A DNA stretch of 62,817 bases, filler included, from Collodictyon triciliatum (Eukaryota): assembly GCA_043381765.1 (NCBI GenBank). It is 9 parts of 9 records of this genome, joined end to end, with 100 filler letters (N's around TTAATTAATTAA, not from the genome) between each part and the next. Parts side by side here need not be neighbours in the genome. Positions count along the whole stretch, not along the records: positions 38,495 to 46,083 come from JBHJMP010003829.1; 8 more parts are not named here. One strand, written 5' to 3'. The notes beneath the pieces were generated by a model. That model did no database searches and had not been told where the DNA came from. It saw only the letters and a program-made list of their open reading frames with translations. How positions within the stretch are numbered: the stretch's first letter is position 1; the number at the start of each line of letters is the position of its first letter. Shown here piece after piece: positions 1 to 62,817 of this stretch. The position numbers and the translations under genes are program-made.

Positions 1-97
<97 letters not shown>
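1..97. repeat. (TTA)n microsatellite
   Basis: Direct reading of the sequence. Confidence 0.95.
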
Positions 98-98
<1 letters not shown>

Positions 99-2540
99 CA
101 GCGAGACCAAGAAGTAGCACAAAAAAATTGTGAGTAAATCTATTGAATTATATATGAGAAAAAAACGGAAGGAAGAAAGAAAGAAAAACTGGAAGAAAAA
201 AAAGGGAAATATTTAACCATCCATAACTCGGAGTCTTCAATCGATTAGATATTCTAGCCACATCGGAATCATCTGATATAACATCATAAAATTGAAAAAT
301 CTTAGTTTACAGAGGATGATGAACCCAAACAAAATATTGTGGTTCAATTTGTGTAAAATATCTAAAAACCTCCGGATGGAGAAAAGTCTATCATTTGTAT
401 TTCAGATTCCTTGATGCAAGATGCAACAACAATCCTGAATTAAAAGCGGTTCATTGTAAAAAAAATAATTCATTTCATACGAAACATTTATCCACAAAAA
501 TCATAGACTTTGAAATTATACGGTTTTTTTTAAAAAAAATAATTATGTCTGCCTTGCATGTGTTGTGATATTTTGGTATTTTTTATGATAAAATATCAGA
601 TATTAAATTTTTTACATGGAATGGGGAACAGAAACTAGTTGTGCTATAGGTGAATCTAATGTGCATCCTGATATTATCTTAAGTCCTCTGTCATCGCTGA
701 CAAATTCCTGGAAGATTGAAAGTATGCCATTCAGATTTTTTATATGTCAATATATTTGTTTGATGTTGAACTCGTTAGCATTAAAAATTCGATATGCTGC
801 GGTTACAGTGAATTTAGATGCAACTGGTATAAAATAACTGCGCCCATGTGATTCAGTTGAAACCCAGATTCATATCATATATAATACATAAATATTCTGA
901 TATAATCAAGTAGAGTTGAAGAAAGCTCACCCCATCACCCGAGAGCTGCTTTATTGGCAACTTCATCAACTGGATATCATTATAGTGGCCGCGTGGGTAA
1001 TAGCTAGCAGCAGCAATATCTTATAGTTTTAGATGTATGAATTTATCAAAATCATTAGCTTTATGTATCGATTACTATGTATTGGAGCCCGTCAATTTCT
1101 TTACAGAAATAAAAGAAGAAGAAGAAATGCAGATTTGGTGTATGAAAGAAAAGAAAAAGAGGAGGGTTAACCCGAGAAACAATGTTATAATTATTGACGT
1201 AAAGCTATGAATTATCAAAATCCTCACATTCATATGCGCTTTCGCACCCACCAAGGAAACTATGCGCAAGTGCAAAGTCTGGCAACTCATACTCCTCATA
1301 AACTCTATACCTGTTTAAGTGCGAGCATATTAAACTAAACTGTCTGCCTCGAAACAAAGGAGAGAAAAGGAACAAAATGAAGCGACCCGAGAGGAAAACC
1401 AGCAACAATAACAAAAGAAAAAGGCATTATAATCAATAGCAGTACATCGAAAATACCTGAGCAACGAACGAAAGATCCAATCTTCTTCACCCTCATCGTT
1501 GCAAGTGCCTCCTTCTCCATCCATCGTTTATTGCTTTTGTTCGATTGGTACGCTCCCACCACGCAAAAAAAAAAAGGGAAAAAGGGAAAGAAAAAAAAGA
1601 CAAACGCAGTGCAAAGTAATCATAACAAATACGGAAAATATGATATAATTTGTAAATATATATTATCAAATACATCAAGACATAATCATAAAAATGAATG
1701 CATTATATAATTGAAATTAAATATCAATAATAAACACACCTAGCTGGATTCCATAATGACATCTTTGACATATGTGACGCACAAAGCCATCAACGGCTGA
1801 CGACGTCATTTGAGTAACCAATCGAAACCAACGCCCGAGGCAGACAAGTTTCGTGCGTATGAGGATGACGCAGCGGGCAGACACCCAACAAAACAAGCGC
1901 ATGAATCAACAGGGAAGGATGCACACACACAAGATGGAAAGTCAGATAAGCTGTTTGGATTCGCCAAAGCACACCAGCAACGCCACAAACACACAGAGTG
2001 GCCTGAGCGAACCACAACGTCATCTGCTTGGGCAAATCCCCATCATTCGTCATCACAATCATCACTGGCACACTTATAAGGCGGGCTGCCTCATGTCCGC
2101 CGAGAATCCCTGGCTTCCCTGCCGCACCTTTGCTTCCCACTAGCCACGATCGCTTCGCTCATCGTTTCTTGTCCAAATAAAAACAAAAACAAACAAACAA
2201 ACAAACAAACAAACAAACAAACAAACAAACAAACAAACAAACAAACAAACAAACAAACAAACAAACAAACAAACAAACNNNNNNNNNNNNNNNNNNNNNN
2301 NNNNNNNNNNNNNNNNNNNNNNNNNNNNNNNNNNNNNNNNNNNNNNNNNNNNNNNNNNNNNNNNNNNNNNNNNNNNNNNNNNNNNNNNNNNNNNNNNNNN
2401 NNNNNNNNNNNNNNNNNNNNNNNNNNNNNNNNNNNNNNNNNNNNNNNNNNNNNNNNNNNNNNNNNNNNNNNNNNNNNNNNNNNNNNNNNNNNNNNNNNNN
2501 NNNNNNNNNNNNNNNNNNNNNNNNNNNNNNNNNNNNNNNN

Positions 2541-2611
<71 letters not shown>

Positions 2612-2722
2612 AAAAAAAACAAAAAAAACAAAAAAAAAAAACAAAAAACACATGCGAACACGCTAACATCCAACAAACTTCCGATCCCAAGCGCCCCAGC
2701 TTCAACCTCAACCGCCTCTCGA

Positions 2723-4012
2723 ATGAGCAACCCGACGAAAGAAGCAGAGTGCCAGCAAAGCCCACAAACACCCGATCACACTCCCGATCAAACACCCGAC
2801 CACGAAAAGCGACAAAACCTGCTCAAACTGCAGTACTTGCAACTTCAGCAGCTCCAAGAACTCTGCCGCCTGCAGGACGAATACGAGACCATGCAGCAAG
2901 TCAAGAAGCAGTACATCGCCCAACTCCAAGACGATCCCATAAGCAGCAGCAATGAGACCAGCGAAGCCGAGAATGAATCCGAAGCTGACTCTAAATCCAA
3001 CTCCAACTCCAAGTCTAAGTCCAAGTCCAACTCTGACTCTGACTCTGTTTCAAAAAGCAGTTCATATAGCCAAAGCCAAAGACCAAGCGAGGCTGATTAC
3101 AACCAGTCACAAGCAAAGCCGCACTTGGATCAGCTCCACCGCCTGACCGAGTCGCTGCGCAAACGTGCCGAGGATGTGCAGCAGAGTGCCGAAGGAGTCT
3201 TGAAGCTAAAGGACGAGCTGGAGAAGGACATTGCCGTGCTTCAGCAAGAATGCCGCGTCCTGGAAAAGATCGCCCCGGCCGACGGAAGTGGGCTGCATCC
3301 AACAAGCCATGGGCATGATCAGAACCCGCCGAAGAGCAAAGAGAAACCGAGACAGCATCATCAGAGTCATCAGAATCATCAAGGCCATCAACATCAGGTG
3401 GATGGAGTCCAAGCTGGCAAAGAAGCAGGCGATCTGACGATACAGCTGCAAAGACACATGCAGGCGCAGATTGAAGACAGAGGCCGCAGTTTCGGGGCTG
3501 CGGCGATTTCTGCGGCGGATGAGGCGTTTCTGAGGCAGCAGGCGCGTGTGGTGGAATTGCAGCGTCGGCAGCAGGAGTTGAAGGAGGAGCTTCTCCAGAA
3601 GATGGTCGAGCAGCAGAAGCTGGAGCATGAGCGGAGGCGGCTGCAGTTGGAGATGGCTGAAGAAGGCGATGATGATGGGAGCGATTACGGTAGTGATGAC
3701 GGCGATGATTTGGTGATTGCACACGAGTCTTTATCGGGGGATGGGAAAGGACGTAGGTCAAGCAGGCAGGAGCATGTGAATGGTGTTGGTGAATTTGATG
3801 ATGATGGAAGTGATGATGATGATTACGATGATGACGAGGACTTCGATGAAGATGAAGAGATTGCGTTTCGTGCTCGTAGAGATGCTCTTCTACTACAGCT
3901 GGACTCTTTGAATAGAAAGTTTGCCTTTCTAATGAAGGACGCAGAGTCCTTGCGCGACCAAGAGTCCTTTATGTCTTTTCCTATTCCTCTATCTCGCTCA
4001 TCCGGTGAGTAG
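2723..4012 (+). CDS. Coiled-coil, Q/S/D/E-rich hypothetical protein (probably one large exon of a longer gene)
   Basis: 429-codon GC-rich ORF with heptad-like L/Q/E segments and acidic tracts. A GTGAGT donor lies just before the stop and a CTGCAG acceptor ends at 4140, suggesting the gene continues. No family recognised. Confidence 0.6.
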   Translation: MSNPTKEAECQQSPQTPDHTPDQTPDHEKRQNLLKLQYLQLQQLQELCRLQDEYETMQQVKKQYIAQLQDDPISSSNETSEAENESEADSKSNSNSKSKSKSNSDSDSVSKSSSYSQSQRPSEADYNQSQAKPHLDQLHRLTESLRKRAEDVQQSAEGVLKLKDELEKDIAVLQQECRVLEKIAPADGSGLHPTSHGHDQNPPKSKEKPRQHHQSHQNHQGHQHQVDGVQAGKEAGDLTIQLQRHMQAQIEDRGRSFGAAAISAADEAFLRQQARVVELQRRQQELKEELLQKMVEQQKLEHERRRLQLEMAEEGDDDGSDYGSDDGDDLVIAHESLSGDGKGRRSSRQEHVNGVGEFDDDGSDDDDYDDDEDFDEDEEIAFRARRDALLLQLDSLNRKFAFLMKDAESLRDQESFMSFPIPLSRSSGE

Positions 4013-4988
4013 ACTCACCATGTCTTCTGCGTTTGCTTTCATTCACTCACCTTTCGTATTGCCTCGTTCTGTTTGCTCTTGCAGTTCTTTTTTTATTTTA
4101 TTTTCCTTTACCACTCTTTTCCCTTTTTTTTCTCCTGCAGAGTGAAAAAGAAGTAGCAAAACGTATCGAACATCGTTTCTGTCTCTTGCATTGCACCTGC
4201 ATTACCACTCATTACTATTATCGAAAGTCTTCCTCAGTTTCCTTTCTCTCTTCCTTTCTTTGCTTCCCACCTATTCTTATGATTGTTTGTTTGTTTGTTT
4301 GTGTGGGAACACTTATCTTTCTTTCCTTCTATCCTTACCTCCTTACCTTTGCTACAAAAAATCAACCTTTCAACACACATATCTTCTGCCATGATTTGCC
4401 TCACTGTACTCATAGAAGAAGGATCCAAAAACANNNNNNNNNNNNNNNNNNNNNNNNNNNNNNNNNNNNNNNNNNNNNNNNNNNNNNNNNNNNNNNNNNN
4501 NNNNNNNNNNNNNNNNNNNNNNNNNNNNNNNNNNNNNNNNNNNNNNNNNNNNNNNNNNNNNNNNNNNNNNNNNNNNNNNNNNNNNNNNNNNNNNNNNNNN
4601 NNNNNNNNNNNNNNNNNNNNNNNNNNNNNNNNNNNNNNNNNNNNNNNNNNNNNNNNNNNNNNNNNNNNNNNNNNNNNNNNNNNNNNNNNNNNNNNNNNNN
4701 NNNNNNNNNNNNNNNNNNNNNNNNNNNNNNNNNNNNNNNNNNNNNNNNNNNNNNNNNNNNNNNNNNNNNNNNNNNNNNNNNNNNNNNNNNNNNNNNNNNN
4801 NNNNNNNNNNNNNNNNNNNNNNNNNNNNNNNNNNNNNNNNNNNNNNNNNNNNNNNNNNNNNNNNNNNNNNNNNNNNNNNNNNNNNNNNNNNNNNNNNNNN
4901 NNNNNNNNNNNNNNNNNNNNNNNNNNNNNNACAAAAAACAAAGCAAAACAAAACAAACAACAGAAGAGTCCTCCGCACACCCCAAAAC

Positions 4989-5830
4989 ATGGCCGCCAGC
5001 GGAAGCGAAAGCTTGAACGGGACTGCATTCATCCTTGCCGACCGCGCACCCGCTCTTGCGCACTACCCACACATGCGCCGCGCAGGCGACCTCCTTTACG
5101 TCTCTGGAATCAGCTCACGCCGCCTGGACAACACATACGCTGGAGTCTGTAACTCATTAAAAAAAAAAAAGAGGAAAAGGAAAAGGAAAAGATAAAAGGG
5201 TTCGGTGAAGTAGCAGCCACCCCAAATGACTAACATACGTGTGACTTCCCTCCTTTTTTTCTACTTCTTTTGAACTTTGTGTTTTTTTTATGTGCATAGT
5301 TCTCATGCGGAGCAATGGATGAATCGCAAAAGATTCATGTGCCCCTAATCGCTTGACTCGTTCGACTGAATATATACGTGCCATCTTTATAAAGGTAGTT
5401 GAGCTTGCAGACGGGTCATTCCAGATGGACATCCGTGAGCAGACAAAGGCCGTTCTGGAGAACATCAACGTTATTCTGAATGCTGCCGGAGCCTCGCTCA
5501 AGAATGTTGTGGACTTGACGGTCTTTCTTGTCAACATGGATGACTATAAAGTATGTCACGCGCCATAAGAAATATCTTATTATTGCTGTTTGCTTTTGCC
5601 TAATGAATTTCTCTTATGATTATTTAATACTTGTAAGTGGATATTTATATATACCTTTGGAGAGGAAACAATAACTAAATCTCTGGATGGATGAAAAGGC
5701 CTTCAATGAAGTCTACAACACCTTCTTTGAGGCGGAGACTGGGCCTGCGAGAACCACAGTGGGTGTTCGCCAGTTACCCAGCCCGAAACTGCTGATTGAG
5801 ATTAAGGCAGTTGCGCTAGCTCCGAAATAA
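4989..5830 (+). CDS. Rid/YjgF/YER057c/UK114 family protein, 2-aminomuconate deaminase-like; exons 4989-5144, 5395-5550, 5699-5830 (147 aa)
   Basis: Spliced translation gives [22 protein letters not shown]...[51 protein letters not shown]...[22 protein letters not shown]. Both introns are GT-AG and phase 0. Confidence 0.92.
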
Positions 5831-6125
5831 AGTCACTTGACGCACTTATCCTTGTTATTAATTACTGGCTATATTATGTTTTATTTATTTTTGTAAAAGT
5901 ATTTGTATTATATGTAAAGTAGCATTTTTTTTCGCTCTGCTTTTTTTTTTATTGTGTTATTAAAATAACCGTGGAAACAAAATTGGGCTCTATTCTTCTT
6001 AAATAAATCTTGTCATGATTTTGGTTTTTGTTTGTTTACTATCTGCGTGATAATCCCTTAAAATGTGTGGTTTCAGAGAGATAAAAAAACGGATGAAAAA
6101 AAAATAACAATAGGAAAAGCCTAGC

Positions 6126-7200
6126 TCACTTAAGACTTGAATATTTAACAGAGGAAGTCATGAGCGGGTCAAAGAATTTCATATCGATTTTGGTGAAGCA
6201 ACTTAAACATGAATACATTGAATCCTCTTTCCATATAACAGACTCATCCGTTTTGCAATTCGGACACTCGGGTCGTTCAGATACTACATGATATGAAAAC
6301 CCTGGGTTAGTTTTTTTATTTTGAAAAATTAATTGTAAAGCATTTTATCCAACAACAGTAAAATCTATCCCAGCATATAATAAAAATTGACTCATTTGTA
6401 CATGTAATAAGGCCTTTTATAAATATTACCCAGTAGAAATTATACTTTACCCAAAATCTATAAACATGTCATGATAAATTATTGCTAGCATAAATCATAT
6501 TATTTACGATCGGGTGGAGTTGCAGCTGATGACAGAGACGTGGGCAGCCCCGAATGTTCATTCGACTTTGAACGAGTTCTTTGCTCTGTAGTCTGGTTGA
6601 ATGTCTGTCTTCGCGAGCTTGCACTCCCATCAGATTCATTGTCGCGGTTTTTTTTTAAAAGGGAGGTTTTTCTATGCTGAAATAATGGAGACGAGGCCGA
6701 TACAGGCCCGGATGCACTAGAGCTTGTAGGAGAGGCGATTGCAGGGTGTGTGGCTGTGATGGCTATGAACAATTGAAAGCAATAAAAAAAAATTCGTTTT
6801 TGAACATATTTTTACATGCAGTTAATTTTATAATTCTTTTTTACAAGTGTTATTAAGAAATCACGTTTCAGATAAACCCGAGCGTTTTGATTGTGAAAGT
6901 AGCTGGAGAAGCAAGAATATGGCATGTCCGTGTTGGAAAGTGGTATTTCTGGTGAGGGGAAGGAATGAAATAATAAGTTTGGAAATAGCAATAAAATGGA
7001 AGTGAAGGTATTGTTGGGGAGTGATTTATCATAAATAATGCATGTCTAATTATTTTATTCGGCAGATAAATCGATAAATTAATAATAAAAAAAAGTCGTT
7101 CACTTAGGCCCTACCTTTCTTGTTACCTACAATATAAAGCTGCACTTGCCAGGAACTTATTGCTCGAACTGTATTTTTGGACAATATATTGCAAATGGAT
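6126..7200 (-). CDS. 3' part of an unidentified multi-exon gene ending in a CxxC...CxxC zinc ribbon
   Basis: Putative last exon reads ...ERPECPNCKTDESVIWKEDSMYSCLSCFTKID...; upstream exon-like ORFs at 6500-6770 and 7125-7200. Boundaries approximate. Confidence 0.35.
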
Positions 7201-7393
7201 TCTACGAAATCCTTTTTTTTGGAGGCAGTGTTGTAAAATGTGAAAAAAGGAGTAGAGATGAAGTGTTAAGAACAAAAGAACCAGGGAAACAAGCACCAAA
7301 CTCAGAATAGTTGTTGTTTTCATATAATATATGCACATGTTGAATGGCTTGCGAACCGAAACCAAAACCAAAACCTCCTGTCTTGTGAAAATT

Positions 7394-7565
<172 letters not shown>

Positions 7566-7601
7566 GAAAATCAACATTTTAGTACGAATTGAATCAATAG
7601 A

Positions 7602-7701
7602 NNNNNNNNNNNNNNNNNNNNNNNNNNNNNNNNNNNNNNNNNNNNTTAATTAATTAANNNNNNNNNNNNNNNNNNNNNNNNNNNNNNNNNNNNNNNNNNN
7701 N
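7602..7701. other. Artificial contig linker 44N-TTAATTAATTAA-44N
   Basis: Six-frame stop spacer inside N runs; the identical structure recurs about every 7.7 kb. Confidence 0.97.
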
Positions 7702-10700
7702 TTAGCATAGGGGATCTTTCAAGGATGTATACGAAACTCACACGGTCACGAGGAAGAACCGACTATTCGAATAGGTTAGAATAGCCGAGAGTCGAAGCAA
7801 AAAATGAGAACAAAAAACAAAAAACAAAAAACAAAAAACAAAAAACAAAAAACAAAAAACAAAAAACAAAAAACAAAAAACAAAAAACAAAAAACAAAAA
7901 ACAAAAATGAAATGTAATGTAATAAAATCACGTAGTATACCATTTCAGTGAAAGTGTTTATGTCATTGACATTTTGGAATAAGCCTGAAATTTGCTTGGG
8001 GAGAATATACGAGTGTGATTCAATCTTGATTGGAACTGGGAGTCTTGATGTGAGGACAAACCGAATGAAGGTTCTAGATATTAGTTTATTGTGAGAATTC
8101 ATTAAGTATATTTACAGGCTTCCTATAAGATTTTCCAAATCTAAACGCTGTTTTGAATGTAACAAAGAGAAAACGTACAAAGGGGGTTTGTAGTCAACAA
8201 ATGTTAGCACATCAAATGGTGCACGGAAATATATACTCGCATTTTCTACTAGAGTAAATATGTCTTCGCTTTGATTCGAGTAAGAGAATTCAATTCCAAA
8301 CTAAAGTCATAACAAAACAGGGTCAATAAGAACGAAGAAAGTAACACCGAATATGTAATATTAAATAGACATTAGCATACATGATGCTCTTTGTCAACAT
8401 CCTCTTTGCAACATACAGGCAGCTGCAACTCAATTTTAGTATTATTTGAACATTGAGATATTTTCATTTCGGATTGGCCCAAGTTTTTCAATGAGCGATT
8501 AATTTCACCTATTTTTGAATGAACCCACATCGCCAAAACAATCAAAATAAAAAACCAATTAAAAATTAAAAATACCACTCATAGTTTCTTTTAGATATAT
8601 TCATCATTACCAATATGTTCGATATTCAAATGTCAAATGTGCTGGTGGTTCGAATTAGAAACCTGTAGTCTTTTCAAACGACACCGATATGATTGGACCC
8701 GACGTGCTTCCTGAAGACCCGAAAGAGCCACCACCAGAGCTACTACAGGCGGTGTTGGTCACTTCCACACTAGCCGGTGGAGATGAGTCGTTCACAACAA
8801 TAGCAGAGTCATAAAGAAAGCTATCTGCGTATGAATCGGAAGGATCAACCACGGAGCTATTCTCCGATTGATGATCTAAAACGTCGACCATGCGATGGTA
8901 ATTCATCATATTCTCTTGCTCAGGGCTGATACTATTTGAAAGATCAATCTCGTAATGCGCCCCTTCACTATTGTTCTCTGTTTCTTGTTCGGCATCTTTC
9001 AGATTTTCTTCAAGAACGGCAGCAACTTGTTCGTCACAGTCTCCATCTTTTGGGTCTTCTTCAACACCCTCAACTAGTTTGATTTGCTCCTCGTTTGCGG
9101 CAGCGGATTCCTCAAGGGGGATTTCTGACGTCCTTTCCAGATCGATGCTATCGAGTAAACCTTGGTCAGAGCCTAAAATCAGTTCCTTATGTTCGGGCAA
9201 AATTGAGGCCACAGCCATATCGTTGTCATGAAACTCTTTTGTGTCGGTGGGCAGGTCATCACCCATCGTTGTATTCGAGTCATTGGATGTATTGTGTTCT
9301 GAGGTAAGCTGAACAGTGGAGATGTTTGAGACTGCTAGTGTTTCTTTTTCAGCCTCCATTGTTATTACATTGGAACCTTGTTCATTCTCCATCTCATCAT
9401 CGGAATCATTCTATTAAGGATACAAAGATATCAGGATACTTATAACTACTTATTTTCTCCTTTTTTTTTTAATTTGGATAAATACGTGTGTTCAATATCC
9501 TTCACGCCTCCACTTTCTCTTATTCTGAGGTAAAAAAATAATGCAAAAATAGTTTAACGAAATAGCAAACCATTATATTTGATTCGGCTAACTCATCATC
9601 GGGTTCCATCGATTTGAAACTTGATGAATACTTTCTGCTTTTGGGCACCAATTGCAAATCTTGTGGTCCACCTGATAGTGAATATTTCCATTTGGATTGT
9701 CAAGCAAAAGAGAAAAAAAATCATTTTAGATGAATTTAAATGAAGAAAATAAAAATTATGTAAACCGTGTGAAAAAACAAAAGCCAAATCATCCAATTTC
9801 TTGAATATATATTTTAGAAAAAATGAACGAGGTTTAAATTTTTTATTTTCATTTATTCAAGTTCAGAAAAACACATATTATTTAAGTGACTAACTAAAAG
9901 TGTTGTTCGTTACGTGGTTAAGATACTTTTATTTTATTTTGAAAACATATAAAAACCTGATCCGATTCCAAGGCATGTGTGAGAAAAAAAATTGAGAGTA
10001 ATGCCGCGAAGGTGGTCTTGATTTGTCATGATTACTACTTTGATGAATTCTTGTTGTCCAAGAATCAAGCCATCTTTGATGTTCAAAATTATCAAAATCA
10101 GAAGCTGGCGACGAGCTTATGTAATTTTACAAGTGTTCTTTCACTCAATATGTAAAGATGATTGCCTGGTCTGAATATTTTGAGTGAAGTAGTAGTTGGT
10201 GCTGGCATTATTTTGATGGTCATGTTTGCTTGGTCACTGGTGGTAAAGTTGTGGGTTAATATGACTTTCCCCTTCTGGAGCCAAATCCTTTCTGGATGGT
10301 AAGAACCTTGTGCTGGAAACTACGCAAGAATATTTCATGAAAGGGAAATCTTTTCACGAAGCATGATTATTTACAATTTTTTTGGTATATAAAAAGCAAT
10401 ATTTAAACAGAAAATTGGGCAGCACCTTTCCAGTGAACGAAATATTTGTAACATTACTAGACTTGGCAGTAACATTTTTTGTTACGAAAAGAATAGTTTT
10501 CCTCTTTTTGGAGCCACTCGCAGGCTTGTTTCCTTGTACGATATATCTTAGACATGCTCTGTCGAACAAAAAGTTCTAAAACATAAGATTATCATGATTT
10601 AAATTATCGGAAAATGGCTTAAATAGCACGCATTCATGAGAGTGGCGAAAGACTGTATGGTTTAATTCTGACTCTATCACACAACATTGTTATAAAATGT

Positions 10701-13700
10701 GATTGTTTTTTTCTTCTTTGAATCGAAGAAATGGAAAAAATGATATTGTTATGATTTAGGAACAAACTGAAAATAAAATAAAATAAAGATTATCATATCT
10801 TCATGATTAACAGACTTCTGGTAATGAGCTTTTTAGCTTGCACTCGAAGCAAACATCTTCACCCATAGGAAACTCTCTTCCTTTTGGAGACCGACAGGTG
10901 ATAGAAAAGATAGGATTCATCGATCTGGCAACAACTGAGAGAACAAGTTTGATATGTGAGAAAATGTTATAGAAAGTATTCCTTGTGCGATGAAGACTGT
11001 ACCATGAGTAAGTACGGTGGATCCCATAGTTGCGAGTTCCTGCATGTAATATCTCTTTTTCTCTTTGACGCAGGGAACCTCTGCTGATAGCAATTCGAGG
11101 CATGAAGAGGTATACCTTTACAACAAGTATACATTAGAAGTTGACCGAAAAAAAAGCACCTTTTTATGCTTATGTTGATCAAATTCCAACAAAATCAAAA
11201 CATATTTACACAAAATGTCATAAGCGAATCAAAAAATAATTAAAATTCGAACTCGGCTATGTGTCCCAGTTCTTTCTGGCATGAAGCTAGTTTATCTCGG
11301 GCATAATAGATTAAGTCATCCCAGTTTCCAGAAAAATAGTAGCCACACATGGATTTCAGCTTGGACTCTGCATTGACGAAGTCTTTCAAATTCCTACAAG
11401 TATTTACGCGGAATTGTTTTAGATACGGCACTGACTGTGATGATAAGATTCCTTATGATCTCTATTTCAGACGCATATCACATGACCTAATAATAGCACC
11501 TGTGTCTATCGAATATCTCTAGGTAACTTGATGCGGTTTTTCTTTCTTTAATACACAATTTTAATTTTATATATATTCGGTTAAAAAATATTACATTTGA
11601 CTGACAGCCACTTCGAACAGTAGACGAGCAGAGGTTCTGTAGCGCCCAGCCATTTGAAAATAGTTGTGAGAGCTCTGGGTGGCATCCTATTTTATACTAA
11701 AATTATTTACATTCGAAAGAAAAAAAAAACACCCAGATATTTTTAACATCGACACTTTCAATATGCATGATTTATATAATCCAATAATCATCTTATGTGA
11801 GCGTTTGATTGAACTTAAATTGATCACCAATAGTATCACATATGGTATTTCTTAAGGGAAGTTTTCAAAATACATGGTATATTGAGAAGTAATCTCTATC
11901 GGAGGACAAAGCCTTCAATATAGCTTCATTACTAATCTTGTATGCTCCTAAATCTTCCCAAGAGGTTTTACGAATATTAATTAATATATAAAAGAAACTG
12001 ATATTATTCCGTAATATACATATTATATTTATGAATAAGTTCAAAACGTGAACCTGGACTGTTACTCATCAGTTTGTGAACCTTGCTCAGCTTTTTATGA
12101 AGAAAATTTTAGTCATGGATTTTCTTTATTTTATGTGTTTCTACATCATAAAATTTTGTGTTAATACACTATAATTATGAAAACCTTTGTTTTAGCGTCT
12201 TGGTATAACGTTCCCATGGCGATTTGGAGTTCGGTTTTTGTGGGAGAAGGCATGTCAATAACAGATTCCGCCAGTTTAGCTAGTTCAACGCAAAAATGGT
12301 AACCCCAAGAGCAGAAAAACGTCTTCGTCACGTCATCCTAGATAAGTAATACATTTTTCGTTATACAGTATCTAACAAAGAATTAAGGATGTGATAGAAC
12401 TAGAATATTTCTAACCTCAAACCCAAGCATATCCGTGTTAATATTTCTCCAGAATTTCAAGCCCAGCAACAAGAGATCAGATTGTTTTCCCAAGCTATTC
12501 AACAACTACAATTGAAAGCTTTAGAGACACGAAGAATCAATCATAAGATTGAAGATTACACTATGATAATATTAGAACCTAGTTCTTCCTTCTAATGGAA
12601 ATTCTCACCCAGGCCTTTTGTGCAAACAAATACCGCAGAAAGTCGAATTTTGTGATTTGACTGCTGATGATTCTGGAGCGAAAATCTTTCTTATCATTTT
12701 TTATTATAGGAATATTATCGTCCCCGATCTCTGGGGTACAAATGTTATCAAAGAGCTTTCCTCTTTGGCCTACATAAAATTTTGTATAATTACTTTTTAA
12801 TCATAATATAAAGTGAGGCAAATCAATTGCGTTCAATTCAACTGAAGAGCTTGGTGTGGTTTCGTATTATTGTTTTTTTTTTTCTATTCGAATTAATGGT
12901 ACTTATGTTGTCGTAAATTTGCTGGAGTTCATTATACTCTCTTAAAGCTTCATCAAATAATGTGAATTGTTCAAAAATGAACGCAAGTCCTTCCTAAATC
13001 GCATAGAAATATTAAAATATTTGATTTATACTCTCCAATTTTCATAATTGAAATTCGAACTAAATCGAGGGGGAAACGACAGGAGAGTTTACCAGAGGAG
13101 GGAAAAAAAAAGGAGGAGAAATATAGTTATTACTCGAGCACATTACCTTAGTGGCAAAGAAAGTAAAGTAATTCCACCCTTAGTAAATAAATCAACAATT
13201 TAGGTCTCTGACATAGTTGAAGAAAACATTTATCACCAACACTATAAAATCAAGATAGGTAAATACCAAAGATATATATTTACAATGCCCCTGGAAAAAA
13301 GAGAATTGTTCCATTCTATTCTCTAATACCCGCGTAAGCACGATTCATTTCTAGCTTTCGAATTTCTTCCTCATACTGCAATCTACGTTGCTCAAATGCC
13401 AGTGCCAAGCACTCTTGCATGGGACCAATGACCTCTTCGTATCTTTCGGTAATTGGACGGTCATCATTGAGCTTCAAGTAACAGACGCGGTTAAAGCTTG
13501 TTAGAAATGGTAAAGTTAGTCGGATAATCGCATTTCGGTTGAAATAATAATAAATAAAAAGGACATATTAAAGTAGATACGCTCATAGCTGAACAAACAT
13601 GGAATATCGTATTTGTGGCTTTCTTTCATGCGTGCGAATATTATCACGTAGTGCTCACATGGGATATTAAAAATAAACAGAGAACTCACTTTCCTAATTT

Positions 13701-31831: not shown

Positions 31832-33740
31832 ATGTCCGACTATCTCACACCTGCCCAAGTGAATGCACTTTTGGAAGAAGTCCGGAAACTGTCTTACTCT
31901 CCAATTGCTGATATTGCCACTTTAAAACGATCCACAGAACTGAATCTCTGGAACAAGAATCTGTCATCTGTGCCGCCTGGTGTTTTTTTGTTGACTGGTC
32001 TGAAAGATTTGCGTCTTAATAACAATCTGCTGTCATCACTACCTGCACAGATATCGTGTTTGACTGGTCTTATAAAACTTTATGTTAATGGCAATCAGTT
32101 GTCATCACTACCTGCACAAATATCGTGTTTGACTGGTCTCAGTGTTCTTAATGTTAGTTACAATAAGCTATCATCACTACCTGCACAAATCTCGTGTTTG
32201 ACTGGTCTCACATTACTTTCTGTTCGTGATAATCCAGTATGATTTTATTCATATATTATATTATTATTTATGTTGAAAAGAAAAAATGACTGACAACGAT
32301 CCACACAGATGGAGGAGCTTCCAACACAGATCACAGCACTCACAAATCTGAAAGAACTCTGGATAAACGCTGGAGGGACACAAACCATAAAGAGAGCCCC
32401 TCGTGGCATCTCAAATCTCCCCTGCTGGAACAACACAGCATACAAAGACTACCAACACATCCGCGCTCTGCAGCTCTACGACCCCGTAAGCACACATCCA
32501 CCCCCAACCCCCACATACACAACACAGGACACAACTAACATAACTCTAGGTCGACGCCACCGCAGAAGCCATAAAAGCTTACAGACTTACCTGACACAAA
32601 CCTCCACTTACACAGGTTGCAGCCAGTCCCAACATCCAGTCGGGCATCTACGCAGCCCCAACCGGCCGCCTAGCCCGCGGCAACTACGCAGATCTCCTGA
32701 CAATGGACTTTGAGAAACGGGAGAACTTCCTGGGCAAGGGCGGCTTCGGGCTGGTCTTCAAGGTGCAGCTGAAGGCAGGCCTCTTCGCCGTGAAGCTTGT
32801 TGCGAACGCACAGATGCACGCCCTTGCCGACGGATCCGACCCGGAGAAGGAGGGCAACATGATGCTCGAGCTGCAGCACCCAAACATCCTGACGCTCTAC
32901 GACTTTGGCTTCCGCGGCAGAGACCTCCTCCTCGTGATGGAGTTTGCGGACGGCGGAGAGCTCTGCTCACTGGTCAAGAAGCAAGGGGCACTCAGCCTCG
33001 ACCTGACCCTCAAGTACGGGCTGCACATCATCCAGGGCCTCGTCTACCTGCACACGCGGCCAAGGCCCATCCAGCACCGCGACCTCAAGACCGAGAACGT
33101 CCTGCTTGTGAACGGCGTCGCCAAGCTGACGGACTTCGGCCTTGCAAAGAGCGGCGTCTCGGTCAACTCGGTCAGCAAGTTCGGCGGCTCCAAGAACTGG
33201 TCTCCGCCCGAGGCCTTCGACATCGGCAAGAGCATGGGGCTGCCCAGCGACGTCTACTCGTACGGCGTGGTGCTCTGGTCCATGGCGAGCGGTGAGTATC
33301 CGTACGAGGGTATGACGGACGGCCAGGTTGGCGCCTGTGTGACCAACGGTAAAACTCTCTCCATCCCCACAACCTGTCCTCCTAACCTCGCAGATCTGAT
33401 CCGCAAGTGCTGGGAGAGAAACTATGAGACTCGCATCAATACCCAGCAGGTCGAGGCCGAGCTCAAGGGCATCATGTCGAACCCCGCTGCTGTCCCGGCC
33501 ACTCCGAGGATGGGCTCCGTCAGCACCCCCATCGAAGACATGAACAACGCCATGCTCCTGGCCTACCTGGCTAGTAAGAATGCCAGTGAAGGTGTAATTG
33601 AGGCCTTTAGAAAGGTCAGAACTACTGGTGCAGAGATTGTTCTCATGGAGAAGGAAGACCTCTTGGCCAAACCGTTTGAGCTCCCACCTTTCCAGGCGCG
33701 CTTCGTTTTGAAACTCATCGAGGAGGCCAAGCGCACCTAA
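31832..33740 (+). CDS. LRR + TKL-like protein kinase + C-terminal SAM-like domain; exons 31832-32236, 32309-32485, 32616-33740 (568 aa)
   Basis: 23-aa LRRs (LTGLxxLxVxxNxLSSLPAQISC); kinase motifs GKGGFG, AVK, HRDLKTEN, DFG, WSPPE, SDVYSYG; helical SAM-like tail. Two phase-0 GT-AG introns join all parts in frame. No signal peptide or TM seen. Confidence 0.9.
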
Positions 33741-34641
33741 TCACCGCCCCACTCCCCCTTCCATTTCATGGGTTCTGTAGCATTCGCTTGACCCTTTGTT
33801 GATCCCCATCCCCACACATCCCTATCGCACCCTCAACTGAATAAAGGAAAAACAAAATATTCTCTGCTCCGCCCCTTCCTCGTCTCGCGAAAAGAAAAAA
33901 GTAGCCGTTTGCTGGTTTTGTTGTTTGGTTGCGTCGCAGGAAAAAAAGCTGATTCTCCCGCGAGCCTGTGGTGCATGTAACTGAAATCCGTTTTCACGGA
34001 ATAGGAAGTCGTTATGTTGGCGTCAATTATACAAAAGTGGATAATTAATTAATAAGATCATATTTAATTATGATAGATATTTATATCAATATTGTTACTA
34101 TATTTTAATTAAGATATCAATAAATACTAACTTTATGATGATTTTACTTATGGTGCACCATCACTGAATGTTTCAATTACAAATGCGACACAGAAGCACC
34201 TTTGCACAGACCCGAAAATGCTGCAGTTCAATTGAAAAAAAAGTCGGCTTCTCTTGTGCGCTAGGAAAATAGTATAGATAGCAAGCGACTTACATAAAAT
34301 CACTATAATTGCCAAGTTGACAGATTGCCTATATTGGCCTTAATCTGGTGTATTTTTTGGGTAATTTTCTTTGAATGGTTCGAAAATTGTGACAGAAATC
34401 CCCATCCGAATTTGGAATTGACCACATGAACTTTTCGTCCAATTTGTTTATATTCACTGAATTGAAAGTTTTGTCGATTTACTTCTTTTGTCATAGTTCA
34501 TAGAATTTCAAATTCAATGAATATATCCAAAATATTCATTAATTCATTTCTGGAATATAAATATTTATGATTAAATATCATTACATGTATGATTAATTCA
34601 AATGTGTGATAAAATATGAGTATAGATGATATTACAGAACA

Positions 34642-34887
34642 AGATGTGTGGGAATGTGTCGTAAGACATCTCCCAAAGCATATCCAACCCCTGCTACCCA
34701 CACAACCAATCAACCAGTTGGGTCGCCCTCCTGACCAACTCGTTATCACTGATTTATTTCCAGTGCTAGCTTATTCACGGTAGTGTCTTCTCCTACTCGC
34801 GTTTGCTCTCTCCCATGCGCTCCCATCCCACCCCCTTGTATGGCATAACCTCGCTACACTTTGAACCGAATAAAGGAAAAAAAAAAA
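34642..34887 (+). mobile_element. 5'-truncated LINE 3' end (ORF C-terminus, 3' UTR, AATAAA, poly-A)
   Basis: Reads DVWECVVRHLPKHIQPLLPTQPINQLGRPPDQLVITDLFP..stop, followed by GAACCGAATAAAGG and an A-run. A closely similar reverse-complement copy lies at 37308-37544. Confidence 0.7.
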
Positions 34888-35079
34888 TCCTTGTTTTTCA
34901 ATCCATATTTTATCAAATCCGAACCCTGTATTAATACTTTAAAATAGATTTTGCTGAATAGCCCTTCATCACACTTCACAGTACTTTGATTAACAGTATT
35001 TTTCGTGCTTTTTTATTCCAGCGCTAATATGTTGGGGCAAATAAGGTTCCTAATACCCAGCCGTCTGGCTTATCAATGA

Positions 35080-37060
35080 CCGCGGTGAAAGCGAGAGTTT
35101 CTTCGATATTGCTTTGCACAACCCTTTTTGATGACGGACCATGAGATTGATTTATGGGCAGTAGTACGCATTATCGAAGAAATGCTGCACTTGTAAGTGG
35201 AACTGGTATATTTCATATATCAGAAGTATCCTTGGGATAAGTACAGTTTCACCTTTTGCATATCCTATCAGGATTTCTTGCCTTCGTAAATCAGCACTCT
35301 CACACTTTATATCACAATCAGATTTCGTTACAAAGCCCCAGGGACTCCAAAATGCACAGCAAGAATACTGAGAACCCTCCTTTTGATTGCGTTTAATGGG
35401 ATAGAAATCGAGGAGGGTCCAAATTATCCAAAAACGCCTCGAGAGATATCATAGAATGCTAATGGTCAATATCAGAATCAAGGGATTTATGAATAGTCAA
35501 ATTATTTGGTACTTTATCTCGTATCTTATATTGATGTAGAGAACCACCTGAATACCTAATTCAAGTATGATTTCTTTAGCCATCCAAACGTTATCAGTAC
35601 TTTTTATTTTATCTAATATTAGGATAAACTGTATTCATAGGAGTATCCATTGACATAGAAAGTGCAAATTCCTTAATGAAAAGGTAATAAACTTACTTGT
35701 ATGCTCTATTATCTTCACATCCTCAGTCCCAGCAAGTTGGTACGCAACATCTTTACTTGAGCAAAATAACAAAACGAAAAAAAAATTGTCACTATTTTTG
35801 TATTTTTCATTCAGGGTTTATGATATTCTACAAAATACCAATTATTCAGATACACATCTAATTCATTAGGTGCAATATCATTCGGTAATACAGCAAGAGT
35901 GTGTTTAAAGTCGCCAGAAAATAGAACCTTTACCATCCAATTATGACCAATTCCGTCGGACTGTAAAACAAAAAACAAACAAACAAACTAAAAACCCGCC
36001 CTTCCCTTGAATCGAATAAATGGGAAAAAAAACCTCCAATTACGACATTATTTTCTCCTATATCTTTTATAGTTATTGCTGACTTCTCCAACGACCTTTC
36101 TGTAAAATGTGGTAGATTCATTCCATATGATAATCTTGCATACTTCGAGCAAATGCCCTTTACCGGTATTCTATACATTGCACTTTTGGTTGAAAAAATA
36201 CGATAGAATCTTAATTAGAGTCAGCTTTCTGCCACCTTGTAGGACATTTATAGCTATACCTGATGATATCATTAGAATGACAATTTGTTCATCTGCTCTA
36301 ACTCTAGTGGTTAATTCATGAGACTTTTTTTTAAGGGCCATGAAAAGCACCCATAAGACAACAAATGGATTTACCTCTTTGTTTACCATATAATCCAAAA
36401 TTTACCCTTTGTGCGACTTTGTCCTTCATTGGAAAGGGGTTCATGCTCTTCAACGTAGTCCGACATGTTTTGTTAGGTTTAGCAATATATTCCCTCGTTG
36501 ATTTTTCTTTCAGTCTGCACGAGATATGGAGTTTTTGGCTCGATTCCCTGTACTTCACCCACATGAAGGCTTCTTGAATCTCGGAGGATAAGTAGTTGGT
36601 GGTAATGAGGAAATGCATCGTGCGGTTTGTCCTGTGGCCTTGGTCTTGTGGTTGCACGAGATGCAAGACAGGGTTTAACCTCACTCTCAGTCTGTCCACA
36701 AGTCTCTCGATCTGTACCGATTTGCAGGATTCAGTAAACACAAACCATAAAGCATGAAAGAAAATCCCGTTTATCCGTGGGTGGATTACATATATACACT
36801 TAGTTGCACACCTTCCTCATGATAATCGAGATTGAAGCACAAATAGGATGAAGATTGCCCAAAAAACGGTGGGCAGAGCATTTATATCGAAATATTATTC
36901 AAGAAAGGTAGGAGACTGGAAGGTAGATGCGCAGGTTCTATCGGATTCATGGTCTTCAACCAATTCTATCTCAAGAGAATTAGTATTTAGCATGAGATTG
37001 TCTGCGACAAAATTGAAGGATTTTACATGATAAAAACAACTGATGTAAGAGCGCTATACT
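35080..37060 (-). mobile_element. Fossil Helitron RepHel (PIF1-type helicase region) with many stops and frameshifts
   Basis: Collinear decayed motifs: ELVEDHE..ASTFQSP; VRADEQIVILMISSGIAINVLQGGRK (cf. ASSGIA..LLxGGRTAH); KIIIWNE (cf. LIIWDE); IGG.VLFSGDFKHTLAVLP (cf. GGDFRQxLPV); TVYPNI; FLDNLDPP; LGLCNE (cf. LCNGTRL); ILIGYAKGETVLIPRI; INQSHG (cf. INKSQGQ). Confidence 0.8.
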
Positions 37061-37307
37061 ACAATTAATTTGTGAAGCATATCAAAAAAGAACAAAATAT
37101 TTTGTTAGAGATGAACCACTTAATAATCACACTCAATGGATATGGTATCGCTTTCGTTGTTTCTTATTTAGAGGTCAGCTCGGAAATAAGCTTAAAAAAC
37201 ATGTCTATATCAGTGGAGAAAACCAGAAAAGAAAAAAAGAAAAAAAGAAAAAAAGAAAAAAAGAAAAAAAGAAAATAGAAAATAGAAAAAAGATAAAAGA
37301 TAAGAGA

Positions 37308-37597
37308 TTTTTTTCTTTATTCGATTCATAGCGCAACAAGGTTATGCCATACAAAGGGGCGGGATGGGAGCGCATGAGAGAGAGCAAACGCGAGTAGGAG
37401 AAGACTACCGTGGAGAGGGTGGCACTGGAAAGAAATCAGTGATAGCAAGTTGGTCAGGTGGGCGTCCCAAGTGGTTGATTGGTTGTGTAGGTAGCAGGGG
37501 TTGGATATGCTGTGTGAGATATCGCACGACACATGCCCATATCTCCCTTCGCTTGCGGTCAGAGTGGCTGGGACGTGCGGGCTTGCTTCCAGCTTTT
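37308..37597 (-). mobile_element. 5'-truncated LINE 3' end, same family as 34642-34887
   Basis: Minus strand reads RKRREIWACVVRYLTQHIQPLLPTQPINHLGRPPDQLAITDFFP..stop, then GAATCGAATAAAG and an A-run. Confidence 0.7.
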
Positions 37598-38394
37598 GAC
37601 TATCGGCGGGTCTATAATACCTATAGTATCGGGTCATCGACTCATTTTCTACAGTATGTAAGGATTAGGACTGGTGATTTCATATCGAAACAGCATGGAA
37701 TATGGAATAGTCATCGAGAAATGGCGGAGAGTCGAGTGTGTTTGACCATCTTCGGTGTAAAAAAAAAAGCAACTTAATACCTTCAGTCGTACAATAGAGA
37801 ATCTTAACTGGTCTGTCTGGTCGAACGGGATGAGCTCCTTGAAAAAATGCATTTATCCCGCCATTTGCTCAATACCAATTTGCTGGATTTCACGTCATAA
37901 TCGATGCGAGTGTGCAGTTGTGTTGGAAATCCTTTAGTAAGATATTTTAGTGTTCATGCGTGCGATACAATCCATTCGATTACACCCAAATTCATATTGA
38001 TAAAAAACCGACTGATAGAAAAAAATGGGGCATAGAAAATTTAGGATATATTCTTAATAAATAATCCAAAAAAATGAAATCGGTGTATAAAATGAAATTA
38101 ATCGATAGATATTTACCTGTGCGCCACCATGTCCAAGTGGTGTCCGTCCAAACAAAGGCTAGCGAACCAAGGGCAACACCGCCCATCCTGCACAAAGTAA
38201 AAGCAACAACATATATAATGATAATTAATTACTTATTGAAATTCAATAATTGCAAAAAATTATATATCATAACAATCACTACGAAATACCCGTTAAATTG
38301 GGAGGCATGCTGCTACCAACAGCACGAAAGGACAATGGCTGAATGAAAATACGCATTCACTTGTATGCATATATTTTAATGTCAGGTCGGAGCT

Positions 38395-38494
38395 NNNNNN
38401 NNNNNNNNNNNNNNNNNNNNNNNNNNNNNNNNNNNNNNTTAATTAATTAANNNNNNNNNNNNNNNNNNNNNNNNNNNNNNNNNNNNNNNNNNNN
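38395..38494. other. Artificial contig linker
   Basis: 44N-TTAATTAATTAA-44N. Confidence 0.97.
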
Positions 38495-41400
38495 CCAAGC
38501 AAAGTGGACTGGAGCCGATTCCTGTCGCCAAGTTGACCGAGGGCGAAATTAAGGATGGTGTCGAATCCTTCCTCATTCGCTATGACAAGACCCTGAACGA
38601 AAAGCAAGCTGGAATGATTCTGGCTGACTTTGAAGATACTGGTGAGGCATTTTTAATAAGAGTATATATTTTGATAAAAATCTTATAAGAAATGATTTAG
38701 TTATTCTGATTTTTTTTATAGGCCATCCGCTCTATCTCCGCATCATTCTGGATGAAGTCAGGGTATTTGGTGTCTATGAGAAGCTTGATGAAATACTGAA
38801 AACTCTGCTTTCGACCAACGGTGTCATTGAGCTTTACACTCTCATTATCAAGCGCTGGCAACTGAAGTTTGACAGGAAAGGTGAGTATTGATTTGATATT
38901 TCAACAATAATGTAAAGAATCATAATTGCAATTTTTGTTGAATGATTCTATTTATCTACAGTGGCCTCAACTGATGGGAAAGAGACAATAAAGGTCGAGT
39001 ATGTCTCCCTCTCGATGAAGGTTCTCTTTGTCTCCCGCATCGGCCTGAGTGAAGGTGACTTGGATAATTACATGAAAGATGCGATTGGGACAGGATTCGA
39101 GCTTGCTGAATGGTTTGATTACTCTTAATAATAATAGAATTAATAGGTTTATCCTTTCTCATTTTTCTTTTTTATTTAACTTATCTTTCATTCATTCAAA
39201 CAGGAAATCCTTCTTCTTTACCCTCATCGAGTCGCTCTTCGTCCGCAATGGAAGGTTAGTGTTATTTTTCAATCGTTTTATTCGTTAATCGGTGTTTTCG
39301 GTATAATTTGATTTTGATATAAAGTCTTAATTATTGTCTATAATAGATACATGTACTTCCACCAGCTGCTGTTGGAGACCACCGAAAAAGTCTACTTCTC
39401 AGAAAAGAAAGAGATAGAAAAAACGCGCGAAAAATACGGAAGATGGCTGTTTGGCCAGTATTCTGAGTCTGCCGACGCAGATGAGGAGCTTGCTGCTGAA
39501 ATATGCTACCAGCTTCTGAAGGGCAGTTCGTTTGACTTGCTTGTGGAATACATGAAGCAAAAACATGTAATTTCTTTATAATTATTTCTTAATCGAGTAT
39601 TCTATACATAATGAAATGGTTTTCACTGATTAATTTAAATATTTCATAGGTTATCAGTATCATGCTCGGTGGTCGCTATCGCTACGAATTCTTTACATGC
39701 TGGAGAGCAATCAACGCAAGCGGAGCGGCAAACTACAAGGATGCTTATGGAAGCTTGGCTAAGGTAACTTTATTATTTAGTTTTATCTTTTTTGAAGGTG
39801 ACTACTTACACAATTTTAATATCAATCATGATTTATCTATTAATTATTATCGTTTTTTAGTCTTTGGATAAAGTGGGAGACCTGCTGGTTGGATTTTTCT
39901 TGGAGTCTTTTGAGAACTCGTTCTTGTTGTCTGTTCTGAATGTGCGTCTTGGAAAGCATCAGACGGAAGGTATGCAATTTATTATATTTTTGAAGAATTT
40001 ATGTCATGAATATGAGTTATATATGGATACGTTCAATAATTTATCAATTTACAGATGCGAAGGCTGCTGATTACCTGAATCTTGGTCGTGTCTACAAGAA
40101 CCTCCAAAAGTAAAAAAATAAAAAAAAAGCAATTATTATAAATAGGACATGAAATGGTGTTTATAATGCTAACTTTCTAAAATAAAATAAAAATAAACAG
40201 CTGGGCTGAGTCCATGGTCTACTACAAGAAATGCCTCGATTCAGCTGGGAAAAATGCAGATAATTTCCTGCGTATCGCCACCATTCATGAAGAGATGGGA
40301 ATCATCTACCAGCAACAGGATAAGTAAGGCTCGCTTTCAACTGTAAAATATTATGAATAATTTTTCAAAAAAGGAATTATTCTGATTTTCTTATGAAATA
40401 GAATTGATGAAGCTCTTGATGAATATAAGAAATCATTGGACTTGAGAGTCAAACAACTGGGCGAGAACGACTTGCAAGTGGCCCAATCACATGACCGCTT
40501 CGGAGACATCTACGCGAAGCAGTCAAAGTAATATTTGATCATTTATATTCGTTAATATTCTACTCTTTTCTGTAAATTTATTAATATTGATCAATTTTTT
40601 ATGATAGGAATGAGCAAGCTCTGGTTGAATACAAAAAGGCCATGGAAATTCGCCAGAAGAGAGTCGGAAACGAGCATCCTCTTGTCGCAACATCGTACCA
40701 GAACTATGGCCATGTCTCCCTGGCTGGGAAAAAGTAGCACATATTCATTCATTAAAGGCAGTTTTAAATACAGCTATGATAATTTTGAGAAAGATTAATA
40801 TGATTGAATCACCAAGGTATGAAGAGTCTATTGAAAACTTCGAGAAGGCGAAATCTATCCTTGAAAAATCGCTGGGAGCTAAGCATGCATCTGTTGCCTC
40901 GACAATCCAGTTTATTGCAAGCGTTCATCTTGCCAGTGGAAAGTTTGGATTTCTAAACTACAGATAATTTCATAAAACAATAATAATTTTCTATATCTTT
41001 CAATTTTAGCAAAAAGAATTTGGCATCATATCTTTCATTTGTATGGACTCTATTTGGGGTTAAAATATTATTATTTTAACTAATAAATATCAAATAACTA
41101 TCTTATATAGGAAAACTGAGGCCTTATCCTCATTAAAGCAATCGCTGGATATTTTTATGTCTACCCTGGGAGAAAATCATCCGAATGTTGTGGCTTGCTA
41201 TGAAATGATTGGAGACATCAGCCATGATTTGAAGGAGTATCTCTTTTTATTAATTATTATTACATATTTAATTGAAAAGAATAATTTATTTACCCTTATT
41301 CTCCTAGCTTTAAGGGTGCTTTGGAGGCCTATGCAAAGACGCTGGATATTCGCATGAGAACATTGGGCGAAAAGCATGCTGATTATGCTACTTCCCTGGA

Positions 41401-44400
41401 GAATGTTGGCAGAACAAACTTTGAGCTTCAAAGGTAAATTTCTCTGTTATATTAAAAATCGAATATTATGATTAGCAATCGCAAAATATACAAAAATATT
41501 CACTCATGTACATGATTCTAGTTCTGCTCAATGTGTTGATTGCTTCCAGAAGGCAGCTGCTATCAGAAAGGAGACAAATACAATCATGTCACTGAAAGAT
41601 GGCTCACAAATTGACAACATTATTCACTTCATGAAGGACAAGAAGGAGCATGAAACCGTCATTCAGCTTTACAAAACAGCTGCTGTTAGACATGGTGAAA
41701 AGTCCTCCTATGAAAACTGGGACTGCTGGGTGGCTTGTGAAAATTCGCACCAATACTGCAAAGAGAATAAGCTACATGAAAGTGGCGTGGCGTTCTGGGC
41801 TGAGATGAGAGACAGATTTGCTGATAAACTCGGATGGATTCATGAGAGAACAAGACTGGCAAATGTTTTTCTGTTGGATGTTAGCAAATATGTGGAGGAT
41901 TTCAACATCGATATGAAGGGCTTTAGCGTTTTGGATGTTGATAATGCTACTGTCCTTGAGAATGTTGGCCTAACAAACTTTGAGCTTAGAAGGTTAATCT
42001 CTCTATTATATTAGAAAAATCGAATATTTTTATTAATAGTTAAAAAATTTTTACACAAATATAACTAATGTGTACGCATTTAGATTGGACCAAGTCGTTG
42101 AATACTTCCAGAAGGCAGCTGCTATCAGAAAGGAGACACACACAATCATGTCACTGAAAGACACCCATCAGATTGAAAAGATTATCCACTTTATGAAAGA
42201 CAAGAAGGAGCATGAAGCTGTTATTCTGCTTTACAAAACGCTGATTCATTTATTCAACAAGCTTTATTCCATGCACTATTTTGGAATATGGAACAGCTGT
42301 GAGGAAATCAGTAAATTTTACAAGGAACTGAAGCAGCATAATGAAGCAGTGACATTTTGGACTGAGATGAGAGACATATTCGCTGATAAACTGGGATGGA
42401 TTCACCCCAGAACATTAAATTCTTGCGAATACTTGTCCGTTCATTCAAAAGAAACTGGAATCAACAAAGAGCATGTCGAGTTTACAAGAGTCAAGGAATT
42501 CATCAGTGAAACTCTTGATGATGCAAAACTAGATGAGGAATGGAATCGTGAGCAAATCATCGCATCATTATTCAGAATTGTCTACATGTCAAAGACTGAT
42601 GAAAGCAAATCAAAGGCTGCATCTGATGCAATCACACTTTTGAATTTCATGAATGTTTCTTTCGGTGGAATGGATTTATCAAACACCAAAATTCCGCATG
42701 CAAATCTCAGTAATTCAATCCTTGATGGTGCAAACCTCACTGGTGCCAACTTGGATGGTGTTGATTTCACGAATTCGATGCTTGGTGATTGTGTTTTTGA
42801 TGGCGCAAATATGAATAATGTGAAATTCGGAATTCCCTGTGATATATTAGATGGTCATACAAGTGCTGTCAATAGTGTTTGCAGTATTCAAGGACCGAAT
42901 GGTGAAAATTGGTTGGCTTCTGGGAGTTATGATGAAACAATACGTATTTGGGATGTAGCCACAGGAAACCAAATCAAAATGTTAAAAGGTCATACAGATG
43001 GTGTCTTGAGTGTTTGTAGTATTCAAGGACCGAATGGTGAAAATTGGTTGGCTTCTGGAAGTAAAGATAACACAATACGTATTTGGGATGTAGCCACAGG
43101 AAACCAAATCAAAACACTAAAAGAGCATACAGACTATGTCAACAGTGTTTGCAGTATTCAAGGACCGAATGGTGAAAATTGGTTGGCTTCTGGAAGTAAA
43201 GATAACACAATACGCATTTGGGATGTAGCCACAGGAAACCAAATCAAATTATTAGAAGGTCATATGCGGAGTGTCAACACCGTCTGTGCTATTCCAGGAC
43301 CAAATGGCGAAAAATGGCTGGTTTCAGGAAGTGATGATAAGACAATACGTATTTGGGATGTAGCCACAGGAAACCAAATCAAAACATTAGAAGGATATAC
43401 AGAATCTGTCAATAGTGTTTGCAGTATTCAAGGACCGAATGGTGAAAAGTGGCTGGCTTCTGGGAGTTATGATAAAACAATATGCATTTGGGATGTAGCC
43501 ACAGGAAACCAAATCATTACATTAGAAGGGCACACAGAACGTGTTACTAGCGTTTGCAGTATTCAAGGACCGAATGGTGAAAAGTGGTTGGCTTCTGGAA
43601 GTAATGACAGAACAATAGGTATTTGGGATGTAGCCACAGGAAACCAAATCAAAATAATAGAAAGTTATTGGGGTGCTGTCAATAGTGTTTGCAGTATTCA
43701 AGGACCGAATGGTGAAAATTGGTTGGCTTCTGGAGGTAATGATAATAGTCTATGTAGAATTCAAGGACCGACTGGTGAAGATTGGTTGGCTTCTGGAAGT
43801 CTTGATACAATACGTATTTGGGATGTAGCCTCAGGAAACCGAACACACAGTCTGCAAAAATCAGAAATGACTTACACACTAGGAAAATACCTTGTCAGGA
43901 AAGAAAAGCCAGACGAAGTCATCGCAGTGTTCAACAGAACAAGCGATGCGATGAACATGATTGACACCAACAGAATCCAAGATGCAAGGATAGTCCAGAT
44001 TATCGGCCCAAGAAAGCTGCAAGGTGGAAACATCCAAATCAGAAATGTCGCAGGATTGAGTCAATTCAATAAATCCCTCCTACTTTCTATCGGTGCTTTT
44101 TCTTTTGATGCGGACTTTGCTGCCTATTGTGAGCAGGGCAAGTTCACCAAGTTCCAGGCTCAAATGATGGCCGAGTGCTATGAGAACGGATGGGGTGTGG
44201 AGAAGGACACCGATAAAGCTTATTTTTGGAGATATGTTGCCTTTCCAAAGTTATCATTAGATTTTGATGGATTGAAACATGTAGCACAACAAGGCTCAAA
44301 GGATGCATTCAATATTTTGAAGGAAATGGGTGAAATGAAGAAAGATATCAAAAACGATCGGGGAAGAAAAATTGGTGAAAAACACAAATATCCACAAGCT

Positions 44401-45666
44401 GTTTCTATTGTTGCTGGATGCTATGAGAATGGGTGGGGTGTTGAGAAGGACACCGAGAAAGCAGCTGAATGGTTCGGAAAAGTTGAAAACTTTGAGAAAC
44501 TGAAGCAACTTGCGCAACAAGGCTCAAAGGGTGCATTCAGTATTTTGAAGGAAATGGGTGAAATGAAGAAAGATATCAAAAATGATCGGGGAAGAAAAAT
44601 TGGTGAAAAACACAAATATCCACAAGCTGTTTCTATTGTTGCTGAATGCTATGAGAATGGGTGGGGTGTTGAGAAGGACATCGAGAAAGCAGCCGAGTGG
44701 AATCTATTGGCTCTAAAAGCAGATGAAAACTTTGATAAACTGAAGCAACTTGCCCAACAAGGCTCAAAAGGTGCATTCTATGTTTTGAAAGAAATGGCTG
44801 AAATGAAGGAAGACATTTCGAACCGATGGGGAGACAAAATTGGTGAAAAACACATATATTCACATGCTGTTTCTATCGTTGCCGAATGCTATGAGAATGG
44901 GTGGGGTGTTGAGAAGGACTCTTCGTTGTCTCTTAAATGGGAAATATTCAATGAAAAGGCTGAAAACTTTGACAAGCTGAAGCAACTCGCACAACAAGGC
45001 TCAAAGGATGCATTCTATGTTTTGAAAGAATTTGCTGAAATCAAGGAAGATATCCTGGACCCGATGGGAGTCAAAAGTGGTAAAAAACACAAATATCCAC
45101 AAGCTGTTTATATTGTTGCTGAGTGCTATGAGAATGGGTGGGGTGTTGAGAAGGACATCGAGAAATCAGCTGAGTGGCTCGGAAAAGCTGAAAACTTCGA
45201 TAAACTGAAGCAATTTGCGCAACAAGGCTCAAAAGAAGCATTTAATGTTTTGAAAGAAATGGCCGAAATGAAACAATATGAGAGATACAAATATCCACAA
45301 GCTTTTTCTATTGTTGCTGAGTGCTATGAGAATGGGTGGGGTGTTGAGAAGGACATCGAGAAAGCTTATTATTGGTTCGGAAAAGCTGAAAGCTTTGACA
45401 AATTGAAGCAACTCGCACAGCAAGGCTCAAAAGAAGCATTCAATGTTTTGGAAGAATTTGCTGAAAACAAGGATGAATTTAGAAGATACAAATATCCACA
45501 AGCTTTTTCTATTGTGGCTGAGTGCTATGAGAATGAGTGGGGTGTTGAGAAGGGCACCAAGAAAGCAGCTGAGTGGTTCGGAAAAGCTGAAAACTTTGTG
45601 ATAGGAGATGATGAAGATGATGAAGATGATGAAGATGATGAAAGGAGACAGAAAGCCGCAGCTTAA
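38495..45666 (+). CDS. NLR-like multidomain protein, 5' truncated: NPHP3/TEP1-type STAND-associated helical region, TPR array, pentapeptide repeats, about 7 WD40 repeats, 7 Sel1-like repeats
   Basis: First exons give FLIRYDKTLNEKQ..GHPLYLRIILDEVRVFGVYEKLDE..LYTLIIKRW..VSRIGLSE. TPR exons span 40201-41433. Last exon 42084-45666 has AASDAITLLN..FGGMDLS..ANL pentapeptides, 45-aa WD40 units and AECYENGWGVEKD units. Confidence 0.85.
42847..43845 (+). repeat. Near-identical 135-bp WD40 coding tandem repeats (6 full + 1 with an internal partial duplication)
   Basis: GGATGTAGCCACAGGAAACCAAATC recurs every 135 nt (e.g. 42951, 43086). Confidence 0.92.
44160..45600 (+). repeat. Seven Sel1-like coding repeats of roughly 200-240 bp
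   Basis: TGCTATGAGAA(T/C)G..TGGGGTGT(T/G)GAGAAGG occurs seven times. Confidence 0.9.
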
Positions 45667-45840
45667 CAAGGTAAGTAGTATAATAAATGCATATTAATAC
45701 ATGTTCATTAACTATAATCATTTTAGATGGAGAGATTCTCTGGGTTTTTTTCAAGCAGACCTCCGCTTTTTTTCCAAAAGGACGCTCCATGAAAGCAGAA
45801 TAAAACCATAAAAATGAAAGCAAAGCTGATCAATCTCTCG

Positions 45841-45927
45841 TTTCCTATTGGTTTTGCACAAAAACCACGTTTCCCTTTGGTTTTGCACAAAAACCACGTT
45901 TCCCTTTGGTTTTGCACAAAAACCACG
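45841..45927. repeat. 3 x 29-bp tandem repeat with an internal imperfect palindrome
   Basis: TTTCC(C/T)(T/A)TTGGTTTTGCACAAAAACCACG at 45841, 45870 and 45899. Confidence 0.9.
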
Positions 45928-46083
45928 CGGATGGCAACCAAGCCGAGCTCAGGTGCGGTGAGCGCGAGCGAAACGCACAAGAGCGAGGTGCCTCAACTTG
46001 ACGACGAGAATGTGGTCTACGAGCACTACCGGACGCGACCGGTGGAGCGAGCAGCGGGGCTGCAGGAGAAGGGACTCTACCCG

Positions 46084-46183
46084 NNNNNNNNNNNNNNNNN
46101 NNNNNNNNNNNNNNNNNNNNNNNNNNNTTAATTAATTAANNNNNNNNNNNNNNNNNNNNNNNNNNNNNNNNNNNNNNNNNNNN
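46084..46183. other. Artificial contig linker
   Basis: 44N-TTAATTAATTAA-44N. Confidence 0.97.
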
Positions 46184-46299
<116 letters not shown>

Positions 46300-46348
46300 T
46301 AGATGTGCTGCTTCATTTAGTCTAGTCTAAGCTGTTTTGAAGCTTTAC

Positions 46349-49300
46349 CAATTCGCTCTCAAGTCCCATAGCTTCACATAATTATCTATGGCCGTAGTTA
46401 AAAAGAGTTCATAAGATTCCGGTGGATGTGATGCATATTAAGAGTTTTCACACATTATAATACTGAATATTAAAGGAATAATCAACGCTACAATTAATTA
46501 CTTTTTTTTTTTTTTACATAAATGATGATAGGTAAGAAGAGCAGAAAAGAAACAAGGAACCCGTGATGGCCGAATATTAGAAATCATGCGTATTATAAGA
46601 TTGTCGAGACATAGGACGTTCTACGAGTATGTAAAGATATAATGACATGAAAACCTATGTATGGGGCGAGCGTGTTGTATCAGGTATTTTCCGTGCTATC
46701 GATTTTATGACCATTTCGAATACGGTAAGACTCTTATCTGATGATGAACAAATAACAATATCTTGACGTAGAAAAAAACAATCGATCAGTTAAAAAAATA
46801 TGAATGTATAAATAATATGATTAATCATGTCATACAATGCCATACAGGTACAGGGAATAGTAAATAAGTTTTTTTTTTTCCAGCGAAAGTGACCTAAATG
46901 GAAATTTCCTTACGTGATAAAAATGAATTTATGCATGCAAAGTCTGTGATACTTTGGGCCTTTGATGATAATTTCACAGCTGATATATACTTATTGTTAT
47001 TCCGGAACCTGTTTTTACATTTTTATTACATTTATTTCATCGATTTGAGAAGGTGTTATACATACAAGGATATTAGAGCAAAAAAATCCTTTGAAAGGTG
47101 CCATTTAAGATTGCAAGGCTTTCTTTCGCCATTACCGAAGGAGGATGTCCTTAGGGATTTCCTCAATCACGTCTTTGTACCCAATCAACTGATTGCCTCA
47201 ACTAAGAAGAATACATTTATCCATATAATAGAACTTTGATTGCCGAATTGGGCCTGAAAACTCTGGATTCTCCTTCATTTAATTTTTAAAAAAGGGTGTA
47301 AAAAAATATTGATAATTAAAAAAAATATAAATAACTATATTTATGGCCGTACTTAGAGAGTCCGTTTATGTACATGTACATGAGCATTATGTTTTTAAAA
47401 TAAAAGACGAATTATTCCAATACCCTTGCATCATCCTCTGTGTTGTTGACAACGTTCCGAAAAATGACAAATGTGTTAGGATTTCCACTGCCACAGAGCC
47501 GAACCGTTCTATCAGCAGAAAAAGTCAACAAATCATTCTTGAGACTATACGCAACTGAAAGAACCGGGGCGCTGTGTCCTATCCATCAAGTTAACAGGTA
47601 GATTATGGACAAGTGGTATAATGAAGAACTTCGTCCGCAATCCAGTGCCACTATATAGTGTTGGATACACAAGCAAAACCTGATGAGGTGAATGCCATTT
47701 TATAAAATACCTCAATAATCTGTTTCTTCTCTTTTAAACTTTGCGAAAGGGAGCTTTATTTCACGAGTGACTTTATCAGACCTGCAGCTGGTTATTCTCT
47801 CTCAATTGCCTTGATTGATACAAATCGACAGTATTAAGATTCGCTTTCTCTTCCTTTTCTTTTAAAAACCATCATCACACAGAAACACCCAAGTGAAAGG
47901 GAAATAGACAAGAAGGCAGTGATATTGGAAAAATATTCACTTGAATGAATCAGGCGTAGAATGGCGCCGGATTGTGGCAGAATAGCAGATGCCCCAAGGT
48001 TGAAGGACATGTAGAGACCCACGATTTATGAGGTACATTTTTTTCCAGTAAGTTCCTATAATTTCAGATGAAAGAATGCAATATCAAAACATATCTCAAA
48101 AATGTCATCTTTCCCCAATACATACGCATTTTTTTCAATTTGAAAATCAGCTATTATTCATTCAGTAGTTTGCTTTCCCTTTTAAAATAATTTAAAGAAA
48201 AAAAAGGAAAAGATGATTATTGTGTATATAAGCAAGGTGTGTGTATGTGTGATTAACTCTTTTTAAAATTTTTTTTATGTACTTTACTATATATGATTAA
48301 GTGCTGGTTTAAATGCAAAACCCTGATAAGTCTAATCTCTTTTTAAAGTTGTCTCTGGTTTCGTTGAGTTGACTGAAGCAGCTCCGTATCCTGACGACTT
48401 TGCCCTTGAGTGAAGTGTGACTGGTTTGTCAACAACCTTTGGGACTTTTTACTTCAAAGTTAAGGAGGCTGAAGCCATACATGCAAAAAGGAGGGAAAAC
48501 AGGTTGTGACTGGGTTATAACACATGTGACTTCTTTGTGTCAATCAGTCCAATATGTAAAGAAATATTGCACAATACCCTTATGAATTTACCTACATTAT
48601 AATTGTCTTGTAAACGAAATAGGTAATGGGAAATAAGGCGATGAAGAAAAATATAATAATAAGGTGACATTGAATAATACACGAGCTCCTCTCAATGTTA
48701 CGAAGGGGACTATCTTCCGCCTTGGGCCCTGGTTTGACAACAAAATCCGTCATAAGGCAGTAATTGGCCTGCAGTGGCTTTGAAGGAAACACTGAAATGA
48801 CTTCGTCACTTTGCTAGGTATTACAAAGAGTGTTGAAGTTTTTGTTTAAATTATATATAACTAATTTTTTTTATTCCCACAGATGCGTTTTTAATAGATT
48901 ATTTATGATAATATGTTTGTTTAATCGTAAGAAAGGGTAAATATATGAATATACAATTTGAATAGGATTTGTAGTCACGACGAAGCTAAATTATCTTGGA
49001 AGAAATTAGTAGGCCACGCAGCAAACGCACTTTATTTTAAAAAGAAAAAAAGGGTTAATTTTCTTACCACTTTCGAATACCTGTCATTAATTTTAGTAAA
49101 CGAGAAAAATGATATCCGATCAATATTATCACAACAAACTGGCGTGTCAGTGAAGGGACAAACGACATAATTCGATGCAGTAAACCCGACACTGGGAGAT
49201 GCTAAAGATGCCGATGATGGTGCTACTGGTGATTAAGTAAACGCTTCAAGAAAGGCAAAAACAACAAAACAACAAAACAACAAAACAACAAAACAACAAA

Positions 49301-50332
49301 ACAACAAAACAAAACAAAACAAAACAAAACAAAACAAAACAAAACAAAACAAAACAAAACAAAACAAAACAAAAAATAAAAAAAACAAAAAAAAACAAAA
49401 AAAACATAAAACAAAACAAAACAAAACAAAAAACAAAAAAAGAAAAGGAGAATTAGAAGCTTCATGGTCACCTTGTAAACAACCAATAAAATTCGAGGAG
49501 GTCCGTCCTTCCTTCCTTTCCTTTAATTTAAAGAAAAGTAAAAATATAGTATGGAGATTAAGCATATGTTCCCAAAGAAACGAAAAAATTTAGTACACAT
49601 ACCGGCTCTTGTGTTTGGGATTCTACTTGAACAAGACCAACGGTTGTTCCAACCAGTTTTTTTGTTTCTAAGTTTGGTTAAGTCTCGTCTGAAAATAAAA
49701 GATAAATACATTAGAGCGGAAATTGAAGTAAACCTCATAAAAAAAAAAGAGAAGAAAGTGGCATGTTGATGGAATAATGAACACAACATTTATGTAAAGT
49801 GAATTTGTGACCAGTTCGAATATGAACACAAATATATATGCATATATGAACATTTCAAAGTCTGGTCAATAGCGAATATAATTTCGTCTTCGCCGTTATG
49901 ATGTGGTGTTTGGTCTGTAGCGAAAGGAAGATAATGAAGGAAAAGAATGGGACAGTCCACCTCGGGGTTTGGGGGGAATATTCCTCTGCAGGAATTGATT
50001 ATGCCATTTGTTTCCAGGGAGGGACGCTCGATATCACGACAGGCCCGGAGTCCACTTGGCCATACATTTATTTGGAAGGCCTGGCTGAAAACCATGCATG
50101 TAAGTTCAATTCACAGAGGCAGCGACCTTCATGACCATTGCTGGGTCTAGCTTGTAGAATCTGAGCTAGATGCACAAAATAAAAGTCCTTCATTATGAAT
50201 TCTCCATACCAACTACTTGAATATTGACAAAATTGTATTCTATAGCATGATTCTGGTTGAGTTGATTGGCATTTCATCCAAAGAGAGCGAAGTATGAAAC
50301 ATATAAGAGTTATGAATGGAGATTGAAAGTGG

Positions 50333-50419
<87 letters not shown>

Positions 50420-51910
50420 CAAGTCTAAAATAAGCATAACAGAACAAACAGAAAAACTCAGTGTATATATGAAACATTTCCGTCTGCTGAACTCACCACA
50501 GATCGCTCATTGTCTGGGTCAATATCCAAGGACAACAACGGCGATGTGGACAGAATACCACTTTGGTAAACAAATTGTTTCTGAAGGAGATTCCATACTT
50601 TGAAGCTTCTATCTTCGCTGCAGGTCACTGGAAACTCGTCCTTTTTAGCGCCAAACACAACACATGTGATTATTCGTTCATGACCCTTCGAGAGGGATAT
50701 TATCCTTGATTTGTCTAAAAATATGATTCAGATTTATTTGTAGCAAGATATAGACAGATAAAGACCTTTCACACCCTGAATTTTGAATTGAGAAACATAG
50801 AACAAGGAATTCAATACCAATAAAAATAAAAAGAACATTCTGACGTATAAATAAATCAATTTTTTTTTTAAAAAAAATTATAAGGTCTACCGAAACTTGA
50901 AAGATGTCAAACGTATTATCAGCGGCCAGACCGACCAAGGTTCCGGTTGGGTCGCATGTTATGAAGGATGCATCACCACAATCCCGTGAAATGGGATGCG
51001 ATTGTGTATCAACTTTGTAAACAATAAAAACAAAAACAATGATAATGATAGAAGAGACATCAAAATTTTGGATGATACTGTATTTTCTATAAAAAAACTC
51101 TAAATGAAAATAAGAAAATAGGAAAATGCTCATAAGATAACATAAAATAATTAAGCATAACAAACGTGTATCTGGGGTTCGGAGTATATCCCAAAGTAGG
51201 ATTACGTCCTTTGAAATGGTACACATTTGAAGCAACTAATCATAATCCAAAAAAAAAAGAAGAAAACTTCTATGAATAAACGATTGAATTACAGATACTT
51301 AATCATAAATTGTAGATAATTGATCATATTTATTGGTTTATGCGTTTTTTGATAGTGTTTAACAGGATTATCGATTACCGAATCCAAACAATGTGGGGCT
51401 AAATTGAAGCATAAAGCGTCGGCTGAGCGTTGATGCGCACTTAGTAAAGTGACCGGCTAAGATTGCATATGTATGAGCGATTCGGTGTTAATCACAACAA
51501 CAGTATGAAACTTCTAAAAATTATATTTTATTGACGCGATTGATCGACATGCAGAAAGGAAAGCATAAATATGAATAATTTTATGGAATTCAGATATCAA
51601 TGCAGAAGCGTGATTAAACTGATTAGAAGGACAACGGACTACAAAAAAAATAAAATAGTTATGAGATGATGACGAACAAATAATGAAAGGAAAATTGAAT
51701 AAAAAAGAAAAAGGAAAATGGAAAAAGAAACGAGAAGGGAAAAGGAAAAGGAAAAAGGAAAAAGGAAAAGGTCACTGCACCTACCGATTAGAAAGGACGT
51801 GTTTAAGTCGCGCAATAGCAGCGCATTCTGAGGCGGGACAGACGAGCGAAGCAGAAGCAGAGGATAGCACCGAGCCGTCGGACCGGAGGGTGGGCGTGGC
51901 TGCAGATTCT
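46349..51910 (-). CDS. WDR27: WD repeat-containing protein 27 homolog, multi-exon; both ends uncertain, 3' end cut by the contig edge
   Basis: GHERITCVVFG..VTCSEDRSFKVWNL..VYQSGILSTSPLLSLDID..VVSSADG, DKPVTLHSRAKSSGYG and SYELFLTTAIDNYVKLWDLR match WDR27 blocks (SEDRGFKVWD..SSVLSAYPLLSL; LVFHSKVRSSGY; YNLFLTTA..LWDLR). Confidence 0.82.
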
Positions 51911-53717
51911 GTGTGCGTGGGTGGGTTTTAACGTTTGTTTATTGGGGTTTTTGCTATGTGTGCGTGACAGTGTTGGAGGCCTTTCAGTATATTATCTGCT
52001 TTAGGGTTTGCAGAGCAGAATAACAAAGAAACGAATTACCGAAAAAGGAAAGGTCGACGCAGGCAAAATAATTCTTCTGCCACATACCCACCAAAACGCT
52101 TAAGTTTAGTCTGTTTAGACTGAGAATTATTGAATCGGTGTAAATTGTGTAAGTACATTTATTGCATCATATCTATGAAATTCATACCATATTCAAGTGG
52201 TTAGAAAGTTAGTATCATATATCCCACATTTGTCTAATTCTTTGAATTTATTTTCCATTTTTGTATAATTTTTCATATAAAATCCTTTATGCAAATGTGG
52301 ATAGAATCTGTTATTTGGTTTTTTCCAATCTGGTTTTTTTGGCAAAGACTTTATCCATTCTCTGATTTCCGTTGGGTTCGCAATCCTCCGAAGCCGAAGA
52401 ACAACAATCTTGACAGCGAAGATCTCTTCCGTGGTTCGGGCGTCCTATCACACGAGAAATACCTGCAGCACTTTCTGTGCCTGTGCTGGTTCTCGAAAGT
52501 GCTCTATTACGATCGAGAGGGTTGAAAAATAACCAAGAAGAAAAAGCTTTCGCTGTCAACTAATCATGTTTGTATCAAGCAAGCAGCGCTAAGGATGGGT
52601 GACGCTTCTCCGCCAACAAATGTCAGGTCGTTTTCGATGTTTGGTATGTTTTTTTACTTATTTCAAGAACACTTGGACAAATATTTTCGTGACAACATAC
52701 ATACATACATACATACATACATACATACATACATACATACATACATACATACATACATACATACATACATACATACATACATACATACATAGATACATAC
52801 ATACATAATTCATTTATTATCACTATTTAGATCATAGTGTTGTTTATTTTATGCCTTTCCTCAGCAGCTTGTCTAGTCTCTTGGCATTATTCATTACTCA
52901 GACCCTGTGAGAAGAGACATGTGGAAAGAGGCTGAGAAAGAAATAAAACCTTGCTTTACCTCTCATGCAGGCACAAGGCACAGCCCACTGACCAAACCGT
53001 GAGATGCAATTCATGATTACCAACCACTTCTCCACCAATCGGGCGTGAATGAGCGTCTTTATGAACGAAGGTTAGAAAATCAAAGCTAAAAACTCCACCG
53101 CCTTGCAGAAATAGAAGATAAAATAAGTTAAGATGATGGCAAACAGATAACCTTGCGTGCAGGCACATCGCTAAGCGTTTCATCTCGTAGTCAAGAGGCC
53201 AGCTGATGTATGAATCATTACAAACGAGCAGCGCTACCATCACATGGAAACTTTGCGAGTTCAAATAATGTTTTTTTTTTCATTTCGCATGTTTTTTTAT
53301 TTTCATTTCTCATATGGAGTTACACAATTAGCAACCGCACACACAGTTTACCCAGTCCTAGTTCAATCTTCTTGCGATAAGGCATCCTTATGGTGATAGG
53401 AATGTTTGAGTGAGGATATATTTTCGCCTCGGTTGTCATTCATTTGCCGTGAATATTGCAATAAATGAGCTTCAGGAGTCATGGACATTCCTTTATTTGC
53501 TGCTTCTTTTTTGTTGCAATTTTTTTCAGATTTATATCATAACTGGGCTTTTGTATGCTTGTGTTTTGATAACATCTGCACGAGTCCATCACGAGTTTTG
53601 TATAATTCATATGTAAACTGCATCAAACATGATGTTTTAGTGGCAGCAAAGAATAAAGATTCATTTGCAAGCTGATAAAATATGCGTGAAGCCCAACGCG
53701 ATCACCCAAGTACAGCT

Positions 53718-53783
<66 letters not shown>

Positions 53784-53883
53784 NNNNNNNNNNNNNNNNN
53801 NNNNNNNNNNNNNNNNNNNNNNNNNNNTTAATTAATTAANNNNNNNNNNNNNNNNNNNNNNNNNNNNNNNNNNNNNNNNNNNN
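53784..53883. other. Artificial contig linker
   Basis: 44N-TTAATTAATTAA-44N. Confidence 0.97.
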
Positions 53884-53982
<99 letters not shown>

Positions 53983-54041
53983 GTAACGAAAATTAGTTCA
54001 CTATGACTTATAATTATGCAAACATATTAATGCAAATTCAG

Positions 54042-57000
54042 CCCAAATCGGCATCCTCGATACCAAAGACGCACATCCGCCTTTTACAATGCCGTGCTTG
54101 TCGTGTTCGATATCCAGACAGGGAATTACAAATTATGTTAAGCCCCAAAATACTTTTGGACGTTGTTGACCATCTCAAGGTTACAACTAATTTTTCTCGC
54201 GACAATTCATACAAAGGGTTGATCCACTGAAAAATATGATTTATTAATAATACTATTATTCGTATTCGTATTCGTATCCGTATCCGTATCCATATTGCTA
54301 CTGCTATTGCTACTGCTATTAATATCAATATTATTACTGCATGTACTTCATAAGAAACGAGGCAAACAATTATCCTGGTTTGAGCTCCTCGAAAACGATT
54401 TCGTTCATGGAAATCCTATGGAAGCAACAGACGAGTTCAAGATATGTACTAGCTGGTAGTATCTAAATTGACAATTCTTAAATTCATTTATAATTTTTAT
54501 CTTGAAACCATTCTAAATTCTTTTCTAATTTTTTGTATACCCATTTTTACTTATCGATTTTCGTTTCACATTCACAATTTTCACGAAATTGTCTCTACAG
54601 TAACAATATTTGTGCTTTGGAAAAGAAATTGATGCAAATTGAAAAGCAATTTTCAAGCGTTGTCAACATACCACAATTATATGGTACTGAGGTAAGATGG
54701 CCACTTGTTTATTAAGCTGATGGTGTTTTCCCCTTGCATTTTAAAGTATTTAAAACCGATTAATACGACATTGTTAAACAATGTTTTTTTTTTTATTAAA
54801 AAAATACATGATGCATGTTAAATGAATTAAATATTTTAAACTACTTTTCGTCCGCCCGTTCGACCAAATTATCCCTCCTAGCTTCGAGGTAAAGCAAAAC
54901 GAAATAAGTCGATGGACATTAGTCCGAATTACTCTAGCTTAGCTTACCTATTTTTTTTCTCCCTTGTATAATGCTCTGGACTTTTTTAAATCCAAATCGG
55001 GACTGCACGACAAGAAAACTTAAAGAAGAAAAAAAATCAGTAGTCGACGAGATTTCCCATAGGTGAGTTTTTCTTAACTCACATATATTACACCTAGATG
55101 AATCAACGAGGATTTTTCAAGAATATGAAGTCCCCAGCGGTTTAAGTTCTTATCGCTTGATGGTCTTGATAAGATGTAAGTTATTGGGTCACCCTTTCAT
55201 AGTGCTTTACCGTATTTATTTTTTTTTTTATTTTTTTACCTTTTGCCTTCAATATTCGCTTGTTTTTATCATTAGCTCTTGAAGGAGTCCCCAACTTGGA
55301 AAAGTTATTTGGTTTTGGGAATTATTCGTTACAATATCGGGTTCTCGGGAAAATCATTCAAATTCCGCTCAACAGAGAGCATGATTCGCACCTTGATATC
55401 CTAAATCTTCGTCTATTTCACTTCTTTTTGCTTGAACATGGTGGTGGCATCAAAGAATTTTTCAGAAAAACCAAGGCATGTTCGCTATTTTATACATATG
55501 TCTATAATATACCTATCATTTGAGCATATATATCAACAATTAATTGGAGAGTGTGTAAAATCACAAATAAAAACTGAGATGTACATCCAGCCTATCGAGC
55601 TCCATATTCTTTCATCCGAATCCACCACACCCTGTCTGTCAGTCCCGATTCAATTGCAAACTTTTGCCTCATCATCATCAACGACCATGGAACTGACGCC
55701 AATACTAATGACACGGGACGAATCAGCATTTTTTTGCGCCCAGGTGAATAGCTTGAATTGTCCATATTTTTTGAGCATATTTATTACTATGGAATCATTA
55801 TTTGGTGTCAGTTGAAATACATGCTTCTCCCACCCAGTAACTTGATGCCCCATCTATAAATATTCACGACGGTTAAATCTGATTCTGGGGTATGTAGATA
55901 ACAATATCGTACGCCCCTTGTTCGTTTTACAACTCTCAAATGGCCGGTCCATTGAAACTTATTCATGGTGCATATGTCCCGATATCCTCCTTTTATACGT
56001 GTGATCCGCTACCCGATGATTGGATAAGCATGCTTTCCAAACTAAAACAAGGCGGGCGATGTATTGATAACATTTTAAAGGAAACATGTCTTCACTATAT
56101 CTGAAAATCAGCAATCGTTATTGTTTTTATTTAAGATGGTTTATGAATTGATACTATACTCATACACTAATGAAAATTAATTATTCAGCGGTTTCAATCA
56201 CACAAGACATGAACACAACCACAGATGCATGTCTCAAATATGATTTCGAAACTTAAGATTTTTTCTTTTACTACGAGCATGGTCTTTGGTGTTGTTTTCT
56301 TCTTTTGACATATTTACTCTTTGCAAGTAAAATCGTTTTTACATTTTTCTTCTGATAAATTTAGGATTTAAAGCCGGATGAAAATACACACACGGCAAAG
56401 TAAGATATTTTCCATGATGGATTAGTTCAATTGATGATCAGCACAAATTACCATTTGTGTTAATTTTCTGATTTTGTCGTGATCTATACAGATATAATTT
56501 GGACAATCTTTTGCAAGAAGTGAAACTATGGACATTAAAAATTCAGGTAACCATCCCCATTTCTTTATCTTTTTCTATTTAAGTATTATTATTACGATTT
56601 TTTTGAAATAAGCACATTCTTCTCACTACGTCTCACAGCGAAGAGAGAATTTTAAAAAAGAAATGAATATATTCACAAAACCAAATTTTTTCTGATTCAG
56701 TTTGTTCAAATTATTAACCATCTATATCAGTTCCACACAGTTCACAACATGCCATGTGACCAATCTGACCCGCATTGGTCTGTTCAGTTTTCCCTTTTCG
56801 ATCACACATTCTGTTCTCGGATGGTTGGTGATTATTTCGATACATCCTCAGTGTGAATTAACATATAAATAAATTATACGTCTGACTATGATGACTTGAC
56901 TTAGGATGTCGGTGGTTTTGGCTCGATCACATTTCCTGACACACCTCCTAGGCTCTTCTTCCGCAGCTCCAGTTATGCACTACGAAGGCTCATTATGGAA

Positions 57001-57691
57001 CAAGAGCCCTTGATTCTCTTGCTTGTTAAGGCACGTCACATATTGAGTGGAACCGCATATATTTGCTTGGTGGGATGAACCGTGACATGGCTCATTATAA
57101 TTCCATTCAGGGGAAAGCGCTGTCTTCGAAATGCTATGTTGCATACCAAGAGTTATTCGACGCGGGGTGTGTCACAGGAACATTCGCCTTGTTCGACTCG
57201 GATTTACCGCCCGAGGAGCACTGCCTTGGGAAGGGAGAGACTAAGGTAAGGTCGAGTGTTGAAGTGCTTTGCCGGCTTTACAAACCCCAAATCTTTATAT
57301 GTTGAAAATTTAATCATCGATTCTTTTGTTTAAAAAAAAATCACGAGAAAAAAAAAAGAGAGAAGGTAGATGGTGAAGCAAGATTGTGGATATTGGTATC
57401 GAATGAAATGGAAAAAAAAATGAAAGAGAAAGGGAAAAAAAAAAACATTTGTACCAGTCAAATGAAGGCTAACAAGACAGCTCTTTCCAGGGAAATGCGG
57501 CGCCGCGGGTGCACTTGACCATGACGCTAGCAGATTACCGTAGGAAGGAGGAGCCCAGCGACGAGCCGCGGAGCACAAGCGGGTCTCCTCGGCAGATGTA
57601 CGACCTCGAGTCCTGCATCCTCCCGCCGCACCTGGAAGTGGATGAAACGCTTGCGTTCAACGTCCAGCTCCTGCGTGTGAAGCCCCAGTGA
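54042..57691 (+). CDS. Unidentified multi-exon gene (5' part missing)
   Basis: Series of AG/GT-bounded exon-like ORFs (e.g. HIRLLQCRACRVRYPDREL, LEGVPNLEKLFGFG, DVGGFGSITFPDTPPRLFFRSS) ending at TGA 57691. Family not recognised. Confidence 0.45.

Positions 57692-62817: not shown

Follow-up and report, generated by a model that had tools for sequence, protein, structure and literature searches.

A Collodictyon triciliatum gene probably encoding the C-terminal part of a NACHT-clade STAND protein with TPR, pentapeptide, WD40 and Sel1-like modules in one frame

According to the available parts of two preprints (10.64898/2026.05.01.722283; 10.64898/2026.09.21.753143), human TEP1, NWD1, NWD2, NPHP3 and TTC41P form a DUF4062/TeTIR-NACHT STAND family in which DUF4062/TeTIR is a NADase effector. 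Both draw an analogy between TEP1 and APAF-1 or the plant TNLs. One describes the family as "either WD40 or TPR", and in one of the two full-length NWD1, NWD2 and NPHP3 had no NADase activity. As far as these texts go, it was not until 2026 that TEP1, NWD1/2 and NPHP3 came to be seen as a family of TIR-like NADase/STAND proteins. Fungal NLRs (HET-E/D/R and the NWD genes) combine NACHT with WD40 or TPR, and the accessible text reports highly similar repeat units with variability on the binding face (Dyrka et al. 2014, PMC4986451). A literature search brought up no work on Diphylleia NACHT proteins or on NACHT with TPR-WD40, and the available part of PMC12258605 contained none of six phrases for mixed repeat types.

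The window analyzed here is a stretch of 62,817 nucleotides from C. triciliatum (GCA_043381765.1), made of nine pieces. One of them is an unplaced 7.6 kb contig (JBHJMP010003829.1) at 38495-46083. Artificial linkers of the form N44-TTAATTAATTAA-N44 flank this contig on either side, so its neighbors in the window are not its genomic context. The upstream linker (38395-38494), located from the N-run table and the sequence, marks the 5' contig edge, which cuts the gene. The gene model has 16 exons on the plus strand (38497-45666). All 15 introns are GT...AG and measure 71-168 bp, 13 of them 78-97 bp. The coding sequence of 5811 nt (1936 aa) has no internal stop and ends with a stop codon at 45664-45666. 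In tblastn, alignment blocks of the transcript-derived proteins P0001 and P0002 terminated at the exon borders of the model, and over the whole window their matches were confined to 38497-44232. All features listed by the earlier note (a spliced frame, a GHPLYL segment, TPR, pentapeptide, WD40 and seven Sel1 repeats) were found where it had placed them, and the exon start it gave, 42084, is the splice acceptor of exon 16. Rfam gave no match over the whole window, and four minus-strand ORFs examined within the contig contained no Pfam family. The contig probably holds the 3' two-thirds of a single intron-rich, protein-coding gene, whose product would be a STAND ATPase of the NACHT clade and of very large size. 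None of 20 listed sequencing runs contained more than 0.15 of the sampled words; small shares occurred in freshwater and subsurface metagenome runs and have no bearing on habitat.

In STAND NTPases, a helical domain with a GxP motif directly follows the NTPase, and a conserved histidine of the winged-helix domain has a role. Exons 1-5 (38497-38641, 38722-38880, 38962-39112, 39204-39254 and 39347-39566) code for the last part of the NACHT module, for the helical domain and for a winged-helix-like part. The GHPLYL...VFGVYEKL segment falls within exon 2; the same group of exons encodes SRIGLSEGDL and YMYFHQLL of the winged-helix-like part. With phmmer, residues 1-300 of the model aligned with a protein named nephrocystin-3 (46.4 bits) and one named telomerase protein component 1 (TEP1; 35.8 bits), where E-values refer to a set of 36 sequences and the labels NPHP3, TEP1 and NWD1 are those given by the sources; the model also aligned with a protein named NWD1. 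The alignment of residues 1-300 passes through the GxPLYL..E(E/V)LRxFG, SRxGLxExxL and FH motifs. The GxP helical motif is present, TGHPLYLRIILDEVRVFGVYEKL pairing with TANPLYLQALLEELRLFGRHEEL (named NPHP3) and AGKPLYLTVACEELRVFGVYEKV (named TEP1). So is the winged-helix histidine region, where SRIGLSEGDL corresponds to SRRGLQESEL and SRGGLAENEV, and YMYFHQLL to FSHEYF and LFHEQLL; FHQLL is kept in all seven family rows. These alignments support the identification of the gene as the C-terminal part of a STAND protein of the NPHP3/TEP1/NWD type. This type had been proposed before, and it is borne out both by residues 1-300 and by the DUF4062 and NACHT domains that relatives carry upstream.

The closest relatives are seven transcripts of Diphylleia rotans (P0123, P0001, P0002, P0122, P0253, P0254 and P0255; unannotated Trinity ORFs of EukProt EP00002), which share 34-54% identity with the window gene. 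In a tree with NPHP3/TEP1-like outgroups, the window gene grouped with six D. rotans sequences in a clade supported at 100/100. The region of exons 1-5 is 54% identical to residues 880-1245 of P0001 and 50% identical to residues 800-1497 of P0123. Directly upstream of the homologous segment, relatives at 43-54% identity have DUF4062 and NACHT. P0123 (2619 aa, starting with M) has the order CH, DUF4062 (TIR-like), NACHT, winged helix, TPR, helical module, pentapeptide, WD40, linker and one Sel1. In P0001, CH, DUF4062, nSTAND1 and NACHT immediately precede the aligned part, the NACHT and nSTAND1 matches lying barely over the Pfam cut-offs (27.4 bits against 26.7 and 32.0 against 27.1). P0123 reads ..AESGIGKSS.., the A-form of the Walker A motif, and ..FIFLVDAVNQ..; the strict pattern GxxxxGK[ST] had no match in it. 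The DUF4062 of P0001 was detected with E = 5.8e-11 in Pfam and with E = 3.4e-15 against the TEP1 crystal chain 11gz_A. In pairwise comparison, the RWG and SVTExE motifs of the relatives' DUF4062 align with proteins named TEP1, an alignment that does not tell which glutamate is catalytic. Across 31 DUF4062 segments the domain is matched in two halves. Residues 400-1130 of P0123 matched 32 proteins. Nephrocystin-3, telomerase protein component 1 and NACHT and WD repeat protein 1 are among their names, and identity to the named members is just 19-27%. From the layout of P0123, about 800 N-terminal residues are absent from the window and should hold CH, the TIR-like DUF4062 and the P-loop core; for DUF4062 and the P-loop core we infer this solely from relatives at about 50% identity.

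Clusters with DUF4062 and NPHP3_N/NACHT, mostly bacterial, appeared as leads in the ESM Atlas. A specific bacterial donor, sought in the NACHT and pentapeptide proteins P0074 and P0116, was dropped, as BLASTP showed only the pentapeptide part to be common with the model and P0123. Patterns from exon 2, and from exon 5 aligned with six relatives, gave 592 and 168 matches in JGI metagenome contigs, none confirmed by tblastn; this negative carries little weight, since such patterns are interrupted by introns.

Downstream of the winged-helix-like part, exons 6-8 (39650-39763, 39861-39969 and 40055-40109) encode a conserved helical stretch (GGRYRYEFFTCW...) that connects to the first TPR, as delimited by tblastn block borders. 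Exons 9-14 (40201-41433) encode an array of 42-residue TPR_12-type repeats, recognized from exon lengths, Pfam and a home-made HMM. Exons 10-14 are exactly 126 bp each, one 42-aa repeat per exon, and the home-made HMM counted six units. TPR_12 matched single exons with E = 3.6e-6 and 1.1e-4; the scores (27.5 and 22.7 bits) are below the curated cut-off of 30.1 because each exon has only one 42-aa unit. The homologous arrays of P0002 and P0123 reach 136 bits. Exon 15 (41522-41992), with no significant Pfam match, and the start of exon 16 (42084-42660) encode two copies of a helical, TPR-like module that is single in the D. rotans relatives. The second copy has nine helices (residues 2-188 of the AF2 model), and its search returned family matches P0122, P0123, P0002 and P0125, followed by TPR-like proteins of a generic, multi-stretch kind.

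Next in the same exon is a pentapeptide-repeat block of about 10-12 pentads (42661-42840; PF00805, E = 4.3e-15, 55.4 bits against a cut-off of 20.2). It is a predicted beta-helix, whose periodicity is seen in one-residue strands every five residues at 197-247 of the AF2 model. The WD40 propeller (42847-43857) was recognized by Pfam (PF00400, E = 2.2e-60, 199 bits against a cut-off of 27), DNA repeats, AF2 and Foldseek. Six regular blades of 45 aa (135 bp) are followed by an irregular last part with a 63-bp internal duplication (43681-43807). AF2 gave seven confident four-stranded blades and a possible low-confidence eighth, with pLDDT of 32-58 in the last blade region; the means of the two models of the repeat part were 80.6 and 77.9. 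Foldseek returned 7- and 8-bladed propellers (TMt 0.79-0.81). The blades are 78-90% identical in DNA, with dS of ~0.3 between them, and the repeats are therefore not very recent. At 37 of the 45 blade positions dN/dS is 0.16, which indicates that the blade scaffold is under purifying selection. The dN/dS of 1.43 at the eight variable sites is a circular estimate, because these sites were picked for variability.

A family-conserved linker (..GGNIQIRNVAGLSQFNKSLLLSIGAFSFDADF..; 43858-44133), supported by conserved columns, follows the propeller; its 111-aa piece matched no Pfam family and was modeled by AF2 partly at low confidence. Seven Sel1-like super-repeats (44134-45603) come next, supported by Pfam, DNA repeats, HMM, AF2 and fold search. 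PF08238 matched seven stretches with E = 2.1e-41 (139.3 bits against a cut-off of 30.7), and seven CYEN[GE]WGVEK cores are present. The units are 66-81 aa long with about four helices each and, in the AF2 model, a beta-hairpin insert in the long ones; the DNA shows repeats of 228 bp (4.2 copies) and 198 bp (2.6 copies). In the fold search, each of the top 13 listed matches (8 PDB entries) was either SEL1L or a Sel1/SLR protein, with a best E of 3.6e-11. Their TM-scores are low (0.12-0.20), as expected because solenoid curvatures differ and the model is a single-sequence one. An acidic tail (DDEDDEDDEDDE...) with a 9-bp repeat at 45606-45642 and the stop codon complete the gene (45604-45666).

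A stack of TPR, WD40 and Sel1 had been put forward as three repeat classes in one chain. All three stand in one frame, and the pentapeptide beta-helix adds a fourth. The stack is real and unusual: in the compared set only the window gene and five D. rotans proteins have it. It is a family trait and not unique to this gene. P0002, P0122, P0123, P0253 and P0254 each contain TPR, one pentapeptide block, WD40 and one Sel1 within one ORF; P0255 has TPR only. Since the same module order stands in single ORFs of relatives, the composite sensor is, by this comparison, a conserved family trait and not a misjoin. Bacterial STANDs with two repeat classes exist. The copy numbers differ between the organisms: seven Sel1 copies against one terminal copy in D. 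rotans, the first of the seven corresponding to the relatives' single one, and one propeller against up to two or more (11-29 WD40 hits). Sel1 expansion, module duplication and near-identical WD40 blades show, at the level of sequence, that the sensor end was remodeled recently in the lineage of the window gene.

Taken as a whole, the locus is probably best explained as a gene of the DUF4062/TeTIR-NACHT family that carries TPR, a duplicated helical module, a pentapeptide block, WD40, a linker and a seven-fold Sel1 array in one frame. APAF-1, NLRs and the proposals made for TEP1 suggest, as analogues, that the C-terminal repeat stack may hold the NACHT module closed. A ligand bound to one repeat surface, most plausibly the variable top face of the propeller, would free it. 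NACHT modules could then oligomerize and draw the N-terminal TIR-like domains together, leading to NAD+ hydrolysis, and the cell would respond with death or an alarm reaction. That the protein senses non-self is plausible. It is possible, and we put it forward tentatively, that these proteins form a diversifying family of intracellular immune receptors in one deep-branching lineage of protists, a TIR-like-NADase/NACHT "TNL-analogue" whose sensor consists of four serial repeat folds. Each fold could then read a different ligand, with modules expanded or duplicated by lineage (Sel1 from one to seven, the helical module from one to two, propellers from one to at least two).

The same protein might instead be a housekeeping scaffold like NPHP3 (cilium), TEP1 (vault) or NWD1, with repeats that dock fixed partners and a CH domain that ties it to the cytoskeleton, which we regard as rather unlikely. 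The nearest named relatives are precisely nephrocystin-3, TEP1 and NWD1, for which we know of no established role in pathogen sensing. The relatives' CH domain matches the actin-binding domains of plectin and alpha-actinin, the blade framework is under purifying selection, and the modules keep their order in two organisms or paralogues that are about 50% identical. However, at least seven paralogous D. rotans transcripts differ in their repeat numbers (7 to 29 WD40 hits) and in their ends, and the sensor end has grown in a lineage-specific manner. Variation is also concentrated on the top face, where four of the eight most variable blade positions fall within eight top-loop positions (P = 0.024) and none within ten bottom-loop positions, and relatives retain two motifs of the NADase domain, SVTExE and RWG. 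Diversifying receptors therefore fit better than fixed scaffolds.

It is very improbable that two separate genes lie here in tandem and in frame, one with the TPR part (38497-41433) and one with the large exon (42084-45666). An in-frame Met does occur 23 codons into exon 16 (IMSLKD), but five transcript-derived ORFs of relatives are colinear from TPR via helical module, pentapeptide and WD40 to Sel1, and homology to P0002 and P0123 is unbroken across the exon 14/15/16 junctions of a frame that has no stop in 5811 nt. Moreover, 41376-41842 and 41935-42404 are 73% identical over 482 nt, intron and preceding exon end included, so the junction was copied as part of one gene; by this alignment exon 15 and the first part of exon 16 go back to an old tandem duplication. 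Equally improbable is a decaying or fragmentary paralogue, as the small, unplaced contig that cuts the gene, the last WD40 blade with its 63-bp duplication and one missing codon, and a 77-aa fragment of another paralogue (P0125) on a 713-bp NCBI contig might suggest, since the frame is open through 16 exons, all splice sites are intact, dN/dS is low outside the variable sites and the irregularities are all in frame.

Diphylleia rotans is a collodictyonid, a lineage near the base of Amorphea. If the immune-receptor reading is true, immunity of the NLR type, with effectors that cleave NAD+ and sensors that shuffle repeats, would extend to free-living unicellular predators, and TNL-like logic (TIR-like effector, STAND ATPase, repeat sensor) would be carried to this part of the tree. 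Multi-fold sensors would then be a third route to wider recognition, beside allelic repeat variation and integrated decoys. Natural variants with one or seven Sel1 repeats and with one or two or more propellers offer a way to ask which of the modules gates the ATPase. For now this value is limited, as the window has just the sensor end and function is read from sequence.

Compared with APAF-1 and the plant TNLs, the proposed protein would share the tripartite order, with the relatives' TIR-like effector N-terminal to the ATPase and a propeller that could fold back. It differs in an ATPase of NACHT instead of NB-ARC type, in having neither CARD nor LRR, and in a sensor of four modules, not one. 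The similarity of the blades in DNA and the focus of variability on the predicted binding face resemble the fungal NLRs, which, in the accessible text, each have a single repeat domain and differ in their N-terminal effectors, HET among them (PMC4986451); the dS between blades of the window gene exceeds the expectation for actively homogenized arrays. The gene also resembles the TEP1/NWD/NPHP3 family. The helical and winged-helix region after NACHT aligns with named NPHP3 and TEP1, an array of NPHP3-type, TPR_12-like repeats and a TEP1/NWD-type propeller are both present, and in D. rotans DUF4062 lies directly upstream of NACHT with RWG and SVTExE kept. In contrast to the published members, which in the available text have one or the other, the window gene has TPR and WD40 in series, with pentapeptides between them and Sel1 at the end, and the D. 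rotans relatives have an N-terminal CH in place of TROVE/VWA. Carrying one or the other repeat type describes the family but does not define it. In this protist branch the two repeat types thus appear as combinable modules and not as alternatives. The family lists of the preprints, available in part, may already include protist members; our verdict is that the window gene represents a new architectural variant of this recently described family.

The gene is on the plus strand of the piece spanning 38495-46083, and its 5' end is cut by the contig edge, which is not a biological boundary. The model has 16 exons (38497-38641, 38722-38880, 38962-39112, 39204-39254, 39347-39566, 39650-39763, 39861-39969, 40055-40109, 40201-40323, 40402-40527, 40608-40733, 40817-40942, 41111-41236, 41308-41433, 41522-41992 and 42084-45666). 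All 15 introns are GT...AG and measure 71-168 bp (78-97 bp in 13 of them), and the spliced frame of 5811 nt encodes 1936 aa without internal stop, ending at the stop codon at 45664-45666. Predicted exon borders coincide with the ends of tblastn blocks from two transcript-derived relatives (for example, residues 129-166 of P0002 on 39650-39763). None of the four minus-strand ORFs checked within the piece contains a Pfam family. This is a real gene. Exons 10-14 (40402-41433) are exactly 126 bp each, corresponding to one 42-residue TPR unit, and their flanking introns have the same phase; the equal lengths and shared phase suggest that the TPR array has grown by exon duplication. A 29-bp tandem repeat (45839-45927, 3.1 copies, 96% matches) is found about 170 bp 3' of the stop codon.

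The 62.8 kb are composed of nine pieces of ~7.6 kb, joined through eight copies of one artificial linker (44 N, TTAATTAATTAA, 44 N; 7602-7701, 15305-15404, 23005-23104, 30703-30802, 38395-38494, 46084-46183, 53784-53883 and 61462-61561). Since the joined pieces are unplaced, gene neighbourhood across linkers is uninformative. There are three further N gaps (2279-2540, 4434-4930 and 28575-28970). On other pieces, a 381-aa open frame with a complete protein kinase domain (32595-33737, plus strand, local GC 0.53; Pkinase E = 2.7e-47) is unrelated to the NACHT-type gene, and an 866-aa stop-free frame (16088-18685, plus strand), with no Pfam family at E <= 1e-3, coincides with a strongly negative local GC skew.

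The repeat modules listed in the earlier note, TPR, pentapeptide, WD40 and seven Sel1 repeats, are all present according to Pfam matches and predicted folds. Pfam detected WD40 (E = 2.2e-60), Sel1 in seven stretches (E = 2.1e-41) and pentapeptide repeats (E = 4.3e-15; score 55.4 bits, cut-off 20.2), while TPR_12 matched single exons with E = 3.6e-6 and 1.1e-4, slightly below the curated cut-off. Exons upstream of the TPRs, taken singly, gave no Pfam match. Exon-16 residues 1-697 were modelled with AlphaFold2 on a six-row alignment (mean pLDDT 80.6); the model contains, in order, nine helices, one-residue strands every five residues, which correspond to the pentapeptide beta-helix, and propeller blades. 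Seven of the four-stranded blades are confident and an eighth is of low confidence; structural comparison matched the fold to propellers with seven and eight blades (TMt 0.79-0.81). The 111-aa linker between the propeller and Sel1 matches no Pfam family and is kept in relatives. A single-sequence model of the Sel1 region (pLDDT 77.9) is a helical solenoid whose long units contain an inserted beta-hairpin; in the fold comparison it matched Sel1-repeat proteins and SEL1L best, with E down to 3.6e-11 and low TM-scores.

Seven close relatives were found (P0001, P0002, P0122, P0123, P0253, P0254 and P0255), all Trinity ORFs of Diphylleia rotans from EukProt. The gene is 34-54% identical to them, which falls within the range between the D. 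rotans paralogues themselves (P0001 and P0123, 65%; P0002 and P0123, 46%). A search with exon 5 recovered two proteins among 146 candidates, both 52% identical. Searched exhaustively with HMMER, the helical module (42085-42660) returned 131 matches at E <= 1e-3, of which just four belong to the family (P0122, P0123, P0002 and the fragment P0125), the others being generic multi-stretch TPR-like proteins. P0125, a 77-aa fragment on a 713-bp NCBI contig, is 72% identical to the exon-15 copy of the module and 60% to the exon-16 copy, and therefore at least one more paralogue exists in some NCBI assembly. Beyond its Sel1 repeat, which is retained, P0254 has a differing tail (..GKTWWYTKDALVAVSEKPSWIN), so the C-terminal end of the family differs among paralogues; its precomputed Pfam list contains PF06701, the MIB/HERC2 domain. 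No relatives were found in two metagenome scans. The literature search found no paper on these proteins; preprint supplements, outside that search, may list protist members.

The assignment to STAND proteins of NPHP3/TEP1/NWD type, proposed earlier from the sequence alone, is supported by the N-terminal alignments, by the domains of the relatives and by their clade; the P-loop itself would lie upstream of the contig edge. Residues 1-376 of the model are 54% identical to residues 880-1245 of P0001, which carries CH, DUF4062, nSTAND1 and NACHT domains (NACHT at residues 735-903). In the full-length relative P0123 (2619 aa), residues 800-1497 match model residues 3-710 with 50% identity, and therefore about 800 N-terminal residues would be absent from the window. 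Residues 400-1130 of P0123 gave 32 matches, among them three further paralogues and, at 19-27% identity, proteins named by their sources nephrocystin-3, telomerase protein component 1 and NACHT and WD repeat domain-containing protein 1. The first 300 spliced residues of the gene scored 46.4 bits against a named nephrocystin-3 and 35.8 bits against a named TEP1 (E-values refer to a set of 36 sequences), in alignments spanning the motifs GxPLYL..ELRxFG, SRxGLxExxL and FH. Phylogenetic analysis of this region separates the gene and six relatives, as one clade supported at 100/100, from NPHP3/TEP1-like sequences; the tree leaves the branching order inside that clade unresolved. In P0264, a fish relative of TEP1, phmmer places four domains, namely the N-half and the C-half of DUF4062 and then both again in tandem. 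This points to a duplication of the TIR-like domain or else to an artefact of annotation.

Several features are peculiar to this gene. It has seven Sel1 copies, versus one in every relative, in an array of tandem units of 228 bp (x 4.2) and 198 bp (x 2.6) with 81-86% matches. The helical module is duplicated (41376-41842 and 41935-42404, 73% over 482 nt, intron included), the copies being too diverged for an assembly artefact. The single propeller is built from 135-bp units (x 6.7, 83% matches; pairwise identity 78-90%), and its last blade contains an internal duplication of 63 bp. In the six regular blades, at least three different residues occur at positions 2, 6, 7, 9, 28, 30, 33 and 45. 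In WD40 propellers, ligands bind at the top face, which is made up of the D-A and B-C loops; four of the eight variable positions lie among the eight that belong to the D-A loop and B-C turn (P = 0.024), and the ten bottom-loop positions hold none, GPNGE and VATGN being invariant there. The remaining 37 positions have a dN/dS of 0.16 and are thus under constraint; the value of 1.43 for the eight variable sites, picked post hoc, carries no weight alone.

According to two 2026 preprints (10.64898/2026.05.01.722283 and 10.64898/2026.09.21.753143), DUF4062/TeTIR acts as a TIR-like NADase, with activity reported for TEP1 and for bacterial defence proteins; its position corresponds to the CARD of APAF-1, and it is proposed that repeats sense a signal, NACHT oligomerises and DUF4062/TeTIR is switched on. 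In the relatives, DUF4062 aligns with the crystallised TEP1 chain (E = 3.4e-15) and retains RWG and SVTExE. Because of that activity and this TEP1-like domain, we propose that the product is a ligand-gated STAND switch whose effector would cleave NAD+; gene order, folds and homology are established, and the N-terminal part, the gating and the output are inferred. The chief alternative, which we consider rather unlikely, is that the protein serves as a non-immune scaffold, like NPHP3, TEP1 or NWD1. One of these preprints reports that full-length NWD1, NWD2 and NPHP3 are inactive as NADases. A role in sensing non-self, as suggested in the earlier note, is a hypothesis.

With HMMs made in-house from repeat units of this family, TPR, one pentapeptide block, WD40 and Sel1 were all found in the gene and in five D. 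rotans proteins, which makes an artefactual joining of two genes very unlikely. Among 28 more distant DUF4062-NACHT proteins, none had anything beyond WD40, the TPR zeros being unreliable, since the narrow TPR profile missed the TPRs of a protein named NPHP3. Judged from these profiles, the serial stack is a trait conserved in a small protist clade. The expectation that several repeat classes in one chain would be unusual is borne out: the stack differs from the published description of the family, whose members, according to one of the preprints, carry "either WD40 or TPR", and the gene is a new architectural variant, expanded lineage-specifically, of the recently defined DUF4062/TeTIR-NACHT family.

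What the first reader, a model, noticed from the sequence alone, without database searches (positions are those of the whole stretch)
40201..41433. Six consecutive one-TPR-per-exon symmetric phase-2 cassettes (123, 126, 126, 126, 126, 126 nt)
Seen: exons 40201-40323, 40402-40527, 40608-40733, 40817-40942, 41111-41236 and 41308-41433. Each encodes one 41-42 aa kinesin-light-chain-type TPR unit, and all are bounded by phase-2 GT-AG introns at the same repeat position. Any exon can be skipped, duplicated or swapped without a frameshift. Known: brown algal (Ectocarpus) NB-ARC-TPR and ROCO-LRR genes use repeat-per-exon modules proposed to diversify by exon shuffling. Inference: this lineage may have an independent combinatorial receptor-diversification system.
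Basis: partly seen in the sequence, partly recalled or inferred. Interest (0 to 1): 0.78.

Follow-up and report, generated by a model that had tools for sequence, protein, structure and literature searches.

The report
Repeat-per-exon TPR array, NLR-like gene
A protist gene of the NLR-like sensor type puts each of its six TPR repeats on its own same-phase exon, as brown algae do, but its relatives keep the six repeats fixed in number and order, with no sign of shuffling.

Summary
Six exons (123 nt, then 5 x 126 nt) have AG/GT borders and phase-2 introns. Joined, they give an open 251-codon TPR array. They are exons 9-14 of a 16-exon, 1,936-codon gene that is cut at its 5' end. The gene encodes the C-terminal part of a STAND NTPase, six KLC-type TPRs, a linker, pentapeptide-like repeats, WD40 and Sel1.

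The nearest relatives are 17 of 17 Diphylleia rotans (CRuMs) transcripts of a DUF4062-NACHT/nSTAND1-TPR family. The lineage is therefore unrelated to brown algae.

The combinatorial reading is not supported:
- The six units are only 5-37% identical to each other.
- Their introns are unrelated.
- Four cDNA-derived homologues have the same six units in the same order.
- None of 10 isoform pairs shows cassette skipping. Truncated isoforms instead end at the unit boundary, which suggests intron retention.

Over evolutionary time, unit number does differ among paralogues. A 559-bp tandem duplication also made an extra phase-2 exon. The recently dynamic arrays are the intronless WD40 and Sel1 repeats.

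This is a new member of a known kind, of modest interest.

The parts
38495..39969 (+). Seven upstream exons (38495-38641, 38722-38880, 38962-39112, 39204-39254, 39347-39566, 39650-39763, 39861-39969). They encode the C-terminal helical part of a STAND NTPase module. The 5' end is cut by the start of the piece. Intron phases are 1,1,2,2,0,0,1.
   Evidence: All introns are GT-AG and the frame is open. Identity is 44.8% over 330 aa to P0127 and 53.7% over 376 aa to P0125; both carry DUF4062 plus nSTAND1/NACHT. Three introns are at the same positions, and a fourth close by, in the metagenome contig L001.
40055..40109 (+). 55-nt exon encoding the first helix of the TPR array. It ends in phase 2.
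   Evidence: A truncated D. rotans isoform (P0345) diverges at the homologous upstream intron position.
40201..40323 (+). TPR cassette 1 (123 nt, phase 2-2), the most divergent unit.
   Evidence: No Pfam hit alone. It aligns with unit 1 of the homologues.
40402..40527 (+). TPR cassette 2 (126 nt, phase 2-2).
   Evidence: TPR_12 E 5.6e-5.
40608..40733 (+). TPR cassette 3 (126 nt, phase 2-2).
   Evidence: TPR_12 E 1.2e-5.
40817..40942 (+). TPR cassette 4 (126 nt, phase 2-2).
   Evidence: TPR_12 E 1.1e-5.
41111..41236 (+). TPR cassette 5 (126 nt, phase 2-2).
   Evidence: TPR_12 E 3.4e-5.
41308..41433 (+). TPR cassette 6 (126 nt, phase 2-2).
   Evidence: TPR_12 E 1.7e-6.
41522..41992 (+). 471-nt symmetric phase 2-2 exon created by a 559-bp tandem duplication. 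Copy A runs from 41381 to 41939. Copy B starts at 41940, and similarity fades after about 42412. The exon is a second copy of the linker domain and ends in a copy of the tail of cassette 6.
   Evidence: exon-6 tail 45/53 identical, intron copies 63/91, exon 5' part 128/159. Introns 14 and 15 are the only similar pair among 105 (z 11.8). The D. rotans homologues have one copy.
42084..45666 (+). Intronless last exon. It encodes the linker domain, pentapeptide-like repeats, about 7 WD40 blades and about 7 Sel1 repeats, then an acidic tail and a stop.
   Evidence: Pfam WD40 E 2.2e-60 and Sel1 E 1.4e-37. The pentapeptide-like repeats were read by eye; homologues carry PF00805 in their precomputed lists.
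42846..43745 (+). DNA-level tandem array of WD40 units, 135 nt x 6.7 copies.
   Evidence: TRF 83% matches. Pairwise nt identity 78-90%, with amino-acid variation concentrated in a few columns.
44287..45598 (+). DNA-level tandem arrays of Sel1 units (periods 228 and 198 nt).
   Evidence: TRF 81-86% matches.

Best explanation
The six exons are the constitutive TPR sensor or scaffold array of a large NLR-like STAND NTPase gene. The domain order is: NTPase module, six KLC-type 42-residue TPRs, linker, pentapeptide-like repeats, WD40 propeller, Sel1 repeats. The organism is related to Diphylleia (CRuMs).

One two-helix TPR module sits on each symmetric phase-2 exon. This layout is most simply explained as the trace of an old expansion by tandem duplication of an exon-plus-intron unit. 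It was inherited by the whole gene family.

In the subfamily that holds this gene, the array has since been frozen at six units, each with its own conserved identity. It most likely works as one rigid superhelix, spliced in full. That last step is inferred, not shown.

The symmetric phase still makes the locus tolerant of unequal recombination. One 559-bp duplication that carried an intron with it added an in-frame exon, and paralogues differ in unit number. Change therefore happens on evolutionary time, in the germ line, not combinatorially within the cell.

The fast-changing parts of this gene are the intronless WD40 and Sel1 arrays.
For: Shown directly:
- Exon borders, phase and open frame.
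- TPR_12 hits at the same profile register in 5 of 6 exons.
- Units are 5-37% identical in amino acids and 28-50% in nucleotides.
- Among 105 intron pairs, only the pair from the 559-bp duplication is similar (z 11.8; all others at most 3.0).
- The TPR region is colinear with P0012, P0122, P0123 and P0124, with six units each. The same-position unit is the best match in 20 of 24 rows. Mean same-position identity is 34-41%, against 21-24% off-position.
- 0 of 10 isoform pairs of D. rotans family genes have an internal in-frame deletion.
- 5 of 7 truncation points within TPR arrays fall exactly on the unit start that corresponds to the window's intron site. The last shared residue in each is M, K or R, all of which have a codon ending in G, the first base of a retained GT intron. 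One more fits by pattern and one is 2 residues off.
- In-register units per paralogue range from at least 3 to at least 9. The maximum within-protein unit identity is 31-62%.
- The duplication is seen.
- The WD40 array (135 nt x 6.7, 83%) and the Sel1 arrays (81-86%) are DNA-level tandem repeats.
- Family identity rests.

Inferred: the origin by exon-plus-intron duplication, constitutive splicing, and a sensor role.
Against: - No RNA from the window's organism could be examined. The best run held 0.15 of the sampled words, and nothing was laid.
- The comparison proteins are only 43-50% identical over the aligned TPR-bearing stretch and come from another organism or from other genes. Variation among strains or among close paralogues is therefore untested.
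- Short-read Trinity assemblies reconstruct repeat-cassette isoforms poorly, and only isoforms that share a 90% cluster were visible.
- TPR number does differ among paralogues, and a recent in-frame duplication exists at this very locus. The architecture is therefore not inert.
- The rest of the genome is not held, so orphan cassettes elsewhere cannot be excluded.
Confidence: 0.7

Rival explanations
1. Active combinatorial use. The symmetric cassettes are alternatively spliced (skipped or chosen) to give many receptor isoforms from one gene, as reported for brown-algal ROCO LRR exons.
For: All exons are phase 2-2, so any subset stays in frame. Brown-algal genes with 72-bp phase-2 LRR exons have up to nine splice variants (PMC11378527, passages). 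The 471-nt exon 41522-41992 is a redundant copy that could be skipped in frame.
Against: 0 of 10 isoform pairs in homologous D. rotans genes differ by an internal cassette; they differ by truncation at intron sites. Each unit has a conserved positional identity across four homologues, which suggests that all six are needed.
Confidence: 0.1
2. Ongoing germ-line exon shuffling of the Ectocarpus type. Cassettes are frequently exchanged, duplicated and lost among paralogues, which scrambles paralogy.
For: In-register unit number varies from at least 3 to at least 9 among family members. One paralogue has two units 62% identical. A 559-bp intron-containing duplication lies at this locus.
Against: Order is conserved and the same-position unit is the best match in 20 of 24 rows. 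No near-identical units exist within any of 13 proteins. Introns are unrelated. No decayed cassette was found in the introns or in the other window pieces; all tblastn hits outside the gene have E of 2.7 or more.
Confidence: 0.12
3. Independent intron gains. An intronless TPR array acquired introns separately at the same site of each repeat, for example at a recurring proto-splice site or by an introner burst.
For: The units are very divergent, so duplication of an exon-plus-intron unit cannot be shown directly.
Against: Eight consecutive introns share phase and repeat position. The introns share no sequence, so nothing suggests an introner family. The split codons differ (AA|C, AA|A, AA|G, GA|C, AG|T, AG|A), so there is no recurring insertion motif. 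The same boundary is used in distant paralogues.
Confidence: 0.06
4. Artefact or pseudogene. The pattern comes from a decayed or misassembled repeat region with no function.
For: The piece is a 7.6-kb fragment of a fragmented assembly, and the gene lacks its 5' end.
Against: There are 1,936 open codons across 15 GT-AG introns, 43-54% identity to expressed homologues over hundreds of residues, and strong exon/intron GC contrast.
Confidence: 0.02

Closest known systems
Ectocarpus NB-ARC-TPR genes with repetitive TPR exons (Zambounis et al. 2012, PMC3341825; sections 11, 16, 17 and 19 read)
   Same: A STAND NTPase followed by a TPR array in which each 42-residue unit lies on its own 126-nt exon. 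It is a multigene family, and unit number varies among loci.
   Different: The NTPase here is of the DUF4062-NACHT/nSTAND1 kind in the homologues, not NB-ARC. The organism is related to Diphylleia (CRuMs), not a stramenopile. No scrambled paralogy and no inactivated cassettes in introns were found. The array is followed by pentapeptide-like, WD40 and Sel1 repeats. The intron phase and register of the Ectocarpus TPR exons are in supplements that could not be seen.
Brown-algal ROCO LRR exons (72 bp, phase 2) and Tetrahymena LRR exons (90 bp, more than 96% phase 2) (PMC11378527 and PMC6564038; passages read)
   Same: One repeat per exon, exact exon length, symmetric phase-2 introns, and a junction codon shared between neighbouring exons.
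   Different: Those are LRRs, in arrays with many near-identical young exons and documented shuffling or splice variants. Here the repeats are TPRs, there are only six, and they are old and fixed in order.
Nephrocystin-3-like DUF4062/NACHT-TPR proteins (Pfam NPHP3_N, TPR_NPHP3, TPR_10/12)
   Same: Homologues carry DUF4062, a NACHT/nSTAND1 P-loop and KLC-type TPRs. Weak NPHP3_N and TPR_NPHP3 hits were seen. The family is very large: 18,145 representatives at E of 1e-3 or less.
   Different: The NPHP3_N hit is below its cut-off (20.5 against 24.8 bits). The C-terminal pentapeptide-WD40-Sel1 extension and the variable N-terminal domains (RRM, CH) are not those of NPHP3.
Fungal NACHT-WD40 NLRs with highly similar internal repeats (HET-E/HNWD type; recalled, not read here)
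   Same: An NLR-like NTPase with a WD40 array whose units are 78-90% identical in DNA and vary at a few columns.
   Different: No sequence-level membership was tested. Here the WD40 array is preceded by TPRs and followed by Sel1 repeats. Hits to fungal NACHT-WD40 proteins cover only the WD40 part.

Membership tests
Repeat-per-exon STAND-TPR genes (Ectocarpus NB-ARC-TPR type) | Each 42-residue TPR unit is on its own 126-nt exon of length divisible by three | tested here: met
   Exons are 123, 126 x 5 nt, all phase 2-2. The definition comes from PMC3341825, sections 16, 17 and 19.
Repeat-per-exon STAND-TPR genes (Ectocarpus NB-ARC-TPR type) | NB-ARC nucleotide-binding domain upstream of the TPRs | tested here: not met
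   The window lacks the P-loop part because its 5' end is cut. Homologues P0127 and P0125 hit DUF4062, nSTAND1 and NACHT, not NB-ARC, at E of 1e-3 or less.
Repeat-per-exon STAND-TPR genes (Ectocarpus NB-ARC-TPR type) | Signs of exon shuffling: obscured paralogy of units, and inactivated cassettes in introns | tested here: not met
   The same-position unit is the best match in 20 of 24 rows. No cassette-like hits were found in introns or other pieces. Introns are unrelated.
Repeat-per-exon STAND-TPR genes (Ectocarpus NB-ARC-TPR type) | Splice variants with different cassette content | tested here: inconclusive
0 of 10 isoform pairs in D. rotans homologues differ by a cassette, but these are other genes and come from short-read assemblies.
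KLC-type TPR (Pfam TPR_12 / TPR_10) | Significant match to the Pfam models | tested here: met
   5 of 6 exons hit TPR_12 singly at E 1.7e-6 to 5.6e-5. Each alone is below the 30.1-bit cut-off, at 23.7-28.6 bits. The colinear array of homologue P0012 scores 126.4 bits. The joined window array could not be sent to Pfam.
STAND NTPase / NLR-like architecture | P-loop NTPase of the STAND class followed by a helical module and C-terminal repeats | tested here: inconclusive
   The helical module and repeats are present. Window residues 1-327 are 44.8% identical to P0127 668-993. The P-loop itself lies beyond the piece. Homologue P0125 passes the cut-offs for nSTAND1 (32.0 against 27.1) and NACHT (27.4 against 26.7).
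Symmetric phase-2 repeat-exon arrays (Tetrahymena 90-bp LRR, brown-algal 72-bp LRR) | Runs of equal-length exons separated by phase-2 introns | tested here: met
   Eight consecutive phase-2 introns, and five consecutive 126-nt exons after one of 123 nt. The comparison comes from passages.
Symmetric phase-2 repeat-exon arrays (Tetrahymena 90-bp LRR, brown-algal 72-bp LRR) | Clonal expansion: many young, similar exons | tested here: not met
   Units are at most 37% identical in amino acids. TRF finds no array over the TPR exons.

The most novel reading that the evidence does not exclude
Diphyllatea (CRuMs) evolved their own NLR-like sensor repertoire, independently of brown algae, fungi, plants and animals. 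In it, recognition arrays would be modular at two levels. First, TPR cassettes on symmetric phase-2 exons would change in number by intron-containing unequal recombination; the 559-bp duplication shows this is active at the locus, and some cassettes may be alternatively spliced. Second, intronless WD40 and Sel1 arrays would be homogenised and diversified by repeat recombination, with variation focused on a few surface columns.
Probability: 0.15. Interest if true: 0.65.

Novelty: new member of a known kind. Interest (0 to 1): 0.35.

Why it matters
The finding extends the one-repeat-per-symmetric-exon design of candidate immune receptors to a deep-branching, little-studied eukaryotic lineage related to Diphylleia (CRuMs). 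Until now it was known from brown algae (126-nt TPR and 72-nt LRR exons) and ciliates (90-nt LRR exons).

It also shows that the design alone does not imply combinatorial use. Here the array is old, and number and order are conserved. The recently changing parts of the same gene are intronless WD40 and Sel1 repeats.

Two things are useful for later work:
- A gene model for a DUF4062-NACHT/nSTAND1-TPR-WD40 family.
- A clean example of how an intron-containing tandem duplication adds an in-frame exon.

It does not open a long-standing question on its own.

Tried and rejected
- The joined TPR protein could not be sent to Pfam or any outside search. I scanned exon by exon with window references and analysed the spliced protein only inside scripts. 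As a result, no external homology search was made with the window's own array.
- No whole genome is held for the window, so genome-wide cassette counts were impossible.
- Sequencing runs: the best holder had 0.15 of the sampled words, and freshwater metagenomes had 0.05-0.08. None was laid, so these give no evidence of habitat or expression. Nothing was laid, which leaves RNA-level splicing of this gene untested.
- The linker domain (P0001 residues 1-235) found no relative among proteins of 664-2,114 residues.
- The first metagenome scan, with the two window copies of the linker, found nothing.
- The whole-exon search was swamped by WD40 proteins (7,365 hits). It was useful only for P0012. P0069 (Reticulomyxa filosa) matched only in the WD40 part, so my idea that the window is Reticulomyxa was dropped.
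- Rfam and tRNA scans of the window found nothing.
- A decayed cassette in the long 168-nt intron 40943-41110 was considered. The tblastn hit there is only read-through into exon 41111.
- An introner origin was rejected.
- Earlier findings of this scan: none.
- Teng et al. 2023 (Plant J) on brown-algal NB-ARC-TPR splicing is not held. I know it only from the reference list seen.


Full report
**Setting.** The window is not one stretch of genome. N blocks recur about every 7.69 kb, each as N44, TTAATTAATTAA, N44. The window is therefore a chain of separate pieces of about 7.6 kb. The finding lies in piece 38495-46083. No whole genome is held.

**Observation.** All six exons stand at the stated coordinates, with AG before and GT after, and lengths of 123, 126, 126, 126, 126 and 126 nt. 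Each begins with the last base of a split codon and ends with two bases, so every intron is phase 2. The joined sequence is open for 251 codons in that frame and carries stops in the other two. Exon GC is 0.40-0.48 and intron GC is 0.17-0.28. Exons 2-6 each match Pfam TPR_12 at E 1.7e-6 to 5.6e-5, always at profile positions about 19-22 to 54-59 of 77. Exon 1 gives no hit alone.

**Gene model.** Reading outward, I obtained a 16-exon model with 15 GT-AG introns of 71-168 nt and 1,936 open codons ending at a stop at 45666. The intron phases are 1,1,2,2,0,0,1 and then eight phase-2 introns in a row. The run starts after the 55-nt exon 40055-40109, which encodes the first helix of the array. It ends after the 471-nt exon 41522-41992. 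The intronless last exon (42084-45666) carries a linker domain, pentapeptide-like repeats, WD40 (E 2.2e-60) and Sel1 (E 1.4e-37). The 5' end, with the expected NTPase P-loop, is cut off by the start of the piece.

**Relatives.** A search with the last exon was swamped by WD40 proteins, but it found P0012, a transcript-derived protein of 1,849 residues. The spliced window protein is 47.7% identical to P0012 over 698 residues in one alignment. A search with P0012 residues 1-720 found six more clear family members. An exhaustive search with P0127 found 18,145 representatives at E of 1e-3 or less, and the closest form a distinct top group. All 17 of 17 proteins whose records I looked up are Trinity transcripts of Diphylleia rotans in EukProt. 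The best identity to the window gene is 49.7% over 708 residues (P0122) and 53.7% over 376 residues (P0125).

The window's organism is thus probably a diphyllatean or a near relative. It is not shown to be that species. P0127 and P0125 carry DUF4062 and a STAND P-loop; nSTAND1 and NACHT pass their cut-offs in P0125. Their N-terminal domains differ (RRM, CH). A 1,143-nt metagenome contig (L001, GC 0.31) encodes another member. Where it overlaps the window gene, three introns lie at the same positions and one lies close by.

**Is the array shuffled?**
- Within the gene, the units are 5-37% identical in amino acids and 28-50% in nucleotides. TRF does not see them as an array.
- Among 105 intron pairs, only one pair is similar, and that pair belongs to the duplication described below.
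- The TPR regions of the window protein and of P0012, P0122, P0123 and P0124 align colinearly. Each has six units, and there are no 42-residue gaps.
- The unit at the same position is the best match in 20 of 24 rows (6/6, 6/6, 3/6, 5/6). Mean same-position identity is 34-41%, against 21-24% off-position.
- Nothing like a cassette was found in the introns or in the other pieces of the window.

Number and order are therefore conserved in this subfamily.

**Transcripts of the family.** Ten isoform pairs from D. rotans were compared, and none has an internal in-frame deletion. The short isoforms are truncations with divergent tails. Of seven truncation points inside TPR arrays, five fall exactly on the unit start that corresponds to the window's intron site. 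One more fits by pattern and one lies two residues away. In the five exact cases, the last shared residue is M, K or R. Each of these has a codon ending in G, the first base of a retained GT intron. Another truncation matches the window's intron before exon 40055. I read these as retained introns. By that reading, an intron at this point of the repeat is a family-wide feature, in paralogues only about 36% identical to the window gene.

**Change over time.** In-register units per paralogue range from at least 3 to at least 9. The model misses the divergent first unit, so these are lower bounds. No protein has near-identical units; the maxima are 31-62% in 13 proteins.

At the window locus, a 559-bp tandem duplication copied the tail of cassette 6, the intron after it, and the start of the last exon. 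The 559 bp equal a 471-nt exon plus an 88-nt intron. The result is exon 41522-41992, again phase 2-2. Identities between the two copies are 45/53, 63/91, 128/159, then 42/110, then 50/60. The D. rotans homologues have one copy.

**Structure.** A model of paralogue P0198 is confident over most of its TPR array (pLDDT 84-96 over residues 301-511, 64-76 over 261-300). The unit starts (261, 303... 471) fall in the 3-residue turn before a 19-residue helix. Each exon-sized unit is therefore helix, short loop, helix. By Pfam's register, the exon starts at position 18-19 of the 42-residue TPR_10 model.

**What is dynamic.** The WD40 units (135 nt x 6.7, 83% matches) and the Sel1 units (228 and 198 nt, 81-86%) are DNA-level tandem repeats inside the intronless last exon. 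Six WD40 units are 78-90% identical in DNA. Four or five different residues occur at columns 5, 6, 27, 29 and 44, and most other columns are invariant.

**Known systems.**
- Ectocarpus NB-ARC-TPR genes have 124 TPR exons of 126 nt / 42 aa in 13 of 24 loci, with inactivated exons in introns and obscured paralogy (PMC3341825, sections 11, 16, 17 and 19).
- Brown-algal ROCO LRR exons are 72 bp and phase 2, with splice variants (PMC11378527, passages).
- Tetrahymena has about 50,000 LRR exons of 90 bp, more than 96% of them flanked by phase-2 introns (PMC6564038, passages).

The design is thus known. Here it appears in another supergroup, with another NTPase type, and without the signs of active shuffling.

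**Verdict.** This is a new member of a known kind. RNA from the source organism was not available, so exon skipping in this gene remains untested.

Noticed in passing
window 7602-7701, 15305-15404, 23005-23104, 30703-30802, 38395-38494, 46084-46183, 53784-53883, 61462-61561: The window is a chain of separate pieces of about 7.6 kb, joined by N44 + TTAATTAATTAA + N44. Neighbouring pieces need not be adjacent in the genome. The gene studied is cut at its 5' end by such a joint.
   Followed up: yes
window 41381-42412: A 559-bp tandem duplication (exon tail + intron + start of next exon) created an extra in-frame 471-nt exon. Inside it, a 110-nt block (41681-41790 against 42243-42352) is only 38% identical with no gaps, and it is flanked by blocks of 80-85% identity. 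The cause of this local divergence is unexplained.
   Followed up: partly
window 42846-43745: WD40 units are 78-90% identical in DNA. Amino-acid variation is concentrated at columns 5, 6, 27, 29 and 44 of the 45-residue unit. This resembles, from recall, the hypervariable WD40 repeats of fungal NACHT-WD40 genes. No selection test was run.
   Followed up: partly
window 44287-45598: Sel1 repeats form DNA-level tandem arrays of 228-nt and 198-nt periods (81-86% matches) at the end of the same exon. An (AGATGATGA)x4 acidic tail follows.
   Followed up: no
window 45839-46083: Downstream of the stop there is a 29-nt tandem repeat x3.1 (96% matches). After it comes an abrupt change to GC-rich sequence running to the end of the piece.
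   Followed up: no
window 31790-33740 (another piece): Long open frames with LRR-like repeats (31790-32242) and a protein-kinase-like frame (32595-33740), in a block of GC 0.53. This is far above the 0.25-0.44 of the rest of the window. The domain names are read by eye only.
   Followed up: no
L001 1-1143: A metagenome contig (GC 0.31) encodes another member of the same NTPase family. Three of its introns are at the same positions as in the window gene (EDTG|HPLYL, W|KSF, NGR|Y) and a fourth lies close by. It ends before the TPRs.
   Followed up: yes
window 16088-18688 and many other places: The assembly is rich in long microsatellites, including an (SQ)n-coding run of several hundred bases inside an 866-codon open frame, (TAA)n at 46184-46298, and CAAA-type runs.
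   Followed up: no
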